From Candidatus Dormiibacterota bacterium (GTDB lineage Bacteria; Chloroflexota; Dormibacteria; Aeolococcales; Aeolococcaceae): a stretch of DNA of 64,000 nucleotides. Both the position numbers and the translations under genes were made by a program. Below are positions 1 to 64,000 of the stretch, piece after piece. The DNA lies in the NCBI GenBank assembly GCA_003153505.1, contig PLZA01000065.1, forward strand, positions 29,031 through 93,030, in the 5' to 3' direction. Position 1 is the first letter of the stretch. Each line of letters starts with the position of its first letter. The notes below the pieces were generated by a model, which saw nothing but the letters and a program-made list of their open reading frames with translations, did no database searches and was not told where the DNA came from.

Positions 1-929
1 CCCACGCTCCGGCGCTCATCGGCGTGAACCACGGCTACTTCCAGAGTGCGATGCCCAAGGGCACCACCGTGAAGACGACCACCTTCAGTGCGGGCCCGGC
101 CGAAAGCGAAGCGCTACTCGGCGGGTCGCTCGACGCTGCGTTCGTCGGCCCAGGGCCGGCAATCAACGCGTTCATCAAGACCAAGGGCAAGGTGCTCATC
201 ATCGCCGGCACCGCGTCGGGTGGTGCGGGCCTCGTGGTCAGCAAGTCCGTGGCCGACGGGAACTTCCCGGCGGACCTCGCCGGCAAGACCCTGTCGTCGC
301 CGCAGCTCGGCAACACCCAGGACATCGCGCTGCGCAGCTGGCTGGCAACCAAGGGGCTCGCCACCAGCATCAACGGCGGCGGCCAGGTGACCGTCGACAC
401 GAGCTCGGGCAACTCGGTGAGCCTGCAGAACTTCGAAGCCGGCAAGATCGCCGGCGGATGGGTTCCGGAGCCCTATGAGTCCGAGTTCATCCTGCAGGGC
501 AAGGGCACGCTCGCCGTCGACGAGGCGTCGATCTGGCCGAACGGCCAGTTCCCCACGACCGTGCTCGTGGTCACGCAGAACCTGCTCAAGAACCACCCTG
601 ACATCGTCAACGACCTCCTCAAGGGGCTGGTGAAGTCAGTGGACTGGATCAACGCCAACGAGTCGGCGGCACCTGCGGCGGTCAACGCCGCCCTCGCTGC
701 GAGCACCGGCGGCAAGCCGCTGAAGTCCAATGTCCTCGCGCTCGCATGGACGCATCTCAGCTTCGTGCTCGACCCCCTTGCCGCCGATCTCCAGACGGAT
801 GCCAACAACGCGCAGCAGCTGGGTTTCAACAAGACGGCCGGCATCAAGGGCATCCTCGACCTCGGGCCGCTCAACGCGATGCTCGCGGCCGCCGGTGACC
901 CGACGGTCAGCGCTGGAGCTCTCGGCTGA
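1..929 (+). CDS. ABC transporter substrate-binding protein, NitT/TauT (sulfonate/nitrate/taurine) family; 5' end lies outside the window
   Basis: Frame stays open back to nt 3 (..HAPALIGVNHGYFQ..). Sequence resembles SsuA/TauA-type periplasmic binding proteins. An ATPase and a permease follow directly. Confidence 0.8.
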   Translation, partial: HAPALIGVNHGYFQSAMPKGTTVKTTTFSAGPAESEALLGGSLDAAFVGPGPAINAFIKTKGKVLIIAGTASGGAGLVVSKSVADGNFPADLAGKTLSSPQLGNTQDIALRSWLATKGLATSINGGGQVTVDTSSGNSVSLQNFEAGKIAGGWVPEPYESEFILQGKGTLAVDEASIWPNGQFPTTVLVVTQNLLKNHPDIVNDLLKGLVKSVDWINANESAAPAAVNAALAASTGGKPLKSNVLALAWTHLSFVLDPLAADLQTDANNAQQLGFNKTAGIKGILDLGPLNAMLAAAGDPTVSAGALG

Positions 930-1723
930 TGAACGTGGCGCTGGCGCCGCGCCCTTCGATCGTCACTCGCGAGGCAGAACCCTTCGTGACCCTGGATGGG
1001 GTCACGAAGGTGTTCGACCATGGCAAGCGGGCGATGACCGCGCTCGAGAACGTGTCGCTGGAGATGACCAAAGGGGAATTCGTGTGCATCCTCGGCGCTT
1101 CCGGATGCGGGAAATCGACGCTGCTCTCGTTGATCGCCGGCCTGGACAAGGTGACGTCGGGAAGCATCGAGATCGCCGACGGGCGTCCCGCCGTGATGTT
1201 CCAGGAGCCCGCGTTGCTGCCGTGGCTCACGGTCCGCCGCAACGTCGAGCTCCCCCTGCGGCTGCACAACGTGGACACCGACCAACGCAATCAGACGGTC
1301 AACCGGCTCCTTGCCATGGTGGGGCTGATCGACTTTGCGGATCACCGGCCCCACCAGCTCTCCGGGGGCATGCGCCAGCGCTGCGCGCTCGCCCGAGCGC
1401 TCGCCCAGGAGTCGGAGCTGCTGCTCATGGACGAGCCGTTCGCGGCGCTCGATGCGCTGACCCGTGATTCGTTGCACGACGACCTGAACCGCATCTGGCA
1501 GGAAACCGGCAAGACGATCATCTTCGTGACTCACAACGTTCGCGAGGCGGTACGCCTTGGGGATCGCGTCGTCCTGATGACCCCCCGGCCCGGCCGGGTG
1601 GCGCAGATCTGGGACGTCGACATCACCAGGCCCCGCGAGCTCGACTCCTTCGAGGTGTCCGGACTGGCGCACGAGATCACTGCGCGTCTGCGTGCCGGGG
1701 CGGCGACCGATGGAGCGGAATAG
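929..1723 (+). CDS. ABC transporter ATP-binding protein (NitT/TauT family)
   Basis: Walker A GASGCGKSTLL, ABC signature LSGGMRQRCALARAL and a Walker B LLLMDEPF motif are present. Its ATG overlaps the upstream stop (ATGA). Confidence 0.9.
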   Translation: MNVALAPRPSIVTREAEPFVTLDGVTKVFDHGKRAMTALENVSLEMTKGEFVCILGASGCGKSTLLSLIAGLDKVTSGSIEIADGRPAVMFQEPALLPWLTVRRNVELPLRLHNVDTDQRNQTVNRLLAMVGLIDFADHRPHQLSGGMRQRCALARALAQESELLLMDEPFAALDALTRDSLHDDLNRIWQETGKTIIFVTHNVREAVRLGDRVVLMTPRPGRVAQIWDVDITRPRELDSFEVSGLAHEITARLRAGAATDGAE

Positions 1724-2519
1724 GTTCCAGCGCATCCTGCGCGCCGCTTGGCCACGGGTCGTTGCCATCGGGATGCTGCTCGGCATCTGGCAGCTCCTCG
1801 TCGTCGTCGGGGTCCAGTCCCCCGGAGGTGAGCCCCTCCCGGGTCCGGGCGACGCCATCAATGAGATCGGATTTCTCGCACATACGAACGTGCTCGTGCC
1901 GGCGCTTTTGCAGACCCTCGAGCGGGCGGCGGTCGGTTATGTGCTCGCCCTGGTGCTGGGCACCCTCGTCGGGCTCGCGGTCGTCCGGGTCCCCGTGCTC
2001 CGGGCCGGCGTCGGGTCCCTGCTGGCCGGGCTCCAGAGCCTGCCGTCGGTTGTCTGGGTCCCCATCGCGACCCTGTTCCTCGCCATCGGCGGGCAGGTCG
2101 AGAACGCCGTGTACTTCGTGGTGATCATGGGTGCGTTCCCGTCGATCGCGATGGGTCTCATGTCGTCGTACGACAACATCCCGCCGCTCACCTTCAGTCT
2201 GGCGCGCTCAATGGGAGCGCGCGGTCCGCGGTACTACCGGCACTTCATCTTCTCGGCAACGCTGCCGGGGTACGTGGCGGGAATGAAGCAGGCCTGGGCA
2301 TTCTCGTGGCGCTCACTCATGGCCGCGGAACTGATCATCGGGTCCACCGCGAGCAGCGGTCTCGGCCAGATCCTGGACAACGGGCGCAGCCTTGACGATC
2401 TCCCCGAGATGTTCGCCGCGGTGCTCACCATCCTCGTCGTCGGCATCGCGGTCAACGACCTGGTGTTTGCTCCCATGGAACGAGGACTCCTGCGGCGCCG
2501 CGGGCTGCTGCCTGCCTAG
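1692..2519 (+). CDS. ABC transporter permease (NitT/TauT family)
   Basis: Multi-pass hydrophobic protein with the conserved EAA-like loop typical of SsuC/TauC. Exact start is uncertain (an alternative ATG lies at 1710). Confidence 0.85.
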   Translation: MPGRRPMERNRFQRILRAAWPRVVAIGMLLGIWQLLVVVGVQSPGGEPLPGPGDAINEIGFLAHTNVLVPALLQTLERAAVGYVLALVLGTLVGLAVVRVPVLRAGVGSLLAGLQSLPSVVWVPIATLFLAIGGQVENAVYFVVIMGAFPSIAMGLMSSYDNIPPLTFSLARSMGARGPRYYRHFIFSATLPGYVAGMKQAWAFSWRSLMAAELIIGSTASSGLGQILDNGRSLDDLPEMFAAVLTILVVGIAVNDLVFAPMERGLLRRRGLLPA

Positions 2520-3106
2520 CCGTCCGTCCTGGTTGCATTGCCGTCAGCCTCGCGGCGACGCTGGCCGCCCGAGGCGACGGTGGCACCCTGCTCAGCTTCT
2601 CGGGCGAGCATGAAGAGCAGGTCTGAGCAGCGATTGAGGTAGCGCAGCACCTCGGGATTTTCGACGCCCCCCTCGCGTTGCAACGAGACGGTGCGGCGCT
2701 CCGCGCGCCGGACAAGGGTCCGGGCGAGGTCGATCGCCGCGCCCACCGGTGTCCCGCCCGGGATGACGAACCCGCCGGGCAGCGGCACTCGGGCTTCCAG
2801 GTCGTGGATCTCGCGCTCGAGGGCGTCGGACATCGCCGGCGTCACGACATTGAAATGACGCTCGAGGTCGGCCCGATGGCCCGGCCCGGTGGCCAGTTCG
2901 GCGCCCACAACGAACAGCTCGCGCTGCAGGGCGAGGATGCGCTCCGCAATAGGGGCGGAGTCGGTCAGCGAACGCGCCAGCCCGAGGGCAGAGATGGCCT
3001 CGTCGAGTGAGCCGTATGCCTCGGTGTGATGATCATCCTTGGGCACGCGGCCGCCGTAGAGCAGTCCCGTCTCTCCCCCGTCGCCGTGCCCGGTGGTGAT
3101 ACTCAC
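2516..3106 (-). CDS. PduO-type ATP:cob(I)alamin adenosyltransferase
   Basis: N-terminus TGHGDGGETGLLYGGRVPKDDHHTEAYGSLDEAISALG matches the PduO/MMAB family signature. Confidence 0.85.
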   Translation of the reverse strand: MSITTGHGDGGETGLLYGGRVPKDDHHTEAYGSLDEAISALGLARSLTDSAPIAERILALQRELFVVGAELATGPGHRADLERHFNVVTPAMSDALEREIHDLEARVPLPGGFVIPGGTPVGAAIDLARTLVRRAERRTVSLQREGGVENPEVLRYLNRCSDLLFMLAREAEQGATVASGGQRRREADGNATRTDG

Positions 3107-3116
3107 GCGGGCGCGA

Positions 3117-4103
3117 TCAGACGGCGCCGTGCAGGGTTGCTTCGACGAGCTCCGGAGGGGTGTCGTCGCGGCCCCGCTTCCAGTCCTCGATCCACTTGCT
3201 CGCCGCGATGGTCGCCGTGGTGGCGTCTCCCACGGCGGTCGTGATCTGACGGGTCAGCTGGCTGCGGACGTCGCCCGCTGCGAAGATACCGGGAACGTTG
3301 GTCATCATCGTCATCGGGTCGGTGACGTAATAGCCAGCTTTGTCATGATCGATGTGGACGTCCACCAGCTGGGTGTTGGGGATGAAGCCAATAAAGATGA
3401 AGATGCCCCCGACCTCGAGCTCAGCGCGGCGCTCGGTGTCCAGGTTGCGCAGCGACAGCCGGCGCACCTTCTCATCGCCGTCGATGCTCTCGATGACAGT
3501 GTCCACCAGGAACTCGATCTTGGGATGCTTGCGCGCCTCGTCGAGCAGGATGGGTTGGGCGCGAAATTCCTTGCGCCGGTGGATGATCGTGACCTTGCTC
3601 GCGTAGCGGGTGAGGAACAGCGCCTCCTCGACGGCCGCATCGCCGCCGCCCGCCACGGCCAGGTGCACGTCTTTGAAGAAGGCACCGTCGCACACCGCGC
3701 AGTAGGAGACGCCTCGACCGGCGAACTCCTCCTCCCCCACGACGCCGAGCTTGCGTGGGTTGCCACCCGCGGTGATGATCACCGCCGGTGCGAGGTAGTC
3801 GCCATCGTAGGTCTCGACGAGCTTCATCCCGTCGGGCTGCACCCTGATCGCCTTGACCTCGGTGCGAACCAGTTGGGTGCCGAAGTGCGCCGCCTGCTCC
3901 TCCATGACCGTGGCGAGCTCGCCGCCGAGAATCGAGAGAAAGCCGGGGTAATCCTCGATAAGCTCGGTATTGAGCAGCTGGCCACCCGGGGCCTTGCCCT
4001 CCAGCAGGACCGCACGCTCGCGGTTCCGGCCGGCGTAGAGCGCGGCCGTCAGCCCGGCCGGACCGCCGCCGATGATCGCGATGTCGAAGTCGTGTGTGGC
4101 CAC
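3117..4103 (-). CDS. trxB: thioredoxin reductase
   Basis: FAD-binding motif IIGGGPAGLTAALYAG, redox-active CAVCDG and the NADPH site GGGDAA are present. Length is 328 aa. Confidence 0.9.
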   Translation of the reverse strand: MATHDFDIAIIGGGPAGLTAALYAGRNRERAVLLEGKAPGGQLLNTELIEDYPGFLSILGGELATVMEEQAAHFGTQLVRTEVKAIRVQPDGMKLVETYDGDYLAPAVIITAGGNPRKLGVVGEEEFAGRGVSYCAVCDGAFFKDVHLAVAGGGDAAVEEALFLTRYASKVTIIHRRKEFRAQPILLDEARKHPKIEFLVDTVIESIDGDEKVRRLSLRNLDTERRAELEVGGIFIFIGFIPNTQLVDVHIDHDKAGYYVTDPMTMMTNVPGIFAAGDVRSQLTRQITTAVGDATTATIAASKWIEDWKRGRDDTPPELVEATLHGAV

Positions 4104-4173
4104 GGTGATTGCACTCCTCGGGGCACGTCTGTACGTCCCCGTCTCTGATGACGATACCCAAAGCTGGGCCGAA

Positions 4174-4983
4174 TCATCCCAGTGCGGCCCACTGGCGCAA
4201 ATCGGAGAGCACCCGGCTGATGGGGATCGCGTAGGCCTCGGCGGCGCTCGGGCTCGCCAGAGTGACGATCCCGATCACCTGCCCGGATGCGGCGATCACC
4301 GGGCCGCCGCTGTTGCCCTGATAGATCCTCGCCCCGACCAGGTGCAGCATGTCGTTGTAGACCTGCGGAGCCGACTGTCCGGCGTCGATGCCGCTGCCCG
4401 CGAGCGGCACGCTCGCGTCGAGGCCGATCAGCGTCTCCTCGGTCATGTCGGCGTGCCCGGTGGCTCGGCTCGACGCCAGCGTGATGACCGATGCCGGGAC
4501 GGTGGCGAGCGCTCGGGCGTTGATTGGCAGCGCCGTGCCGGCCATCGTGCCCGTGACTCGGAGCATTGCGAGATCGAGGGACGCGTTGCTCTGCACCAGC
4601 CGGGCGACATGGGTGTGGTCAGAGCGGTCGGTGACCCGCAGCGAGTCGTTGCCGTTGATCACGTGCGCGTTGGTGATCACGTCCCCCGCCCCGTCGAAGA
4701 TCCACCCGGTGCCCAGGGACTCCTCGGCGCCGTTCTCGAGCTCGGCCTCGACGGTGACGACGCTCACGAGATCATCGCGACCCAGGTCGGTGAGGAACGG
4801 TGGTGCCGGGGTTGGCGTGGTTGCGGTCGGAAGGCCCACGGGGGTGACGCTCGCCGGATTGATCTGGGCGAAGTCGTTGGCAACGAGAAAGCCGGCCAGC
4901 CCGACGACCAGGAGAGCGATGATTGCCGCCAGGGCCCGTGCGACGGCGCCCGGTCGGAACGTCGGCTCGGTCCCTCGATCCAC
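4174..4983 (-). CDS. membrane-anchored trypsin-like (S1) serine protease
   Basis: N-terminal transmembrane helix followed by a Pro/Thr linker. Catalytic His (ITNAHVI) and Ser (GNSGGPVI) motifs are present. Confidence 0.8.
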   Translation of the reverse strand: MDRGTEPTFRPGAVARALAAIIALLVVGLAGFLVANDFAQINPASVTPVGLPTATTPTPAPPFLTDLGRDDLVSVVTVEAELENGAEESLGTGWIFDGAGDVITNAHVINGNDSLRVTDRSDHTHVARLVQSNASLDLAMLRVTGTMAGTALPINARALATVPASVITLASSRATGHADMTEETLIGLDASVPLAGSGIDAGQSAPQVYNDMLHLVGARIYQGNSGGPVIAASGQVIGIVTLASPSAAEAYAIPISRVLSDLRQWAALG

Positions 4984-4994
4984 GAGGAAGCATT

Positions 4995-5675
4995 GTGGTT
5001 GTTCAGCGACGCGGGATCACGGTGGTCGGTGGCGGTGGCGGAGCGCTGGGCGCGGCGGTCGTGACCCGGCTGCTTGCCGCGGGGCGCCAGGTGGTCATCC
5101 CCACACGCCACCCGGGCCGGCTGGCCACGCCGGGGGGCGTGACCGAGCTCGAGTGCGACCTCGACGATGCTGCCGCGGTCGTGCGGCTGCGCGCAGCGGT
5201 CGAAGCGATGGGAGCCTGGGAAGGCGTGGTGAGTGCGTCGGGCGGGTTCGCCGGCGGCCGCGCTCACGAGGTCGACGACGCCGCCATCCAGGAGCAGATC
5301 GCGGCAAATCTCCTTGGCCCCTGGCGTCTCGCTCGAGCTGCGGCGGCCTCGATGGTTTCGAGCGGGGCGGGCGGACGCATCGTGATTGTCGCATCGCGTG
5401 CCGCCGTCGACGTCGCCCGCGGCCAGGCGGCATATCAGGTGACCAAGGCGGCCGTGCTCCGGCTCGCCGAGGTCATGGCGGCAGAGTTGAAGGGGCACGG
5501 GATCACGGTGAACGCCGTCCTTCCCGGGACCATGGATACGCCGGCCAACCGTGAGTCGATGCCCAAGGCAAACCGCTCGTCGTGGGTGAGCACCGACGCG
5601 GTCGCCGCGATCATCGAGTGGCTGCTTTCGGAAGCCGCCGGCGCGGTGACCGGGGCAGCGATCCCCGCCGGGTGA
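4995..5675 (+). CDS. short-chain dehydrogenase/reductase (SDR) family oxidoreductase
   Basis: Rossmann motif VVGGGGGALG, catalytic YxxxK (YQVTKAA) and the NAVLPG motif are present. A GTG at 4995 is chosen so the gene does not overlap the protease stop; the open frame extends back to 4923. Confidence 0.75.
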   Translation: MVVQRRGITVVGGGGGALGAAVVTRLLAAGRQVVIPTRHPGRLATPGGVTELECDLDDAAAVVRLRAAVEAMGAWEGVVSASGGFAGGRAHEVDDAAIQEQIAANLLGPWRLARAAAASMVSSGAGGRIVIVASRAAVDVARGQAAYQVTKAAVLRLAEVMAAELKGHGITVNAVLPGTMDTPANRESMPKANRSSWVSTDAVAAIIEWLLSEAAGAVTGAAIPAG

Positions 5676-5678
5676 CCG

Positions 5679-6287
5679 TCAGCCCATCAACAGCGGCTCG
5701 AATGCTCCCGACTCGCCCAGGCGCGCGATCGCCCGTGCGCGATGGGAGACCCGCTCTTTGGCATCGTCGCTCGCGTTGCCGAAGGTGATCCCGAGATCCA
5801 TCGAGAGGAAGGCGGGGTCGTACCCGAAGCCATTGGTACCGCTCGGCTCGACGAGCGTTCCCAGGCACTCGCCATGGGCGGTCACCGGGTTGGCGCCCGG
5901 CTTGGCCAGCGCGGCGACACAGACGTAGCGCACCCGTCTGTCGTCCGGACTCCGCCGGGCCACCTCGGCGAGCAATCCATGCAGCCGGTCCTGGTCGGTT
6001 GCCGCCTCACCCATCCAGCGCGCCGACATCGGACCCGGCCACCCGTGGAGGGCGTCGACCTCGATCCCGCTGTCGTCGGCGAGCGCGGGCAGACCGGTCG
6101 CCTGGCACACGGCGAGCGCCTTGGCGAGCGCGGATTCCACGTACCCGGGCCCGGGTTCTTCGAGCGGAGCGTCAAAGCCGGCCTCATCCATCGACTTGAG
6201 GTCGAGGGTCCATGGGCTGAGGAGCACACGCAACTCGCGGATCTTTCCCGGGTTGCGTGTGGCCAGGACCAGGACCGAGCGGCTCAC
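5679..6287 (-). CDS. rdgB: non-canonical purine NTP pyrophosphatase (RdgB/HAM1 family)
   Basis: [14 protein letters not shown] and FGYDPAF motifs are present. The GTG start overlaps the rph stop (GTGA). The longer ORF upstream of this start is Arg-rich filler. Confidence 0.85.
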
Positions 6288-7006
6288 CCGGCCGCGCTCA
6301 GCACCTCGGCCTGCAGTGCGAAGAGCTGCTTGAGGCCGGCGTCGGCAAGGCCGAGGAGGGCACCGAGCTCCTCGCGAGAGAACGGCTCCTGCTCGGCGGA
6401 TCCCTGCAGCTCGATGAACCTGCCGTCGAGCGATCCGACACAGTTCATGTCCGTCTCCGCCGCCGAGTCCTCCAGGTAGCACAGGTCGAGACGCGCCTCG
6501 CCCGCCACGATGCCCGCGCTGACTGCGGCAACCGGCCACCGCAGGGGGTCTGAGCGCACGACGCGGGCCTCACGAAGCCGTGCGACCGCGAGCGCGAGCG
6601 CCACGTAGCCGCCGGTGATCGACGCCGTACGGGTCCCACCGTCGGCAACCAGGACGTCGCAGTCGATGAGGATGCTGCGCTCACCGAGCGCCTCGAAGTC
6701 GACAGCGGCACGGAGGCTGCGCCCGATCAGGCGCTGGATCTCCTGAACCCGGCCATCCACGCGGCCCTTGCGGCCGTCGCGCTCGGAGCGCGTCTGGGTG
6801 CTCCTCGGCAGCATCGCGTACTCGGCGGTCACCCAGCCGCGGCCGCTGCCCTTGCGGAACGGCGGCACGCGCTCCTCAACGGACGCGGCACACAGAACCC
6901 TCGTGTCCCCCATGGTGATCAGCGCGCTGCCCTCGGCGTAGGGAAGCGCGTGCAGTTCGATCGAAGTCGGACGGAGTTCATCGGCGGCACGTTGATCTGG
7001 GCGCAT
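6284..7006 (-). CDS. rph: ribonuclease PH
   Basis: [32 protein letters not shown] is a typical RNase PH N-terminus. Length is 240 aa, and rph-rdgB is the conserved gene order. Confidence 0.9.
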
Positions 7007-7035
7007 TGCGCCGAGTGTATCCGCCGGCCCGAAGG

Positions 7036-7755
7036 TCAGCGCCGGAAGACTCGCTGGAGCACGATGATCGACAGCTCATAGAGCAGCAGCAGCGGAATCG
7101 CCAGCAGCGTCGGTGTGAACGGATCCGCTCCTGGCGTGATGACCAGCGCCGCGATGATGATGCCGACGTATGAAATCTTGCGCCAGCCCTTGAGTTTCTT
7201 CGACGAGACGAAGCCGAGCAGTCCGAGCAGCACGATCACGACCGGCATCTCGAAGGTGATCCCGAAGATAAAGATGATGATCAGAAAGAAGCCGATGTAG
7301 TTGTTGAGATCGGGGAAGTAGACGGCGTTGCCGCTGAGGAAGTTGGTAAGGAAGTTGAGGCCGATCGGCATCACGAAGTAGGCGAATACCGCCCCTCCTG
7401 CGAACAGCAGCAGCGCGCTCGCGATGAAGGGCCCGACGAATTTCCGTTCCTTGGGGCGCAGCCCCGGCGAGACGAAGCTCCACGTCTGCCAGAGAATGAC
7501 CGGCAGGGCGAGTATCAGACCGACGACTGCGGAGACCTTCAACGGGACCGTGAGCCCCTCAGTGGGGTTCAGGATGATGGCCTGATCGTGAGGGATGATG
7601 CTGTGCGTGTTGTGGAGGACGGTGTGCAGTGGGTTGAGCAGCAGCCCGATGAAGAACCCGTTGAAGATGAACGCGACGGCCGTTCCAACGATCCACGCGG
7701 CCATCACCCAGATGAGGACGCGTCGCAACTCCTCCAGGTGCTGGACGATCGTCAT
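7036..7755 (-). CDS. tatC: twin-arginine translocase subunit TatC
   Basis: Six-TM protein whose start [14 protein letters not shown] matches the TatC consensus. The ORF could extend to 7788. Confidence 0.85.
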
Positions 7756-7826
7756 CCGCCGTTCGTCGTCGCCAGCCACTCCCTGCACCTTACGTGCCTC
7801 CGGTCAGTGCGCGCCTGTGCGGCGCG

Positions 7827-8123
7827 TCAGCCAGAAACTGACGGCTGGTGTGTCGTCGCGTCGGCCGGGACGGCCACAGGCTCGGCAGGCTGCACGGGCG
7901 CCGGAGCAGGTGCCGCGACGGCCTGAACCACGGGCGCAGGCTGCGCTGGCGTCGTGGTCGTGCCCATCACCGCATCGTGAGTCTCTGACGAAGCCTTCCG
8001 AAACTCGCGAATGCCCTTGCCGATACCAGCGCCCACATCGGGCAGCTTCCCCGGCCCCCAGATGATCAGGATCACCACCAGCACGATGATGATTTCCGGC
8101 AGATGTCCACTTATGAATCCCAT
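7827..8123 (-). CDS. tatA: twin-arginine translocase subunit TatA/E
   Basis: MGFISGHLPEIIIVLVVILIIWGPGKLPDVG is a TatA TM helix plus amphipathic helix. It sits directly upstream of tatC. Confidence 0.85.
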   Translation of the reverse strand: MGFISGHLPEIIIVLVVILIIWGPGKLPDVGAGIGKGIREFRKASSETHDAVMGTTTTPAQPAPVVQAVAAPAPAPVQPAEPVAVPADATTHQPSVSG

Positions 8124-8165
8124 GTCAGCCTCCAGTCTAGCACCATTTTTTTGTTGCCCCTGAGA

Positions 8166-9458
8166 TCAGACTGAGACCGTTGACAGCGTGCGGGCGAACG
8201 ATTCGACCGTCCTGTCCACGTCCTCATCCGAATGCGTCGTCGAGAGAAATGCGGTTTCGAATTGAGACGGCGGCCAGAGCACTCCTGCGTCGAGCCATGC
8301 CTCGTGGAGTCGCCCGAAGCGCTCCCTGTCTGCGAGCTTCACGTCATCGAAGTTGCGCGCCATCTCGATCCCGACGAATGGAGTGACCATGCTGCCGACT
8401 CGGCCCACCGCACATCCGAGCCCCGCAGCCGCAGCAGACTCCTCGAAGCCGGCTTGCAGACGTGCCCCGAGGTCTTCCAGCCGTCGATAGAGCCCGGGAT
8501 CGTGGCGCAGGACGTCCAGCACGGCGATGCCCGCCGCCATCGCCGGAGGGCTGCCCGAGAGCGTCCCCGCCTGGTACACCGGGCCCGACGGCGCGATTCG
8601 CTCCATGAGGTCGCGGCGGCCTCCATAGGCGCCGACGGGAAGCCCGCCGCCGATCACCTTGCCGAACAGGCTCAGATCGGGGCGAATTCCGTAGAGCGCC
8701 TGCGCCCCGCCGTAGGCCACGCGAAATCCAGTCATCACTTCATCGAATACGAGCAAAGCACCCCATTTGGATGTGATGGCGCGAAGTCCGTCCAGAAACC
8801 CGGGCGCGGGGGGAACGCAGCCCATGTTCCCGGCGACCGGTTCGACGATCACCGCGGCGATCTGTTCACCCTTATCTTCGAAGGCCGCGGCCACCGAGTC
8901 GTTATCGTTGTACGGCAGCACGATGGTCCCGGCCACGGCGGCGGACGGGACACCCGGGGACCCGGGGATGCCGAGGGTGGCGACCCCGGAGCCCGCCTCG
9001 GCGAGCAGCGCGTCGGCATGTCCGTGGTAGCCGCCTGCGAACTTGACGATCCGGTCTCTGCCGGTTGCCGCGCGTGCGAGCCGCACCGCGGACATCGCCG
9101 CCTCGGTGCCCGAGGTGACGAAGCGGACCATCTCCACCGATCCCACGGCGTCGACGATCCGCTCCGCGAGCTCGACCTCGAGCTCGACGGTATGACCGTA
9201 GGCGATCCCCCGGTCGAGCTGGGCCCGGATGGCGGTGATCACCTCGGGCGGCTGATGCCCGAGGATGTGGGGGCCGTATGCGAGGACGAAGTCGATGAAC
9301 TCGTTGCCATCGGCGTCAACCACGTGCGCTCCCTCGCCACGAACGATGTGGGGCGGCACTCCTGGCACCGCACGGTAGGCACGCACAGGGCTGTCAACTC
9401 CGCCCGGCAGCACGCGCTCGGCGCGCTCGCGCAGCGCCCGAGCGTTGCTGTCGCGCAT
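8166..9458 (-). CDS. hemL: glutamate-1-semialdehyde 2,1-aminomutase
   Basis: Class-III aminotransferase fold with the GSA-aminomutase N-terminus (RAYRAVPGVPPHIVRGEGAHVVDADGNEFIDF). It lies inside the heme cluster. Confidence 0.9.
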   Translation of the reverse strand: MRDSNARALRERAERVLPGGVDSPVRAYRAVPGVPPHIVRGEGAHVVDADGNEFIDFVLAYGPHILGHQPPEVITAIRAQLDRGIAYGHTVELEVELAERIVDAVGSVEMVRFVTSGTEAAMSAVRLARAATGRDRIVKFAGGYHGHADALLAEAGSGVATLGIPGSPGVPSAAVAGTIVLPYNDNDSVAAAFEDKGEQIAAVIVEPVAGNMGCVPPAPGFLDGLRAITSKWGALLVFDEVMTGFRVAYGGAQALYGIRPDLSLFGKVIGGGLPVGAYGGRRDLMERIAPSGPVYQAGTLSGSPPAMAAGIAVLDVLRHDPGLYRRLEDLGARLQAGFEESAAAAGLGCAVGRVGSMVTPFVGIEMARNFDDVKLADRERFGRLHEAWLDAGVLWPPSQFETAFLSTTHSDEDVDRTVESFARTLSTVSV

Positions 9459-9464
9459 GGCGGC

Positions 9465-10247
9465 TTAGGTCTGCTGCCGAACGGTGATCGACTTCATCAG
9501 ATCGCCTTGTTTGATCACCACGGCGACGGGCAGTCCCGTCTCGACCTTGCCGAAGAGGTTGTACGACGGCGGGAGCTGTGTCGAGTCCTCGGTGCAGATG
9601 AAGAATTGGGAGCCGTTGGTGTTGGCGCCGCTGTTCGCCATCGCAACGGCACCCGCGACGTATTGCTGATGCACGGGCTCGTCGTTGAATTGGAACCCCG
9701 GACCTCCGCCACCGCACGTCCCGGAGGGTGTCGCCGGCGGAGCTGGGACGTTGCCGATGCACTGCGGGTCGCCACCCTGGATGACGAAGATCCCACTGGA
9801 TACGACGCGGTGGAATGGGATGCCGTCGTAGAAGTGATTGCGTGCCAGCGTCACGAACATGTTCACCGTGTTTGGCGCGAGATCCGGCTGCAGGCACATG
9901 ACGATGTTGCCCTTGGCGGTGGCGATCGTCGCCTGGTACAGCTTGGTGGTGTCGATGGTCATGGCCGGTGCGGCGCTGTAGGTGTGCACGCTGGCGGGTG
10001 GGTTGATCGGCGCAAGCACCGGGCCGAACGTGGTCGTCGCACAGTCGGCGAAGGGAATCGTGGCGGCCGCAGTTGGAGAGGGTGTCGGCGTGGGCGTCGG
10101 CGCGACCGCCGTGGGAGTCGTCAGCGCCGGCAGCGGTGCGCTGGCGCTGTTCACGCCGATGGCGATGGCCACGATGGCCACCACCACGACGGCCCCTGAC
10201 CCGAGCACCAGCGGAAGGCGACGCCGGTCGCCGGACGAGTCACTCAT
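9465..10247 (-). CDS. membrane-anchored cyclophilin-type peptidyl-prolyl cis-trans isomerase
   Basis: N-terminal TM, a PT-rich linker and a cyclophilin core (FHRVVSSGIFVIQGGDP, GSQFFICT) are present. Confidence 0.8.
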   Translation of the reverse strand: MSDSSGDRRRLPLVLGSGAVVVVAIVAIAIGVNSASAPLPALTTPTAVAPTPTPTPSPTAAATIPFADCATTTFGPVLAPINPPASVHTYSAAPAMTIDTTKLYQATIATAKGNIVMCLQPDLAPNTVNMFVTLARNHFYDGIPFHRVVSSGIFVIQGGDPQCIGNVPAPPATPSGTCGGGGPGFQFNDEPVHQQYVAGAVAMANSGANTNGSQFFICTEDSTQLPPSYNLFGKVETGLPVAVVIKQGDLMKSITVRQQT

Positions 10248-10251
10248 CGAT

Positions 10252-11241
10252 TCACTCCTTGGTCTCCGCGAGCCAGCCCGCGGCGGCGCGCGCGTGGTAC
10301 GTGATGATCATGTCGGCACCCGCGCGGCGGATGCCACCCAGGGCTTCAAGGACGGCGGCACGTTCGTCGAAGGCACCCGCCGAGGCCGCGTGATGGAGCA
10401 TGGCAAACTCCCCGCTGACGCAGTAGGCGGCGAGGGGCAGATCGGTCGCGTCGCGAACCCGGGCGACGACATCGAGGTAGGTGAGCGCGGGCTTCACCAT
10501 GACCATGTCCGCGCCCTCCTCGACATCGAGGAGGGCTTCGCGAACAGCCTCACGCTGATTGGCCGGGTTCATCTGGTACGAACGCCGGTCTCCCGTCCTC
10601 GGCGCGCATTCAGCGGCGTCCCGGAAGGGACCGTAGAGCACGGTCGCGAACTTCGCGCTGTACCCGAGGATCGCGGTGTCGGTGAATCCCGACATGTCCA
10701 GCGCCTCGCGGATCGCGGCGACCTGCCCGTCCATCATCCCGCTCGGCGCGATGATGTCGGCTCCGGCTGCAGCCTGGCTGACCGCGGTCCGAGCGTACAG
10801 CTCCAGGGTCGCGTCGTTGTCGACGTCGCCGTTCTCGAGGAGGAAGCCACAGTGCCCGTGGTCCGTGTACTCGCAGAGGCAGCAGTCGGCGATCACGACG
10901 CATGCATCGCCGAAGCGATCGTGGACGGCGCGGATTGCCTGCTGGACCACCCCGTCGTCGGCGAAGGCGCCCGATCCCTGTGCATCCTTATGAGCGGGGA
11001 GACCGAAGAGGAGCACGCCGCCGAGGCCGAGGTCGATCGTCTCCTCCACGGTCGCGCACAGGGAATCGATGCTTTCGTGTTGCTGCCCGGTCATCGACCT
11101 GATCTCCTCGGGCGATGCAAGCCCCTCTCGGATGAAGGCTGGGTGGATCAACTGCCCGGCTGTCAGCCGTGACTCGCGGGCGAGGCGGCGCAACGCAGGT
11201 GTCCGGCGCAGACGTCGGGGTCGCTCGAGGGGAAAGCCCAT
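10252..11241 (-). CDS. hemB: porphobilinogen synthase (delta-aminolevulinate dehydratase)
   Basis: MGFPLERPRRLRRTPALRRL start and active-site Lys region are present. Start is set at the internal ATG (11241); the ORF upstream of it is R-rich filler. Confidence 0.9.
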   Translation of the reverse strand: MGFPLERPRRLRRTPALRRLARESRLTAGQLIHPAFIREGLASPEEIRSMTGQQHESIDSLCATVEETIDLGLGGVLLFGLPAHKDAQGSGAFADDGVVQQAIRAVHDRFGDACVVIADCCLCEYTDHGHCGFLLENGDVDNDATLELYARTAVSQAAAGADIIAPSGMMDGQVAAIREALDMSGFTDTAILGYSAKFATVLYGPFRDAAECAPRTGDRRSYQMNPANQREAVREALLDVEEGADMVMVKPALTYLDVVARVRDATDLPLAAYCVSGEFAMLHHAASAGAFDERAAVLEALGGIRRAGADMIITYHARAAAGWLAETKE

Positions 11242-11249
11242 ATCGCCGT

Positions 11250-12032
11250 TCAGCGTAGCGGCTGGGGGGTGAGGGACTCGGTGAGCGCGGCGACGAGACC
11301 TTCGACTGAGGCCACTTTGGCGATGGCTCGGACATCGAGACCGGCGCTTCGCGCCTCGTCCGCGGTCTGCGCTCCGATACACACGATCGCGACGCCGGCC
11401 GGCAGTCCCCGCGCGCCTGCGGCCCTGACGAGATTGCGCACGGTGCTGCCGCTGGTGAGGGTGATCGCGTCAACTCCGGCGTCGAGGGCGGCGCGCACGC
11501 GCTCCGGAGCCGACGCGGGCATGACGCTCCTGTAGATGTGCTGGACGGTGACCGAAGCGCCCGCGGCGCTGACCACTTCGACAAACCCACCGCGCGTCCC
11601 CTCTGCGACGGGAAACCACACGGTGGCACCGTCAAGCCCTCGCTGCTGCAGCGCCGCCGCAAGCCCGGCCGCGTCGTGGTCGCCGGCCACGAGATCCGCG
11701 AGCACTCCGTGCGCCTCGAGAGCGGCGGCGGTCGCCGGACCAACGGCCGCGACGAGCATTCCGGACAGCGCAGCTGCTCCAGCCGCTCCGATGACGAGAC
11801 GCACGGATGTTGCGCTCGTAAAGGCGACCCATCGCGGCGCGGGCGCATCCGCGACCACGGCGGCGATCCGAACGATGGCGTCCGGGGCTGCGATCGGCAT
11901 GGTGGTGATCAGAGGGACCACGGTCACCACCGCACCGTCGGCGTGGAGCCGGTCGACCAGTCCCTCGGCCTGCTCGCGGGTCCGGGTCACGAGCACCCGA
12001 CGCCCGGCCAGGGGCTGCACCGGGCCGGTCAC
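11250..12032 (-). CDS. hemD: uroporphyrinogen-III synthase
   Basis: HemD-like sequence (RRVLVTRTREQAEGL) in the correct position between hemC and hemB. Its ATG overlaps the hemC stop (ATGA). Confidence 0.8.
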   Translation of the reverse strand: MTGPVQPLAGRRVLVTRTREQAEGLVDRLHADGAVVTVVPLITTMPIAAPDAIVRIAAVVADAPAPRWVAFTSATSVRLVIGAAGAAALSGMLVAAVGPATAAALEAHGVLADLVAGDHDAAGLAAALQQRGLDGATVWFPVAEGTRGGFVEVVSAAGASVTVQHIYRSVMPASAPERVRAALDAGVDAITLTSGSTVRNLVRAAGARGLPAGVAIVCIGAQTADEARSAGLDVRAIAKVASVEGLVAALTESLTPQPLR

Positions 12033-12913
12033 CGCAAGCGCGCAGCGACCATCTCGCCGAGCGCCTCCGGTTCGTCAGGGCTCCCCGTCGCCCCGGCTCG
12101 GCGTATTGCCCCGTCGACCGCCAGCGCTGCGACGAGCGTGAGTTGGTGCTCGTGGATCCGAGCCCACGCCCCGAGGGGCAGCAGGCATCCCCCGCCGAGG
12201 CCGAGGAGCACCGCCCGCTCGGCGGTGACCGCGACTCTCGTGGCGGCATCGCCGATCAGCGCGCACACCGTCGTTGCCCGCGAAGCGGCGACGGTCTCGA
12301 GTGCGATGGCGCCCTGCGCCGGAGCCGGGACGAACAGCAAGGGGTCGAGGCGCTCCACGAGGCGATCGCCGAGTGAGAGCCGGTCCAGCCCGGCACACGC
12401 GAGGACCAACGCATCCACATCGCCGGCGTCGAGCTTGCGCAGGCGTGTGTCCACGTTGCCGCGAATCGGCACCGCTCGCAGGCCTGGATACAGGACTGCG
12501 AGGAGCCCCGCCCTGCGTGCGCTGCTGGTTCCGACCGTCGCACCGTCGGGGAGCTGATCAAGGGATCGCCCGTCTGCGGTCACGACGCCGTCCCGCGCAT
12601 CAGCGCGGGCGAGGTAGGCGGCAATGACCAGGCCTGGGGCAAGCGCTGACGGCAGGTCCTTGGCGCTGTGCACGGCAATGTCGGCGCGGCCGTCGACGAT
12701 GCTCCGCTCGAGATCTGCGGTGAACCAGCCCTGCCCATCGAGCTGATCGATCGGGGCATTGACGCGCCGGTCGCCCTCGGTCCTCACGACGATCGTCTCG
12801 GGGTCGGCACCGCCGGCGCTTCTCAGTGCGTCAGCCGCGAGTGCGGCCTGTCGGAGCGCCAGCGCGCTCCCGCGGGTCGCCAGGCGCAGGGTGGTGGTGT
12901 CCGCGGCCGGCAT
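12029..12913 (-). CDS. hemC: hydroxymethylbilane synthase (porphobilinogen deaminase)
   Basis: LRLATRGSALALRQA N-terminus and a dipyrromethane cofactor region are present. Confidence 0.9.
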   Translation of the reverse strand: MPAADTTTLRLATRGSALALRQAALAADALRSAGGADPETIVVRTEGDRRVNAPIDQLDGQGWFTADLERSIVDGRADIAVHSAKDLPSALAPGLVIAAYLARADARDGVVTADGRSLDQLPDGATVGTSSARRAGLLAVLYPGLRAVPIRGNVDTRLRKLDAGDVDALVLACAGLDRLSLGDRLVERLDPLLFVPAPAQGAIALETVAASRATTVCALIGDAATRVAVTAERAVLLGLGGGCLLPLGAWARIHEHQLTLVAALAVDGAIRRAGATGSPDEPEALGEMVAARLR

Positions 12914-14160
12914 CAGCGGTCGAGCCGGAACGCCTCGCGGATCGCCAGCGCAGTCGTGGGGTCCCCCGCTTCGCGGAGTCGCGTCACCGGTCCGTGCAGG
13001 AGCTTGCGGACCATGCTTCGCGTCAGGAGATCAACGCGCTCCCGGGTTGCGTCGTCGATGTCCCGCCCGGTGCCGAAGCTGCGCGCGACCTCTCGGGCGC
13101 GAAGGCCTTCGGCCCATTCGACGAGCGCCGCGATCGTCGGGCCCGCGGTATCCCGCTGTCCGATCGCCGTGACCGTCTTTTCGAGCTCGACGTCGATGAT
13201 CTCCTCAGCGGCGGAGACGGTCTCGCGGCGCTCGTCGAGCCGCGCGCCGACCCGACGCCCGAGCTCGTCGATGTCGATGAGGGTGACGCCCGCGACGCCT
13301 GCTGCTGCGGCGTCGATGTCGCGAGGGACCGCCATGTCGACGATGCAGAGTGGGCGCCACGACCTGCGGCGCTGGAATCCATCGATCGCGGCGGCATCGA
13401 GCACCGTCGACGCGCTGTCGGTCGACGCGATGATCACATCCACCTCGCCGGCGACCTCCGCCAGTCCCGCGAGCGCGACCGGCTCAGCCCCGACGGACTG
13501 TGCGAGCCTGCGGCTGGACTCCCCCCGCGACGTGGTCATGATGCGTGCCCCCTGGTCCTGCAGGCGTTTGGCGGCGAGCCGGCTCATCTTTCCCGCCCCG
13601 ACGAGCAGGACGCCGATCCCGTCGAGATTCCCGCACGCCGACCGGGCGCTCTCGACGGCGATCTCGCTGAGTGACGCGGCTCCTCTCCCGAGCGACGTGT
13701 TCGTGCGCACGCGTTTGGCCGTGGAGATGGCCCGGCGCATCACATAATCCAGGCGTGCGTCGACCGTACCCGCATCGGTGGCGACGCGGTGCGCCGCCTT
13801 GAACTGGCCGAGCACCTGAGCCTCGCCGATGACCATGCTCTCGAGGCCGCTTGCGACGCGGAACATGTGCAGCGCGGCATCGCGATCCTCGAGCGTCACC
13901 ATGTGGCGCTCGACGTCGCGAGTCCCACCCGGGTCGAGGTATCGGGCCAGCCTCGGGGTCACCTCAGCACTGAGATGATCGGGACACACCATGTAGAAAT
14001 CTGTGCGATTGCAGGTGGAAAGCACCGCCGCACCATGCAGGCCCGCGTGTCCCACGAGATATCTCAGGGTCGTCGCAGCCCGCGCCGCCGGGATGGCCGC
14101 AGCCTCCCGCACAGCCAGTGGAGCGGTGCGAAAGCTCAGCCCGGCGGCTACCAGTCGCAT
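12913..14160 (-). CDS. hemA: glutamyl-tRNA reductase
   Basis: MRLVAAGLSFRTAPLAVRE start and GAGKM NADPH motif are present. Start is set at the internal ATG (14160); the ORF upstream is low-complexity. Confidence 0.85.
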   Translation of the reverse strand: MRLVAAGLSFRTAPLAVREAAAIPAARAATTLRYLVGHAGLHGAAVLSTCNRTDFYMVCPDHLSAEVTPRLARYLDPGGTRDVERHMVTLEDRDAALHMFRVASGLESMVIGEAQVLGQFKAAHRVATDAGTVDARLDYVMRRAISTAKRVRTNTSLGRGAASLSEIAVESARSACGNLDGIGVLLVGAGKMSRLAAKRLQDQGARIMTTSRGESSRRLAQSVGAEPVALAGLAEVAGEVDVIIASTDSASTVLDAAAIDGFQRRRSWRPLCIVDMAVPRDIDAAAAGVAGVTLIDIDELGRRVGARLDERRETVSAAEEIIDVELEKTVTAIGQRDTAGPTIAALVEWAEGLRAREVARSFGTGRDIDDATRERVDLLTRSMVRKLLHGPVTRLREAGDPTTALAIREAFRLDR

Positions 14161-14230
14161 CACGAGCGAGTATAGGTTGGAGGTCGGCCGGCGCCGGTTC
14201 CCCTGTGCAGGAGTTCTAGGATGGGGGTGT

Positions 14231-15022
14231 ATGGAAGCTCGCCGGCGATACGGTCGCCGCCGAGGGAGGGTCCCCACGGGCGACAAATTTCTACCGCGAC
14301 TCGGTCCGGCGGGAGCCGAGCCATTTGCCACGCTCGACGATGCAATCGACGCCTGGAGTGCGGAGCGCCCGGGTCCGGACACGCCGATCGAAGGGCTCCA
14401 TTTCGTCGCCCTGGACTGCGAGACCACCGGGCAGTCGCCGCATCACCTCGTGGAACTCGGCGCCGTGGCCTTCACGATGCGAGAGCACCTCATGAGCTTC
14501 GAGACGCTCGTGCACAGCAACGACAGGATCAATCCCTACGCCCGGCGCATTCACGGCATCGACGCGGCGACCCTTAACGGTGCGCCGCCGGTATCAGTGG
14601 TGGTGGAACGTTTTCAGCGCTTCGCGAAAGGGGCGGTGCTGGTTGAGCACAGCGCCGACGCCTTCGACACCAGGCTCATCGGCCGCGCCATCGGCTCGAG
14701 CCTGGATGCCGACAACGTTGACACGACCCGGCTCGCGGCCAAGCTCTTTGATCTCAAAGATACGATCGGACTCGAGCGGCTGTGCCGCGAGCTGGGCGTC
14801 GTGCACCGCAGACCGCACCATGCGCTCGCGGACGCGGAGGCAACCGCAGCATGTTTCCTGGAGCTCGTCCGGCGCGGGAGTGAACGCTTCAACTGGAGCA
14901 CATTGGGCGATCTGCTCCTCGCCGGGAAACCGCCGGCAGTCGCAGCCGACGTCGGGGTGGCGCCTCCCGGAAGCCAGCCCAAAGGCGCCGATTCCGCCCC
15001 GCGAAACCGCCGGCGGCGTTGA
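14231..15022 (+). CDS. DEDDh 3'-5' exonuclease (DnaQ/epsilon-like)
   Basis: Exo I FVALDCETTG, Exo II and Exo III HHALADAEA (H-x4-D) motifs are present. Start is at the ATG at 14231; the longer ORF is antisense to hemA. Confidence 0.75.
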   Translation: MEARRRYGRRRGRVPTGDKFLPRLGPAGAEPFATLDDAIDAWSAERPGPDTPIEGLHFVALDCETTGQSPHHLVELGAVAFTMREHLMSFETLVHSNDRINPYARRIHGIDAATLNGAPPVSVVVERFQRFAKGAVLVEHSADAFDTRLIGRAIGSSLDADNVDTTRLAAKLFDLKDTIGLERLCRELGVVHRRPHHALADAEATAACFLELVRRGSERFNWSTLGDLLLAGKPPAVAADVGVAPPGSQPKGADSAPRNRRRR

Positions 15023-15127
15023 CAGCACGCCCGGCGCTGCATACCATCCACTCGAACCAACCACACTCATCCGGGTCGCGCGGCCGCCACTCGGTACCTC
15101 ATCCCGGTTCATTGCGAGGTCACTGCG

Positions 15128-15583
15128 ATGCCCAGCCACGTCAACAGGGCCGAGGCGATCGGTGCCGCATCGGCGACCCTCGGTGTCCTCGTCGCTTTCC
15201 TCCCCTGGTATGCGTACACCGCGGGCAGCGCGCACGTCACCGTGAACGCATTTCGGGCGTCATTGCTCGGCGACGTGTTCTTCGTCGCCATCGCCGGCGC
15301 CATCCTGCTGCTCCTGATCGGACGCGGATTCGTCGATGACGTGGTGACCCCGTACATCCCCGAGACGACAGCACACGCTGCCGCCGCGGGTTTGGCGATG
15401 GGAAGCGTCCTCGTTCAGATCATCCTCGCCCGCGCGGGCGGCCGATCATTGAGCATCGGCATCTTCCTGGGACTGATTGCAGCGGCAGGGCTCTGCGCCG
15501 CCGCAGTCGTGCGACGCCTGCATCCAGATCGCCGTCGCAGTGTGCGCGATAGCCTTTCCCACGAGGGTCTGATTACTCCATAA
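15128..15583 (+). CDS. hypothetical membrane protein (FLPW-motif paralogue A)
   Basis: High third-position GC and 3-4 predicted TM helices. It shares an FLPW motif with the ORF at 16285. Confidence 0.5.
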   Translation: MPSHVNRAEAIGAASATLGVLVAFLPWYAYTAGSAHVTVNAFRASLLGDVFFVAIAGAILLLLIGRGFVDDVVTPYIPETTAHAAAAGLAMGSVLVQIILARAGGRSLSIGIFLGLIAAAGLCAAAVVRRLHPDRRRSVRDSLSHEGLITP

Positions 15584-15672
15584 TCCAGCGATTCACGCTC
15601 GGGGGACGTGGCGCCCCGGGTCCACGTCGCCGCCACAGCTGCTCATTCACCCTGGGAGGAACCACCCGACAG

Positions 15673-16224
15673 ATGGCCAATATTCTGACCGACCCGCCCT
15701 TCGCAGCAGACCCGCCGATCAAGTTGAACGTCCCGGCGAAGACGCTCGGACTGATCATTGGGATCCTGGCGATCATCGGCATCATCATCGACCTGATTGC
15801 GCTGCCCGTCGTGTTCGCGCTGAACAACACCGTCGGCACCCTCTGCTCGGAGGTCGGTGGCCTGAACTGCGGCAGCACCGGCATCTTTGGGCTCGCGCTC
15901 ATCGGGGTGCTCATCGGCCTCGTCGGCTCCATCCTCTACGCGTTCGGTGGGTTCCGTATGTACCAGCTGAACCGTTCGGGGAAGGATCTCGTGATCTACG
16001 GCCTCGTGGTGAACCTGGTTGGCGGGATCTTCGCCATCATCGGCTACGGCGGCATCGGAAGCTTCATCTTCAGCCTGATCATCGCGGTGGTCGTGTACTA
16101 CCTGGTCATCATCAGCCGCTGGCCTGGCGACGCCCCGCTGGTCGCGGCCGGGCCCACCGGTGGCTACGGCAACCCTCCGGGTGGCTACGGCAGCCCGCCA
16201 CCTCCTCCGCCGCCGAGCGCCTGA
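15673..16224 (+). CDS. hypothetical polytopic membrane protein with Gly/Pro-rich C-terminal tail
   Basis: Four or five hydrophobic helices, then a GGYGNPPGGYGSPPPPPPP tail. Coding-like codon usage. Confidence 0.55.
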   Translation: MANILTDPPFAADPPIKLNVPAKTLGLIIGILAIIGIIIDLIALPVVFALNNTVGTLCSEVGGLNCGSTGIFGLALIGVLIGLVGSILYAFGGFRMYQLNRSGKDLVIYGLVVNLVGGIFAIIGYGGIGSFIFSLIIAVVVYYLVIISRWPGDAPLVAAGPTGGYGNPPGGYGSPPPPPPPSA

Positions 16225-16284
16225 TCTCCGAACCGTCTGAGGTTTCGGCCTTAGGACATATCCGTCTCGCGAGGGCTGCTTGAC

Positions 16285-16542
16285 GTGCCACTGAACGTCG
16301 CGGGCAAGCAGATGTCGAACGGCGCACTCGCGGTGGCCGGAGGCCTCGTGGTTGGACTTGTCGATACGTTCCTTCCGTGGCACACGACGACCTTCCCGAC
16401 CGTACTCGGTTCTCAGAGCGGCGGCCACGACGCTCTCGGGTACTGGTCGGGCTGGGTCTTCTTCCTCGCCGTCATCGTGGGCATCGCGATGTTCGCGATC
16501 GGCGGCGGCGGTCGCCGTCGGCGGTTACCTGATGCGAACTGA
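16285..16542 (+). CDS. hypothetical membrane protein (FLPW-motif paralogue B), probably frameshifted
   Basis: A TM protein whose frame stops at 16542. A Pro-rich tail resembling the neighbouring gene continues in another frame to 16639. Confidence 0.35.
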   Translation: MPLNVAGKQMSNGALAVAGGLVVGLVDTFLPWHTTTFPTVLGSQSGGHDALGYWSGWVFFLAVIVGIAMFAIGGGGRRRRLPDAN

Positions 16543-16648
16543 GCCGCAACCGGCGACCATGCCGCTGAGCGCCTATCAGTCGCCCTCGTCACCCTCCACG
16601 CCGCCGCCGCCTCCTGCTCCGCCTGCCCCGAGCACCTGACAGGCGGGA

Positions 16649-16957
16649 GTGGACGAGGGCTTCGGCGTTCGCTCCCCGAATCGCCCCGGCGTCGCTGCCG
16701 CAGTCTGCGGCGTCCTGGCCCTGGGCCTGTCCTGGATCCCCTTCGTCGATTACACGAGCCTCGTGCTCGGCACGATTGCGATCGTCTTCGGCATCGTCGG
16801 CGTCCGCAGAGCCAACGCCGACCCCGGGGCGAGCAGGACCCTTGCGGTGGTCGGGATCACCTCCGGCATCGCCGGCTTCGCGATCGCAGCGATCGTCCTC
16901 CTGCTCATCTATGCGCTGGTGTTGACGATCAACGTCACCGCCGGCTCGCCCACCTGA
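16649..16957 (+). CDS. DUF4190-like small membrane protein
   Basis: Two long hydrophobic helices in the arrangement typical of DUF4190 proteins (VCGVLALGLSWIPF ... GITSGIAGFAIAAIVLLLI). Confidence 0.6.
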   Translation: MDEGFGVRSPNRPGVAAAVCGVLALGLSWIPFVDYTSLVLGTIAIVFGIVGVRRANADPGASRTLAVVGITSGIAGFAIAAIVLLLIYALVLTINVTAGSPT

Positions 16958-17977
16958 TCAGACGCTGAATTCGGCCACCACCGGGTAGTGGTCCGACGCC
17001 GCGGCGGCGTCCGCATCCGGCCAGGTTCTGCCTCCGACCACGTCGGCTCCGATCACGTGGGCCGCAAGTGCGTCAGTCGCGAAGACGTAGTCCACGCGCG
17101 CTGAGAGCTGCCAGGTCGCGCAGGTGAGTCCGCGGGCCCGGGGGTGCACACGGCGATAGCAGTCGACGTATCCCTCTTTCAGCAGGCGCTCGATGGTCCA
17201 GCGCTCGATGAGCCGCCCGAGAAAGCGATCCATGGCACGCGATACCGGCAGGCCAACGGTGAGCGGTGACACCACGCGAGGGAGCACCGGAATGCCGCCG
17301 AGGAGTCGCGGGTCCACGCCGGCCCGTCGCCAGCGGTCGGCGAGGCCGCTGTCGCCGTCCTCGCGGTTCGGGGCAAGCGGGGCGAGGATGCCGTTGGGTC
17401 CCGCGACCAGCAACCCGGCGCGGCGGAGATCGTTCATCCGCCGAAAGAAGGACGTCGCGAGGATGTCGTCGCCCGGCGAGAGGGCGTTGAAGTCTCCGAT
17501 CAGCAGGTGCGGACGTGCCGGTTCATCGGCGATGTCGGTGAGGACGGCGCCGATCTCGCGGATGCGCCGCGCCTCTCCTTTGTTCCGATCGCCAAAGCGT
17601 GCCGCCAGGTGCAGGCAATGCACGCCGACGAGCGGAAGCTCGTGGCCGCCGGTCTCGATGTCACAGTGAAGGTGAGAACGCAACATCCTGCCGTGGTGGC
17701 GCCGGTTTCGCCACGTGCGCACCGGCAGGCGCGTGAGGATCGCGGTGTGCATCGGCGACGCGGGATCGCTCGGCTCCCCCAGCAACATCTCCATATCGAG
17801 GTCTCGGGCCAGCTCGCGGATGCGATCCACCTCGCGCACCTCCTGGAGCGCGACGATGTCCGCGTCAAGCCGCGTGAGCACGTTGCGAACCAGATCAAGG
17901 CGACGTTCGCCGCCGAGCAGGATGTTGTACGTGGCGACACGAATCCTGCGCCGTGTGAATTTTCTGGTTCGCGACAT
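16958..17977 (-). CDS. endonuclease/exonuclease/phosphatase (EEP) family protein
   Basis: ATYNILLGGERR..DADIVALQEV start and conserved EEP catalytic His/Asp in the C-terminal region. Confidence 0.8.
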   Translation of the reverse strand: MSRTRKFTRRRIRVATYNILLGGERRLDLVRNVLTRLDADIVALQEVREVDRIRELARDLDMEMLLGEPSDPASPMHTAILTRLPVRTWRNRRHHGRMLRSHLHCDIETGGHELPLVGVHCLHLAARFGDRNKGEARRIREIGAVLTDIADEPARPHLLIGDFNALSPGDDILATSFFRRMNDLRRAGLLVAGPNGILAPLAPNREDGDSGLADRWRRAGVDPRLLGGIPVLPRVVSPLTVGLPVSRAMDRFLGRLIERWTIERLLKEGYVDCYRRVHPRARGLTCATWQLSARVDYVFATDALAAHVIGADVVGGRTWPDADAAAASDHYPVVAEFSV

Positions 17978-17999
17978 CGACCGAACTTACAATGCCACG

Positions 18000-18584
18000 G
18001 TGCAGCCACAGCGCGACGCACATCTCACCGAGCTCGTCTTCCTCGACCGCGGTCCGATCGCGCTGCGCTGTGTCGCGGTGGCGGTGGTCGCGGCCGCGTG
18101 CGGGGTTGCCGGCACGCTGCTGGTGCGCGTGCACCAGACGCTCGCGGGGCAGCTGGCCGCACATATGGCGCTCAACCCTTTGGAGACACTCATCGCGACG
18201 GGTTCGAGCGCGCGAACGCTCTGGCCCGGCTGGGTCGCCGCGGTGTGCTTCACCGCGGCGGTCCTGCGCCTTCGCCACGGCGCCACCGAGCCGCCACCCG
18301 GGCGCACCGCCGTCGAGCACCAGACCCTCAGCCAGTTGCGCGGTGGCCTGCGCCGCGAATATCGACTCGTTCGCGCTGCGCTGATCGTCGTGTGCCTTGT
18401 CGCCGCCGTCGACGTCGCTCGCACTGTCGCGACCGTCATCGCAGCGCAGTCAGGCGACACGCAGATCTCGGCGACCATCCTCGCGACCGTGGTGGAAGCA
18501 GCCGGTTATGTCGTGGCAGCGGTCGTGCTGGCCGCGTGGGCTCGGGCCTTCGGCGCGGAGGTGCGACGCCTCGGAGCCCTGTGA
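18000..18584 (+). CDS. hypothetical protein (possibly membrane)
   Basis: High GC3 over its whole length and a GTG start just after the convergent EEP gene. No recognisable motif. Confidence 0.4.
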   Translation: MQPQRDAHLTELVFLDRGPIALRCVAVAVVAAACGVAGTLLVRVHQTLAGQLAAHMALNPLETLIATGSSARTLWPGWVAAVCFTAAVLRLRHGATEPPPGRTAVEHQTLSQLRGGLRREYRLVRAALIVVCLVAAVDVARTVATVIAAQSGDTQISATILATVVEAAGYVVAAVVLAAWARAFGAEVRRLGAL

Positions 18585-18615
18585 TCCTGCGAGCGGGCCG
18601 GTGAGACGTTGCCGG

Positions 18616-19590
18616 TCAGATCCTGCGCTCGACAACGTAGTCGCAGACGCGCTCGAGCGTCTCGCGGGCGCTCGAGGACGGGAAAGCCCTGAGCTCGACG
18701 GCCGCCTCCTGAGCGAACTCCTGGGCACTCCGTTCGGCTTCGGCGATCGCGTTCGAGCCACGGACCAGGCCGACCACGGTGTCGAAGTCCTGTTCGTTGA
18801 GGTCATTCTTGTCCAGAATGCGGCGGAGCCGCGCGCCGACCGCGCGATCCTTGAGGGCGAGCATCAGGGGGAGCGTCACGGTTCCCTGGCGGAGGTCCGC
18901 GCCGACCGGCTTGCCGACTTCATCGCTCGTCGCGATGTAGTCGAGGACGTCATCGGCGATCTGAAAGGCCATGCCCAGGCTGTGGCCGTACCGGCGCAGG
19001 CTCTCTACCGAGGCGGCGTCCAGGCCCGCGATCAGGCCGCCCCCGTAGCAACTCGTGCTCACGAGCGTGGCGGTCTTTCGACCGATCTTGCGGTGATAGT
19101 CGGCGAGAGACTGGTCGTACTCGTTGCGACTGGTCATCTGCAGCAACTCCCCCATGCAGATGGTCATCACCGCATGGCTGATCGCGGAGTCGATCGCCGG
19201 CATACCGATCTCGGCCAGCAGGTAGGCGCCCTTGGCGAAGTAGTAGTCGCCGATAATCACCGCGGGGTCTGGTCCGAGCGCCTCATGGATCGTTGTGATC
19301 CCGCGCCGTGTCGGCGCCTTGTCGATCAGGTCGTCGTGGACCAGGGTCGCCGTGTGGATGAACTCGATGCCCATCGCAAGGTTGAAGACGTCATTGGGGT
19401 TGGCGTCGCCGAGCTGGGCGGCGAGGATGACCAGCGCCGGCCGAAGACGCTTGCCCCCGGCCTTGACGATGTGGGACATGGCGCTCGCCATGGGGCCGAG
19501 GTCGGACGCGATCTCGGCGTCGAGGCGCCGCTCGAATTCGATCAGCTCCGCGGCGATCGGCCCCAGGAGCTCCTCGGCGACGATGCTCAC
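18616..19590 (-). CDS. polyprenyl diphosphate synthase (trans-isoprenyl diphosphate synthase family)
   Basis: First DDxxD (LVHDDLID) and second DDxxD (FQIADDVLD) motifs are present. Confidence 0.85.
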   Translation of the reverse strand: MSIVAEELLGPIAAELIEFERRLDAEIASDLGPMASAMSHIVKAGGKRLRPALVILAAQLGDANPNDVFNLAMGIEFIHTATLVHDDLIDKAPTRRGITTIHEALGPDPAVIIGDYYFAKGAYLLAEIGMPAIDSAISHAVMTICMGELLQMTSRNEYDQSLADYHRKIGRKTATLVSTSCYGGGLIAGLDAASVESLRRYGHSLGMAFQIADDVLDYIATSDEVGKPVGADLRQGTVTLPLMLALKDRAVGARLRRILDKNDLNEQDFDTVVGLVRGSNAIAEAERSAQEFAQEAAVELRAFPSSSARETLERVCDYVVERRI

Positions 19591-20444
19591 GACCCTGCTG
19601 CCACGCGTATCCCCTGCCTCACCGGACGGACGAGGCGCGGATCCGGGAGCGGCTCCCCGAAGAGGCGGGCAGCGTTCTCTCGAAACCGGCTGGGGGCGGC
19701 GGTGACCAGTATCTCGGTGCGCTCGGCGAAAGGCTGAGGGCCGGGTTTGGGCACCTCACCGGCGCCGATCCGGTTGACGGCGACGATCCGGCGCACCCGC
19801 GCCGCGGTGGTGTCGGCGCTGTCGACCACACGCAGCCGTCTCGACCCGATCACCCGTTGCAACGCGGGGCGGAGCAGCGGGTAGTGCGTGCAGCCCAGGA
19901 CGAGCGTGTCCGCACCCCAGCCGAAGATGCGATCGAGGACCGGGCGCAGCGCGGCGTCGGCCCTCGGGGTGTCGGCGTCTCCGTCCTCGACGATCTCCAC
20001 GAGGTCGGCTGCGACCTCGCTCAGCACGGCGATGCCGGGGTTCGCCTCTCTGATGGCGTGCACGTACTCGCCACTGGCCCGGGTCCCCTCCGTGCTGAGC
20101 ACCGCCACGCGGCTGTTGCGGGTCGCCGCCGCAGCCGCCTGCGCCCCCGGGGCGATCACACCAACAACGGGGATGTCGAATCGCTCTCGCGCGACGTGGA
20201 GTGCCGCTGCCGTGGCGGTGTTGCACGCGATCACCACGAGCTTGGTATCCATGCCCGCAAGCATGTCGATGATGTCCAGGGCGAGGCCGCGGACCTGCTC
20301 CTGCGAGCGCGGCCCATACGGGAAATGTTCGAGGTCCGCCAGGTAGATGAGCGCTTCGGCGGGCATCTGATGTCGGATCTCACGGAGCACGGTCAGGCCG
20401 CCGACACCGGAGTCGAACACGCCGATTGGGCGCGAGTCGCTCAT
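19587..20444 (-). CDS. murI: glutamate racemase
   Basis: IGVFDSGVGGLTV and ACNTA motifs are present. Start is set at the internal ATG (20444); the ORF upstream is filler. Confidence 0.85.
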   Translation of the reverse strand: MSDSRPIGVFDSGVGGLTVLREIRHQMPAEALIYLADLEHFPYGPRSQEQVRGLALDIIDMLAGMDTKLVVIACNTATAAALHVARERFDIPVVGVIAPGAQAAAAATRNSRVAVLSTEGTRASGEYVHAIREANPGIAVLSEVAADLVEIVEDGDADTPRADAALRPVLDRIFGWGADTLVLGCTHYPLLRPALQRVIGSRRLRVVDSADTTAARVRRIVAVNRIGAGEVPKPGPQPFAERTEILVTAAPSRFRENAARLFGEPLPDPRLVRPVRQGIRVAAGS

Positions 20445-21031
20445 TCGTTCTGCAGGATAGCAGGGGGGCGCGCCGACCCAGGCCCTGACAGCGCGAGGCC
20501 CATGAGCAGCATGTCGCGGTCCCCACTCGGCATGCGCACCTCGCCCCGCACCAGACCCTCGTCCTGGAACCCGAGTGAACGGTAGAGCGCGATCGCCCGC
20601 CGGTTGTCGGGGAAGACTCGCAGGCTCAGCTTGGCGAGTCCCACAACCCGGCCCCACTCGATCGCCGTCTCCATCAAAAGGCGGCCGAGCCCCGCGCCGC
20701 GCTGCTCGTTGCTGACAAGGATGGCGATTTCGCCGACGTGGGCGTAGTGCCCTCCAGCTCGCCGCTGGACCATCACGTGGCCCTGGGGCACGCCGTCGAC
20801 CTCGAGCGTCAGCGTGAGCCCCCCCTCGAGCACGATGGACACGAGCCGTGAGCTCTGCTCGATCGTGTCGGGTTCACCCGGCACCGCGGCGATGAGTTCG
20901 CCCTCCCCCGCCACGGCGTCGATGAGTGCGGCAAGTCCCGGCGCGTCCGCGTCCTGGGACGGCCGGATCACATAGGGGCGGCCGCCCCGGGTCGTCCCCT
21001 CGCGGCGCAGCACGGGCCGGGTCATCGTCAT
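20441..21031 (-). CDS. GNAT family N-acetyltransferase
   Basis: Acetyl-CoA binding motif QRGAGLGRLLM is present. Its start ATGACGATG overlaps the upstream stop. Confidence 0.75.
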   Translation of the reverse strand: MTMTRPVLRREGTTRGGRPYVIRPSQDADAPGLAALIDAVAGEGELIAAVPGEPDTIEQSSRLVSIVLEGGLTLTLEVDGVPQGHVMVQRRAGGHYAHVGEIAILVSNEQRGAGLGRLLMETAIEWGRVVGLAKLSLRVFPDNRRAIALYRSLGFQDEGLVRGEVRMPSGDRDMLLMGLALSGPGSARPPAILQNE

Positions 21032-22098
21032 ACGGCGACGGACAGGTCGGGATCGTCGCGCAGCGTGGTGGCGCGGTCGGCGATCCGCCGCGCGATCCCG
21101 CCGGCGCTCATCACGGTCATGTGCCCGTGGGGGTAGGTCCAGAGGTCTGTCTGCCACGCTGTCGCGAGCTCGGTCACGGGGTCGGGTCCGACGACCAGGT
21201 CCTGCATCGCCCGAACCAGCGTGATTCGATTGCCGGGCGTCCGGGGAGCCAGGTTGCGAGCCACGAGCGGCGACAGAGTCGAGTGCAGAAAACGTCCCGC
21301 GCTCGCCCGGTCCGGCCCCCAGGACCCGCTGAATTCGCCGATCATGCCCAGGTGACGGAGCGAGGGGGTGGGTGGCCGCTGCGAGAGGGTCGTCGCCGGG
21401 TCGCAGAAAGGCGCGACCGCGATCACACGATCAAGCTCGAGATGTGCCGCGAGCAGCGTCGCGATCAACCCGCCGAGGCTCACCCCGACGACGCTGACGT
21501 CGGGACTGACCTCGGCTCGTGCCCAGGCGATCACCGCTGCCGCGTCCTCGACCGTCTGGCGCACCGTCGCCCGGATGTGTGCGGGGTCAAGACTGAAATA
21601 CCCGTCGCCGCTGCGCTGGCCGGGAAGCGTCCGGCGGAGGTGGTACGGGAGGTCGAGGCGCGCTGTGTGGGCCCCGCGGAGGCGCATCTGCTTCGCGAGC
21701 CACCGGTCGTAGGTGGTCTGCGGCACCGCATAGCCGTGCAGGAGGAGCACAAACGGCGCGGGCCCGGGCTCCCGCCGGATGTGCGCTGTGGCGATCAGGT
21801 GGCGACTCCCCCAGTGACCACCTGGGCCTTCGCTGTCACCCTCGAGCTCGAGCTCACGCCACCGCGGGCCGTCGAGCGACTCCCACTCCCGGTTGACCCG
21901 GATCGCGTGAGGGTTGTGCACGCGGCTCTGCTCCCAGAAGGTGAACGGATCGGCCGGCACGCGATCGATCACATCGGGCCGGGTGATCCCGACCGCCGTC
22001 AGGCGGACGTGGACCATCCGATCCAGGATCAGCGAAACCGTCCCGATGAGCCGGTCGTGGGAAGTGTCGGAACTCATGGCCAAAACCCTCTCCGCCAA
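21028..22098 (-). CDS. alpha/beta hydrolase fold protein
   Basis: Nucleophile elbow GVSLGG, an HG oxyanion motif (LLLHGYA) and 356 aa length. Confidence 0.7.
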   Translation of the reverse strand: MAERVLAMSSDTSHDRLIGTVSLILDRMVHVRLTAVGITRPDVIDRVPADPFTFWEQSRVHNPHAIRVNREWESLDGPRWRELELEGDSEGPGGHWGSRHLIATAHIRREPGPAPFVLLLHGYAVPQTTYDRWLAKQMRLRGAHTARLDLPYHLRRTLPGQRSGDGYFSLDPAHIRATVRQTVEDAAAVIAWARAEVSPDVSVVGVSLGGLIATLLAAHLELDRVIAVAPFCDPATTLSQRPPTPSLRHLGMIGEFSGSWGPDRASAGRFLHSTLSPLVARNLAPRTPGNRITLVRAMQDLVVGPDPVTELATAWQTDLWTYPHGHMTVMSAGGIARRIADRATTLRDDPDLSVAV

Positions 22099-22100
22099 TC

Positions 22101-22682
22101 ATGCCCCGTATGGTCGATTGCGTAACTCCTGCGCGTAGACCATCATCGAACGTGGCTGTGTCCGAAACGTCGCCCCCGTTGCGCGTGGTCGGCACCCCAG
22201 ATCGCGCCAACGACTGGGAGTCCGTCTACCAGGAGCATGTTGCTCCCCTCTATAGGTATGTCTACTCGAGGACCGGCAATACCCCCGACGCCGAGGACGT
22301 GACCTCGACGACCTTCCTGCGCGCGCTCCCGCGCCTCCGCTCCGACGTCTCCGCCGCCGAGATCCGGGCGTATCTGCGAACCACCGCCCGGAGCGTGCTC
22401 GCAGACGTCTGGCGCCAGCGCCACGGGACGGTTCTGATGGAGTTCGACGAGCAGCGCGATGCCGTCCAACCCGCCGACCGACAGGACGAGGTGGACGTCA
22501 GCCCGATCCTCGACGGGCTGCCCGCAAACTATCGCAGCGTGCTCGAGTTCAGATTCCTGAGGGGATACTCGATTCGAGAGACGGCTGCGGCGATGGGCGT
22601 GAGCGTTGCCAACGCCAAGGTCCTGCAGCTGCGGGCGCTGCGCCGAGCGGCGGCCACTGGAGCTCGTGATGTCGAAAGCTGA
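22101..22682 (+). CDS. ECF (sigma-70 family) RNA polymerase sigma factor
   Basis: Region 2 (YRYVYSRTGNTPDAEDVTSTTFLRA) and region 4 HTH (YRSVLEFRFLRGYSIRETAAAMGVSVANAKVLQLRALRR) are present. Confidence 0.8.
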   Translation: MPRMVDCVTPARRPSSNVAVSETSPPLRVVGTPDRANDWESVYQEHVAPLYRYVYSRTGNTPDAEDVTSTTFLRALPRLRSDVSAAEIRAYLRTTARSVLADVWRQRHGTVLMEFDEQRDAVQPADRQDEVDVSPILDGLPANYRSVLEFRFLRGYSIRETAAAMGVSVANAKVLQLRALRRAAATGARDVES

Positions 22683-23343
22683 TCGCCGCCTCTCGCGCTT
22701 CGTCCAGGCGCTCATCTCGAACCGGCGGCCGCCGCGGACACCGGCAGAGGACGATTCGGCAGCGATGCAGGTTGCAGCCCGGCTCCGGGCCGCCAATCCG
22801 GGTGGTTCGACCCCGTCACCGGCCTTCGTCGACAAGCTAGCCCGCCAGCTGCGCGAGGCGTCGGAGCACGACCCCGGATGGACCGAGGCGGGGATCCGGC
22901 GACGCCGTTTCCTGGTCGGCGGACTTGCCACCGTCGCCGCATCGGTGGCTGCCGGCGTCGGCGTCGAGCGCCTGCACGAGGTGTTGACCGAGCCGGCCAG
23001 TGGATCCGGCACGATTCAGCCGTACATCAGCGCCTGGGTGGCGGTCGCGACCGTCGACGAGGTGACCCCTGGCAAGATCAAGCAGTTCTCCGCCGGCGGC
23101 GTCCAGGGCGTCGTCTTCACCCTCCACGGCGAAGTCCGCGGCCTCAGCAACGTCTGCACCCACCAGGGGTGCACGCTCGTTCCCGAAGCAGCCCAGGGCA
23201 AGCTCGTCTGCCCGTGCCACCCCATGAGCTTCAACCTCACCGGAGCGGCGAACCCCGGCGACTACCGCCTGAACCCCCTGCCGGCGATCCAGACGCGGCT
23301 GAACGCCGGCCACGTCGAGGTGCTCGTCCCCGCCTGGACCTGA
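22669..23343 (+). CDS. putative anti-sigma factor with internal twin-arginine signal-anchor and extracytoplasmic Rieske [2Fe-2S] domain
   Basis: Start overlaps the sigma-factor stop. A ~75-aa cytoplasmic domain precedes a segment IRRRRFLVGGLATVAASVAAG, followed by Rieske ligand boxes CTHQGC and CPCH. Confidence 0.65.
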   Translation: MSKADRRLSRFVQALISNRRPPRTPAEDDSAAMQVAARLRAANPGGSTPSPAFVDKLARQLREASEHDPGWTEAGIRRRRFLVGGLATVAASVAAGVGVERLHEVLTEPASGSGTIQPYISAWVAVATVDEVTPGKIKQFSAGGVQGVVFTLHGEVRGLSNVCTHQGCTLVPEAAQGKLVCPCHPMSFNLTGAANPGDYRLNPLPAIQTRLNAGHVEVLVPAWT

Positions 23344-23486
23344 AGCCTGGCGCCAACGCGCGGGCTCGCTGCAGCAGCGTGGCTCGGCAATGATCCGGCG
23401 CCCTGAGCCGTCCGTACCAAGCGGTGACAGGGCGGAGACAAGACGGCCAACCGGATCGCCAACGACCGCCCCAGCGAGGTGTACAC

Positions 23487-23756
23487 ATGGCCAAGGTGAC
23501 ACGGCGGACGTTTCTGTCCACGACCGTGGGGGCAGCGGGCGGAGTGGCGGCAATGGGGCTGATCGCCGGGCCGAGCACGCTCGTCGAGGCGGCGCAGAAC
23601 GTCGCCGCCGCAAGTGACGGACCCATGTCGAGCGAGCCGATGACCGCGTATGTCCGCGATGCGGCGACAGGTGAGATCTCGGTGATGGTCGGCCATCGCG
23701 AGGTGGTCACCAAAGACCCGCAGCTCATCCGGCGTCTGCAGCGCGCAGCGCGCTGA
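23487..23756 (+). CDS. small Tat-signal protein (hypothetical)
   Basis: MAKVTRRTFLSTTVGAAGGVAAMGLIAGPS is a twin-arginine signal peptide. Mature part is about 55 aa. Confidence 0.55.
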   Translation: MAKVTRRTFLSTTVGAAGGVAAMGLIAGPSTLVEAAQNVAAASDGPMSSEPMTAYVRDAATGEISVMVGHREVVTKDPQLIRRLQRAAR

Positions 23757-23799
23757 TCCGCCGAACCCAACAGCATCCACAACCTCACGAGGGGTACAC

Positions 23800-25176
23800 A
23801 TGTCTTCGCATCGTGAAGCGCCGGGAATCTCCAAAGACCCGGTTGCAGACAGCACTGACCTTTACGCGTTCACCAGTCCTGATCATCCAGAGACGGTGAC
23901 GCTGATCGCCAATTACATCCCGCTCGAGGGACCTGACGGCGGACCGAACTTCTACAACTTCGGAGATGACGTTCTCTACGAGATCACCGTCACCAACGGT
24001 GGCACCGTCGCGGACGCGATCACCTACCAGTTCAAGTTCACCACCGAGTACACCGATCCCAACACCTTTCTTTACAACACCGGGCCGATCACGAGCCTCA
24101 CGAGCTCCAGCTGGAACGTGCGTCAGTTCTACTCGGTGACGCGGGTACGGAACGGCCACACCGAAGTGCTCGCCACCAAGCTCGCGTGCCCGCCGGTGAA
24201 CGTCGGCGTTCGTTCGACCCCGAACTACGGCGCACTGGCCCGCGCGGCGGTCCACCGCCTCGACGGTGGGTGGGTCTTCGCAGGCCAGCGGCGCGAGGGC
24301 TTCTACGTCGATCTGGGATCGATCTTCGACCTCGGCGTGCTGCGCCCGTTCCAGAACCTGCATCTCATCCCGCTGCCGGCCGTCGGCGGCGTCGACTCGA
24401 CGAAGCCGCTCAACGTGCACACGATTGCCATCCAGATCCCCAAGACGCACCTCACCAGGCACGGCGAGATGCCAACCGACCCAACCAGCGCGGACTCGGT
24501 CATCGGCGTCTACACCACGGCCAGCAGGCGCAAGTCCACCGTGCTCGAGCACGGCGGTCGCGCCATGGACGTTGGACCCTGGGTCCAGGTCTCGCGCCTG
24601 GGCATGCCGCTGATCAACGAGGTGGTCATCCCCATCGGCAAGAAGGACTTCTGGAACTCGACCAAGCCGAGCAGCGATGCTCAGTTCGTCGCCAACTACG
24701 CACATCCAGAGCTCGCGGGACTCCTGCCCGTGCTCTACCCGGGGGTCTTCCCGAACCTCGCCGCCTACACGCCCGCGCGGGCCGACCTCGAAGCGATCCT
24801 GTTGACCGGGATCCCGTCCGGCGTCATCGCGGGCTTCCAGAACAACACGGGGTCGACACCGGCCGATCTTCTGCGCCTGAACATGGCGATCCCCCCGGCA
24901 TCGTCTCCGAGCATCAACGGTATTCTCGGCGGTGACCTTGCAGGGTTCCCGAACGGGCGCCGTGTGTTCGACGATGTCGCCACCATCGAGATCCGGGCCA
25001 TCGCGGGTGCCACGATCCCCCTGGTCGATTCCACCTTCACGGCAGACGGCGCTGCCGGCCTGGTGAGCGACTTCTCCTCCGGGCAGTTGGGCAGCTCGGT
25101 GCCCGGTAACGGCCGGTACATCGATCACTTCCCATACCTCGGCACGCCGCACAACGGTTTCGACACCCCGAGTTGA
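23800..25176 (+). CDS. DUF4331 family protein
   Basis: Begins MSSHREAPGIS, which matches the DUF4331 family opening. It is 458 aa and has no obvious signal peptide. Confidence 0.7.
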   Translation: MSSHREAPGISKDPVADSTDLYAFTSPDHPETVTLIANYIPLEGPDGGPNFYNFGDDVLYEITVTNGGTVADAITYQFKFTTEYTDPNTFLYNTGPITSLTSSSWNVRQFYSVTRVRNGHTEVLATKLACPPVNVGVRSTPNYGALARAAVHRLDGGWVFAGQRREGFYVDLGSIFDLGVLRPFQNLHLIPLPAVGGVDSTKPLNVHTIAIQIPKTHLTRHGEMPTDPTSADSVIGVYTTASRRKSTVLEHGGRAMDVGPWVQVSRLGMPLINEVVIPIGKKDFWNSTKPSSDAQFVANYAHPELAGLLPVLYPGVFPNLAAYTPARADLEAILLTGIPSGVIAGFQNNTGSTPADLLRLNMAIPPASSPSINGILGGDLAGFPNGRRVFDDVATIEIRAIAGATIPLVDSTFTADGAAGLVSDFSSGQLGSSVPGNGRYIDHFPYLGTPHNGFDTPS

Positions 25177-25487
25177 TCGAGATCGAGTCCGCCGGTCCCG
25201 CCCCCAGCGGGCCGGCGGTCCTCGATATCGGTGAGGGGGCCGGAGCGCTGCTGGTGATCGTGCCCGCAGCGCTCCTCCACACCGAGATCGAGGTCAGCCC
25301 CGACGGACGCCCGGACGCCCGGACCCATACCGGGGTGCACGAGCGCCCGATGGCGGGCGAGCGTCTTGCAATCGCTCTGTTCCCGTCGCTCGACGCCGGT
25401 GGCTGGACCCTCTGGGGAGCCGCGCCGTGCATGACCCGCAGCATCGAGATTCTCGACGGTCAGGTCACCCAGATCGACTGGCGGTGA
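25173..25487 (+). CDS. hypothetical protein, translationally coupled to the DUF4331 gene
   Basis: A TTG start overlaps the DUF4331 stop (TTGA). GC3 is high. Confidence 0.4.
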   Translation: MIEIESAGPAPSGPAVLDIGEGAGALLVIVPAALLHTEIEVSPDGRPDARTHTGVHERPMAGERLAIALFPSLDAGGWTLWGAAPCMTRSIEILDGQVTQIDWR

Positions 25488-25530
25488 CGCTCGCTTGACG
25501 GTCCCCAGGGTTTGCGTCTAACGTAGCCTG

Positions 25531-25559
25531 ATTCTACAGGCGTTCAGTAGAATTTTTTG
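25531..25559 (+). terminator. inverted repeat ATTCTAC-N9-GTAGAAT followed by TTTTTT; candidate intrinsic terminator or operator
   Basis: A perfect 7-bp inverted repeat plus T-run sits in a short AT-richer gap between the ECF/DUF4331 operon and the aminotransferase gene. Confidence 0.3.
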
Positions 25560-25590
25560 CATCCGCACGGGCTGCTGGAGGACCTGGTCG

Positions 25591-26961
25591 ATGGGTTTGA
25601 CCTTGGGTGGCGTCGATCCGGATCGGGTCGCAACACTGACCGCTCGCGAGGAGGCCGAGTTCAGGTCTCGGCGGACGCGTTCGCGCGAGCTCTGGAAGGA
25701 AGCGACCGAGTACATCCCGCGCGGGGTCCCCAGCTCGTTCCAGGACACCCCACCGCAGCCGGTCTTCATCGATTACGGCAAGGGAAGTCGCGTCTGGGAC
25801 GTCGACGGCAACGAGTACGCCGACTTCCACAACGGATTCGGGGTCATGGTCGTCGGTCATGCCCACCCTGCGATCGTCGCGGCGGTGGAGTCCCAGATGC
25901 ATCGCGGATCGCACTTCGCGCAGCCGGTCGCCGAGAACATCGTCGTCGCGCGGGAACTGGCCAGACGGTTCCATCAGCCGCAGTGGCGCTTCACCAACAG
26001 CGGCACCGAGTCGACGCTCGATGCCATCCGGCTCGCGCGCGGGTTCACGGACCGCGAACGGATCATCAAGATCGAGGCCTCGTACCACGGCCACCACGAC
26101 GCGCTGCTCGTCTCCGTGGAGCCGCCGGTCGATGCGATGGGCGATGCCGACTTCCCGAACTCGGTACCCATGACTGGCGGCATCCCCGCGTCGACCGTCG
26201 CGCTGACCTCCGTCGTCGGATTCAACGACCTGGCGTCGCTCGAGCGGGCGTTTGTCGCTCATCCGGGCGAGGTGGCGGCGGTGATCGTCGAGCCGGCGAT
26301 GATGAACATCGGGTTCGTGCTCCCTGACGACGGGTACCTCGCGGGAGTCGTCGAGACCGCCCACCGGCATGGCGCAGTAGCGATCTTCGATGAGGTCAAG
26401 ACGGGCGTGACCATCGCCCCGGGCGGCGCCACCGAGCGCTTCGGCGTCGTCCCGGACATCGTGTGCCTCGCCAAGGCGATCGGCGGCGGTCTGCCGTGCG
26501 GGGCCGTGGGCGGCCGCGCCGACATCATGGCCACGATCACCGACGGCAAGGTCGCCCAGCTCGGCACGTTCAACGGCAACCCGTTGACCACCGCCGCATC
26601 GCGCGCGACACTCCTCGAGGTGCTCACCAATCAGGCGTACTCGCACCTCGACGCGCTCACCGAGGAGTTGAGCGGAGGGCTGCGCGACGTGATGTCCGAG
26701 TACGCGCTCCCGTTCCACGTCGTGTCGATGGGGGCCCGCGGTTGTGTGACCTACCGCGAGCAGCCGGTGCGCAACTATCGCGACTACGCAGCGATGGACA
26801 AGTCCCTCGCCTACGTGTCGTGGCTGTATCAGACCAACCGCGGTGTCCTGATGGCCCCTGGCGCCGAGGAGAACTGGACGCTGTCGGTCCAGCACTCATC
26901 GGACGACGTCAGGCGTTACGTCGCCAACTTCCGTGAGCTGGCGAGGGATCTCAAGGCATGA
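25591..26961 (+). CDS. class-III (omega) aminotransferase, GSA-aminomutase-like
   Basis: The region HGHHDALLVS..GGIP resembles the hemL family, in a catabolic gene context. Confidence 0.85.
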   Translation: MGLTLGGVDPDRVATLTAREEAEFRSRRTRSRELWKEATEYIPRGVPSSFQDTPPQPVFIDYGKGSRVWDVDGNEYADFHNGFGVMVVGHAHPAIVAAVESQMHRGSHFAQPVAENIVVARELARRFHQPQWRFTNSGTESTLDAIRLARGFTDRERIIKIEASYHGHHDALLVSVEPPVDAMGDADFPNSVPMTGGIPASTVALTSVVGFNDLASLERAFVAHPGEVAAVIVEPAMMNIGFVLPDDGYLAGVVETAHRHGAVAIFDEVKTGVTIAPGGATERFGVVPDIVCLAKAIGGGLPCGAVGGRADIMATITDGKVAQLGTFNGNPLTTAASRATLLEVLTNQAYSHLDALTEELSGGLRDVMSEYALPFHVVSMGARGCVTYREQPVRNYRDYAAMDKSLAYVSWLYQTNRGVLMAPGAEENWTLSVQHSSDDVRRYVANFRELARDLKA

Positions 26962-28400
26962 GCACGGTCGCCGTGCGCTCGCTGCGCAACTTCGTCGACG
27001 GCGAGTATCGCGAGGCGACGTCCGATGTGTTCACGCCGCTCATCAACCCGGCGACCGGCGAGGAGTTCGCCCAGGCGCCGGTGTCGAGCGCCGCGGATGT
27101 CGACGCCGCGCTTCGCGCCGCGCAGCGTGCTTTTGGCGGCTGGCGAGACATCACTCCGAGGGAGCGGAGCCTCGCATTGCTGCGCATTGCCGACGCGTTC
27201 GAGAAGCGCTCCGAGGAATTTGTCGCCCTGGAGTGCGAGAACACCGGCAAGCCGATCTCGCTGACCCGCAGCGAGGAGATCCCGCAGCTGATCGACCCGG
27301 TCCGGTTCTTCGCAGGCTGCGCGCGGATTCTCGAAGGCCGGAGCGCGGGCGAATACATGGCGGGACACACCTCGATGATCCGCCGCGAGCCCGTCGGGGT
27401 CTGTGCGCAGGTGACGCCCTGGAACTACCCGATGCTGATGGCCATCTGGAAATGGGCGCCGGCAATCGCTGCAGGCAACACCGTGGTGCTGAAACCATCG
27501 GACACCACTCCCGTGACCACCCTGCTGATGGCCGAGATCATGGCCGAGCATCTGCCTCCCGGTGTGTTCAACGTGGTGTGCGGCGACCCGTCGACCGGCG
27601 CAGCGCTGGTCACGCACCGCATCCCCGCCATGGCCTCGATCACCGGGAGCGTGCGCGCGGGCATGGAAGTGGCGCGTGCCGCGGCCGGCGACCTCAAGCG
27701 CGTCCACCTCGAGCTCGGCGGCAAAGCGCCGGTGATCGTTTTCGACGATTCGGATGTCGCCGCCACCGCCGAAGCCGTTGCCATGGCCGGTTACTTCAAC
27801 GCCGGGCAGGACTGCACCGCTGCGACGCGCGTGATCGCGGCGTCGTCGATTCACGACGAGCTCGTGGCAGCGCTCGCCGAGCAGGCAGCAGCGAACAAGA
27901 CGGGCGCGCCGGACGACGACGAGGTGGCGTTCGGCCCGCTGAACAATGCCAGGCAGCTTGACCGGGTTCGCGAGTTGGTGGGCGGGGCACCCTCCCACGC
28001 TGAAGTCGTCGCCGGTGGGCATCGGATCGGTGACCGCGGGTACTTCCACGAGGCCACCGTGATCGCGGGACTCCGCCAGGACGACGACCTGATCCAGCGC
28101 GAGATCTTCGGGCCGGTGATCACGGTGCAGCGCTTCGACGACGAGGCGAAGGCGCTCGAGTGGGCCAACGGCGTCGAGTACGGTCTCTCCGCGAGCGTCT
28201 GGACGCGAGACCATGGCCGCGCCATGCGCATGGCACGCGCGCTGGACTTCGGCTGCGTCTGGATCAACACGCACATCCCACTGGTGTCCGAGATGCCACA
28301 CGGGGGCTACAAGCATTCGGGGTACGGCAAGGATCTTTCGATGTATGGGTTCGAGGACTACACCCGCATCAAGCACGTGATGAGCAATATCGAAGCCTGA
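26958..28400 (+). CDS. NAD(P)-dependent aldehyde dehydrogenase (aminobutyraldehyde/betaine-aldehyde type)
   Basis: Catalytic Glu ELGGKAP and Cys GQDCTAATR motifs are present. Start is ATGA-coupled to the upstream gene. Confidence 0.9.
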   Translation: MSTVAVRSLRNFVDGEYREATSDVFTPLINPATGEEFAQAPVSSAADVDAALRAAQRAFGGWRDITPRERSLALLRIADAFEKRSEEFVALECENTGKPISLTRSEEIPQLIDPVRFFAGCARILEGRSAGEYMAGHTSMIRREPVGVCAQVTPWNYPMLMAIWKWAPAIAAGNTVVLKPSDTTPVTTLLMAEIMAEHLPPGVFNVVCGDPSTGAALVTHRIPAMASITGSVRAGMEVARAAAGDLKRVHLELGGKAPVIVFDDSDVAATAEAVAMAGYFNAGQDCTAATRVIAASSIHDELVAALAEQAAANKTGAPDDDEVAFGPLNNARQLDRVRELVGGAPSHAEVVAGGHRIGDRGYFHEATVIAGLRQDDDLIQREIFGPVITVQRFDDEAKALEWANGVEYGLSASVWTRDHGRAMRMARALDFGCVWINTHIPLVSEMPHGGYKHSGYGKDLSMYGFEDYTRIKHVMSNIEA

Positions 28401-28442
28401 CGACCCAGGCTCGAGTCAGGAGAACACGGTGAGGAGGAAGAC

Positions 28443-30053
28443 ATGGCGACCCTAGCGGAGCCGATCGTTCACGGGAAACCGGTGGTCTCCCAGCTGAAGA
28501 CCAACACCCTGAACCTCTTCGACGCCACGATCATCGCGACCTCGAGTGTCGCGCCTGCGTACAGCCTGGCCGCGACCATCGCGGTGCTCTTCGTCACCGT
28601 CGGAGCCGCCTCGCCGGCAGCGATCCTCGTCAGCTTCGTGCCCGTCTTCTTCATCGCGCTTGCGTACTTCTACCTGAACCGGATGGATCCGAACTGCGGC
28701 GCCTCATACTCGTGGGTGAGTCGCACGCTGAGCCCGTACATCGGTTGGTTCGGTGGCTGGGTGCAACTCTGCGCCAACATCCTCTTCTGCGCGGCCGCTC
28801 CGCTGATCGCCGGCGCGTACACACTCCAGTTGCTCAACAGCTTCGGATGGATCAGCAGCGACGCTGCCAGCAGCACTGTCTGGATTGCCATTGTTGGCGT
28901 GCTCTGGCTCTTCTTAGTCACCTACATGGTCGTCAAAGGCATCCGCCTCACCGCCAACTTCCAGTGGGTCCTTCTGGCCATTGAGTACCTCGTGGTGGTC
29001 GGATTCTGCGTGGCGGCGTTCATCAAGGTGATCGGCGGGCACCCCGCGGCGCAACCCGTCCATCTCCACTGGTTCAACCCGTTCGCGCTCGGGTCGGTCA
29101 GCGGCCTGGCCGCCGGCGCCGCGCTGGGCGTGTTCTTCTTCTGGGGATGGGACACCGCCGCCAACGTCAACGAGGAGACCAAGGACGCCGAGAGGACACC
29201 GGGTTACGCCGGCCTGATCAGCATGGTCGTGCTGCTGGTGCTCTTCCTGTTCTCAGCGACAGCGATTGACATGGTGACCTCGCCCGCCAACCTCAACAAC
29301 CTCGGGAACAGCGGCGGCGACATCCTCTACTTCTTCGCGCAATCGCTGAGCACCGCGCCGATCACTTACCTCATGATCCTTGCGGTTCTCTCCTCCACGG
29401 TTGCCACGGTGCAGACGACGTTGCTCCCGTCCAGCCGGCTGTCGTTCTCCATGTCCCGTGACGGAGTCTTTCCGGGCATCTTCGGGATCGTGCACAAGAG
29501 CTGGCAGACACCCTGGGTTGGGACTCTCATCACCACGGCACTCTCGACCCTGGTCATTGCGTCGACCTTCATCGGCAGTGTCAATGCTCAGTTCGGCAAT
29601 CTGATCCTCGAGATCGGGGTACTGGTCGCCTTCTATTACGGAATCACCGGAGTCGCGTGTGCGTGGGCTTTCCGCAAGGTGCTGCTCACATCGCCGAAGC
29701 TGTTCTTTCTCGCCGGTCTGTTTCCATTTATCGGCGGCCTCTTCCTCTTCTGGGTCGGCGTCCAAGTGGTCTTCCCAAACTATGAGGTCGACTCAGGGAC
29801 CATCACCACGGCCGCGCCAGTCCTCATAACATTCGCCCTGGGCATCCCCTTGACCATCGTTGCCGCAGTGCTCAACAAGAACGGCTTCTTCCGACAGAAG
29901 ACGGTCTCATACGTCAGCAGGAACGGCAACCTCGTCGCCGCGGTCGCTGGTGGCGGCACCATGGAGCTCACCGGCGGCCCGACGGGCGGTCCGCCGCCGG
30001 CAGCCCCGCCGGTTGCGGACCCGGCGGCTCAGAGCCGATCGAGCAACGAGTAG
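28443..30053 (+). CDS. APC superfamily amino-acid/polyamine permease
   Basis: Twelve predicted TM helices and 536 aa. N-terminal region is typical of APC permeases. Confidence 0.85.
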   Translation: MATLAEPIVHGKPVVSQLKTNTLNLFDATIIATSSVAPAYSLAATIAVLFVTVGAASPAAILVSFVPVFFIALAYFYLNRMDPNCGASYSWVSRTLSPYIGWFGGWVQLCANILFCAAAPLIAGAYTLQLLNSFGWISSDAASSTVWIAIVGVLWLFLVTYMVVKGIRLTANFQWVLLAIEYLVVVGFCVAAFIKVIGGHPAAQPVHLHWFNPFALGSVSGLAAGAALGVFFFWGWDTAANVNEETKDAERTPGYAGLISMVVLLVLFLFSATAIDMVTSPANLNNLGNSGGDILYFFAQSLSTAPITYLMILAVLSSTVATVQTTLLPSSRLSFSMSRDGVFPGIFGIVHKSWQTPWVGTLITTALSTLVIASTFIGSVNAQFGNLILEIGVLVAFYYGITGVACAWAFRKVLLTSPKLFFLAGLFPFIGGLFLFWVGVQVVFPNYEVDSGTITTAAPVLITFALGIPLTIVAAVLNKNGFFRQKTVSYVSRNGNLVAAVAGGGTMELTGGPTGGPPPAAPPVADPAAQSRSSNE

Positions 30054-31342
30054 TAGACGCCGACGAGTGGGAGGAACCAGGGGTGCCCCCGGTACAACGG
30101 CATCCGCGGAAAGCGGAGGTCGGAGAAGGCCGGTCGGGCACCTCTGGCGATCCACTGGGCGGCGAGCGTTCCCATCCAGCTCCCAAGTGCCACGCCGCTG
30201 CCGCAGTAGCCCATCGCGTACGTGACGCCTTCCGATCGCGTGAGGTGGGGCAGCTGGTCGAACGTGAATCCCACATTGCCCGTCCATGCATGGCTGAGCC
30301 GAACGCCCGAAAGCTCCGGATAGATATCGATCATCGCGGCGTAGAGGCGGTCTCGGGCCGTCTGCACGCTCACCGGAGCAAAGCTGGTGCGGCCGCCGAA
30401 AACCAGCCGTCCGTCGGGTGAGAGACGCCAGTAATGGAGGAAGTTGCGCGAGTCGCTCATCATCCGGCGCTGCGGGCTGACGTCTGCCGCGCGCGCGTCG
30501 CCGAGCGGCTCGGTCGCGATGATGTAGCTGCCGATCGGGATGATCCGGCGGCGGGCCCAGGGGGCGGCATCATCCGTGTACCCGTTGGTGGCCACCAGGA
30601 CGTCACCGGCAGCGACGTCGCCACGCGAGGTATGCACCACCACGCCCGGATCGCGCCGCTCGATGGAGGTCACCCGCGTGTGCAGGTGCAGCGCGACGCC
30701 ACCGGACAGCGACAGCCTGGCAAGGCCCGAGAGGTAGCGCGCCGGGTGGATGCTTGCTCCGTTGTCGGTGAGCATGCCGCCGTGGAAGCCGCGGCATGGT
30801 GCCTCGCTTTCGAGGGCCGCGTCCTCGAGCATGACGGTGGACTCGCCGAGGACGTCCCGTCGCTCGGCCTCGTCCTTGCGCAGGCTCTTCATCCGCGATC
30901 TACGGTGCGCGAGATGGAGCCAGCCGGACTGGGTGTACATCGCGTCGGGGGCGGCCGCAGCCGCGGTCCTCGCCACGAACCGGTAGGCCTCGACGCTCGC
31001 GTCGTGCAAGGCACGGCCGGCGGCACCGTGCTTGCGCTCGAGCGTCGCGACGCTGCGCCGGACTCCCGCGTGGATCATTCCGGCGTTCCGGCCGCTCGCG
31101 CCCTCCCCCAGCCCACCGCTGTCGATGACCAGCGTGTGCTTGCCGTGCGAACCAAGCCGGGCTGCCGCCGCAAGCCCCGTAAAGCCTGCGCCGATCACCA
31201 CGGCGTCTGCGCTTGCGGGCAGCGCCGTTTCCGCCACGCTGGGAAACGTTGCGTCGTCCCACCAGAGCGGCGTCTCACGGTAGTCCTCGGCGAGTGGCGC
31301 GGTGCGCTTTCCCGGCGGACCACCCGGCGACCAGATGCTCAT
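30029..31342 (-). CDS. FAD-dependent oxidoreductase (DAO family; gamma-glutamylputrescine oxidase-like)
   Basis: Dinucleotide-binding motif VVIGAGFTGLAAAARL is present. It is convergent with the permease gene and overlaps it by 25 bp. Confidence 0.8.
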   Translation of the reverse strand: MSIWSPGGPPGKRTAPLAEDYRETPLWWDDATFPSVAETALPASADAVVIGAGFTGLAAAARLGSHGKHTLVIDSGGLGEGASGRNAGMIHAGVRRSVATLERKHGAAGRALHDASVEAYRFVARTAAAAAPDAMYTQSGWLHLAHRRSRMKSLRKDEAERRDVLGESTVMLEDAALESEAPCRGFHGGMLTDNGASIHPARYLSGLARLSLSGGVALHLHTRVTSIERRDPGVVVHTSRGDVAAGDVLVATNGYTDDAAPWARRRIIPIGSYIIATEPLGDARAADVSPQRRMMSDSRNFLHYWRLSPDGRLVFGGRTSFAPVSVQTARDRLYAAMIDIYPELSGVRLSHAWTGNVGFTFDQLPHLTRSEGVTYAMGYCGSGVALGSWMGTLAAQWIARGARPAFSDLRFPRMPLYRGHPWFLPLVGVYYSLLDRL

Positions 31343-31423
31343 AATCTACTCAACAGTGACAAGTTCGACTTGGTCGGACAGCGTACCTGCTGCCCACACC
31401 AGGTCGTGTCGAGGAGTGTCCGC

Positions 31424-32200
31424 GTGGACGACATCCGCATCGGCGAGGTCGCACGGCGAGTGGGCGTGAGCCCGTCGACACTTCGCGCGTGGGAGCGCAA
31501 AGGGTTGGTGCGACCGATGCGTGCGGGCGGCCGCCATCGCCGCTACAACTCGGAGGACATCGCTCGCCTGCGTGACGTTCGCGCCCTGTTGACACGTGGT
31601 TTCGCGCCACCCGCGCTGCATTCGCTCATCGCCGGCGAGGCGGTGCCCGAGGATCCGGTTGTCGGCAAGCGCCTTCGGGCGGCACGGACCAAGCGCAGCC
31701 TGTCGCTGCGCAGCGCGGCCGAACGGGCCGGTATCTCGGCGTCGTACCTGAGCCTGGTGGAGCGCGGGCTTGCCGAACCGTCGGTGGCCCTGCTCCAGCG
31801 AGTGGCATCGGCATACGGCGGAACCCTCCTCGAGTTCTTCGGCACCGCGCCGGGGGGGACCGCCGGCCCGAAGCTGGTACGCACCAGCGAGCGACGCAGA
31901 CTGCGCGGCTTCGACCGTGTCGAGATCGAAGACCTGGTCACGTTCCCCAACGCGGTGCTGGAGATCGACATCTTCAGTGTCGCACCGGGCGGCGGTAGCG
32001 GCGGCGCGTATTCCCACGACGGCGAGGAGGCGCTGTACGTCCTCGACGGGGAGCTCGACGTGTGGCTCGACGACGCCGAGCACTACCACATCGAGGCAGG
32101 AGACACGCTGTATTTCCGCAGTGCCCAGCAGCATCGCTGGATGAATCAGTCCAACACCACGACCCGACTCTTCTGGGTCAACACCCCGCCAACGTTCTAG
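31424..32200 (+). CDS. transcriptional regulator with MerR-type HTH, XRE-type HTH and C-terminal cupin domain
   Basis: Three recognisable parts: a MerR-type HTH (IGEVARRVGVSPSTLRAWERKGLV), an XRE-type HTH (LRSAAERAGISASYLSLVERG) and a C-terminal cupin (GDTLYFRSAQQHRW). A GTG start is assumed. Confidence 0.7.
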   Translation: MDDIRIGEVARRVGVSPSTLRAWERKGLVRPMRAGGRHRRYNSEDIARLRDVRALLTRGFAPPALHSLIAGEAVPEDPVVGKRLRAARTKRSLSLRSAAERAGISASYLSLVERGLAEPSVALLQRVASAYGGTLLEFFGTAPGGTAGPKLVRTSERRRLRGFDRVEIEDLVTFPNAVLEIDIFSVAPGGGSGGAYSHDGEEALYVLDGELDVWLDDAEHYHIEAGDTLYFRSAQQHRWMNQSNTTTRLFWVNTPPTF

Positions 32201-32215
32201 GAGGAGCGCAGACCC

Positions 32216-33505
32216 ATGAACACGGTCGAGAAGTACCGCCGCTACGTGAATACCAGCGCGCTCGCCGGGGTGGAGCCGATCACCGTGGAGAGCGCTCGCG
32301 GCGCGACGGTGACCGCAACCGACGGCACTGAATACATCGATCTCTACTCGGGCATCGGTGTGGTCAATACGGGGCATGTGCCGCCGAAGGTCGCGGAAGC
32401 AGCCAAGCGGCAGATGGACAAGGTCGTGCACTCCTGTTCGTATGTCTATCACGTCCCCGTCGTCGCCGACCTCGCGGAACGGCTTGCCGAGATCACGCCG
32501 GGACGCCTCCAGAAGACGTTCTTTGGGAACAGTGGCGCTGAAGCCGTTGAAGGCGCACTTCGGCTGGCACGCGTCTTCACCGGTCGCCGAGAGATCATCG
32601 CCTTGCAGGGTTCCTTCCACGGCCGGACCGCCGGTGCGCTCGCGGTGACCGGGAACGCCCTGCGCAAGCATGGCGGCGGCGCCCAGATCGCGGGGATCGC
32701 CTTTGCTCCAACGCCCAACCCCTATCGCTGCCGGATGTGTTCGGGGTCGTGCTCGCTGGCATGCGCCGACGCCGTCGATGACGTGATCCGGTACGACACC
32801 AGTGATGATGTGGCGGCGTTCATCATCGAGCCGATCATCGGCGAGGGGGGAATCATCCCGCTGCCGGAAGGCTATCTGCAGCGGGTGAAGGACATCCTCG
32901 ACTCGCGAGGCGTCCTGCTGATCGTCGACGAGGTGCAGAGCGGGTTCGGGCGCAGCGGCAGGATGTTCGCGGTGGAGGCTTCCGGCGTCGAGCCAGACAT
33001 CATGACCATGGCCAAGGGGATCGCGAGTGGCTTCCCGCTCGGCGCATTCATCGCCCGCGAGGACGTGGCCGACGCTTTCGAGCCGGGCGACCACATGAGC
33101 ACGTTCGGTGGCAACCCGATCTCGTGTGCAGCAGGCGTTGCCACGATCGACATGCTCGTCGACGAGCGTCTACCGGAGCGGGCTGCGCGGATCGGAGCCA
33201 CCGTCATGGCCCGCCTTGACGCGTTCGCCGTCGAGTCGGACCTGGTCGGAGACGTCCGCGGGAGCGGGCTGATGATCGGCATCGAGCTGGTGCGCGATCG
33301 GGTCACCAAGGAGCCGGCCAGCACCGAGGCGGCGGCCGTCAAGCGGCACTGCCGCGAGCGCGGTGTGCTGATCGGGGTGGGTGGGTCACTTGGCAACGTC
33401 GTCCGTGTTCAACCGCCGCTGGTGATCGGTGAGGAAGAGCTCGACCGCGCGATCGGCGTCATCGAGGAAGCGGTCACGAGTCTCGCCGCACAACCCGTCG
33501 GGTAG
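32216..33505 (+). CDS. class-III aminotransferase (4-aminobutyrate aminotransferase-like)
   Basis: GabT-like motifs are present (YIDLYSGIGVVNTGH, the PLP-Lys region MTMAKGIASGFPLGA). Confidence 0.85.
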   Translation: MNTVEKYRRYVNTSALAGVEPITVESARGATVTATDGTEYIDLYSGIGVVNTGHVPPKVAEAAKRQMDKVVHSCSYVYHVPVVADLAERLAEITPGRLQKTFFGNSGAEAVEGALRLARVFTGRREIIALQGSFHGRTAGALAVTGNALRKHGGGAQIAGIAFAPTPNPYRCRMCSGSCSLACADAVDDVIRYDTSDDVAAFIIEPIIGEGGIIPLPEGYLQRVKDILDSRGVLLIVDEVQSGFGRSGRMFAVEASGVEPDIMTMAKGIASGFPLGAFIAREDVADAFEPGDHMSTFGGNPISCAAGVATIDMLVDERLPERAARIGATVMARLDAFAVESDLVGDVRGSGLMIGIELVRDRVTKEPASTEAAAVKRHCRERGVLIGVGGSLGNVVRVQPPLVIGEEELDRAIGVIEEAVTSLAAQPVG

Positions 33506-33582
33506 CGACCCACCCGCGAAACCGTTTCGAGGTCAGTTGACGACGATCACCGGGGTGCCAGCGTCATGGGCACGCGAGCCCG

Positions 33583-34470
33583 CTACGGTCCCCCTGCGGA
33601 TCGTGAGAGGGGTTGCACGCCGTCGCCGCGGAACGTGGTCTCGATTCCACGAACATCCCCATCCTCATCGGCGAGGACGGTCACGTTGACATAGCCCAAA
33701 TGGGTCAGATCGTCGGCCAGCAGCACCGCTTGATCACCGCCGAGTTCGAGCAGGAGTGCCCCACCGGGTTTGAGGAAGCGTGGGCTGTCACGCAGGACTC
33801 GCCGGAGGACGCGCGTGCCGTCGTCGCCTCCGTCGTAGGAGAGTGTCGTCTCGAATGTGAAGGTGTCACGCTGCAGCAGCGGCAACTCCGGTGTCGGAAC
33901 ATACGGCACCACACCCACGACCACGTCGACGCGATGTTCGAGATCGCGGGGCAGCGGTGCGAAGAGATCGCCGTGATACACCTCGACGCCGTTGGCGGTA
34001 GCGCATGCAACGGCCGCTCGAGCCACGTCGGACGCCAGCACTCGGGCGCGGGGACGATGCGTGGCGAGGACCTTCGCGATCGCACCAGATCCGGTGCACA
34101 GGTCGATCGCACAGCCGTCGCGTGGCAGCCGCTCAACCGCTCTGCTTGCGACTGGTTCGCTGAGCCAGCGCGGGACGTAGACGTCCGGATCGACTCGCAC
34201 ATCGATGCCACAGAACGAGACACGGCCGGTGATCCAGGCGAGCGGCTCCCCGGTGAGACGGCGCCGCACGGCCGCGTCGAGCAGTCCTCCGTCGCCGCCG
34301 GCGAAGGTCAGCAGCTGCTGTGATTCCTCAGCCGCGGCGATGAAACCTTCGCGCGTCAGGAGCGCGCTCAGCGATGCGAGATCGCTCGCGATTGCGATGC
34401 CCTCAGCAGCAGCTGTTGGGAGGACTCGCGATCGCGATGATGCCGCCGATGACGACGAATGCGAGGACAA
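33583..34470 (-). CDS. HemK/PrmC-family SAM-dependent methyltransferase
   Basis: Substrate-binding (VSFCGIDVRVDPDVYVPR) and SAM-binding (IDLCTGSGAIA) motifs are present. Start is uncertain; the N-terminal ~30 aa may be spurious. Confidence 0.7.
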   Translation of the reverse strand: MSSHSSSSAASSRSRVLPTAAAEGIAIASDLASLSALLTREGFIAAAEESQQLLTFAGGDGGLLDAAVRRRLTGEPLAWITGRVSFCGIDVRVDPDVYVPRWLSEPVASRAVERLPRDGCAIDLCTGSGAIAKVLATHRPRARVLASDVARAAVACATANGVEVYHGDLFAPLPRDLEHRVDVVVGVVPYVPTPELPLLQRDTFTFETTLSYDGGDDGTRVLRRVLRDSPRFLKPGGALLLELGGDQAVLLADDLTHLGYVNVTVLADEDGDVRGIETTFRGDGVQPLSRSAGGP

Positions 34471-34641
34471 GCACCAGGAGTGCGGCGATCACCAGCTTCG
34501 TTCTCGTATCCATGCGTCCATGGAATGATGCACAAAGTCATGGCGCACCGGTGACCGGCGCGTGCGGGCTTGGAGCCGCATGCTGGCGAGCGGGCTGGCG
34601 TGACGCGGCGGTGCGATGTGGATCAAGCACCGCGGGGTCCA

Positions 34642-34890
34642 TTAGCCCGACGGACCCACCTCACGGGCTACCGGCCCGGAGCGCGAGCCCCGAGCATACT
34701 GCGGCGGTTCGACCTTTGTGGTGCGCGGTGCGCGGGCAACGCCGGCGCGATCGAGGACGTTCCGGCACCTCAGGCACTTGAACATGGGGGATGGCTGCGG
34801 CCAGCCGTCCCCGTGACGATCGTCACGACGAGGGGGAGTGAAGGTCAGCGGGACCACGCGATCGGCCCCGCACCGCCTGCAAAGGATCAA
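34642..34890 (-). CDS. possible small zinc-ribbon protein (two CxxC pairs)
   Basis: Two CxxC pairs (CRRC, then CLRC 31 aa later). Start is TTG; GC3 is about 70% and there is no clear SD. Confidence 0.25.
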   Translation of the reverse strand: MILCRRCGADRVVPLTFTPPRRDDRHGDGWPQPSPMFKCLRCRNVLDRAGVARAPRTTKVEPPQYARGSRSGPVAREVGPSG

Positions 34891-35620
34891 CGCCCAAAAA
34901 TTGTTCCATGCGGTCGTCCGGCCGTGTGTACGCTACGAGACTAAACGGGGACGGCGATTCCCGCCGGCGTCAGACTGAAGGCCAGCCCGTCCAGTCGCCC
35001 AGCCAGACCGGTGCCTCGGCAGGCGACGTGTCCCTCTACAACGCGGTGGGCTCGATCAACGCACTCCTGGACCTCGCCGGCTGGTTCCAGTAGGGGCGGA
35101 CCGGCGGGCTCCCGACGGATCTTGGCGCCGTCGCCCACCTCGGCCAGTGCCCGCAGCCGCTCGGTCCGATGTTGAACGCAGCTCGCCCGAATTCGGGCTG
35201 AGTTGAGCGCTCTGGGGAGTCCCCAGGCGCTCTTGTAGACGCGAACGACGGCGATGCCGCGAGTGGTTGAACTGGCCAGGTCCGCACGCGTACACTGCGA
35301 CCCTCATGGCGGGGAATCGTGGGCCGAGTTTCGCTCGCTACAACTCCGCAATCGCGGCGACGGCCGCGCTTGCGGCTGCGAAGGCTGATAAGGCCAAGAA
35401 GGAGCACGAGCAGTCTGCGGAGCTTCGCCCTCAGCCGGAGGCGTGGCGCACGCCCGAACACCTTCCTGAGCATCGCCAGGACGTCGCCTGAGGGTCCGGT
35501 ACCCGAACGCCGTGCGCGCACTCGTCGTCCCCGTTCTAGGCCCCCTCGGCTGACAGTATCGACCTCGGCACCATCCGCGGCGCTGGAGGCCATCAACTAT
35601 TGGTAGGAGGGAGGTCACCG

Positions 35621-35800
35621 ATGCCCGAAGACCACGACCCCAGCGCCTGGCAGCCGGTCGCCGTCCCCCAGCGCCGGATCGCTGACATGGATCTTCCGAC
35701 GTTCTTCATCCTGCTGTTCGTGACGATGACGCTCGCCGTCACCGCGGGCGTCTTCCTCTTCTACTACGTGCTGCTGCGGGCCATCGGAGTGAACGCCTGA
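35621..35800 (+). CDS. small membrane protein (59 aa)
   Basis: A strong SD (GGAGGGAGG) lies 6 nt upstream of the ATG. C-terminal hydrophobic helix FFILLFVTMTLAVTAGVFLFYYVLL. Confidence 0.4.
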   Translation: MPEDHDPSAWQPVAVPQRRIADMDLPTFFILLFVTMTLAVTAGVFLFYYVLLRAIGVNA

Positions 35801-36090
35801 TCGTGGCCAGGATCGCGACGCCTGAGCTTGAGTGGTGAGTAACCGACTCCGTTTGTCATCGTTCTACCTTCCGAGCTTGGGGAAATACGGAGACCCCCGG
35901 CGCGGTGCCAGGGGCCTCTTCAGGAAGGGAATGAGTTTCAGCCGCCATCTTGCCTGATCGCCCGTAAGGATCGGCGCGGGACCGAGTAGGATCGTCCGAT
36001 GGGGGCAGCGGTCGCCAGGAACGCGGGGAACGCATGCGTCGCAGCGCCAGCGGTGGTCGTTGCGCCCACGTCTGGCCGCGCGGATAGCGC

Positions 36091-36414
36091 TTACTGAACG
36101 GGCGTGCCTATCAGCTCGCGTGTTTCTCCCGCTGTGAGGTTGAAGAGCTTGTAGGCGCCGTCCTCCTGCGTCTGCCTAACCTCAACCGTGTCCTTATCGA
36201 TCATCTCCGAGACTATGCGCAACCAGGTTGGGCGGCCGTCCAGGCTTCCTCCATGCTTCTCGATTAGCTGCCAAAGGCGACGACGGCTTTCCCCAAACGG
36301 TTCGCGCGGGTGGTCCTTACGAAAGATCTCTCCCAGGTCACGGAAGAACGCGTTTCGGCCGCCGATGTCGTTGGCGTCATACCAGCGTTCGGACACGCTC
36401 GGTTCGAAGGTCAT
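36091..36414 (-). CDS. hypothetical protein (lower GC, no recognisable domain)
   Basis: An AAGAGG SD lies 5 nt upstream of the ATG. GC3 is about 60%, against ~85% in neighbouring genes. Confidence 0.5.
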   Translation of the reverse strand: MTFEPSVSERWYDANDIGGRNAFFRDLGEIFRKDHPREPFGESRRRLWQLIEKHGGSLDGRPTWLRIVSEMIDKDTVEVRQTQEDGAYKLFNLTAGETRELIGTPVQ

Positions 36415-36460
36415 GGAGCCCTCTTAACCCTACTGAGTTCTTTCACTAAGGTCGCGCAGC

Positions 36461-37297
36461 TTACTCAGACTGGCGACCGATCGTCCCACCTTCTGTCGGC
36501 TGATCCACACCACGCTGAGGGGGAGGATATTGCCGCACCGCGCACGCTGCGATGGTGAAGTTGCCTGTAACCATTGTGATGACGCCGCCATTCTCGCCAC
36601 TCTCGGTGAATGTGTAAGAGCCAGCAGCGCCAACGGTCATGGTGAACGGGTTGGACGGAATGTAGTCGGCTACGATGTCGGCCACGACGAGCTTGTATCC
36701 GACAGTCACGCCGCTGAATGTGGCGCTACCTGTGTCACCTGACGTTGAGCACGTCGTCGTCACGGTAACGACTGCGCACGCGCTAATGGTGAAGGGCAGC
36801 AATCCGCTGTTCGGGCCTTCAGGCGCTCCCGAGTAGGTGAATGAGTGGTCGCCAACGGTGTACGGACCACTGGTGAACGGGTTGCGGGTGACGTCCACGA
36901 CGTTACCGTCAAGCGTGATGGTGTCGGGCACGACGGGAGCGTCCTGTCCCGCTCCTGCTGTCCACGTTACGATCAAGCGTCCACCCTCAGTAGTGCCCGG
37001 AACGGCGCATGTGGTTTCCCAGCCTACGCCGGTCTGGCAGGGGCCATAACCGCACGGCCCTTCAGTCGGGCTGGGCGTAGGTGTGGAGGTCGGGGACGGC
37101 GTGGGCGTTGAGCAGTCTCCGTCGCAGCCCGTGGGCGGCGGCGAAGGCGTAGGCGTGTCGGTCGGTGACGGCGCTACTGTCGGAGCGACTGCAAGCGAGA
37201 GCGTTGGTCGCGCAGTAGGCGGCGTAACTGCCGTCGAGCCACAGGCTGCGAGGCCAACGGCGGCGATCGCAGTGCCGGCGATGGTCGCGAATTTCAC
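36461..37297 (-). CDS. putative lipoprotein with PT-rich linker and Cys-rich/beta-rich C-terminal domain
   Basis: A GGAGAGGG SD precedes the GTG start. The N-terminus is a lipoprotein signal with lipobox (VKFATIAGTAIAAVGLAACGS), followed by a TPTPSP linker. Confidence 0.6.
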   Translation of the reverse strand: MKFATIAGTAIAAVGLAACGSTAVTPPTARPTLSLAVAPTVAPSPTDTPTPSPPPTGCDGDCSTPTPSPTSTPTPSPTEGPCGYGPCQTGVGWETTCAVPGTTEGGRLIVTWTAGAGQDAPVVPDTITLDGNVVDVTRNPFTSGPYTVGDHSFTYSGAPEGPNSGLLPFTISACAVVTVTTTCSTSGDTGSATFSGVTVGYKLVVADIVADYIPSNPFTMTVGAAGSYTFTESGENGGVITMVTGNFTIAACAVRQYPPPQRGVDQPTEGGTIGRQSE

Positions 37298-37406
37298 GTC
37301 AGCTGCCCTCTCCACGAACCGACCACAGTCCTGACCGGCGCAGGGACCCTGGCCGCACTTCCTCTGGAACTCATGACGGGTGCCATACCGACCCAACGGG
37401 AACACG

Positions 37407-37667
37407 TCACGCACGGTTACATCCGCGCAAATGCGTCGAACGTGGCCCTCGCGTGTAGGCTCCGAGCCAGGGGTGATCGACGAGACTCCTGACGATCTGA
37501 CGGATACACTCGCGCGTCAGTTCAAGGGCCTCGCTGACGCTCGCCAGGTTCTCGCCGGCCTCATAGCGGTGGAGGATCTCAGCGTCTCGGCGCTCGATTA
37601 GGGGGAGCTGAGCGGTGGAGTGGCTTCCGGGCATGCCCATGCCTGCCACCCACCCCGTCGCGGGCAA
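37407..37667 (-). CDS. small sigma-70 region-4-like HTH protein
   Basis: RRDAEILHRYEAGENLASVSEALELTRECIRQI resembles a sigma-factor region 4 HTH. High GC3; start codon uncertain. Confidence 0.45.
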   Translation of the reverse strand: MPATGWVAGMGMPGSHSTAQLPLIERRDAEILHRYEAGENLASVSEALELTRECIRQIVRSLVDHPWLGAYTRGPRSTHLRGCNRA

Positions 37668-37944
37668 TCAAGCCGTACAGAAGCCGACACATCACGGCTT
37701 GAACGGACGATCGCAGCCGGGAGATTGGTGCCTCCCGACGCCATCGTCGACCTCGATCGCGACGTCCACTCGACGAGCCGCCGCGTGTCGGTCCTGAGCC
37801 TGTGGATGCGGCGCTGTAGCCGGGCCTCTTCGAGCTTTTGGGGCGACGGTGACGCCTCGCGATCGGGAACGCGGCAGGCCGCGAAGCTCGCTCCACGCCT
37901 TACGACCACACGCCGATGCTACGCGCGTGACTGTCAAACCACCG

Positions 37945-38029
37945 TACCGGGCCCGGGAATTGAACCCGGACGGGGGTTTCCCCCCAGCGGTTTTTAAGAC
38001 CGCCGCGTCTGCCATTTCGCCAGCCCGGC
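37945..38029 (-). tRNA. tRNA-Leu(UAA), type II with long variable arm
   Basis: Hand-folded cloverleaf:
- 7-bp acceptor stem GCCGGGC / GCCCGGT with a G1-U72 pair (as in E. coli tRNA-Leu(UAA)) and discriminator A.
- 3-bp D stem.
- Anticodon stem GCGGT/ACCGC around loop CTTAAAA.
- Variable arm GGGGG-GAAA-CCCCC.
- T arm CCGGG-TTCAATT-CCCGG.
CCA is not encoded. Confidence 0.85.
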
Positions 38030-38211
38030 ATTGGGGATTCTATGGGTCTGCAAGCCGCGCAGCCGGGTCAGCAACGTCCGGCTTCGGACTCCCGGGCGGC
38101 CGTATACTCCCGGAGCAGATGTTCGGTCGACGCCCCGACGCCACCTACCGGCGGAGCCAGAGTGCCACCGGGCTCCAGGTCCAACCCAGCGCGGTTGCGC
38201 GCGGCCTGGCG

Positions 38212-38667
38212 ATGCGGGTCCTCGATGCCGGTGAAGATCCTCACGAGCGCAAGCGCCTCGGTCAGCTGCTCGTCGATGAGCTCGATGCGCTCGCCGGCCT
38301 CCCCCACTGCGACCTGGTCGTGGCTGACCGAGCCCAGGTCCACTCGCACAACGGACAGCGGCTGCAGAGCAAGACGTACGGGTACTACCGCTGCACCTTT
38401 GTGGAGGGCACGGTGACGGCTGCTCGAATCCGCATCTACCACCGGACCGCGGTGCGTCAGCAGGTGATCACCACCAAGGTGTTCCTGAACACGCTGCTCC
38501 ACGAATGGGAGCACCACCATGACTTCGCCGGCCTCCGTCTCCCCCGTTCCCCGCACACCGCGGGGTTCTACGCGCGTTTGCGCGCGCTCGCGGGCGCGCT
38601 CGAGGTCGCGTTCGTGATGCCGCCTGAGCCCGGGGCCGACGGCGCGGCCGCAACGTCCGCAGCCTGA
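38212..38667 (+). CDS. hypothetical protein with HExxH motif (SprT-like zinc-metallopeptidase-like)
   Basis: LLHEWEHHHDF (HExxH) follows a YYRCTF..IRIY region. High GC3 on this strand; the antisense ORF 38068-38685 is rejected. Confidence 0.5.
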   Translation: MRVLDAGEDPHERKRLGQLLVDELDALAGLPHCDLVVADRAQVHSHNGQRLQSKTYGYYRCTFVEGTVTAARIRIYHRTAVRQQVITTKVFLNTLLHEWEHHHDFAGLRLPRSPHTAGFYARLRALAGALEVAFVMPPEPGADGAAATSAA

Positions 38668-38842
38668 GGCGCGCCTCCAGCCCACCCGATCGTGCCCTCG
38701 CGGCGGTGTCTGGTGATTGCCACGCCGGTCAGACGCGCGATCTCACCCTCGCGAAAGCATTCACATTTGCCCAGACAGCCGAGGCGGTGGCCCGGAACGT
38801 CGACGGGGTTGTTCGAGCTCGCCACCTTCGGCGGCCGCCGGC

Positions 38843-39055
38843 TCAGGACGCCAACCCTTCGCTGACCTGGGAGAAGAGATGGCCGGCCTCGTGGCCGACG
38901 AGCTGCACCACCAGCAGGATCACTCCAATCGTCACCAGCGTGACGCCGTAGCCCGCTAACGATCGCTTCCGCCGATGCCGTCGCAAATCAGTCGACAAGG
39001 TCGACAATTTCACATCCCCCACACGAATCAACCCCTTCCGGCGCCCCCGCGCCAC
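38843..39055 (-). CDS. possible small membrane protein (70 aa)
   Basis: Single TM helix GVTLVTIGVILLVVQLV. GC3 is about 75%. Weak support. Confidence 0.25.
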   Translation of the reverse strand: MARGRRKGLIRVGDVKLSTLSTDLRRHRRKRSLAGYGVTLVTIGVILLVVQLVGHEAGHLFSQVSEGLAS

Positions 39056-39253
39056 TCATCACAGTATTGTCGATCGCACCAAAAGGTGCAAGCAGGAAGA
39101 TCTGGCCAATCGATCATCGAGCAAGCGTGAAGGGCACCTGCCACGAGGTGACCTTGGCGAAGTGACGCGACGGGTCGTCCCGACGCCGCTCCGGTATTCT
39201 TCAAGCGTCGGTGCCGCTTGCATCGACGCCACGATGCGATTCGTGCGTACATC

Positions 39254-39324
<71 letters not shown>

Positions 39325-39346
39325 CACCCCGCGTATCCTCGTCGGC

Positions 39347-40579
39347 GTGACCGTTACCGAGGCCGTGCACACTCGCGCCCACATCGATCTGGCGGAACGG
39401 GCGCGACAGGTGCTCCCGGGCGGTGCCACCCACGCATCGCGCTCCTACGATCCGCGCATCTACGTCGCCCGGTCGAGTGGCTCGAGGAAATGGCTCATCG
39501 ATGGCACCGAGCTCATCGACTACACGATGGGCCACGGAGCGCTGCTCCTCGGACACGCACACCCGGCGATCGTCACGGCCGTGCAGGAGCAGGTCGCGCG
39601 AGGGACGCACTACGGCGCCGCGCATCCGCTCGAGGTCGAGTGGGCAGAGCTGATCACGGCGCTGGTCCCCTCGGCTGACAAGGTCCGGTTCACGGCCTCC
39701 GGCACCGAAGCGGTGATGCTCGCTCTGCGGGTGGCTCGTGCGGCCACCGGTCGGGACCGCATCCTCAAGCTCCAGGAGCACTTCCACGGATGGTCCGATG
39801 CGGTGAGCCCGTTCCTCGACCGCGACGGCCGGACGCGCACTCCCGCCGGCGTGCCGGCGGCGCTGGGCCTGCTCACCACTGTGGTCCGCACCGACGATCC
39901 CGCCGACCTCGAGGCGGCCCTCGCCGGCGGTGATGTCGCAGCGGTGATCATGGAGGCATCGGGCGCCCACTACGGCCAGCTCCCGCTCGATCCCTCGTTC
40001 ATAGCCGCAGCCCGGGCCGCCTCTACCGCGACGGGCACGGTGCTCATCTTTGATGAGGTGGTGACCGGGTTCCGCGTCGCACCGGGGGGCATGCAGTCCG
40101 TGCTCGGCATCACCCCGGACATCAGCGTCCTGGGGAAAGTGATGGCCGGTGGCCTTCCCTCGGGCGCAGTCGCCGGCCGGGGCGCTCTCCTCGAGTTGCT
40201 CGCTACGACGATCGCTCACCCGGGCACCTTCAACGCCAACCCGCTCAGCGCAGTCGCCGGGATCGCGACGCTCCGGCTCGTCGCCGACGGTGCCCCCCAG
40301 CGGACTGCGGACGCCTACGCGACCAGCCTCGCGGCCGAGTGGACCGGGGCCCTCGCCGCGGCCGGCATCCCAGGGACCATCCGGCGACTGTCGAGCATCC
40401 TCCACATCTTTCTCGGCGAGCCGTCGGCACAGGCGCGCATCGCCAATGCGATGCGCGCAGAAGGCGTGGACATCCTCAACACGAGCGCCTTCTGCTCATC
40501 GGTGCATACGATCGCCGACCTCGAACAGTCGGTCGCGGCGTTCGCACGGGCGATCGTCGTCGCGTCGAGCCCCACGTAG
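39347..40579 (+). CDS. class-III aminotransferase (glutamate-1-semialdehyde aminomutase family paralogue)
   Basis: GTG start. The region YDPRIYVARSSGSRKWLIDGTELIDYTMGHGALLLGHAHPAIV and a PLP fold are present. Confidence 0.85.
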   Translation: MTVTEAVHTRAHIDLAERARQVLPGGATHASRSYDPRIYVARSSGSRKWLIDGTELIDYTMGHGALLLGHAHPAIVTAVQEQVARGTHYGAAHPLEVEWAELITALVPSADKVRFTASGTEAVMLALRVARAATGRDRILKLQEHFHGWSDAVSPFLDRDGRTRTPAGVPAALGLLTTVVRTDDPADLEAALAGGDVAAVIMEASGAHYGQLPLDPSFIAAARAASTATGTVLIFDEVVTGFRVAPGGMQSVLGITPDISVLGKVMAGGLPSGAVAGRGALLELLATTIAHPGTFNANPLSAVAGIATLRLVADGAPQRTADAYATSLAAEWTGALAAAGIPGTIRRLSSILHIFLGEPSAQARIANAMRAEGVDILNTSAFCSSVHTIADLEQSVAAFARAIVVASSPT

Positions 40580-40601
40580 GCCGTCCGCCGGCGGGGACCC
40601 G

Positions 40602-41243
40602 CTAGATGATCCCGTGTCGCTGCGCCCAGAGCGCCGCCTGGACGCGGTCCTCGACGCCGAGACGATCGAAGACGGATCCGAGGTGCGCCTTGACGGTCTT
40701 CTCGCTGATTCCGAGGCGCCAGGCGATCTGCTTGTTGCTCATCCCCCGCCCGACCAGCGTCAGCACGTCGAGCTCGCGCTGGGTGAGGTCATCGAGCGGC
40801 CGCCGCTTGACGCGATCGCGAAGCAACTCCTTGGCGGCCTTGGGTGAGAGCGGCGTATCCCCCTTAGCCGCTGACCTGATCCCGTTGAGGAGCTCCTGGG
40901 GCTCGGTGTCCTTGAGCAGGAAGCCGACCGCGCCGTTGTCGATCGCCTCCACCACCATGTCGTGCTCCGAATACGAGGTCAGCATCACGACCTTGGTCCC
41001 GGCCACCGCCTTGAGCATCCTGCGGAGCGCCTCGAACCCGTTCATCCCGGGCATCGAGATGTCCATCAGCACGATGTCGGGGTGCTCCTCGACGGCGTAG
41101 GCGACCGCCTCCTCACCATCGGAAGCGGCTCCGACCACCGTGATGTCGGTGGTGCCGTTCAGAAGGGAGGTCAGCCCTCGTCTCACCAACGGATGATCAT
41201 CGACGATGAGCACACGGATGGGAGTGGGGTGCGTAACGTCCAC
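40602..41243 (-). CDS. NarL/FixJ-family response regulator (REC + LuxR HTH)
   Basis: Receiver domain (IRVLIVDDHPLVRRGL, phospho-Asp D55 region) and a LuxR HTH (LTQRELDVLTLVGRGMSNKQIAWRLGISEKTVKAH) are present. Confidence 0.85.
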   Translation of the reverse strand: MDVTHPTPIRVLIVDDHPLVRRGLTSLLNGTTDITVVGAASDGEEAVAYAVEEHPDIVLMDISMPGMNGFEALRRMLKAVAGTKVVMLTSYSEHDMVVEAIDNGAVGFLLKDTEPQELLNGIRSAAKGDTPLSPKAAKELLRDRVKRRPLDDLTQRELDVLTLVGRGMSNKQIAWRLGISEKTVKAHLGSVFDRLGVEDRVQAALWAQRHGII

Positions 41244-41480
41244 AGTCGTTGCCAGCCTAACCGATATCTCTCGCTCGGGAGAAAGAAGTCGGCGGTGGCA
41301 CCGACCCAGCAGAACCGCGATACACCCGGTGCCGCGGGGAGGGGGAGCCCGCGAGGGTAAACCACTGAACTGGGTCGGCGCCCGCCCGCCTATCAGGGGG
41401 ACTTGCGTTTCGAAAGAGATGAATTCCCGTCGCGACGATAGTCAGCCCGGGGGCATCCTGGCGCTGCTAGGACGATCGTC

Positions 41481-42848
41481 TTAAGACCCCGTGGTCCTTC
41501 GCTGCAGGGCCTCTCGATTCGACTCGAGCCGCTCGGCGACCTCGCGCTCGGCTCCGTGGGTGGAGGGGTCGTAATAGCGCCTCCCCGCCAGCGACTCCGG
41601 GAGGTGCTGTTGCTCCACCACTCCCCCCTCGTGGTCGTGGGCGTACCGGTAGCCGCTCCCGTAGCCGAGGGCGCGACCGAGGCCGGTGACGGCGTTGCGG
41701 AGGTGCAGCGGCACCGGCTGATGGAGGGTCTCGGCGACGTCGCCCGAGGCTGCGACGTAGGCGCGGAGCACGCTGTTGCTCTTGGGCGCGGCCGCAAGAT
41801 ACAGCGCCGCCTCGGTGAGCGGCAGGAATCCCTCGGGCATGCCGATGAAGTGCGCAGCCTGCTGCGCCGCCACGGCGACGCTGAGCGCGTGCGGATCGGC
41901 GAGCCCGACGTCCTCCGCCGCCAGGATCACCATGCGACGCGCGACAAAGAGCGGATCCTCGCCGGCTTCGAGCATCCGGGCCAGCCAATACACGGCGGCG
42001 TCGGGGTCGCTGCCCCGGATGGATTTGATGAACGCCGAGATCAACCAGTAGTGCTGGTCGCCGGCTCGGTCGTACAGAAGCGCCGGGTTCTGGAGTGCGC
42101 CCTCCACGTCGCCGGCGGTCACGTGCGCCTGGCCGGCAGCATCTGGAACTGCGGCTTGGACAGCGAGCTCGAGGGAGTTCAGCGCGATGCGTGCATCCCC
42201 GCCGCACAGCGTTACCAGGCGGTCAATCGCGTCGGCGTCGACCGACACGTGGTGCGCGCCGAGCCCGCGCTCGGCGTCCGAGATGGCGCGCTCGATGAGG
42301 CTGCGGAGGTCGTCGGGTTCCAATGCCTCGAGGCGGATGACGCGGCTGCGCGACAGCAGGGCAGCATTGACCTCGAACGACGGGTTCTCGGTGGTGGCGC
42401 CGAGGAGCGTCACGGTCGCGTTCTCGACGTGGGGCAGCACCGCGTCCTGCTGGCCTTTGTTGAACCGGTGGATCTCGTCGATGAACAACACCGTCCGCCG
42501 TCCCGTGCGCAGGCGTTCCTGCGCCCGCTCGACCACCTTACGCAGGTCGGCAACCCCGGCGCTGGTCGCGCTGACCGCCTCGAAGGTGGCGTTCGTCGCC
42601 CCTGCGATGAGAACGGCGAGCGTCGTCTTGCCGCTCCCGGGAGGCCCCCAGAGAATGAGCGACGGAACCTCGCCGGCTTCGACCGCCCGGCGGAGCACCG
42701 TGCCCGCACCGATCGCCCGGTGCTGGCCGACGAACTCGTCGAAGGTGCGTGGGCGCATCCGCGTTGCCAGGGGCGCGTGGGCCGCCGCGCCGGAAGCCTG
42801 CGTTGGGCTGACGGGGTCTGCGCCGAAGAGCGAAGGCTGTCCGGCCAC
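41481..42848 (-). CDS. rarA: replication-associated recombination protein A (AAA+ ATPase)
   Basis: Walker A GPPGSGKTT and Walker B VLFIDEIHRFNK motifs plus a MgsA C-terminal domain; 455 aa. Confidence 0.85.
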   Translation of the reverse strand: MAGQPSLFGADPVSPTQASGAAAHAPLATRMRPRTFDEFVGQHRAIGAGTVLRRAVEAGEVPSLILWGPPGSGKTTLAVLIAGATNATFEAVSATSAGVADLRKVVERAQERLRTGRRTVLFIDEIHRFNKGQQDAVLPHVENATVTLLGATTENPSFEVNAALLSRSRVIRLEALEPDDLRSLIERAISDAERGLGAHHVSVDADAIDRLVTLCGGDARIALNSLELAVQAAVPDAAGQAHVTAGDVEGALQNPALLYDRAGDQHYWLISAFIKSIRGSDPDAAVYWLARMLEAGEDPLFVARRMVILAAEDVGLADPHALSVAVAAQQAAHFIGMPEGFLPLTEAALYLAAAPKSNSVLRAYVAASGDVAETLHQPVPLHLRNAVTGLGRALGYGSGYRYAHDHEGGVVEQQHLPESLAGRRYYDPSTHGAEREVAERLESNREALQRRTTGS

Positions 42849-42862
42849 AGACGGAGTCCCGC

Positions 42863-43828
42863 TCAGCTGCTGGAGGGCGGGACGGTGACGACCGTCGGCG
42901 GCTCGAGCCCCGGCGCGTCGCCGAGGACGCTGCGCAGGACCTGCGCCGCGCCGAGCAGCCCGGACGTCTCGGCGGGAACGACCAGCTTGGCATTGGGGCT
43001 CTCGGCGAATTTCGTGAGGGTGTCCAGCTGGAGGATCGCGACCAGGGTCGGATCCGGCGCGGCCGCCTTGATCGACCCGTACACGGTCGAGATCGCCTGG
43101 GCACGTCCTTCGGCCTCGAGGATCGCCGCCTGCCGGTTGCCCTCAGCGCGGAGGATCGCCGCCTGCCGCTCACCCTCGGCCTGCTTGATGGCAGCCTGCC
43201 GGTTGCCGTCCGCGATATTCACCGCCGACTGCTGCTGCCCTTCCGATTGCAGGATGCGCGCACGCTTCTCCTGGTCGGCCTGCTTCTGCAGCGCCATGGC
43301 CTGGAGGATCTGCACCGGAGGCGAGATGTCGACGATCTCGATGCGGTTGATCCGGATGCCCCACTTGTCGGTGACCTGCTCCATCTGCTGCTGCATGGCG
43401 GCATTGATCTGCTCGCGCGAGGACAGCGCCTCGTCGAGGCTGACGTTGCCGAACGCATTACGCAGGGTGGTCCGAGCCTGCTGGTCGATGGCGACGAGGT
43501 AGTCGGAGACGTTGAACAGGGCCGCGCGCGGCTCGATGACCTGGCTGAAGATGGTGGCGTTGACGGCAACTGCCACGTTGTCGCGGGTGATCACGTCCTG
43601 CCGGTCGCCCGTGCGTGGGGTCTCGCGCATGTCCACCCGGAGCAGCTTGTCGATGAACGGCGTGATGATCGTGAGTCCGGCCTGCGATTCCCGCCGAAAG
43701 CGTCCAAAACGCGTGACCACGCCGGCGAATCCCTGGGGGACGACGCGCACCGCGCCGCCGATGAGGATCGCGACCACGATGAGCAGGACGACGACGATGA
43801 TCGCGGTGACCAGACCACTGTTGTCCAC
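42863..43828 (-). CDS. SPFH/band-7 (stomatin-like) protein
   Basis: N-terminal TM, an SPFH core and a C-terminal tandem repeat (QAAILRAEGNRQAAILEAEG). Confidence 0.85.
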   Translation of the reverse strand: MDNSGLVTAIIVVVLLIVVAILIGGAVRVVPQGFAGVVTRFGRFRRESQAGLTIITPFIDKLLRVDMRETPRTGDRQDVITRDNVAVAVNATIFSQVIEPRAALFNVSDYLVAIDQQARTTLRNAFGNVSLDEALSSREQINAAMQQQMEQVTDKWGIRINRIEIVDISPPVQILQAMALQKQADQEKRARILQSEGQQQSAVNIADGNRQAAIKQAEGERQAAILRAEGNRQAAILEAEGRAQAISTVYGSIKAAAPDPTLVAILQLDTLTKFAESPNAKLVVPAETSGLLGAAQVLRSVLGDAPGLEPPTVVTVPPSSS

Positions 43829-43832
43829 TGAG

Positions 43833-44291
43833 TCAGCCTCCCTTGGGGGGCGCGATCACAAGGGTGGTGCCGCGCACTTCGACGACGGTAACCTGCTGGT
43901 GTGCCGGCACGCCGCCGGGAATGCTGGTCACCGCGAGCCAGCGTTCGTTGAACAGCCGCGCGTGGCCTGGGTGGTTCTCGTCGCCGACCGGTTCGAGCGT
44001 CAATGCCGGCTGCCCGACGAGGTTGTCCGACGCACCCGGCATTGCGAGCTTCGGTCCGAGGTGCCGAGCCGAGAGGCGGGCCAGCGTCGGCCGCACCGCC
44101 ATGGTTCCGACGATGGCGACGGCGGCCCCGACGATCGCCTGGAGCCAGACGGGGGTGGGAAACACCGCCACGATCGTGGCCGCGAACGAACCCAGGGCGA
44201 GGAAGAGGGCGTAGAACGCCTGGGTGTGGACTTCCATCCCCACGAGGACCAGGCCGGCCAGCAGCCAGACGACCCACATCCAGGACAGCAT
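43833..44291 (-). CDS. NfeD-family membrane protein (stomatin operon partner)
   Basis: Two TM helices and a C-terminal OB-like domain. The start is the internal ATG; the gene sits immediately downstream of the SPFH gene. Confidence 0.7.
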   Translation of the reverse strand: MLSWMWVVWLLAGLVLVGMEVHTQAFYALFLALGSFAATIVAVFPTPVWLQAIVGAAVAIVGTMAVRPTLARLSARHLGPKLAMPGASDNLVGQPALTLEPVGDENHPGHARLFNERWLAVTSIPGGVPAHQQVTVVEVRGTTLVIAPPKGG

Positions 44292-44320
44292 GGAGCGAGT
44301 GTACCCGCCTGAAGAAACGG

Positions 44321-44896
44321 CTACACAAACGGTTCGCTGATCATCCGTCCCCCTGCGGCTCGGAGCAGGGCGAGCGCGACCAGCCCGCCGAGCGTCGCCC
44401 ACGCTACGAGGCTGATCGCAACCTGGCTGAGATCAGTTCCTGCCAGCTGTGCGTGGATCAGAAAGATCACGAACATCGGATAGCTCATGCGGTGGATCCA
44501 ACGCCAGATCGAGACGCGCATCCAGCGGCGCAGGGCCGAGGTGGCGGCGATCAGGACGAGGAGGAGGAAGCCGATGGTGCCGAGTCCGACGGCGAGTTGT
44601 GACCCGGTGCCCTCGTTGACGCGAAACGGGACGAGCAGGTCGAGCGGTGTGATCCTTGACGTCGCGTCGAGCAGCAATGTCGTCACATGGACGGCGATGA
44701 GCGGAACCCAGAACCAGGTGAAGAACCCATGCACCGCAACGACCGCTCGATTTCGCGCAACCGGCGCGAGCAGCGCTGTTCGGATTGCCATGCCGGTGAG
44801 CAGCGACGCGGCGAGCACGAAGAATGCGGCCAGTGCCGCCGCGCGGGCCGCGTACCAGAGCACCAGATCGGCAGTCATGTCACGCAGCCAGCGCAC
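44321..44896 (-). CDS. ferric-reductase-like transmembrane domain protein (di-heme b type)
   Basis: Five or six TM helices with conserved His pairs (VAVHGFF, IAVH, WIHRMSY, LIHAQL). Confidence 0.6.
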   Translation of the reverse strand: MRWLRDMTADLVLWYAARAAALAAFFVLAASLLTGMAIRTALLAPVARNRAVVAVHGFFTWFWVPLIAVHVTTLLLDATSRITPLDLLVPFRVNEGTGSQLAVGLGTIGFLLLVLIAATSALRRWMRVSIWRWIHRMSYPMFVIFLIHAQLAGTDLSQVAISLVAWATLGGLVALALLRAAGGRMISEPFV

Positions 44897-45740
44897 CGGT
44901 CGACGTGACCAGCGCGTAGCGGGCAGCGCCGCGGGCGGCGAGCCAGCCCGCCGCCGCCGGTGCGCCCACCATGCATGCGCCCTTGGCCAGCACCTCGGCG
45001 CGCAGCGCGGTCTCGGCGATCACGGAGATCGCAGCGATGCCTGTCCGCGCCGGCCGGCCCGTCCGTGGGTCGATGAGGTGGTGGCCACCGGGCCACCGCC
45101 GTCCCGAGGTGCCGGAGGTTGCGAGGCCGGCGTCTCTGACGACGACGGGACTGCCGTCGCAGAGCGACACCGTCCATCCCTCACCGGCAGGCCCGGCGCC
45201 GCGGGTGCGAACGTCACCGCCGAGGTTGACCACCGCGTTGCCGAAGCGCTCGCACAGCCTGTCGGCGAGCCATCCCTTGCCAACGCCGCCGAGATCGATC
45301 GCGCATCGTGGAGCCAGGCGCGCCCACCCATCGCCCACCTCGAGCACGCCGGGGAGCGGCGGCACCTCGCGCCATTCAGAAGTCCGCACGGTGACCGCTG
45401 GCCGGCGCCGGACCTCCGTGATGGACCGATCGTATCCAGCGTCGATGAGCGCGGGCAGGCACGCGGCGTTCACCAGGCCATCGCTGAGCTCGTACGCGTC
45501 GATGCAGACGCGCAGCAGCTCGCCGAGAAGCGCCGACACATGGACCCTGGGACCTGCATCGGCATTGAATCGCGAAAGCTCGCTGCTCGGATCGAAACGT
45601 GTCAGCCGCTGTTCCAAGGCGTAGGTGTCGGCCACGACGGCCGAAACATCGGCTTCGCTCGCACCGCACGCGATCACCGCACATCGCGCCCCGCCGAACG
45701 CGGTGAAGACGTGCCTGATGTCGTCGTCCGCGGTGTTCAC
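44880..45740 (-). CDS. FAD:protein FMN transferase (ApbE family)
   Basis: An ApbE-family start (FTAFGGARCAVIAC..SELSRFN) and a Mg/FAD site (DLGGVGKGWLAD) are present. The GTG start overlaps the upstream stop (GTGA). Confidence 0.75.
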   Translation of the reverse strand: MNTADDDIRHVFTAFGGARCAVIACGASEADVSAVVADTYALEQRLTRFDPSSELSRFNADAGPRVHVSALLGELLRVCIDAYELSDGLVNAACLPALIDAGYDRSITEVRRRPAVTVRTSEWREVPPLPGVLEVGDGWARLAPRCAIDLGGVGKGWLADRLCERFGNAVVNLGGDVRTRGAGPAGEGWTVSLCDGSPVVVRDAGLATSGTSGRRWPGGHHLIDPRTGRPARTGIAAISVIAETALRAEVLAKGACMVGAPAAAGWLAARGAARYALVTSTGALAA

Positions 45741-46207
45741 GAGACGTAGGTATTGATGAGCGGATGGGTCGCCGGAGGTGCGTCGACAACCGAGGGGACG
45801 ATCGATCCCCCTGCGGAGGCGCTGGAGCTGCCGCAGCGTCCAGTTGTGCCTGACGCGCCCCGTCGCAAAGCCGCGAGGGCGGCCTCGACCTCGAGACGTT
45901 GTGCGGGGGTCAGGGTGGCGAGGATGGCTCGGCGCGCCGACGCGCTGGTCGCCTGACGCACCTGCTGCAGCACCGGATCCAGCGACGGATCGAGCATCGC
46001 GCCCGTACCGCTCGTCGCAGCGCCCGATCCGCCACACGAGGACGGGATGACCAGCGCCGCCGCGTTCGACGACGCCCCGTGCACCGGCGGGCGCAATGGA
46101 GCGGCCTCGGGTCTCGGATCGGTGGCGACGAGCACGCCGCTCACACCGCACACCGCGACGGCTCCAATGCCGCTGATCGCCTTGAGCGCACGTGTGCTGA
46201 GCGCCAT
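45737..46207 (-). CDS. secreted hypothetical protein
   Basis: Signal peptide MALSTRALKAISGIGAVAVCGVSG, then a Ser/Gly-rich segment containing SGAATSG, then LTPAQRLEVEAALAALRRG. The longer ORF upstream is antisense filler. Confidence 0.45.
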   Translation of the reverse strand: MALSTRALKAISGIGAVAVCGVSGVLVATDPRPEAAPLRPPVHGASSNAAALVIPSSCGGSGAATSGTGAMLDPSLDPVLQQVRQATSASARRAILATLTPAQRLEVEAALAALRRGASGTTGRCGSSSASAGGSIVPSVVDAPPATHPLINTYVS

Positions 46208-46209
46208 GA

Positions 46210-47445
46210 CTAGAGCGTCTGGATGATCGGCAACTCGGGAAACGATGCGCCCAGCACCGACGCCGGGTCTGCGTTGAGCCAGTCGCGAATCAGGGTCTGA
46301 TAAACGCTGCGAAAATCGACGTTGTACTGAAGGTTCCCGGCGTCGACGGTCCTGGTCAGCGACGGTTGCTCGCCGAAGACTCCTCCCTTGACTGGCTTTC
46401 CGACGACGAAGATCGGTGCCGCTGCGCCGTGGTCGGTGCCCTTCCCGCCATTCTCGGCGACACGCCTGCCGAATTCCGACCACGTCATGAGCACGACCCG
46501 ATCGGCCATGCCGTGGTTGGCGATGTCCTGCATGAACGCGCTGACCGCGCTGTCGACATAAGCGAGCAGCGCGTTCTGGCGCGTGTCCTCGTCCTGGTGG
46601 GTGTCGAAGCCGCCGAGGACGACGTGACAGATCTTGACGCTCGGCTGCGTGATGATCATCTCGGCAGTGAGCTGCAGCGACGTCGCGAGACTGTTCTTGC
46701 TGCCGTACACCGTGCTCTGCGCCGTGTAGCTCACCGACGGTGTGTAGCGATGCTGCGAATCGCCGAGTGCCGCGATCCCGTATTCCGCAGTCGAGAGCGC
46801 CTGGTCGAACAGCGCTCCGTAGATCCCGGGCGTCTGCTTGTAGAGCGCGGGAGCGGCGACTTGGCGCCCCGCTCCGCCCTGCACCTGATACGTGGGAATC
46901 GAGTCGATCACGCTCACCGTGGCGTTCTGCGCGACCAACTCCGCGGGGGTGCTGGCCTGGCCGAGCGCGCATCCGGTGAGCGGATGTCCCTGACCATCGA
47001 GCTGGCTGGCCAGCAGCTTGCCGAGCCATCCCTCGGTCTGCTGCATGCTCGGATCCGCGTGCTCCCAGATGTACAGCCCCTCGAAGTGGGAGTACACCGG
47101 CTTCGGATACCCGACCCCCTGCACCACCGCAACTTCGCCCGCGTCGAAGAGCTTCTTCAGACCGGGCATCACCGGGTTGAGGCCGACGCTGGCGTTCAGG
47201 GGCAACACCTTGTCGGCGGTGATCCCGATCGTCGGCCGCGCCTGCAGGTACGCCGGATCCGCGAACGGAATGACCGTGTTCAGACCGTCATTCCCGCCAC
47301 CGAGCTGGAGGATGACGAGGACCTTGTCGTTGTGCACGTCCTCGACCGTTGCGGCGAAAACCGACTTGGCGAAGACCGGCGGCACGATGATGCCGACCCC
47401 GGTTGCGGTGATGCCGCTCACCATGAAATCGCGCCGTGTGATCAT
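46210..47445 (-). CDS. DUF1501 family protein (sulfatase-like fold) with Tat signal
   Basis: Twin-arginine signal MITRRDFMVSGITATGVG is present. Start is set at the internal ATG just after the DUF1800 gene. Confidence 0.8.
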   Translation of the reverse strand: MITRRDFMVSGITATGVGIIVPPVFAKSVFAATVEDVHNDKVLVILQLGGGNDGLNTVIPFADPAYLQARPTIGITADKVLPLNASVGLNPVMPGLKKLFDAGEVAVVQGVGYPKPVYSHFEGLYIWEHADPSMQQTEGWLGKLLASQLDGQGHPLTGCALGQASTPAELVAQNATVSVIDSIPTYQVQGGAGRQVAAPALYKQTPGIYGALFDQALSTAEYGIAALGDSQHRYTPSVSYTAQSTVYGSKNSLATSLQLTAEMIITQPSVKICHVVLGGFDTHQDEDTRQNALLAYVDSAVSAFMQDIANHGMADRVVLMTWSEFGRRVAENGGKGTDHGAAAPIFVVGKPVKGGVFGEQPSLTRTVDAGNLQYNVDFRSVYQTLIRDWLNADPASVLGASFPELPIIQTL

Positions 47446-47455
47446 GTCGACTGCC

Positions 47456-48904
47456 TCATTTGAGCTGGAATTCGGGGCTGCCGAGGAGCGCGTACCACCG
47501 GTCGCCGTCGCTCTGGCTTGCGTTGAACACGGCGGCGGTATCTGTTCCAACCACGCCATCGAGCTGCGCATGCACGGCCGCCACCGGGTCCGGGAAGGTG
47601 TGCGCAGAGGCGACCACATTTGCAGCGAAATTGAGCCGCGCGAGCCACGCTCCGGATGACACCCATCCCTGGTTGGCCGGCCAGCCTGCAACAGTGGGCA
47701 TGTCGTAGAGGATCTGATCCATCGCCGCGCCGGCCTGCACGCACCTTGCGGCAAGGTTGGGTCGGTTGAGCGCGCGCATGGTTGCGACCATGTACTCGGC
47801 TGGACCGCGCACGAGGGACCGATAAGCATCAGGCGCGCTGAACGCTTCGCTCGTGAAGATCGTGCGCATCAACGTCTTGATGTCGTAGTTGCTGCTCCGA
47901 AACGCCGTGGCCACGCTGGTCACCAGGGAGGCTGGCGGATCCGGCGTGCAGAACTGTACCAGCGCATTTCGCGCGATGTGCGGCGCGCAGGCCGGCTGCG
48001 CCAGGATGATGTCGAGTGCCTGCGCCGGATCGATATTCCCCGTGCGTCCCAGGAAGGTCTTGACACCGGCGTCGTGTTGCTGTGGAGCGAGGACTCCTTT
48101 GAAGCTCGCCCCCTGGGCAAGCAACTGACCCACTGCCTGCGCATAAGCGGCGGGCGTCGATCCCTTGAGCTTCGGCACCTGCATCCGCTGACCGTTCGCG
48201 TCCACGAGGATCGTCCTGATGCCCGAGAGAGCACGCGCCCCTTCGCGGACATCGCTTTCGGAGTAGTTGCCGACCCCGAGGGTGAAGAGTTCCATGAGTT
48301 CGCGGCTGTAGTTCTCGTTGGGCGCGGCCGCTGTGCTCTCCTCGAGATCGAGGTAGCGAATCATCAGCGGGTCGAAGGTGACCGCGTTGATGAGCGAACG
48401 GAAGTCCGTGCGCCCGATCGAGCGGTAGAGGACGTTCTGCTGCAGGACGAAGGGCAACCGCGCGGCCTTTCGATAGTCACTGGTGAGCAGCCCGTGCCAG
48501 AACAGCGTCATGCGCTCCGGGAACTGCGCCGGCGTCGTTGCCATGTGTTCATACCAGGCGCGTACGACCGCCTGGTAACTGGTCGGGTCGGCCACCGTCG
48601 GCAGCGGTTGAGCCGCCTGGTTGACGATCATGTCGACGAGATCCGGATAGGACATCGACGCTGCCGAGTCCCACTCGGCGGCGGTGTAGCCGAAGGTCGC
48701 CCGCCGGAGCAGATGGGCCGCACGTCCGGCGGAGGTGGTGAGCGGGCTCGCCCACGCTCCGGCGGCGCCGCCCGCTGAGGCAACCTTCTGGGAGACACCG
48801 GGCAGTTGGAGGGTGAGGTAGCGGAAGCCCACTGCGCCGACCACGCCGCCGGCGGCGATCCCCAGGACCTGGCGGCGGCTGAGCTTGATGTGTGCGCTGC
48901 CCAT
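47456..48904 (-). CDS. DUF1800 family protein with Tat signal
   Basis: HIKLSRRQVLGIAAGG is a Tat signal, and the LLRRATFG motif is characteristic of DUF1800 proteins. Confidence 0.8.
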   Translation of the reverse strand: MGSAHIKLSRRQVLGIAAGGVVGAVGFRYLTLQLPGVSQKVASAGGAAGAWASPLTTSAGRAAHLLRRATFGYTAAEWDSAASMSYPDLVDMIVNQAAQPLPTVADPTSYQAVVRAWYEHMATTPAQFPERMTLFWHGLLTSDYRKAARLPFVLQQNVLYRSIGRTDFRSLINAVTFDPLMIRYLDLEESTAAAPNENYSRELMELFTLGVGNYSESDVREGARALSGIRTILVDANGQRMQVPKLKGSTPAAYAQAVGQLLAQGASFKGVLAPQQHDAGVKTFLGRTGNIDPAQALDIILAQPACAPHIARNALVQFCTPDPPASLVTSVATAFRSSNYDIKTLMRTIFTSEAFSAPDAYRSLVRGPAEYMVATMRALNRPNLAARCVQAGAAMDQILYDMPTVAGWPANQGWVSSGAWLARLNFAANVVASAHTFPDPVAAVHAQLDGVVGTDTAAVFNASQSDGDRWYALLGSPEFQLK

Positions 48905-49097
48905 GAGCGGCCAGTTTCGACATCCGACCTGAGAATTTCCCTGGCGACCAGGGCCTCCCAGGCACATCTCAGGCAACTCTCAGCCGCAAGCCCTGCATCC
49001 ATGCGCTGAGCCCACCCCCCAACTCCACTCGGTAGACTGGAATCAAGCCCGGCGCGCTGCCGGCTGCATCCGGATCATTTGCAAGGGAGTACCACCG

Positions 49098-49424
49098 ATG
49101 CCGTCCACTCCGGCCGAAATATTCAGCGAGATCAATTCCCGCATCGCAGCCGACCCCACCAAGACGGCGGGGATGACCGCCATCTACGCCTTCGACCTCG
49201 GGGGCGAGGCGCCCGGCCAGTACCACATCTCGCTCAAAGACGGCAGCGCCGACGTCGGCGAGGGCGCGCCCGAGAACCCGAACATCACGATCACCATGAA
49301 GTCCGAGGATTTCGTCGACCTGGCCACGGGCAAGCTCGACGGCACCATGGCGTTCATGAGCGGGAAGATCAAGATCAAGGGCGACATGGGTCTCGCGATG
49401 AAGCTCCAGTCGGTGCTCCGCTAA
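49098..49424 (+). CDS. SCP-2 sterol-transfer domain protein
   Basis: 108 aa with the SCP2 pattern (AIYAFDLGG .. FMSGKIKIKGDMGLAMKL). Confidence 0.8.
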   Translation: MPSTPAEIFSEINSRIAADPTKTAGMTAIYAFDLGGEAPGQYHISLKDGSADVGEGAPENPNITITMKSEDFVDLATGKLDGTMAFMSGKIKIKGDMGLAMKLQSVLR

Positions 49425-49444
49425 GCATCACCGGACTGCGCACG

Positions 49445-49762
49445 GTGGCTGCGGATCTCCGCCCGGTGCGATTCGACTACGACGAGAAGAATCGATCGCT
49501 GCTGATCGAGTGGTCGGACGGCGCCGCGCATGCGATCCCTTTTGCGGTGCTCCGGCGCGCCTGCCCCTGCGCCGCGTGCAAGGGTGAGCCGGGGTATCGG
49601 GGACGGTTCAGCGCCGACCCCGATCTCCACGCCGGCGAGGACGAGCTCGCCGACATCTCACTGGTCGGCGCCTACGGCCTGAACACCGTCTGGGCAGACG
49701 GCCACAACACCGGCATCTACACGTACCAGCGGCTCCGCGAGCTCGGCAATGCGTCGGCGTAG
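49445..49762 (+). CDS. DUF971 family protein (gamma-butyrobetaine hydroxylase N-terminal-like)
   Basis: LLIEWSDGAAHAIPFAVLRRACPCAACKGE contains a CxCAxC motif. A GTG start is assumed. Confidence 0.65.
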   Translation: MAADLRPVRFDYDEKNRSLLIEWSDGAAHAIPFAVLRRACPCAACKGEPGYRGRFSADPDLHAGEDELADISLVGAYGLNTVWADGHNTGIYTYQRLRELGNASA

Positions 49763-49773
49763 AGTTCGCCGCG

Positions 49774-50574
49774 ATGACCGCCGAAGCCACGCCGACCACC
49801 GCGCCTCAGCTGTTGCGTTCCGTCACCGACGGCGTGCTCACCCTCACGCTCAATCGGCCCGAGGTGCTCAACGCGATCACACCGGCATTGCTCGATGAGG
49901 TCACCGAGTCGCTCCGCGACGCGGCGTCGGGCACAGCGGTCCGCGCGGTCGTCATCACCGGCGCCGGGCGTGGCTTCTGCAGCGGACAGGACCTGCGTGC
50001 GGCGGCAAGCGAAGCCGGACTCGATGTCGGCGCCGTGCTCCGGGATCACTACACCCCGGCGATCCGGGCGATTCGCTCGATGGATCAACCCGTGATCGCC
50101 GCTGTCAACGGGGTCGCCGCCGGAGCTGGGTTCTCCCTCGCGCTCGCGTGCGACCTGCGCATCGCCGCCGAGTCCGCCACCTTCGTGCAGGCGTTCGTGC
50201 GCATCGGCCTCATCCCCGACCTGGCGAGCACCTACTTTCTACCGCGCCTGATCGGGCCGGCACGCGCCGCCGAGCTGACCATGCTCGGCGAGACCGTCAA
50301 TGCCGGTCGTGCCCTCGAGCTCGGCATCGTGAACCGCGTGGTCGCGGATTCGGATCTTGGCGCGGCGGCCGCCGAGCTCGCCGCGAGGCTCGCGCGCGGA
50401 CCGCGTTCGATCGGGCTCACCAAGCACGCCCTCGAAGTCTCACACGAGAACGATCTCGAGGCCCAGCTCGCGGTCGAGGAGCGCCTCCAGAGTGAGGCCA
50501 CGACCACGAGCGACTTCTTCGAGGGCATCAGCGCCTTTCTCGAGAAGCGTCGGGCAACGTTCACGGGCTCGTAG
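49774..50574 (+). CDS. enoyl-CoA hydratase/isomerase (crotonase family)
   Basis: Oxyanion-hole motifs ITGAGRGFCSGQDL and AAVNGVAAGAGFSLALACD are present. Confidence 0.85.
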   Translation: MTAEATPTTAPQLLRSVTDGVLTLTLNRPEVLNAITPALLDEVTESLRDAASGTAVRAVVITGAGRGFCSGQDLRAAASEAGLDVGAVLRDHYTPAIRAIRSMDQPVIAAVNGVAAGAGFSLALACDLRIAAESATFVQAFVRIGLIPDLASTYFLPRLIGPARAAELTMLGETVNAGRALELGIVNRVVADSDLGAAAAELAARLARGPRSIGLTKHALEVSHENDLEAQLAVEERLQSEATTTSDFFEGISAFLEKRRATFTGS

Positions 50575-50582
50575 TTCCCGAC

Positions 50583-51989
50583 ATGCTCGGAGCTGTCGAC
50601 AAGCTCACGGCGCTGCTGGGCTCCGCCAGGGTCCTGACCGGTACCGACATCAGCGAGGACGACTGGCACGACGAGTCGCTGGTGGCGCTCTGGCACGCAC
50701 CGGACGCGGTCGTCCTCCCCCATTCGGCGGCCGAGGTCGCCGAGATCATCGCCATCGCCCGGGACTTCGCCATGCCGGTCACCGCACGCGGGTCAGGCAC
50801 CGGTCTCGCCGGCGCGTGCGTGCCCCGCGCCGGCGGCGTGCTGATCGCCTTTCGGGAGATGAGCGCCATTCTGGAGATCGATGTCGACAACCAGGTCGCC
50901 GTCGTCCAGCCGGGGGTGAACCTTCGCGCGCTCGACGAGGCGACTGCGCGGCACGGGCTCGTCTACCCCGTGTTCCCGGGTGAGAGCAGCGCGAGCCTCG
51001 GGGGCAGTGTCGCGACCAACGCCGGCGGGATGCGCGCTGTCAAATACGGCGTCACCCGCCACCAGGTGCTCGGGCTCGAGGCGGTGCTCGGTACCGGTGA
51101 GGTGATTCGGACCGGGGGAAAATTCGTCAAGGCGACGTCCGGCTACGATCTCACCCAGCTGATCGTCGGATCCGAGGGCACCCTTGCGATCGTCACCGAG
51201 GCGACCCTGCGGCTCTACCCCCGCCAGGCGCATGCCGCGACCGTGCTCGCACCGTTTCGGACCGTCGCCGACATCGCCGCAGCGGTGCCGCGGATCGTGC
51301 AGAGCGGCATTGCGCCGATGATCCTCGAGTACATCGACGTGATGTCGATGGCAGCCATCACCGCCGCGCGCGGCCTCGAACTCGGGATCGACGCAGCCGT
51401 CAAGGAGGCCGCGCTCGCCTACCTCGTGGTCGTCCTCGAGTCCCGCGACTCCGGCCGGCTCGACGAGGACATCGAGTCTCTCGGCGATCTGATCACGACA
51501 CTGGGCGCGCTCGACGTCTACGTCCTGCCGCCGCGCGCGGCTGCGGATCTCATCGAGGCGCGGGAGCGGGCCTTCTTCGCCGCCAAGGCCGCCGGCGCCA
51601 ACGAGATCGTGGACACCGTCGTGCCGCGAGCCCAGATCCCGGAATTTCTGGCCCGGGTGCAACTGATTGCTCAGGACACGGGGTCGATGGTGGTCGGCTG
51701 CGGCCACGCGGGCGACGGCAACGTGCACCTGTCGGTCTTCCAGTCCGATCCGGAGCGCCTCGAGCAGGTGCTGCGGAGCGTGTTTGCCGCCGGCGCCGCC
51801 CTCGGCGGCGCGGTGTCGGGCGAGCACGGCATCGGCACCGACAAGCGCGGCCACTTCCTCGCCCTCGAGGATCCGGCGAAGCTCGCGCTCATGGCCAGGA
51901 TCAAGGCGGCTTTCGACCCCGACGGCATCCTCAATCCCGGGGCGATGCTCGGGCCGGCACCGGCGCTGGTCGAGGCGGGCGCCGGATGA
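50583..51989 (+). CDS. FAD-linked oxidase (GlcD/D-lactate dehydrogenase family)
   Basis: FAD-binding PCMH domain (ARGSGTGLAGACVP) and a C-terminal FAD-oxidase domain are present. Confidence 0.8.
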   Translation: MLGAVDKLTALLGSARVLTGTDISEDDWHDESLVALWHAPDAVVLPHSAAEVAEIIAIARDFAMPVTARGSGTGLAGACVPRAGGVLIAFREMSAILEIDVDNQVAVVQPGVNLRALDEATARHGLVYPVFPGESSASLGGSVATNAGGMRAVKYGVTRHQVLGLEAVLGTGEVIRTGGKFVKATSGYDLTQLIVGSEGTLAIVTEATLRLYPRQAHAATVLAPFRTVADIAAAVPRIVQSGIAPMILEYIDVMSMAAITAARGLELGIDAAVKEAALAYLVVVLESRDSGRLDEDIESLGDLITTLGALDVYVLPPRAAADLIEARERAFFAAKAAGANEIVDTVVPRAQIPEFLARVQLIAQDTGSMVVGCGHAGDGNVHLSVFQSDPERLEQVLRSVFAAGAALGGAVSGEHGIGTDKRGHFLALEDPAKLALMARIKAAFDPDGILNPGAMLGPAPALVEAGAG

Positions 51990-53536
51990 TCGGCAGCGAA
52001 GCCCTGGTCCGGAGTCTTGTGACCTCGGGCGTCGACGTGGTGTTCGGCAACCCCGGCACATCGGAGATGCATTTCGTCGCCACCCTCGACGCCGTCCCGG
52101 AGATGCGAGGCGTGCTCGCGCTGTTCGAAGGCGTGGCCACGGGCGCCGCCGACGGCTATGCGCGACTTCGCGAGAGTCCGGCCGCGGTGCTCCTCCACCT
52201 GGGGCCCGGTCTCGGCAACGGCCTCGCCAATCTGCACAACGCACGGCGCAGTCGAGCGCCCGTTGTGGCGATCGTCGGCGATCACGCGACGTACCACAAG
52301 CAGTACGACGCCCCGCTGGAGTCCGACATCGACACGGTGGCTCGGAATGTCTCGACCTGGATCCGCCGGAGCATGCGTCCCGAGGACGCGGGCAGGGACG
52401 CCGCGGCGGCGGTCGCTGCCGCATTCGGGCCTCCGGGACAGGTCGCCACCCTGATTCTGCCCGCCGACGTGTCCTGGTCTGAGGGTGGCTCGGTCGCAGC
52501 CCCGGCGCCGCGACGGCCCCGCGAGGCGGTGAGTGCCGCGATGCTGGACACGGTTGCCACCGTCCTCCGTTCAGGCGAGCGGACCGCGTTCCTGCTGGGC
52601 GGGTCTGCACTGACCGCCCGGGCGATCGGTGCCGCGTCGCGCATCTCGCAGGCGACCGGAGCGGAGGTTCTTGGGGAGACGTTCCCAGCGAGGATTGAGC
52701 GGGGCGCCGGCGTTCCGGTCATCCAACGCTTGGCATATCTCGCCGAGATGGCGGCGGGCCAGCTCGACGGTCTGCGCCATCTGATCCTGGTCGACACCAA
52801 AGCACCGGTGTCGTTCTTCGCGTATCCGGGGAAGCCGAGCGACCTCGTTCCCGAGGGCTGTGACGTCATCGTTCTCGCGGGTGGCGGCGACGACGCGGCG
52901 GCCGCGCTGGAGGCACTCGCCACAGAGCTCGGTGCCCACCCGATCGCCGTCTCGGACCACCCGACGCCTGATCGCCCAAGCGGCGAGTTGGGCGCCGAGT
53001 CGATCGCTCGTGCGATCGGCGCGCTGCTCCCCGAGGGTGCGATCGTCTCCGACGAAGCCAACACCAGCGGCACGTTCCTGCCGACCTTCACAGCGGGTGC
53101 ACCCCGCCACGACTGGCTGACTCTCACCGGCGGATCGATCGGCCAGGGGCTCCCGGTGGCTGTCGGTGCGGCGATCGCCTGTCCCGACCGGCCGGTGCTC
53201 GCACTTGAAGCCGACGGCTCGGCGCTCTACACCCTCCAGTCACTCTGGACGATGGCCCGCGAGCAGCTCGATGTGACCACCGTCATCTTCAGCAATCGCC
53301 GGTACGCGATCCTGCGCATGGAGCTCGCCCGAGTCGGCGCCACGGCGTCCGGTCAGCGCGCGCTCGAGATGCTGGACATCTCCCCGCCCGACATCGACTT
53401 CGTGGCGCTCGCAAAGGGGCTGGGCGTTCCGGCGACGCGCCCGGAGCGCGCCGAGGCGTTCGTCGCGGACCTGGAGCGAGCGTTTTCGGAGCCCGGACCG
53501 CACCTCATCGAGGCGGTCATCCCCTCGCTGTTCTGA
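51986..53536 (+). CDS. thiamine-diphosphate-dependent enzyme (acetolactate synthase/benzoylformate decarboxylase-like)
   Basis: N-terminal Pyr domain (VFGNPGTSEMHF) and a C-terminal PP domain with GDG..N motif. ATGA-coupled to the upstream gene. Confidence 0.85.
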   Translation: MIGSEALVRSLVTSGVDVVFGNPGTSEMHFVATLDAVPEMRGVLALFEGVATGAADGYARLRESPAAVLLHLGPGLGNGLANLHNARRSRAPVVAIVGDHATYHKQYDAPLESDIDTVARNVSTWIRRSMRPEDAGRDAAAAVAAAFGPPGQVATLILPADVSWSEGGSVAAPAPRRPREAVSAAMLDTVATVLRSGERTAFLLGGSALTARAIGAASRISQATGAEVLGETFPARIERGAGVPVIQRLAYLAEMAAGQLDGLRHLILVDTKAPVSFFAYPGKPSDLVPEGCDVIVLAGGGDDAAAALEALATELGAHPIAVSDHPTPDRPSGELGAESIARAIGALLPEGAIVSDEANTSGTFLPTFTAGAPRHDWLTLTGGSIGQGLPVAVGAAIACPDRPVLALEADGSALYTLQSLWTMAREQLDVTTVIFSNRRYAILRMELARVGATASGQRALEMLDISPPDIDFVALAKGLGVPATRPERAEAFVADLERAFSEPGPHLIEAVIPSLF

Positions 53537-54244
53537 TCAGGGCCGGAGGCGCTCGCCGGCGTGGATCGGCACTGTCAGCCAGTTCTCTCGCGGGGGCAGC
53601 GGGCAGCTCCAGCGGGGGTCGTAGCTGCAGGACGGTTGATACGAGAAATTGAAGTCCAGGATGAGGCGGCCATCGCTGTCGACACCGAGATCGGCACTTT
53701 TCGCCGTGTCCAGGAGGTAGCGGCCGGCCCCATACGTCTCACCGCCGCTGGTCGCATCACGGAAGGAGAGAAAGAACCCGCCCGAGTAGTCGAGCAGCCA
53801 GAACATCGACAGGCGCAGCTGGGTACTGCCCAGCGAGCAATGCGCGGTGCCCGCGCGCTCGGCCGTGACGTGACCGGAGGTCGACCCGGGAAGCTCGAAC
53901 GTCGCGCCATCCGCTGCCTCGACATCGGCAACCGTGCGCAATCCCGGGTCGTAGTCGTAATACGCAGGTGCCGTCGCGTCGCCACGCTCTGCCTCCGGAA
54001 TCGGGCTCTGCGAATGGCCGCGATAGAGACGGTCGCGGACCTCGCGCCAGCGGGCCCAGGCAACGACCGGGTCCGGCTCCCCGCGAATTCCGGCGTAGAG
54101 CTCGCTGATCTGGCGCCGCCAGTCAGCCAGCGCCAGCCGGCCCGGGATCACTCCTGTATCGGCGCCGGAATCCTCAGTCAACCCGCGGAAATGTACCTCG
54201 CCCTCAGGGGCCGTCGCCGAACACCACGCCCCCACGGAGCTCAT
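53537..54244 (-). CDS. DUF1684-like protein
   Basis: The YGAGRYL and DFNFSYQPSCSY motifs are remembered from DUF1684. Start is uncertain. Confidence 0.6.
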   Translation of the reverse strand: MSSVGAWCSATAPEGEVHFRGLTEDSGADTGVIPGRLALADWRRQISELYAGIRGEPDPVVAWARWREVRDRLYRGHSQSPIPEAERGDATAPAYYDYDPGLRTVADVEAADGATFELPGSTSGHVTAERAGTAHCSLGSTQLRLSMFWLLDYSGGFFLSFRDATSGGETYGAGRYLLDTAKSADLGVDSDGRLILDFNFSYQPSCSYDPRWSCPLPPRENWLTVPIHAGERLRP

Positions 54245-54692
54245 CCATCCGGCGCATGCGAGCATGCGCGGTCTCGCCGAGCCGCGCCAGCACGCCGGCG
54301 ATCAACGCCTCGGTGAGCGCCACGGCTGACACCAGCGAGTCGAATGGCATCACCATGGTCTGGACACCCGTCGCCAGCACAAAGCGCGCGGAGGCTGCGG
54401 CCGGGGACAACCAGGGATCGGTCACCAGGACGACGGTGCTCCCCCGCCCCGCCGCGACCTTTGCGCTGTTGATCGTGTCGCTCTGGTAGCGGCGGTAGTC
54501 GAAGACCACCAGGATGTCGCGCCGGCCGAGATCCACCAGGCGGTCTGCAGGGTTGCTCCGCTCGGGATCGATCAGCTCGACGCCGGGTCGGATCAGGTGC
54601 AGCTGGCTCGCGAGGTAACGCGCGAGGAAGGTGCTCACCCGGCCGCCGAGCGTGAGGACGTGCCGGCGTGAGTCGGAGAGCAGGTCGATCAC
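54204..54692 (-). pseudogene. SIS-domain fragment of an RpiR/MurR-type regulator lacking the N-terminal HTH (probable 5' truncation)
   Basis: Only the SIS domain is present. An in-frame stop lies immediately upstream and there is no HTH. It could instead be a stand-alone SIS protein. Confidence 0.5.
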
Positions 54693-54701
54693 CGCGTCGA
54701 A

Positions 54702-55118
54702 ATGTGCTGCAAGTACGGGATTCCGCGGCTCCTCGAGCGGGGCGGCGGTTCGGTGATCAACGTTGCCTCGTTCGTGGCGCTGGTCGGCGCGGCGACGTCA
54801 CAGATCGGGTACACGGCGTCGAAGGGAGCGGTGCTGTCGATGAGTCGCGAGCTCGCTGTCCAGTTCGCTCGCCAGGGGGTTCGAGTCAATGCCCTGTGTC
54901 CGGGACCGGTCGAGGCTCCTCTGCTCATGCGCCTCTTTTCGGACAACCCCGCCGCGTATGAGCGGCGCCGCATCCACCTGCCGATGGGCCGCCTGGCCAC
55001 CGCACGCGAGATCGCCAACGCCGCGCTGTTTCTTGCGAGCGACGACTCGTCGTATGTGAACGGTGCGACCTTCCTCGTCGACGGTGGGCTCACCGCCGCC
55101 TACGTGACCCCGGAGTAG
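54702..55118 (+). pseudogene. C-terminal fragment of an SDR oxidoreductase (Rossmann half missing)
   Basis: Catalytic YTASKGAV, NALCPGPVEAP and the C-terminal region are present, but there is no TGxxxGxG N-terminus. The upstream DNA is antisense to the SIS gene. Confidence 0.6.
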
Positions 55119-55212
55119 GCCGGGGCTGTAACCCCTCCGCATACTCTCCGCATCATCAATGCACAGCGGTGGGCTGCGGCCGTCCTGATCGTCGGTGTCA
55201 TGATCCGAGCGC

Positions 55213-56313
55213 ATGGTTGTTGAGGCGGCGATCCGCTCCGCGGCGCTGCCCGACGGCCGAGCCGCCTGGCCAGTTCCGACGCCAGTCGCGATCGAAGGGC
55301 TCGGAACGGCGGTTCCACCCCATGACGTCGGCGGCGACGAGGTCCTTCGCCTGCTCACGCAACTCTGGCCGCGGCTCCAGCGTCGTGTGAGCCTCTTCGC
55401 CGACGAGCTTTCAGACACGCGCCGCTTCCTCGTCCGCCCGATCGAGGAGGCCCTGGTGCCGCTGAGCCCAGGGGCGCAGGCAGTTCGCTATGCGGCCGAT
55501 GCGACCGCGCTCGCGATCGCCGCAGCGGAGCGAGCGATCCTCGACGCTGGGACCGCGGTCGGTGACCTCGGGCTCATCGTCGTGTCGTCGTGCACCGGGT
55601 TCGTGCTCCCCGGGGTGGATGTGCAGCTGGTCAATCACCTCGGCCTCCGTCGCGATATCAGGCGTATGCCGTTTATGAACTTCGGCTGCGCAGGCGGCGC
55701 TGCGGCGCTGGCGTGGGCGTCTGATTGGGCTCGCTCGCATCCCGAGGAGTCGGCCCTGGTGGTTGCCGTCGAGGTGCCGTCGCTGACCTTCCGGCCGGCG
55801 GACACCTCGGCCGACAACCTCCTGAGCGTGCTCGTGTTCGGCGACGGTGCCGGGGCGGCGGTGCTTCGTGGGGGAACCGTCCTCGGACGCATCGGCATCG
55901 GCAGGACCGGTCATCATCTGGTGCGGTCGAGCACCGAAGCGCTCGGCTTCGAGCGGTCCGATGACGGGTTCCGCGTCGTTGTCTCCCGCCAGCTCCCCCG
56001 GCTGCTCGAGGCTCACCTTCCCGCACTGGTCGACGACTTCATCGGTCAAGCGTCCGATCTCGACGTGATCGCGCTCCATCCGGGGGGACAGGCGATCGTC
56101 GAAGCGGTCACGCGTTGCCTCGGACTCACAGACTCGCAGGTGGCGGCGACGCGCCGGGTGATGAGCAGCGTCGGCAACACCTCGTCTGCAGCAATCCTGT
56201 TCGTGCTCGAGGATCTGGCGACGCACCTCCCCTCCCCCGAGGGCCACGGCCTCGGCGCTGCCTTCGGCCCCGGGCTCATGGTCGAGCTCATCGAGCTGCT
56301 CTGGGCGTCATGA
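55213..56313 (+). CDS. type III polyketide synthase (chalcone/stilbene synthase superfamily)
   Basis: Catalytic Cys (VVSSCTGFVLPG), His/Asn regions and a C-terminal GFGPG-like motif (AAFGPGLMVE) are present. A GTG start at ~55285 is also possible. Confidence 0.85.
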   Translation: MVVEAAIRSAALPDGRAAWPVPTPVAIEGLGTAVPPHDVGGDEVLRLLTQLWPRLQRRVSLFADELSDTRRFLVRPIEEALVPLSPGAQAVRYAADATALAIAAAERAILDAGTAVGDLGLIVVSSCTGFVLPGVDVQLVNHLGLRRDIRRMPFMNFGCAGGAAALAWASDWARSHPEESALVVAVEVPSLTFRPADTSADNLLSVLVFGDGAGAAVLRGGTVLGRIGIGRTGHHLVRSSTEALGFERSDDGFRVVVSRQLPRLLEAHLPALVDDFIGQASDLDVIALHPGGQAIVEAVTRCLGLTDSQVAATRRVMSSVGNTSSAAILFVLEDLATHLPSPEGHGLGAAFGPGLMVELIELLWAS

Positions 56314-56927
56314 AGGGGCGGGCGCGAAGCGCCCTCGTGCTCGCGGCCGCGGCGCAGCGGCTCGTCGAGCTGCGGATCTCGAAGCGCAACCGCGTTGCAC
56401 TGGGCCGCGCCGAGCAGGCGTCCCCCTCGACCTACCCGGCCATGGTCGCCGTGCATGTCCTGCTCTTCGCGGTCAGCCTCTGGCCGCGCGCTGGCCGCAG
56501 GGTTTCGCGCCCGGTGGAAATCGTCGCCCTGGCGGGCCTCGGTGCGTCAGCCGGCCTGCGGCTGTGGGTCATTCGAACGCTGGGGACGACCTGGAACGTG
56601 ACGGCTCACGTGGCGCCTGAAGGGCACATCGAGACTGGGGGTCCCTATCGCTTCGTGCGCCATCCGAATTACGTCGCCGTGGCGCTGGAGTTCGCCTGCC
56701 TGCCCACGGCGGTCGGCGCCGTTCCAGAGGCGCTGGTGCTCTCGCTCGCCAACGCCGCGGTGCTCGCGCCGCGCATCCGAGCCGAGGAGCGCCTGCTCGA
56801 CGCGATCCCCGGATATCGCGAGGCGTTCCAGGACGTCCCCCGTTTCATCCCGCGCCGGATGTCCCGGAGCCGTCAGATCCCCGCCAGCAACAACCACTCG
56901 CGCGCCGTGACGTCGCGAAAGGTCTGA
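56310..56927 (+). CDS. isoprenylcysteine carboxyl methyltransferase (ICMT)-family membrane methyltransferase
   Basis: ICMT signature (YRFVRHPNYVAVALEF) on a TM protein. Its ATG overlaps the PKS stop (ATGA). Confidence 0.75.
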   Translation: MKGRARSALVLAAAAQRLVELRISKRNRVALGRAEQASPSTYPAMVAVHVLLFAVSLWPRAGRRVSRPVEIVALAGLGASAGLRLWVIRTLGTTWNVTAHVAPEGHIETGGPYRFVRHPNYVAVALEFACLPTAVGAVPEALVLSLANAAVLAPRIRAEERLLDAIPGYREAFQDVPRFIPRRMSRSRQIPASNNHSRAVTSRKV

Positions 56928-58051
56928 TATCCGCAGTTGATCGCGACGAGCTTGCCCAGTGCGCGCGGATCGCGTCCCGCTCGTTCGATGGCTCGCCGGC
57001 TGAGCCGCGGCGACTGTGCCAGGAAGAGCGCGAGTTGGGTGACGCGCCGCCGTTCGCGCACCACGCGTTCGTGGTCGATCGTGTAGCGAGTTGCGGCATC
57101 AGCGCGGGACGTCCGGCCGCCGAGGAAATCGACGAGGTGCTCCGCGACGCGTTCGGCAAGGAGCATCCCCACCGCGATGCCATCCCCCGTCGTCGGGTCG
57201 TCGTACCCGGATGCGTCACCGACAAGAAAGACGCGACCGTCCCCGGGCGTGCGCACCCGCTGATGGAACGACGCCGCGCCGAGCGGTCCTGACACCAGGT
57301 CGGAGTCGCGGAGGCTCGGGACCTCTCGACGCGCGACGCTCGCGTAGTCCCGCGCGCGCATCGGCTGGGCTCGGCCGGTGAGAATCGACACCAGCAGCAG
57401 GCCCGGTCCGACGGGAGCCTCGTACCACTCGTGACCGCGGGCGAGGGTCACCGTGACGGCGTCCCGTCCGCTTTCCTCGACGCGCCAATGGCCGGCGAGC
57501 CCGTAGCGAAGCCGCGCGTTTGATGGCGCCCTCAGCCCGGCCCAGGCACGGACCTGGGAGTGCAGACCGTCGGCACCGACGACGATGCGCGCCTGGATCG
57601 CCTCAGCCGTGGTGCTCACGCCGATCACGCTGCCCGCCCGATCGCGGATCAGCCCGGTGACTCGTTCGGCCTCCCGGACGGTGGCACGGGGCTCTCGGCG
57701 TACGGCGTCGACGAGCACGGCGTCGAAGCTGGTGCGGCGAACGCCAAGCCCGGCCGCCGGCCCGCCGTCCGGCGGGGCGGGGAACGGTACGTGGACCCTC
57801 GGCCCGGGCCCGGGCTGACGGTAGGTCACTCCCCGGATCGGCTGTGCACCGGTGGCCAGGACGGGGTCATACAGTCGCATTTTTCGGAGTACCGCCACAC
57901 CTGGGGGCATGACCCCTTCGCCGCATGCCTTGTCGCGCGGAAAGCGCGCGCGATCGACGAGCACCACGTCGTGACCGCTCCTCGCGATGAGGAGCGCGGT
58001 TGTTGCCCCGCTTGGGCCCGCGCCCACCACCACGACCTCGGTCTCGGTCAC
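56873..58051 (-). CDS. FAD-dependent monooxygenase/oxidoreductase (geranylgeranyl-reductase-like)
   Basis: Dinucleotide-binding motif VVVVGAGPSGATTALLIARSGHDVVLVDR is present. GTG start. The 3' end overlaps the convergent ICMT gene by 55 bp. Confidence 0.75.
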   Translation of the reverse strand: MTETEVVVVGAGPSGATTALLIARSGHDVVLVDRARFPRDKACGEGVMPPGVAVLRKMRLYDPVLATGAQPIRGVTYRQPGPGPRVHVPFPAPPDGGPAAGLGVRRTSFDAVLVDAVRREPRATVREAERVTGLIRDRAGSVIGVSTTAEAIQARIVVGADGLHSQVRAWAGLRAPSNARLRYGLAGHWRVEESGRDAVTVTLARGHEWYEAPVGPGLLLVSILTGRAQPMRARDYASVARREVPSLRDSDLVSGPLGAASFHQRVRTPGDGRVFLVGDASGYDDPTTGDGIAVGMLLAERVAEHLVDFLGGRTSRADAATRYTIDHERVVRERRRVTQLALFLAQSPRLSRRAIERAGRDPRALGKLVAINCGYQTFRDVTAREWLLLAGI

Positions 58052-58133
58052 GCAGGGACTGTCGCAGAACGACGTCGCAATGGGCGTTCGGCAGCGGACC
58101 GCATGCGACGGACCCCGGGTGGATGATGCATCC

Positions 58134-59366
58134 GTGAACTTCCTCTCGGGACTGCATGGCGCCGTCGCCCTGGCCCTGCTCCCAGCGCTGCTGTTCGCGG
58201 AGGAGGCAGGGGTCCCACTGCCGTTCGCCCCGGGGGAGCTGACCCTGCTGGTCGCGGGCCTGCTAATCGCCTCGGGTGGCCTCAATCCCTATGCCTTCAT
58301 CCCGCTCTCATTGGTCGCCTGCATTGCCGGGTCGCTGGTCGGATACAGCTGGGCCCGTGCCGTCGGCGACCGTGGTCTCAAGGGGCTCGCCCGCCGTCTT
58401 CGCCAGCAGCGCAACCTCGAGCGGGTCGAGGAGCGGCTTCGTGCCGCCGGATGGAGAGGCATCGCCATCAGCCGGCTGATTCCCGGCCTGCGCATCTACA
58501 CCACGCTGGTCGCCGGAGCCGTGCGAGCTCCGCGACGGTCATTCGTCCTCGCCATGGTCTCGTCGACGGTGGTCTGGGTCGGGGTCTACGTAGCTCTGGG
58601 AATCCTCATCGGCGTGCCGGTGGAGCACTTCCTCGATCAGCTTCAGAAGCTCGCCGTCCAGGGCGCCATCCTCATCGTGATGGGTGTCGGCTGCTACCTG
58701 GCGGTGCGCAAGACTCCGTCGTCATCCGGAGCCGGCCTCGTCCGGGTGCCCCGCTGGGTTCGAGTCGTCCTGGCCGCTCTGGTCGACATCGGCGTCGTCG
58801 CGAGCATCGTCACCGGGCTGCTCGCGCTCGGCCGCCTGCTCGGGGTCGGTTTCGGCAGCGGCTGGGTGGACGGGGTCGTCGTCCTCCTCGTCGTGGGAGC
58901 GTTCTACGTGATCGTCGCCAGGCGGAGCGCCGGGGCGACCGCCGGCGAGGTGTTGCTCCAGACGAGCTACATCAGCGGTCACGGCCTGCCGCTCAAACCC
59001 CGCGCCGCGCTCGAGGCGGTCCGCTCCCTGGTGACCAGGTCGGACGACGAGCTGACCGCCACCGGTGACCTCCTCCACGCCCTGGGCGATCCCGACCGGC
59101 TGCGGATCGTGACCCAGCTGCTGGACCGACCGCGGACGCTCGACGAGCTCGCCTCGCGCTCGAATCTCTCGGCCTTCGAGATCAGGCATCAGCTGGATCG
59201 ATTCCGGTCGAGCGGCGTCCTCGTGATCAGCGGACAGGAACCGGATGCGACCTACGCGATCCGCGCCGATCTGGGCCACGTGCTCGTACAGCTGCTGGCC
59301 ATCGTGGAGGCGACAACTGCCTCAACCGCGGCGCAGGAGGCCGCGCCCAAGCCGGCGCAGGTATAG
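58134..59366 (+). CDS. DedA (VTT-domain) membrane protein fused to a C-terminal ArsR/SmtB-type winged-HTH
   Basis: N-terminal DedA core (LPFAPGELTLLVAGLLIASG..ISRLIPGLRIYTTLVAG), extra TM helices, then an ArsR-type HTH. Start could be the ATG at 58080. Confidence 0.7.
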   Translation: MNFLSGLHGAVALALLPALLFAEEAGVPLPFAPGELTLLVAGLLIASGGLNPYAFIPLSLVACIAGSLVGYSWARAVGDRGLKGLARRLRQQRNLERVEERLRAAGWRGIAISRLIPGLRIYTTLVAGAVRAPRRSFVLAMVSSTVVWVGVYVALGILIGVPVEHFLDQLQKLAVQGAILIVMGVGCYLAVRKTPSSSGAGLVRVPRWVRVVLAALVDIGVVASIVTGLLALGRLLGVGFGSGWVDGVVVLLVVGAFYVIVARRSAGATAGEVLLQTSYISGHGLPLKPRAALEAVRSLVTRSDDELTATGDLLHALGDPDRLRIVTQLLDRPRTLDELASRSNLSAFEIRHQLDRFRSSGVLVISGQEPDATYAIRADLGHVLVQLLAIVEATTASTAAQEAAPKPAQV

Positions 59367-59375
59367 GCGAATCCT

Positions 59376-60395
59376 TCAGAAGGCCCCAACGATCAGGGCG
59401 CAGACCGCCGCCATGAGAGCGGTCGCCGGAATGGTGAGCACCCACGCGACGAGAATGTTTCGCGCTACGCCCCATCGCACCGCGCCGAGTCGTCGTGTCG
59501 CCCCCGCCCCCATCACCGATCCCGACACAACGTGGGTCGTGCTCACCGGCAACGCGAGTTGGGTCGCGCCCTGGATCACCACCGCAGCCATGGTCTGAGC
59601 GCAGAAGCCATCGACCGGCTCGAGGCGAATCACTCGCATGCCCAGGGTTCTGATGATTCGCCACCCGCCCGCGTACGTCCCGAATCCGATCGCTGTCGCC
59701 GCCAGGAGGACCACCCAGAGTGGGGGTGAGGGAAATTGCTTGCCACTTGCGGAGATGACGCCCGCGCTGACCAGGGCAAGCGTGATCACGCCCATCGTCT
59801 TCTGGGCGTCGTTGGCTCCGTGCGAGAACGACACGAAGGCACCAGAGGCGATCTGCGCCATGCGAAATCGCCGGTTCATGGGGCTCGGCTGCGCATGCCG
59901 GAAGACGTCGAGGGTGAGGCTGGTGAAGAGATATGCGAGCACGAGCCCGATGAGCGGTGACGCGACGAGCGCGATCACGACGGGGACTACCGAACCCCAC
60001 TTCACCGCGGCGAAGCCGTACGCGACCACCCCCATGCCGACAAGTGCACCGATCAGCGCGTGCGACGAACTGGACGGTAGGCCGAGGCGCCAGGTGATGA
60101 GGTTCCAGATGATCGCGCCCACAAGCGCGGCGATGATCATGCCGAGGGAGACACCGTGCTTCGGGGCCACCAGCCCGCCGATGGTGTTGGCAACGTGGGT
60201 ATGCAGGATCTCGATGGCGATCAGGGCACCGAGAAGATTGAAGGCGGCCGACATCGCGACCGCGGTTCGCGGGCCGAGCGCCCGCGTGCTGATCGACGTC
60301 GCGACAGCATTCGCGGTGTCGTGAAACCCGTTGGTGAAATCGAATCCGAGCGCGATCACCACGGTCGCGATCAGGAGCGCATCGATGCCCGTCAC
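59376..60395 (-). CDS. inorganic phosphate transporter (PiT family)
   Basis: The PiT signature GFDFTNGFHDTANAVATSI is present near the N-terminus and repeated in the C-terminal half. Confidence 0.9.
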   Translation of the reverse strand: MTGIDALLIATVVIALGFDFTNGFHDTANAVATSISTRALGPRTAVAMSAAFNLLGALIAIEILHTHVANTIGGLVAPKHGVSLGMIIAALVGAIIWNLITWRLGLPSSSSHALIGALVGMGVVAYGFAAVKWGSVVPVVIALVASPLIGLVLAYLFTSLTLDVFRHAQPSPMNRRFRMAQIASGAFVSFSHGANDAQKTMGVITLALVSAGVISASGKQFPSPPLWVVLLAATAIGFGTYAGGWRIIRTLGMRVIRLEPVDGFCAQTMAAVVIQGATQLALPVSTTHVVSGSVMGAGATRRLGAVRWGVARNILVAWVLTIPATALMAAVCALIVGAF

Positions 60396-61012
60396 GCGTT
60401 CTTGATGATGATGCCTTCGATAACGTTGGCCACGTCCTCGCAGCGATCCAGCGAGTCCTCGAGCAGCGTGTAGAAGTCCTTGAGCTTGATGATCTCGACG
60501 GCGTCGTACCCGCCGCGAAACAGCTCCCCGATTGCCCTCCGCGACTCGGTGTCGCCGACGTTCTCGATACGGTGGACTTCGATGCCGTGTTCACGCACCC
60601 CGGCCTTCGCCTCGAGCTTGGATACCGCAGCCTGAATCTGGCCGGCGGCAGCGACGATCAGTCCGGCCATCGATTTCGCCGCCGCCGAGATATCGCTGAT
60701 GCCATAGAGAATGATCGTCTCCGCGATTTCATCGATGTAGTCGAGCACGTCGTCGAGGCCCGAGCTGAGCGCGTAGATATCCTCACGATCGAAGGGTGTG
60801 ATGAACGTCCGGTGGAGGGTCTGGATGATCTCGTGGGTCACCTCATCGCCGGCGTGCTCGAGATCCTTGATCGCCGTCTGGTGCGCGGGCATCGACGCGA
60901 TATCGTCATCGAACGCATCCCGAAGCAGCTGCGATGCGGCGACGACGTTACCCGCCTGGCGATCGAACAGCTCGTAGAAACGCCGTTCCCGGCGCAGAAG
61001 ACTGATGGGCAT
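60392..61012 (-). CDS. DUF47/PhoU-like phosphate transport regulator
   Basis: 206 aa helical protein encoded immediately upstream of PiT with overlapping stop/start. MPISLLRRERRFYELFD is a DUF47-type N-terminus. Confidence 0.85.
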   Translation of the reverse strand: MPISLLRRERRFYELFDRQAGNVVAASQLLRDAFDDDIASMPAHQTAIKDLEHAGDEVTHEIIQTLHRTFITPFDREDIYALSSGLDDVLDYIDEIAETIILYGISDISAAAKSMAGLIVAAAGQIQAAVSKLEAKAGVREHGIEVHRIENVGDTESRRAIGELFRGGYDAVEIIKLKDFYTLLEDSLDRCEDVANVIEGIIIKNA

Positions 61013-61374
61013 GGACGCGCAGATCCTACTCGAAGGACCCTAAGCGCGATCGTCCGGAGGCGTCCATCAGCGATTCACCCCGCGAGTCGGGATGCGGTGC
61101 AAACAGGTCACGCCGTTCGGCGGCAGCGCGCGGTGCGACGCGCAGGTCACCCGCGCGCAACAAGACTCCGAACCCTTTCGTGGTCGAGCCCTGGGCGGGC
61201 GAATCTTTGCACTGGCCCTGCCCCGGGCCGATCGCCAGGTCAAATGCGGAGAGGGGTCCCGCGGGGGATTGACAGATCGCAGACGTCACAACGCCGCCGG
61301 GACCCGAGGCCGTCCCGGCCGGCCATCAGTGGCAACGTCGTCCCATCCTGAGCCTGCTCGTTCGCGCCGCGGTC

Positions 61375-62988
61375 GTGGTCATTCCCGCCGGCGTCGGGAT
61401 CACGGCCGGAGTGGTGATCAGCCGTGTGCTCCCGCGGCCAGATGGATTCGGCGCGGCCGCGCTGTCGTTTGCAGCCGTGAGCCTGGTGATGCTCGTGACG
61501 ATCATCGCGCTCGAGCGCGCCGGTCGTCGTCTCCTGCCGCTCGCCGCACTGCTCAACCTGTCGTTGCTCTTTCCGGATCGAGCGCCCAAGCGATTCGCGG
61601 TCGCTCGCCGGGTCGGGAAGCCACGCGACCTGCAGCGCCGGCTCCAGGAGGCGCGCGACAAAGGAGTGACGGGTGGCGAGGTGGCGCACATGCAGACGGT
61701 GCTGGAACTCGTTGCGGCGCTGAGCGTGCACGACCGCCAGACGCGTGGACACTCCGAGCGAGTGCGCGTGTTTGCGGACCTCATCGCTGACGAGATGAAG
61801 CTCGCCCCCGGTGATCGCGCCCGTCTCCGCTGGGCCTCCCTGCTCCACGACATCGGCAAATTGGTGGTCCCTGCCGAGATTCTGTCGAAGCCGGCGAAGC
61901 TCAGCCACGCCGAGATGGAGAACGTCCGCCGCCATCCCGATGAAGGCGCTCGGCTCATCGGGCCCCTGAGCGCATGGCTCGGCGAATGGGCAGGCGCGGT
62001 GCCCCACCACCACGAACGCTTCGATGGTCGCGGCTATCCGCGCGGTCTCGCAGGCGACCAGATCTCGCTTGCCGGTCGCATCGTCGCGGTCGCCGACTCG
62101 TACGAGGTCATGACTGCGATGCGCCCATATCGCAAGCCGGTCAGCGTGTCCGCAGCGCGGCAGGAGCTGGTCGAGTGTTCAGGAGCGCAGTTCGATCCCA
62201 TCGTGGTTCGCGCGTTTCTCAACATCTCCATGGGCCGCCTGTGGCGCGTCGTCGGTCTTGGTTCGTGGATCGCGCAACTGCCGCTGATCGGCTGGGTCGA
62301 TCGCCTGGGATGGAACTGGGGGGCTGCGATCATGTCGGGCACGACTGCGCTCGGCCTGACAGCGCCGGGTCTGATCCCGAGCGCCCCGCCGTCCGCAAGC
62401 CCGACCTTCGGCATTTCGGTCGTCTCGAGCGGCGGTACAACTGCGCGGACAAACCCTGGATTGGGTGCCGGCGCACCGGATGGCACCACGGGGAGTGCAC
62501 CGTCAGGGCAGACCACGACGACGCGTCCCGCGGGGGGAACCACGGGACAGTCCGGAGGCAGTCCGGGTGGCGGTGGTGCGCCCGCCTCAACCCCGCCGTC
62601 ACCTGCCCCGTCACTGTCGCCTCCGACGCCGGGTTCCACCCCCATAACGCCGACGCCGTCCCCGACTCCACCGCCAACAGCGACGCCCACGCCGCCTCCC
62701 GATCTTCCACCGGTCGTGACCGTCAACCCGGGCGGCCTCGTCGCGCTCGGTCTCTACAGGAACGGCTCGGGAGGCTTTACGGACGCCGACTTCGCCGGCC
62801 ACACGTTCACCGCGACGGTGAACTACGGCGACGGGAGCCCGACGGTGCCGCTCGCGTTGAGTGGGGCGACCTTCGTCCTGGCGCATAACTACAGCACCAT
62901 CCTCGCGACATACACCGTGACCGTCACGGTCACCGACAACGACGGTGTGTCAGGTACCGGGACGACCACTGTGACCGTGATCTTCTAG
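61375..62988 (+). CDS. membrane-anchored HD-GYP phosphohydrolase with C-terminal PT-rich linker and PKD-like domain
   Basis: Two N-terminal TM helices, an HD motif (LLHDIGK) and a GYP motif (HHERFDGRGYPRG). Further hydrophobic segments precede a Pro/Thr/Ser linker and a PKD signature. Confidence 0.8.
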   Translation: MVIPAGVGITAGVVISRVLPRPDGFGAAALSFAAVSLVMLVTIIALERAGRRLLPLAALLNLSLLFPDRAPKRFAVARRVGKPRDLQRRLQEARDKGVTGGEVAHMQTVLELVAALSVHDRQTRGHSERVRVFADLIADEMKLAPGDRARLRWASLLHDIGKLVVPAEILSKPAKLSHAEMENVRRHPDEGARLIGPLSAWLGEWAGAVPHHHERFDGRGYPRGLAGDQISLAGRIVAVADSYEVMTAMRPYRKPVSVSAARQELVECSGAQFDPIVVRAFLNISMGRLWRVVGLGSWIAQLPLIGWVDRLGWNWGAAIMSGTTALGLTAPGLIPSAPPSASPTFGISVVSSGGTTARTNPGLGAGAPDGTTGSAPSGQTTTTRPAGGTTGQSGGSPGGGGAPASTPPSPAPSLSPPTPGSTPITPTPSPTPPPTATPTPPPDLPPVVTVNPGGLVALGLYRNGSGGFTDADFAGHTFTATVNYGDGSPTVPLALSGATFVLAHNYSTILATYTVTVTVTDNDGVSGTGTTTVTVIF

Positions 62989-63012
62989 AAATAGACCCTC
63001 ATAGGCCGCCGT

Positions 63013-63018
63013 ATAATT
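63013..63018 (+). promoter_or_regulatory. candidate -10 hexamer TATAAT upstream of xylA
   Basis: A perfect TATAAT lies 83 nt upstream of the xylA GTG. No convincing -35 was found. Confidence 0.2.
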
Positions 63019-63100
63019 GCGGGTACCCACGCCAATTGCGATGGCTCTGCGGCACCTCTGAACATGTCGAGGATGCTGGCGGGCCCGCGAGGAGGACGCT

Positions 63101-64000
63101 GTGCTGCAGGCGAGTCGCGCCGATCGTTTCTCATTCGGACTCTGGACGGTTGGCTGGCAAGGCGTTGATGTTTTCGGCACCGCAGTGCGCGCGCCGCTCG
63201 ACGCCGAGGTGGCAGTCGCCCGGCTCGCTGAGCTGGGTGCATACGGCGTGAGCTTTCACGACAACGATGTTTTCCCGTTCGATGCCTCGGCTGCTGAAAA
63301 GAGCAAGGCAATCGAGCGTTTGCGTCGTGCCATCGACAGCGCCGGCCTCGTGGTCCCGATGGTGACCACCAACCTCTTCTCGCATCCGGTGTTTCGTGAT
63401 GGAGCGTTCACGGCGAATGATCGCGAGGTCCGTCGTTTCGCGTTGCGCAAGGTCGCCGACAACCTCGATCTGGCGGCCGAGCTCGGCGCAGGAATCGTTG
63501 TCTTCTGGGGCGGTCGCGAGGGCGCCGAATCGGGCGCCGCAAAGGATGTTCGTGCTGCGCTCGACCGGTACAAGGAGGCCTTCGACATCCTCACCGGCTA
63601 TGTCATCGAACAGGGCTACGCCATGCGCTTTGCCATCGAGCCCAAGCCCAATGAGCCGCGTGGCGACATCTTTCTTCCCACCGTCGGCCACGCGCTGTCG
63701 TTCATCAACGCGCTCGAGCACTCCGAGATGGTCGGGCTCAACCCTGAGGTCGGCCACGAGGAGATGGCAAGCCTCAACTTCGCCCACGGACTCGCGCAAG
63801 CCCTCTGGCACGGCAAGCTGTTTCACGTCGACCTCAACGGACAGAACGGGCCGAGATACGACCAGGATCTGCGCTTCGGTGCCGGGAACGCGCGGGGCGC
63901 CTTCTGGACGGTGGATATCCTCGAGTCGGGCGGCTACCAGGGACCGCGCCACTTCGACTTCAAGCCCCCACGCACCGAGGATATGGACGGGGTCTGGGAG
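63101..64000 (+). CDS. xylA: xylose isomerase (3' end beyond the window)
   Basis: A GGAGGA SD lies 5 nt before the GTG. My full translation matches actinomycete XylA along its length. The ORF track missed it because it has no ATG start and no stop within the window. Confidence 0.9.

Follow-up and report, generated by a model that had tools for sequence, protein, structure and literature searches.

The window analysed here, a stretch of 64,000 nucleotides, carries on the plus strand at positions 58134-59366 a gene that joins a DedA/VTT transporter core, an RDD-like membrane hairpin and an ArsR/SmtB-fold winged helix (wHTH). According to the ORF list and its translation, the reading frame begins with a GTG at 58134 and comprises 410 codons (410 amino acids), followed by the stop codon at 59364-59366. 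The longest possible reading frame would start with an ATG at 57987 and overlap the divergent FAD-monooxygenase gene. Since the N-termini of the homologues (MNFLQGLHG...) support 58134, this position was preferred as the start. An intergenic region of 82 bp (58052-58133) lies between the start of the monooxygenase gene (58051, minus strand) and the fusion gene, which is monocistronic here, the upstream gene being divergent and pitA convergent.

The neighbours at this locus are a type III PKS cluster, to which the divergent monooxygenase belongs, and Pit/PhoU_div. This setting between the PKS-cluster monooxygenase and phosphate uptake had been pointed out in the original prediction. It is indeed present here, but its conservation is confined to a clade with 79-96% identity, about half of which contains Pit, and it is absent elsewhere. 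In other clades, the fusion gene is located between ftsK and yajQ-pgsA-cinA-recA, or stands alone. Since the synteny is specific for one clade, it is not evidence of function, and the idea that the gene is functionally linked to the PKS cluster or to the Pit operon throughout the family was rejected.

The fusion protein has 474 homologues, the best 120 of which mostly comprise 394-435 amino acids with identities of 60-99%. Among the GTDB species genomes 159 relatives were present, nearly all of them labelled Candidatus Dormibacteria, a class of uncultured soil bacteria known only from metagenome-assembled genomes. A protein of this composition could also result from an assembly or frameshift artefact fusing an adjacent DedA gene and ArsR gene, which had been named at the outset as a possible flaw. 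This explanation is virtually ruled out, since an uninterrupted ORF of 380-440 codons was found in 80 of 85 related loci, and these loci come from many independent assemblies, which record titles and contig names identify as whole-chromosome, megahit-style (k127/k141) or SPAdes-style (NODE_). Furthermore, all modules are under purifying selection, and conservation extends to the RDD-like hairpin and the linker that separate the two domains. The artefact found no support on its own side: the sole protein that appeared to be a stand-alone RDD-wHTH protein, P0135 (211 amino acids), begins 50 nt from a contig end and is therefore a truncated gene call. Split versions of the fusion were not found among the homologues; the short, seemingly stand-alone matches are fragments, and their clusters 7 and 8 include full-length or "partial" members. 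Judged by these comparisons, the DedA-RDD-like-ArsR fusion is a genuine gene that encodes an inner-membrane protein, is conserved across Dormibacteria and is found almost only there. The domain matches also bear out the identities and the order of the three parts first proposed, i.e. DedA/VTT, additional transmembrane (TM) helices and an ArsR-type domain. Taken jointly, we regard the architecture, topology and conservation of the fusion protein as very nearly certain.

The DedA/VTT core comprises residues 1-192 (58134-58709, plus strand) and was assigned by Pfam, NCBIfam, BLASTP to YghB and an AF2 model. Pfam VTT (PF09335) matched residues 33-157 (58230-58604) with an E-value of 8e-18 and 65.5 bits compared to a cut-off of 33.9, in agreement with the canonical core that had been predicted, and the same domain was matched by 112 of 112 relatives. 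The NCBIfam DedA model spans residues 9-192. In the AF2 model, the core showed a pLDDT of mostly 75-94, and AF2 secondary structure and hydropathy place Pro/Gly-rich breaks (25-33 and 116-119), each followed by a short helix (34-46 and 120-129), at the expected sites of the re-entrant loops. In undecaprenyl-phosphate (UndP) flippases of COG0586, re-entrant helix 1 bears acidic residues and re-entrant helix 2 two arginines (PMC10127716). Based on the BLASTP alignment, E23, E35, R114 and R120 are the equivalents of E39, D51, R130 and R136 of E. coli YghB, whose roles have been described (PMC10127716), and they are invariant in 111-112 of the 112 relatives. The DedA part thus keeps the charged residues that are essential in proton-motive-force-driven DedAs of the undecaprenyl-phosphate-flippase type (COG0586), and it probably remains an active transporter.

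The fusion protein shares with the COG0586 flippases of the DedA/UptA type (E. coli YghB and YqjA, B. subtilis UptA) the VTT/DedA core and the two charged pairs of the re-entrant helices, acidic on the first helix and basic on the second, and DedA and UptA models are its best NCBIfam matches. However, it is only 26% identical to YghB, and its scores lie far below the equivalog cut-offs, with 60.8 compared to 236 bits for PRK10847 and 35.6 compared to 300 and 24 compared to 250 bits for the UptA models. It also differs from these DedAs in about 220 extra C-terminal residues, which comprise the RDD-like hairpin and the wHTH. In a survey of the COG0586 subfamily, 93% of the members were single-domain proteins, and only rhodanese and PAP2 fusions were named (PMC10127716).

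Between the fourth TM helix of the DedA core and the following hairpin lies a basic cytoplasmic loop (RKTPSSSGAGLVRV..., 58710-58751, plus strand). The wider loop of residues 192-210 contains on average 5.0 K+R and 0 D+E in the family, with a mean pairwise identity of 0.81. The hairpin itself (residues 207-279, 58752-58970, plus strand) was delimited by a weak Pfam RDD match, hydropathy and residue conservation. It consists of two hydrophobic TM helices, 211-235 and 245-262, which correspond to the additional helices of the original prediction, followed by a conserved RRSxGATxGExLLQTSY segment. No variation was seen at R210, D218 and E272, and D246 is shared by 110 of 112 relatives. The resemblance to the RDD family is weak: Pfam RDD (PF06271) matched with an E-value of 1.5e-3 and 19.3 compared to 24.1 bits, covering only HMM positions 4-100 of 137, and only 22 of the 112 relatives matched at E<0.01. 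Shared with the family, including the RDD protein of Halobacillus andaensis, are an Arg before and an Asp inside the first TM helix, both invariant here, as well as a G-x-T-x-G motif after the second helix. The Halobacillus protein is reported to act as Na+(Li+,K+)/H+ antiporter and to need D154 for antiport (PMC5996927). In contrast to the RDD family, the third TM segment and the second and last family Asp, corresponding to D154, are absent from the fusion protein. In an AF2 model of the C-terminal part only, the hairpin showed a pLDDT of 51-62, which gives no fold support for RDD membership. Full membership in the RDD family was rejected, since the match lies below the cut-off and the third TM segment and the last Asp are missing.

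The subsequent linker (residues 280-303, 58971-59042, plus strand), delimited by AF2 and dN/dS, begins within a low-confidence stretch (279-289, pLDDT <50) and continues into a short helix (289-300). Its dN/dS is approximately 0.33. Altogether, about 40 residues link the ArsR/SmtB-fold domain to the membrane part. Basic loops (75-110, 192-210 and 263-303) alternate with non-basic ones (161-171 and 236-244), and based on this charge distribution the positive-inside rule predicts that the wHTH is cytoplasmic, which answers the question of its location raised in the original prediction.

The ArsR/SmtB-fold winged helix comprises residues 304-395 (59043-59318, plus strand). The AF2 model showed the complete order alpha1 (304-316), alpha2 (320-331), alpha3 (336-342), alphaR (347-359, 59172-59210), beta1-beta2 wing (363-376) and alpha5 (378-403), and Foldseek returned TM-scores of 0.7-0.78. 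The sequence of this protein alone lies just under the thresholds, with 21.0 compared to 22 bits for HTH_5 (E=3e-4), 18 compared to 27 bits for HTH_20 and 26.5 compared to 55 for NCBIfam HTH_metalloreg. Family and structure speak more clearly for the ArsR type, as the fold is complete and HTH_5 is matched at E<0.01 by 91 of the 112 relatives. In the distant member P0129, both HTH_5 (34.7 bits) and HTH_20 (28.6 bits) exceed the cut-off. A profile of the C-terminal half matched 4619 proteins at E<=1e-3 among 1.84 billion representatives; the best 150 of these are mostly 100-140 amino acids long, and the two that were scanned are of the ArsR type. The long matches P0242, P0257 and P0205 were rejected as relatives with a membrane fusion: since they show only wHTH models in Pfam and, by eye, hydrophilic N-termini, they appear to be unrelated soluble ArsR fusions.

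With a dN/dS of approximately 0.39, the wHTH is under purifying selection, and conservation within it is highest in alpha2 and alphaR. Leucines are conserved in alpha1 and alpha5 (L313, L317, L380, L384 and L388). The domain evolves about two times faster than the membrane modules. In six pairs of paralogues from one genome, the DedA parts are 75-89% identical, while wHTH identity has dropped to 53-58% in five pairs and to 75% in the remaining one. Duplicated regulators behave in this way in their specificity domains. The C-terminal tail (residues 396-410, 59319-59363, plus strand) is unconserved, with a pairwise identity of 0.18 and a pLDDT <50.

The wHTH was initially described as a metal- or stress-responsive repressor fold. 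No cysteine occurs in residues 290-410, and neither alpha3N nor alpha5 metal ligands were found in a hand alignment to the SmtB sequence, in which PRTLDEL of alpha3 corresponds to ELCVGDL of SmtB. H382 is not conserved among the relatives. The description as metal- or stress-responsive was accordingly abandoned. The domain is net acidic in 112 of 112 members with a mean charge of -4.5, which corresponds to the lowest 1% of stand-alone ArsR-like comparators. The latter showed a mean of +2.6 for the whole protein (29% negative) and +1.8 for the aligned region. The wing is acidic as well (G-E/D-E-P-D), its counterpart in SmtB being the basic RKQGR wing, and alpha1-alpha2 carry a charge of -5. In the recognition helix, the common [VI]SHHL is altered to [VI]RHQL, followed by an acidic residue. 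The net charge of alphaR is +1, where stand-alone ArsR-like proteins average +1.5.

These charges can be explained by a protein that is in the first place a lipid-carrier flippase of the DedA type, whose ArsR fold would have been recruited for dimerisation or regulation in the cytoplasm and would not bind DNA. The domain could act as a clamp between protomers via alpha1/alpha5, or its acidic surface could dock on the basic DedA/RDD loops as an autoinhibitory plug. DedA cores have been reported to be likely homodimers with C-terminal dimerisation helices (PMC10127716). The conserved leucines of alpha1 and alpha5, the approximately 20 K+R in the cytoplasmic loops, the acidity in every member and the invariant transport residues of the DedA part are all consistent with this explanation, as is the location in the housekeeping cluster ftsK...yajQ-pgsA-cinA-recA in one clade. 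On the other hand, alphaR is one of the two best-conserved elements of the wHTH and carries a charge that is usual in the family, neither of which would be required for dimerisation alone, and 29% of the stand-alone comparators are net negative, too. Nearly all characterised proteins of the ArsR/SmtB fold bind DNA, which also counts against it. Altogether, a module without DNA binding is a reasonable possibility, with the chances somewhat against it.

The region upstream of the gene was compared across about 35 clade-A loci and searched for motifs and inverted repeats. The palindromic operator of the ArsR type that was to be looked for in this interval was not present: 58052-58133 contains neither an inverted repeat of 8 nt or more nor a conserved palindrome. 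Short palindromes seen by eye (CGCATGCG and GGATG-ATG-CATCC) were rejected as operator, as they are not conserved in the relatives. The intergenic region does contain a conserved 12-mer (58058-58069) and a conserved RBS-like GGATGAT (58121-58127). The 12-mer was likewise rejected as an ArsR operator, since it is asymmetric and occurs, once per locus, in clade A only. Family-wide, 41 of 80 distinct upstream sequences contained inverted repeats compared to 36 +/- 4.5 in shuffles, which corresponds to chance level. In these 80 sequences no recurrent half-site was found outside coding sequence, the sole one lying within the ftsK coding sequence, and scans of the region for promoter and terminator consensus and with Rfam yielded nothing useful. 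In one clade, the fusion gene overlaps the upstream gene of the housekeeping cluster by 4 bp and thus lacks a separate promoter for autoregulation. The missing operator and the unconserved genomic context are also in line with a module that does not bind DNA.

The original prediction regarded the protein as a membrane-tethered one-component transcription factor. The architecture agrees with this, as a transmembrane transcription regulator is defined as a polypeptide that combines a DNA-binding-type domain with one or more TM regions (PMC10269533). The functional part fared less well, given the acidic, fast-evolving wHTH and the lack of metal ligands and of an operator. Evolutionary constraint on the wHTH, an alphaR charge near the stand-alone mean and the divergence of the wHTHs of paralogues would speak for a regulator. 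This reading is weakened by the absence of an operator, the acidic wHTH, the altered recognition helix, the faster evolution and the lack of a link to a regulon. Moreover, the membrane unit can do without the wHTH, as shown by a DedA + RDD-like protein elsewhere that lacks this domain. Weighing both sides, we consider a transmembrane one-component regulator with a DNA-binding mechanism to be possible, its probability falling not far short of even.

In such a regulator, two protomers would pair via the ArsR alpha1/alpha5 interface, and the conserved surface of the recognition helix (F348, E349, H352, L354 and R356, together with R322 and R377) would bind a nucleic-acid target at the membrane. 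As metal-sensing sites are absent from the fusion protein, the membrane module is the only candidate for an input. The state of the DedA/RDD module, i.e. its lipid-carrier load or the proton-motive force, may alter nucleic-acid binding, and the signal would be passed on via the invariant RRSxGATxGExLLQTSY segment and the linker. That the protein is a "transceptor", in which the transport cycle of the flippase (substrate occupancy or proton-motive force) gates DNA binding by the attached ArsR dimer, is in our view unlikely.

The wHTH could also be inactive at the membrane and be freed under envelope stress when regulated proteolysis cuts the disordered linker (279-289) or the last TM helix, after which it would act as a soluble ArsR-type dimer. 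The linker is flexible, modelled with low confidence and less conserved, and a precedent is known from B. subtilis, where the ArsR-family autorepressor SdpR is functionally coupled to, and sequestered at, the cytoplasmic face of the polytopic membrane protein SdpI (PMC2910880). Release from the fusion would be the covalent counterpart of this sequestration. However, SdpI and SdpR are separate polypeptides encoded in one operon, and SdpI is unrelated to DedA, whereas the domain studied here is fused and has no separate gene. The fusion protein does show a weak match to the NCBIfam SdpR subfamily (E=0.036), but with 14 compared to 100 bits it lies far below the cut-off and is not significant. 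No protease gene is consistently linked in the neighbourhoods compared, no cleavage motif was identified, and the doubts about DNA binding are the same as for the tethered regulator. Release by proteolysis is therefore rather improbable.

Returning to the tethered regulator, the wHTH retains two features of ArsR/SmtB repressors (SmtB, CzrA, CmtR, NolR and HlyU), DPxRLRI in alpha2 and His-x-Leu in alphaR. Contrary to these repressors, it is covalently joined to at least six membrane segments, contains neither Cys nor alpha3N/alpha5 ligands, is net acidic with an acidic wing and has no operator found so far. With ToxR, CadC, TcpP and BcrR it shares the combination of a DNA-binding-type domain and TM segments in one polypeptide, the domain being cytoplasmic (here by prediction). 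Compared to them, its wHTH is C-terminal, and its membrane part is a domain of a transporter family instead of a simple anchor with a periplasmic sensor. The Pfam name SNARE_assoc used below is the old name for DedA. A census of 50,302 transmembrane transcription regulators counted 635 with HTH_20, 165 with HTH_5, 15 with RDD and 2 with SNARE_assoc, and 27% of the regulators have at least three TM regions (PMC10269533). A literature search for a DedA-HTH fusion found no paper describing one, the combination being counted twice among the 50,302 of the census. Transmembrane transcription regulators are a known and widespread kind, while the DedA-wHTH combination is one for which no describing paper was found.

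That DedA proteins take part in recycling undecaprenyl phosphate, an essential lipid carrier, has emerged only recently (PMC10127716), and our literature search found no report on sensing or regulation of this step. Since the lineage is uncultured, the immediate impact of the finding is modest either way. If the wHTH does not bind DNA, the fusion would clearly illustrate how an ArsR fold is put to new use in the assembly or regulation of a membrane protein. As a regulator, it would add an input module of the transporter type to the catalogue of transmembrane transcription regulators. If transport does gate DNA binding, the protein would link lipid-carrier recycling to envelope gene expression within one polypeptide in Dormibacteria, and the diverged winged helices of the paralogues would be aimed at different targets. 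Domain fusions (PAP2, rhodanese) have already served as functional clues for the DedA family, and a fusion between a flippase-type DedA and a transcription-factor fold, kept by selection throughout the class, would offer a natural handle on a possible sensor role of DedA proteins.

The fusion gene is a single open reading frame of 410 codons with a GTG start (window 58134-59366, + strand). The longest mechanical frame, from an ATG at 57987, would run into the divergent FAD-monooxygenase gene. The N-termini of homologues (MNFLQGLHG...) align at 58134 and, since a GTG five codons 5' of it is not an in-frame start in some relatives, 58134 is the best-supported start. Public start calls conflict (57987-58133): the cluster representative P0001 (459 aa) begins at ATG 57987, overlapping the divergent monooxygenase gene, and the representative P0007 at a GTG that precedes 58134 by 15 nt.

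The protein begins with a DedA/VTT domain (residues 33-157 by Pfam, E=8e-18, far over the cut-off; 9-192 by NCBIfam), its top NCBIfam models being DedA and UptA. This is followed by an RDD-like region (residues 207-299; Pfam RDD, E=1.5e-3, under the cut-off) and an ArsR-type winged helix-turn-helix (wHTH), matched by Pfam HTH_5 at residues 319-361 (E=3e-4, 21.0 vs. a cut-off of 22 bits), more weakly by HTH_20 (E=2.8e-3, 18 vs. 27 bits), and by a CmtR-type NCBIfam model at residues 306-399 (model positions 7-101 of 104). Among 112 aligned family members, Pfam matched VTT in 112, HTH_5 in 91, HTH_20 in 81 and RDD in 22, and the distant member P0129 lies over the curated cut-offs of both HTH_5 and HTH_20. 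A profile search with the C-terminal 215 residues against 1.84 billion representative proteins yielded 4619 proteins at E<=1e-3; the best 150 of these were mostly 100-140 aa long and aligned where the profile covers the wHTH, the two scanned being ArsR-type, and full-length relatives accounted for about a dozen clusters as well. The AlphaFold2 model (mean pLDDT 74.7) comprises a confident DedA core (mostly 75-94), two more long helices, low confidence over residues 279-289 and a last domain in the canonical ArsR/SmtB order alpha1-alpha2-alpha3-alphaR-beta1-beta2-alpha5. Foldseek against solved structures retrieved SmtB, CzrA, NolR and HlyU (target TM-scores 0.7-0.78) and no match for the membrane part. 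Based on domain matches, predicted fold and structural comparison, the original prediction of a DedA core, additional transmembrane (TM) helices and an ArsR-type domain in this order therefore holds. The additional helices form a partial RDD-like hairpin: an invariant Arg precedes helix 1, an invariant Asp lies within helix 1, and helix 2 is followed by a conserved G-x-T-x-G-E...TSY segment; unlike in the RDD family, there is no third TM segment, and the family's last Asp is missing.

In a BLASTP alignment with E. coli YghB, residues E23, E35, R114 and R120, which are invariant across the family, align to E39, D51, R130 and R136. These four residues define the COG0586 subfamily, are essential in it, and the subfamily is proposed to flip undecaprenyl phosphate via the proton-motive force (PMC10127716). 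Since the fusion protein scores far under the equivalog cut-offs of the curated UptA models, the flippase activity of the DedA module is only putative. The family-averaged number of K+R is 8.8, 5.0 and 6.5 in segments 75-110, 192-210 and 263-303, compared to 0.4 and 0.1 in segments 161-171 and 236-244; the positive-inside rule accordingly predicts a cytoplasmic wHTH.

A first search returned 474 homologues, of which the best 120 were mostly 394-435 aa long and 60-99% identical; JGI names several of them "DedA.../DNA-binding transcriptional ArsR family regulator". Scanning a single genome for each GTDB species gave 159 relatives. The 80 loci retrieved stem almost all from Candidatus Dormibacteria/Dormiibacterota MAGs, whole-chromosome assemblies among them. 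Since the same uninterrupted frame occurs in 80 of 85 loci, the fusion is not a frameshift artefact joining two genes. Apparent stand-alone RDD-wHTH proteins were contig-edge fragments. A contig labelled Candidatus Binatia encodes a complete protein of 289 aa (locus L088, 5001-5870) that has the DedA and RDD-like parts but no wHTH. The membrane pair thus exists as a unit outside Dormibacteria, which would therefore have added the wHTH to it.

No Cys was found in the wHTH sequence, nor were alpha3N/alpha5 metal ligands in a hand alignment to an SmtB sequence; the proposed metal responsiveness of the repressor fold was not borne out. As there is no metal site, the membrane module would serve as input and an ArsR dimer as its readout. 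Such a membrane-anchored one-component regulator is, tentatively, the single most likely mechanism. The architecture falls within the definition of transmembrane transcription regulators, a widespread class with 50,302 members in a census, 27% of them with three or more TM regions; HTH_20 occurs in 635, HTH_5 in 165 and RDD in 15, and just 2 carry SNARE_assoc (DedA) (PMC10269533). It is also possible, though unlikely, that the wHTH is freed by proteolysis, which would be an analogue of SdpI-SdpR sequestration in B. subtilis (PMC2910880).

The wHTH net charge is negative in all members (mean -4.5, range -12 to -1), compared to a mean of +2.6, with 29% negative, for whole stand-alone ArsR-like matches. 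Within the aligned region, the net charges of the protein encoded in the window and the stand-alone means are -6 vs. +1.8 for the whole wHTH (residues 304-395), -5 vs. +0.6 for alpha1-alpha2, -1 vs. +1.5 for the wing and +1 vs. +1.5 for the recognition helix alphaR. The acidic surface, lying opposite very basic loops, speaks for the main rival, a real possibility, in which the wHTH has lost DNA binding and now serves a working flippase as a dimerisation or autoinhibitory module. However, the conserved and normally charged recognition helix favours DNA or another specific ligand. The best-kept elements are alpha2 (DPxRLRI) and this helix (FE[VI]RHQLDRL), the least-kept ones the wing and alpha3. 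The dN/dS values, rough because dS is near saturation, are about 0.18 for DedA, 0.20 for the RDD-like hairpin, 0.33 for the linker and 0.39 for the wHTH, which points to purifying selection on the wHTH, weaker than on the membrane modules. Some single MAGs carry two fusion paralogues (L020/L049, L023/L038, L047/L060, L069/L070, L065/L076, L068/L071), whose membrane modules are 75-89% identical, compared to 53-58% for the wHTH in five of the six pairs and 75% in L047/L060. This faster divergence likewise favours DNA or another specific ligand.

By synteny, the family splits into three clades. Clade A (79-96% identity to the query, window included) has a type III PKS - ICMT methyltransferase - FAD monooxygenase series upstream, with the monooxygenase gene divergent. 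Clade B (59-63%) shows the order ftsK - (metallophosphoesterase) - fusion - yajQ - pgsA - cinA - recA - recX (L005, 5237-12802, and 16 other loci), the fusion gene in L005 overlapping its upstream gene by 4 bp; this housekeeping context is a further point for a loss of DNA binding. Clade C (65-69%) has unrelated neighbours. In the window, the fusion gene is solitary, between the divergent FAD_binding_3 monooxygenase gene (56873-58051, - strand) and a convergent PHO4/PitA phosphate transporter gene, which lies 9 bp past the stop of the fusion gene and is accompanied by a PhoU_div gene. The predicted context of a PKS-cluster monooxygenase and phosphate uptake is thus present here, but it is confined to clade A, with Pit/PhoU_div downstream in only about half of its loci. 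Since synteny differs by clade, the window's neighbours say little about the function of the fusion gene. The PKS trio itself (55213-58051) is conserved in about 33 related genomes and is presumably akin to alkylresorcinol/alkylquinone clusters, e.g. Streptomyces srsABC. The 3' ends of its methyltransferase (+) and monooxygenase (-) genes overlap by 55 nt (56873-56927), as also in the related locus L001 (6754-6808). Further downstream, 61375-62988 encodes an HD_5 (HD-GYP-type) protein that has hydrophobic segments at its N-terminus, a long linker rich in Pro, Thr and Gly, and a C-terminal tail rich in beta structure; it is found downstream in 28 related loci.

The 82-bp intergenic region contains only two blocks conserved among clade-A loci. 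ACTSTCGCAGAA (58058-58069), 12 nt, non-coding and 6-9 nt from the monooxygenase start, is identical in 25 clade-A loci despite strong synonymous-site divergence between them. Read on the minus strand, TTCTGCGA(C/G)AGT resembles a -10 box with a TGn extension (position 2 is A, position 6 is T), as would serve a leaderless or very short-leader mRNA; the asymmetry of the block makes it an improbable ArsR operator. The second, GGATGAT (58121-58127), is RBS-like. The palindromic ArsR-type operator sought upstream of the fusion gene did not appear, inverted repeats of 8 nt or longer being absent from the region, and this missing operator also fits a wHTH without DNA binding. Inverted repeats occurred in 41 of 80 distinct upstream sequences, compared to 36 +/- 4.5 in shuffles, and the sole recurrent half-site among the 80 falls inside the ftsK coding sequence. 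Consensus promoter/terminator and Rfam scans of the region gave nothing useful. In clade C (L042-L079), about 30-70 nt 5' of the fusion start, a conserved -10-like box, CCGG(T)GTAC[GC]CTG, is followed by a GC-rich hairpin of subgroup-dependent sequence (e.g. CCCGCCGGTGCCGGCGGG in L079) and CAGA(T)CGGAG with a GGAG site, probably a promoter and a 5'-UTR stem-loop. Because the hairpin varies in sequence, the conserved recognition helix is unlikely to target it.

Both the individual components and the general class are already known, and automatic annotation already gives some members both domain labels. The literature search found no paper that describes a DedA-wHTH fusion; the sole trace was the count of two in the census table (PMC10269533), and the combination is not among the fusions named in a survey of DedA fusions (PMC10127716). 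The conservation of this fusion across the uncultured class Dormibacteria raises the testable question whether a DedA flippase may also be a sensor.

Follow-up and report, generated by a model that had tools for sequence, protein, structure and literature searches.

A predicted membrane HD-GYP phosphodiesterase of Dormibacterota with a C-terminal PKD domain belongs to a large family with interchangeable C-terminal modules

Introduction

Near the end of a 64,000-nucleotide stretch of a Candidatus Dormiibacterota contig (the window), a single gene appears to join a cyclic-dinucleotide phosphodiesterase to a fold of the kind used by secreted proteins. Is this combination genuine, on which side of the membrane does each part lie, and could one part govern the other? 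HD-GYP domains are "typically found at the C-termini" of proteins, with the sensor N-terminal, and no experimentally characterised HD-GYP protein with an extracytoplasmic sensor was known to the authors of that survey in 2021 (Galperin & Chou, bioRxiv 10.1101/2021.11.05.467447); PKD is not mentioned in its text. A preliminary description of the locus, which had reported a membrane HD-GYP phosphodiesterase followed by a linker and a PKD-like domain, did not recognise the combination. The literature that we searched indeed contains no description of this architecture: searches for HD-GYP with PKD, with FN3 or with Acidimicrobiia gave nothing relevant, and no paper was found in which Dormibacterota and c-di-GMP occur together. 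However, the protein is not a one-off but one branch of a large family.

Results

Reading frame and start site

The features of the gene are listed in Table 1. Its reading frame is unbroken in the window sequence, but the real start probably lies upstream of the called GTG, because the in-frame sequence preceding it aligns with the N-termini of homologs. The translation of this extension (QIADVTTPPGPEAVPAGHQWQRRPILSLLVRAAV), which is preceded by a TGA stop codon at 61270-72, matches the N-termini of the homologs P0003, P0059, P0070 and P0090 residue for residue, with HQWQRRP(V/I)LSxLVR conserved between them. ATG, GTG and TTG are absent from the extension; the start candidates there are ATC 61276, ATC 61345 and CTG 61348/61354.

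Table 1. Features of the HD-GYP/PKD gene, in window positions.
Feature	Position	Strand	Remarks
Whole ORF	61375..62988	+	537 aa from a GTG start; coordinates include the stop; membrane HD-GYP protein ending in PKD
Probable N-terminal extension	61273..61374	+	34 in-frame codons, aligned with homolog N-termini
TM1, in to out	61345..61422	+	KD 2.2-2.4 including the conserved upstream extension; AF2 helix 24-52, pLDDT 84-96
TM2, out to in	61450..61512	+	KD 2.5; AF2 helix 59-95
Cytoplasmic juxtamembrane region, highly conserved (ERAGRRLLPLAALLNLSLLFPDRAPKRFAVARRVGKPRDL...)	61513..61716	+	Subfamily conservation 0.91
HD-GYP domain, residues 115-275	61717..62199	+	Pfam HD_5 (PF13487), E=1.9e-35
Conserved post-HD-GYP helix (FDPIVVRAFLNISMGRLWRVVGLGSWIAQLPLIGWV)	62197..62301	+	AF2 helix 309-335 (extended numbering), pLDDT 92-74; conservation 0.87
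TM3 (GAAIMSGTTALGLTAPGLI), residues 316-334, in to out	62320..62376	+	Predicted single pass after the catalytic domain
P/T/G/S-rich low-complexity linker, ~113 residues	62377..62715	+	Predicted extracytoplasmic stalk; pLDDT <50
PKD domain, residues ~448-537, VNYGDGS motif	62716..62985	+	PKD_4 profile, AF2, Foldseek

The N-terminal membrane hairpin

Hydropathy was calculated on the Kyte-Doolittle (KD) scale, for which the classical threshold of a transmembrane (TM) helix is 1.6. The N-terminal TM helices proposed in the preliminary description were recovered as two strong ones that stand well above this value. TM1 starts within the upstream extension, after the positive flank QWQRRP, and TM2 has a rough central-scale dG of about -1.8 kcal/mol. 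The outside loop between the two comprises only 6-8 residues (LPRPDGFG), and the sequence after TM2 is strongly positive (7.8 K+R in 24 residues). Two members of the family carry a GGDEF domain at the N-terminus (GGDEF-2TM-HD-GYP fusions), and these fusions fix the predicted position of the family N-terminus in the cytoplasm. In the juxtamembrane region that follows TM2, P89, P101, P105 and R107 are invariant in 148 sequences (the window protein and 147 representatives with 37-52% identity to it); Pfam and NCBIfam searches returned no match to this region.

The HD-GYP domain retains its catalytic residues

The assignment of an HD-GYP phosphodiesterase domain was borne out by HD_5, which scored 122.6 bits (cutoff 27.2), and HD (PF01966) also matches the window protein (E=1e-17). 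HD_5 was matched by 65/65 close homologs and 146/146 distant representatives. The motifs DRQTRGHSERV (120-130), HDIGK (158-162), HPDEG (187-191), HHERFDGRGYP (212-222), VADSY (239-243) and FDP (273-275) contain all expected residues: the metal-binding H126, H158-D159, H187, H212-H213 and D241, the substrate-binding K162, and G220-Y221-P222. The binuclear metal ligands, the substrate-binding Lys and GYP are invariant in the same 148 sequences, and these positions align with those of PmGH, PA4781 and V-cGAP3. In sequence searches of the PDB, V-cGAP3 (8e-35), PmGH (1.5e-27) and PA4781 (1.9e-24) were matched. An AF2 model based on 148 diverse sequences (the second run, see below) had pLDDT 92-98 over the domain. 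With Foldseek, the target TM-score was 0.73 for PA4781 and 0.77-0.79 for DvhD; PmGH was matched with E=1e-9, its TM-score of 0.45 being calculated against the longer PmGH chain.

In PmGH, the Glu of KDPETQNH, 4 residues before the first His, reportedly binds a third metal, as Bellini et al. are said to have described in 2014. Here the aligned position is occupied by Gln122 (HDRQTRGH). By this residue, the domain is predicted to be of the binuclear type and not of the trinuclear-iron PmGH subclass; therefore, its activity may resemble that of the weak binuclear enzyme PA4781. Judging from the conserved residues, we predict a cyclic-dinucleotide phosphodiesterase that probably degrades c-di-GMP inside the cell. 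Its substrate is likely c-di-GMP and/or pGpG, and 3'3'-cGAMP is also possible, given that V-cGAP3, which among proteins of solved structure is closest in sequence, is cGAMP-specific.

One predicted membrane passage after the HD-GYP domain

Hydrophobic segments follow the HD-GYP domain, as first described; there are two, both only moderately hydrophobic, and the second alone behaves as a TM helix family-wide. In the window protein, the first (VVGLGSWIAQLPLIGWV) has a KD of 1.08-1.5, and the second, TM3, is weakly hydrophobic with a KD of 1.2-1.3, under 1.6; each is charge-free in 65/65 homologs. A rough central-position hydrophobicity sum for both segments, without position-dependent terms, was +5 to +7 kcal/mol, which is marginal. 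Among 140 diverse representatives, the 19 residues aligned with the first segment showed a median KD of 0.71 and 2.2 charged residues, while the TM3-aligned segment showed a median KD of 1.69 (at least 1.6 in 96/140) and a mean of 0.19 charged residues. A further strong hydrophobic window downstream of TM3 was found in 1/140. The membrane helix sought between HD-GYP and PKD is marginal in the window protein alone and a normal TM helix across the 140 representatives. The first segment prolongs the last HD-GYP helix and is probably cytoplasmic or interfacial rather than membrane-spanning, which leaves one TM helix; at the family level, exactly one is predicted between HD-GYP and the tail, and with this odd count the tail comes to lie outside.

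The flanks of TM3 point in the same direction. In the 140 representatives, the sequence before TM3 had 1.56 K+R and 0.45 D+E on average, and the sequence after it 0.89 K+R and 1.61 D+E; K+R before TM3 exceeded that after it in 77 representatives and was lower in 29. Because this charge bias, the N-terminal GGDEF fusions and the types of tail domains (see below) agree, we infer that the tail lies outside the cytoplasmic membrane. The earlier proposal of an enzyme tethered to an extracellular module is supported, as it survived both refuting conditions set with it, the lack of a PKD/Ig-like match at the C-terminus and the lack of a membrane helix after HD-GYP, the latter judged at the family level. 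Structure prediction did not settle the topology. The first AF2 run, with close homologs only, gave a good PKD domain but poor HD-GYP and membrane parts (mean pLDDT 59.8), and the second gave a confident TM1/TM2/HD-GYP core; TM3 was not confidently modelled in either.

A proline/threonine-rich linker leads to a PKD domain

The long Pro/Thr/Ser linker was readily recovered: residues 340-450 contain 24% P, 20% T, 17% G and 14% S, with 4 charged residues. A predicted lipoprotein encoded in the same window has the same kind of PT linker after its lipobox.

In the window protein, PKD_4 (PF18911) matched residues 466-535 with 25.9 bits (E=1e-5), slightly below the cutoff of 27. A PKD/Ig-like profile, which the preliminary description had proposed to look for, emerged at family level: PKD_4 was found in 55/65 close homologs at E<=0.01 (best E=6.9e-15), and the relative P0165 reached 67.3 bits. 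This part was modelled by AF2 as a beta-sandwich with pLDDT 88-98. The top Foldseek matches of the model were PKD domains of known structure, from ColG, ColH, Epp and PrtV (target TM-score 0.68-0.76), and the best were those of the collagenases ColG/ColH, with target TM-scores of 0.73-0.76, rmsd 2.6-2.8 A, 21-27% identity and E from 9e-6. The PKD domain is probably displayed outside the cell on the long proline/threonine stalk.

A large family with exchangeable tails

By sequence comparison, the window protein falls within a large family, of which it represents the Dormibacterota branch and which is also found in Acidimicrobiia/Actinomycetota. The family is spread over hundreds of sequence clusters from poorly studied or uncultured soil and aquatic Terrabacteria, and its named members are MAGs of Dormibacterota and Acidimicrobiales/Actinomycetota. 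The best 150 cluster representatives (298-1666 aa) showed 40-58% search identity, except two closer partial sequences, and mostly align from TM1 into the linker. The conserved core consists of two TM helices, the invariant juxtamembrane motif, HD-GYP, the conserved helix and one more TM helix.

The tails (65-1298 aa) are rich in P (17%), A (16%), T (12%), G (11%) and S (10%). Among distant representatives, they contain Big_9 (21), Cadherin_5 (17), Cadherin_4 (16), fn3 (8) and PKD_4 (4), a CshA repeat in two, and PASTA, Lectin_C, Laminin_G_3, LTD and DUF11 in single cases. Wherever positions were checked, these modules were C-terminal; P0246 (557 aa) has PASTA at residues 490-552, and P0210 has 10-11 Big_9/cadherin repeats. 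The outer module is freely swapped within the family (PKD, FN3, cadherin-like, PASTA). An FN3 domain read by eye in the Acidimicrobiaceae homolog L011 was not confirmed by Pfam, and other members were confirmed with FN3. When the PKD part served as the only query, most matches were fragments of this gene, 80-100 aa long, and new architectures were absent.

Discussion

How the protein may work

The reading that we favour, and hold to be fairly probable, is a three-pass HD-GYP phosphodiesterase built like a receptor kinase of the PknB type, in which the PKD domain outside the cell governs the location or oligomeric state of the enzyme. The N-terminus would be cytoplasmic, and TM1 and TM2 would make a hairpin whose outer loop is very short. 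The HD-GYP domain, catalytically competent in this reading, would then lie at the inner face of the membrane, clamped by conserved helices on both sides, and the third TM helix would take the chain out of the cell, where the stalk of ~110 Pro/Thr-rich residues could hold the PKD domain within the cell wall or past it. The binding partner of the ectodomain, we infer, is a polymer in the envelope or outside the cell, a surface or an adjacent cell. Such binding would set the location of the enzyme and/or gather its molecules, and clustering could switch local second-messenger hydrolysis on or off, since HD-GYP enzymes work as dimers. A conformational change cannot be relayed along a long disordered stalk, and for this reason we speculate that clustering, tension or localisation would convey the signal.

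PknB-type receptor Ser/Thr kinases of Actinomycetota consist of a kinase domain, a TM helix, a linker and PASTA or another ectodomain. They share with the predicted arrangement of the proteins described here the design of a cytoplasmic enzyme, a single TM helix and a C-terminal ectodomain, and in P0246, PASTA sits exactly at the place of PKD in the window protein. They differ in that their catalytic domain is unrelated and that an extra N-terminal TM hairpin is present here.

A more far-reaching proposal, which we put forward tentatively, is that these proteins constitute a hitherto unrecognised class of receptors in cyclic-dinucleotide signalling. HD-GYP would be controlled from outside by a C-terminal Ig-like, adhesin or PASTA ectodomain, borne on the stalk and swappable in evolution, that senses contact, matrix, cell wall or tension, and the two invariant membrane-proximal motifs would serve as the coupling device.

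Alternative explanations

It could also be that the C-terminal half is wholly cytoplasmic, the hydrophobic stretch being non-spanning or a hairpin of two helices and PKD an intracellular protein-interaction module. Both segments of the window protein are under the TM threshold (KD 1.08-1.5 and 1.23-1.3), with values similar to those of PKD beta-strands, and AF2 confidence is low over the post-HD-GYP stretch. The first segment is W-rich and charge-free between R and D, so a hairpin is conceivable in the Dormibacterota subfamily; across the family, however, its charges (~2.2) and low median KD (0.71) speak against a TM helix, leaving one. The net positive charge before TM3 and net negative charge after it also argue against this arrangement, as do the PASTA, FN3, cadherin-like, lectin and adhesin repeats of the tails, which are typical of extracellular proteins, and the fact that PT-rich linkers of the same genome also follow a lipobox. 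On balance, we consider a cytoplasmic tail unlikely.

Information might instead flow from inside to outside, as in LapD/DvhD-like receptors, with HD-GYP mainly binding c-di-GMP and relaying its state to the outer PKD domain, for example in adhesion. DvhD is a transmembrane protein that uses HD-GYP as a c-di-GMP-binding switch (PMC13090378), with its HD-GYP domain it is one of the closest matches by structure, and tails such as that of P0210 are adhesin-like; DvhD/LapD and the window protein also share a cytoplasmic HD-GYP in an adhesion-linked setting and a similar structure. [quoted passage not shown] In the proteins described here, HD, HH, D and GYP are intact and invariant, the folded periplasmic domain between the N-terminal TM helices is missing, its place being taken by the loop of 6-8 residues, and the ectodomain follows at the C-terminus, at the end of a flexible stalk. 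Through more than 100 disordered residues, no conformational signal can reach PKD. Inside-out signalling therefore seems improbable.

That misassembly, a fused gene call or read-through made one gene out of two, one for HD-GYP and the other for PKD, is hardly credible: the gene is split in some assemblies (P0095 and P0137 on one contig; P0112 and P0115 with frameshifted tails) and the PKD-only search yielded mostly 80-100 aa fragments, but the frame is continuous in the window, the design recurs in another phylum with other tail domains, and the recurrence of the same full-length architecture in dozens of independent assemblies (JGI, ENA, NCBI, Logan), including contigs of Mb size, effectively refutes an artefact.

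Relation to other proteins and possible significance

The catalytic domain and its fold are as in PmGH (4MCW), PA4781 (4R8Z) and V-cGAP3 (5Z7C). Those proteins are soluble, with N-terminal GAF/REC domains or tandem HD-GYP, whereas here HD-GYP is clamped by TM helices and followed by a C-terminal ectodomain. One-component HD-GYP proteins with N-terminal dCache, PBPb or CHASE2 domains, or with membrane MASE9-12 domains, are likewise membrane-bound and tie c-di-GMP hydrolysis to the outside or the membrane. In contrast to these, the sole predicted outside part here is C-terminal, and instead of a fold that binds small molecules it is a stalk-borne module of the Ig-like/adhesin type. The PKD domains of ColG/ColH and of Vibrio PrtV and Epp have the same fold and the xxYGDGS motif but occur in secreted hydrolases, whereas the PKD domain of the window protein is tethered to a membrane signalling enzyme.

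The family appears to invert the known order of sensor-linked c-di-GMP enzymes (sensor N-terminal, enzyme C-terminal), with adhesin-like modules attached instead of small-molecule-binding folds. Should the ectodomain govern the enzyme, contact with a surface or the cell wall would act directly on the turnover of second messengers in monoderm-type bacteria. In Dormibacterota and Acidimicrobiia, control from outside, if true, would directly couple c-di-GMP breakdown to cell-surface contact, and it would open a way into the c-di-GMP biology of Dormibacterota. Even if the enzyme is not governed by the ectodomain, the proteins form a sharply delimited and as yet unannotated family, marked by two invariant motifs, that merits a database entry.

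The loci of close and distant members revealed no conserved neighbour gene that would indicate a pathway. A functional link to a divergent Pit/PhoU_div gene pair was considered and rejected, as the pair adjoins P0059 but is absent beside P0037. The neighbours of distant members are unrelated; in one of them, a GGDEF gene is adjacent.

An HD-GYP protein with a C-terminal PKD domain

The HD-GYP/PKD gene of the window is overlapped by ORFs in other frames, the usual by-product of ~68% G+C. Its called GTG is probably not the true start, judging from the alignment of the upstream in-frame extension, residue for residue, with the N-termini of homologs. No ATG, GTG or TTG is present within this extension; candidate starts are ATC 61276, ATC 61345 and CTG 61348/61354, and ATC 61276 is preceded by a GGGGGA run at a distance of 7 nt.

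Features in the window and in related proteins and contigs (residue numbers of the window protein from the called GTG)
Feature	Location	Strand	Remarks
HD-GYP/PKD ORF	61375..62988	+	GTG start, 537 aa, ORF calling
Upstream in-frame extension	61273-61374	+	34 codons after TGA 61270-72, encoding QIADVTTPPGPEAVPAGHQWQRRPILSLLVRAAV
HD_5	residues 115-275, window protein		Pfam, E=1.9e-35
PASTA	residues 490-552, P0246		protein of 557 aa
fn3	residues 466-550, P0330
Big_9/cadherin repeats	P0210		10-11 repeats
GGDEF of GGDEF-2TM-HD-GYP fusions	147-290, P0255; 189-331, P0272
PHO4/Pit phosphate transporter + PhoU_div (DUF47)	59376-61012	-	upstream, divergent from HD-GYP gene
DedA/VTT membrane protein	57987-59366	+	VTT residues 82-206
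Type III polyketide synthase (PKS) + FAD-dependent monooxygenase	55213-58285	both
PKS, PEMT/ICMT-family methyltransferase, monooxygenase	L001 1571-4418; L017 1274-4122		methyltransferase between the other two
Predicted lipoprotein	36461..37414	-	317 aa
P0248	L015 6001-9639		1212 aa, Big_9/cadherin tail
GGDEF protein	L015 4858-5778	-	306 aa, divergent from P0248

The protein had been described as an HD-GYP phosphodiesterase with a C-terminal PKD-like domain, and both domain assignments held. In addition to HD_5, the Pfam profile HD matched (E=1e-17), and the signature motifs DRQTRGHSERV, HDIGK, HPDEG, HHERFDGRGYP, VADSY and FDP were all found; NCBIfam profiles added nothing specific. PKD_4 scored 25.9 bits on residues 466-535, slightly below the 27-bit Pfam cutoff, and was found in 55 of 65 close homologs (best E=6.9e-15). 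In the AF2 model, the last ~90 residues formed a beta-sandwich (pLDDT 88-98), for which the best Foldseek matches in PDB were the PKD domains of clostridial collagenases ColG/ColH (target TM-score 0.73-0.76, rmsd 2.6-2.8 A, identity 21-27%), followed by those of Vibrio Epp and PrtV. Profile matches among the homologs and the predicted fold together identify this domain as a real PKD domain.

Among solved proteins, the nearest by sequence were V-cGAP3 (8e-35), a 3'3'-cGAMP phosphodiesterase, PmGH (1.5e-27) and PA4781 (1.9e-24); by fold, with a second AF2 model as the query (HD-GYP pLDDT 92-98), they were PA4781, DvhD and PmGH. Alignment with solved HD-GYP proteins showed that all binuclear metal ligands, the HDIGK Lys and the GYP motif are kept, and these columns were invariant when the window protein was aligned with 147 family representatives (148 sequences). 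A Gln is aligned with the Glu of PmGH 'KDPETQNH', which we take to be the third-iron ligand; hence the metal site appears to be of the binuclear PA4781 type. The HD-GYP domain looks competent for catalysis as a putative phosphodiesterase, and we infer that its substrate is c-di-GMP, pGpG or cGAMP.

A large family with interchangeable tail modules

The combination of domains, not recognised in the preliminary description, is not unique to this gene: by profile, the window protein falls within a large family, with 3815 proteins at E<=1e-30 among 8000 candidates scored and the 120th best match still at 599 bits. Named profile matches came from Acidimicrobiales, Actinomycetota and Dormibacterota. 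The best 120 database matches were 51-97% identical and mostly about 440-770 aa in length; of the named ones, nearly all belonged to Candidatus Dormibacterota MAGs. HD_5 and PKD_4 were precomputed for many of these matches. Full-length close relatives in species-representative genomes were likewise from Dormibacterota MAGs, one labelled Chloroflexi. A 639-aa protein of an Acidimicrobiaceae MAG, 43% identical to the window protein, had by eye the same order of parts with a different beta-rich end domain. From an exhaustive search over 1.84 billion cluster representatives, the best 150 matches (330-586 bits, 298-1666 aa) were nearly all 40-58% identical, two closer ones being partial sequences, and most of the alignments began at the first TM helix and extended as far as the linker.

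The family core consists of a positively charged N-flank ('QWQRRP'), TM1, a loop of 6-8 residues ('LPxPxG'), TM2, a nearly invariant juxtamembrane stretch ('ERAxRRLLPLAALLNLSLLFPDxAPxRFxVARR'), the HD-GYP domain, the motif 'FDPxVVRAFLNISxGRLWRxxGxxxWxAQLP', a variable loop, a single hydrophobic segment and a tail of 65-1298 residues (median 202) rich in P/A/T/G/S. In the window protein, Pro/Thr/Gly/Ser make up 75% of linker residues 340-450, with four charged residues. A PT stalk of the same type was seen in the predicted exported lipoprotein of the window, which has a lipoprotein-like signal with a lipobox (…AAVGLAAC/GS) directly followed by the PT-rich linker and then Cys-containing beta-rich domains.

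Pfam annotation of 146 family representatives revealed Big_9 (21), Cadherin_5 (17), Cadherin_4 (16), fn3 (8), PKD_4 (4) and Pentapeptide (4) in the tails, He_PIG, CshA repeat and DUF642 twice each, and single cases of PASTA, C-type lectin, Laminin_G_3, LTD, DUF11, FecR and several Big_* families. Tail domains were C-terminal in every representative whose positions were checked, and some Dormibacterota members had two PKD copies. Based on this census and these positions, the family design is modular, and the window protein represents its PKD variant.

Membrane topology

TM1 and TM2, already noted in the preliminary description, were strong in the window protein (Kyte-Doolittle hydropathy, KD, 2.2-2.5). 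The two post-HD-GYP segments had KD of 1.5 (17-residue window) and 1.2-1.3, no higher than the PKD beta-strands; both were free of charges in 65/65 close homologs, with three Arg/Lys preceding. Described earlier simply as hydrophobic segments, the two fared differently among 140 representatives. The first (median KD 0.71, 2.2 charged residues) was ruled out as a TM helix; in the AF2 model it prolongs the last HD-GYP helix by 3-4 turns (helix 309-335, numbered with the upstream extension; pLDDT 92-74). The second, aligned to residues 316-334 (TM3), is TM-like family-wide, with a median KD of 1.69 (at least 1.6 in 96) and 0.19 charges on average, and a further strong hydrophobic window followed in only one representative. 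The predicted TM count between HD-GYP and the tail domains is one across the family, with a weak signal in the window protein alone.

The loop preceding the second segment was net positive (K+R 1.56, D+E 0.45) and the following 20 residues net negative (K+R 0.89, D+E 1.61); K+R was higher before the segment in 77 of these representatives, and the reverse was found in 29. The region after TM2 is very basic (7.8 K+R in 24 residues). In P0255 and P0272, GGDEF lies N-terminal to TM1; since GGDEF must be cytoplasmic, these fusions place the N-terminus inside. In both, the TM hairpin separates the diguanylate cyclase domain from the phosphodiesterase domain. The types of tail domains suit a position outside the cell. 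This holds especially for PASTA, which is known only from the extracytoplasmic portions of PBPs and of kinases of the PknB type. The PT stalk of the predicted lipoprotein, seen in an exported setting, points the same way. Charge bias, GGDEF fusions and tail domains agree with the extracellular C-terminal module proposed earlier, and the PKD domain is likely to lie outside the membrane.

A cytoplasmic tail, for which the weak hydropathy of the window protein itself is the one argument, is unlikely. Somewhat less probable still is an inside-out receptor of the LapD/DvhD type: DvhD has lost its catalytic residues and is inactive (PMC13090378), whereas these residues are intact in the present family, whose TM1 and TM2 enclose no periplasmic domain. 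An assembly or gene-call artefact is hardly credible, because numerous independent assemblies show the same architecture, albeit with frameshifts in some copies. The frameshifts (P0095+P0137, P0112 and P0115, from several assemblies) lie in the GC-rich linker region, with the PKD part called as a separate protein of 80-100 aa; they may reflect either misassembly of the low-complexity DNA or genuine decay.

Proposed mode of action and relation to known proteins

The intact HD-GYP domain is flanked by helices that hold it at the membrane from either side, and one predicted outward TM pass leads to a disordered stalk and a swappable Ig-like end module. At the inner face of the membrane, the enzyme would hydrolyse c-di-GMP or a similar dinucleotide; the ectodomain would bind something in the wall or matrix or on a surface. 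Conformational changes cannot be transmitted along a stalk of over 100 low-complexity residues, so coupling would likely depend on where the enzyme is positioned or on its clustering. Such a mode of action has been proposed for PASTA ectodomains and PknB, and we liken the HD-GYP family to PknB-type kinases in this respect. More speculatively, tension on TM3 might be relayed to the prolonged last HD-GYP helix. The two invariant membrane-proximal motifs are candidates for the coupling device.

A census of HD-GYP proteins names dCache, PBPb, CHASE2 and MASE9-12 as membrane/outside sensors, and PKD is absent from it (Galperin & Chou, bioRxiv 10.1101/2021.11.05.467447). The text of a c-di-GMP sensory review has no mention of PKD or Ig-like domains, and full-text literature searches returned nothing relevant on HD-GYP with PKD, FN3 or Acidimicrobiia, or on Dormibacterota with c-di-GMP. 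Public annotation of the relatives reads just 'HD-GYP domain-containing protein'. The enzyme and the modules are known; what we rate as new is the inverted, receptor-kinase-like order, which defines a sizeable unstudied family. The arrangement, with its predicted function, would be noteworthy to c-di-GMP specialists and is easily testable.

Genomic neighbourhood

Beyond the Pit/PhoU_div pair lie the DedA/VTT protein and then the type III PKS/FAD-monooxygenase group. The same gene order was found next to the homolog P0059. As a functional partner, the pair was rejected: it lies next to P0059 but not next to the homolog P0037 (present in one related genome, L001, and absent from another, L017), indicating synteny only. 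Distant family members had unrelated neighbours, one with an adjacent GGDEF gene; within the 64-kb window, neither a GGDEF motif nor another HD-GYP was found. We take the HD-GYP/PKD gene to be stand-alone.

The DedA/VTT protein has a long C-terminal extension with a weak ArsR-type HTH_5 match (residues 368-410, 20.8 bits vs a cutoff of 22) and could be a membrane-tethered transcription regulator. The grouping of PKS, methyltransferase and monooxygenase in L001 and L017, of which the window has at least the PKS and the monooxygenase, may resemble srsABC-type phenolic-lipid clusters. On contig L015, partner-switching genes (PAS-GAF-SpoIIE, STAS and HATPase_c_2) lie near the family member P0248 and its divergent GGDEF neighbour.
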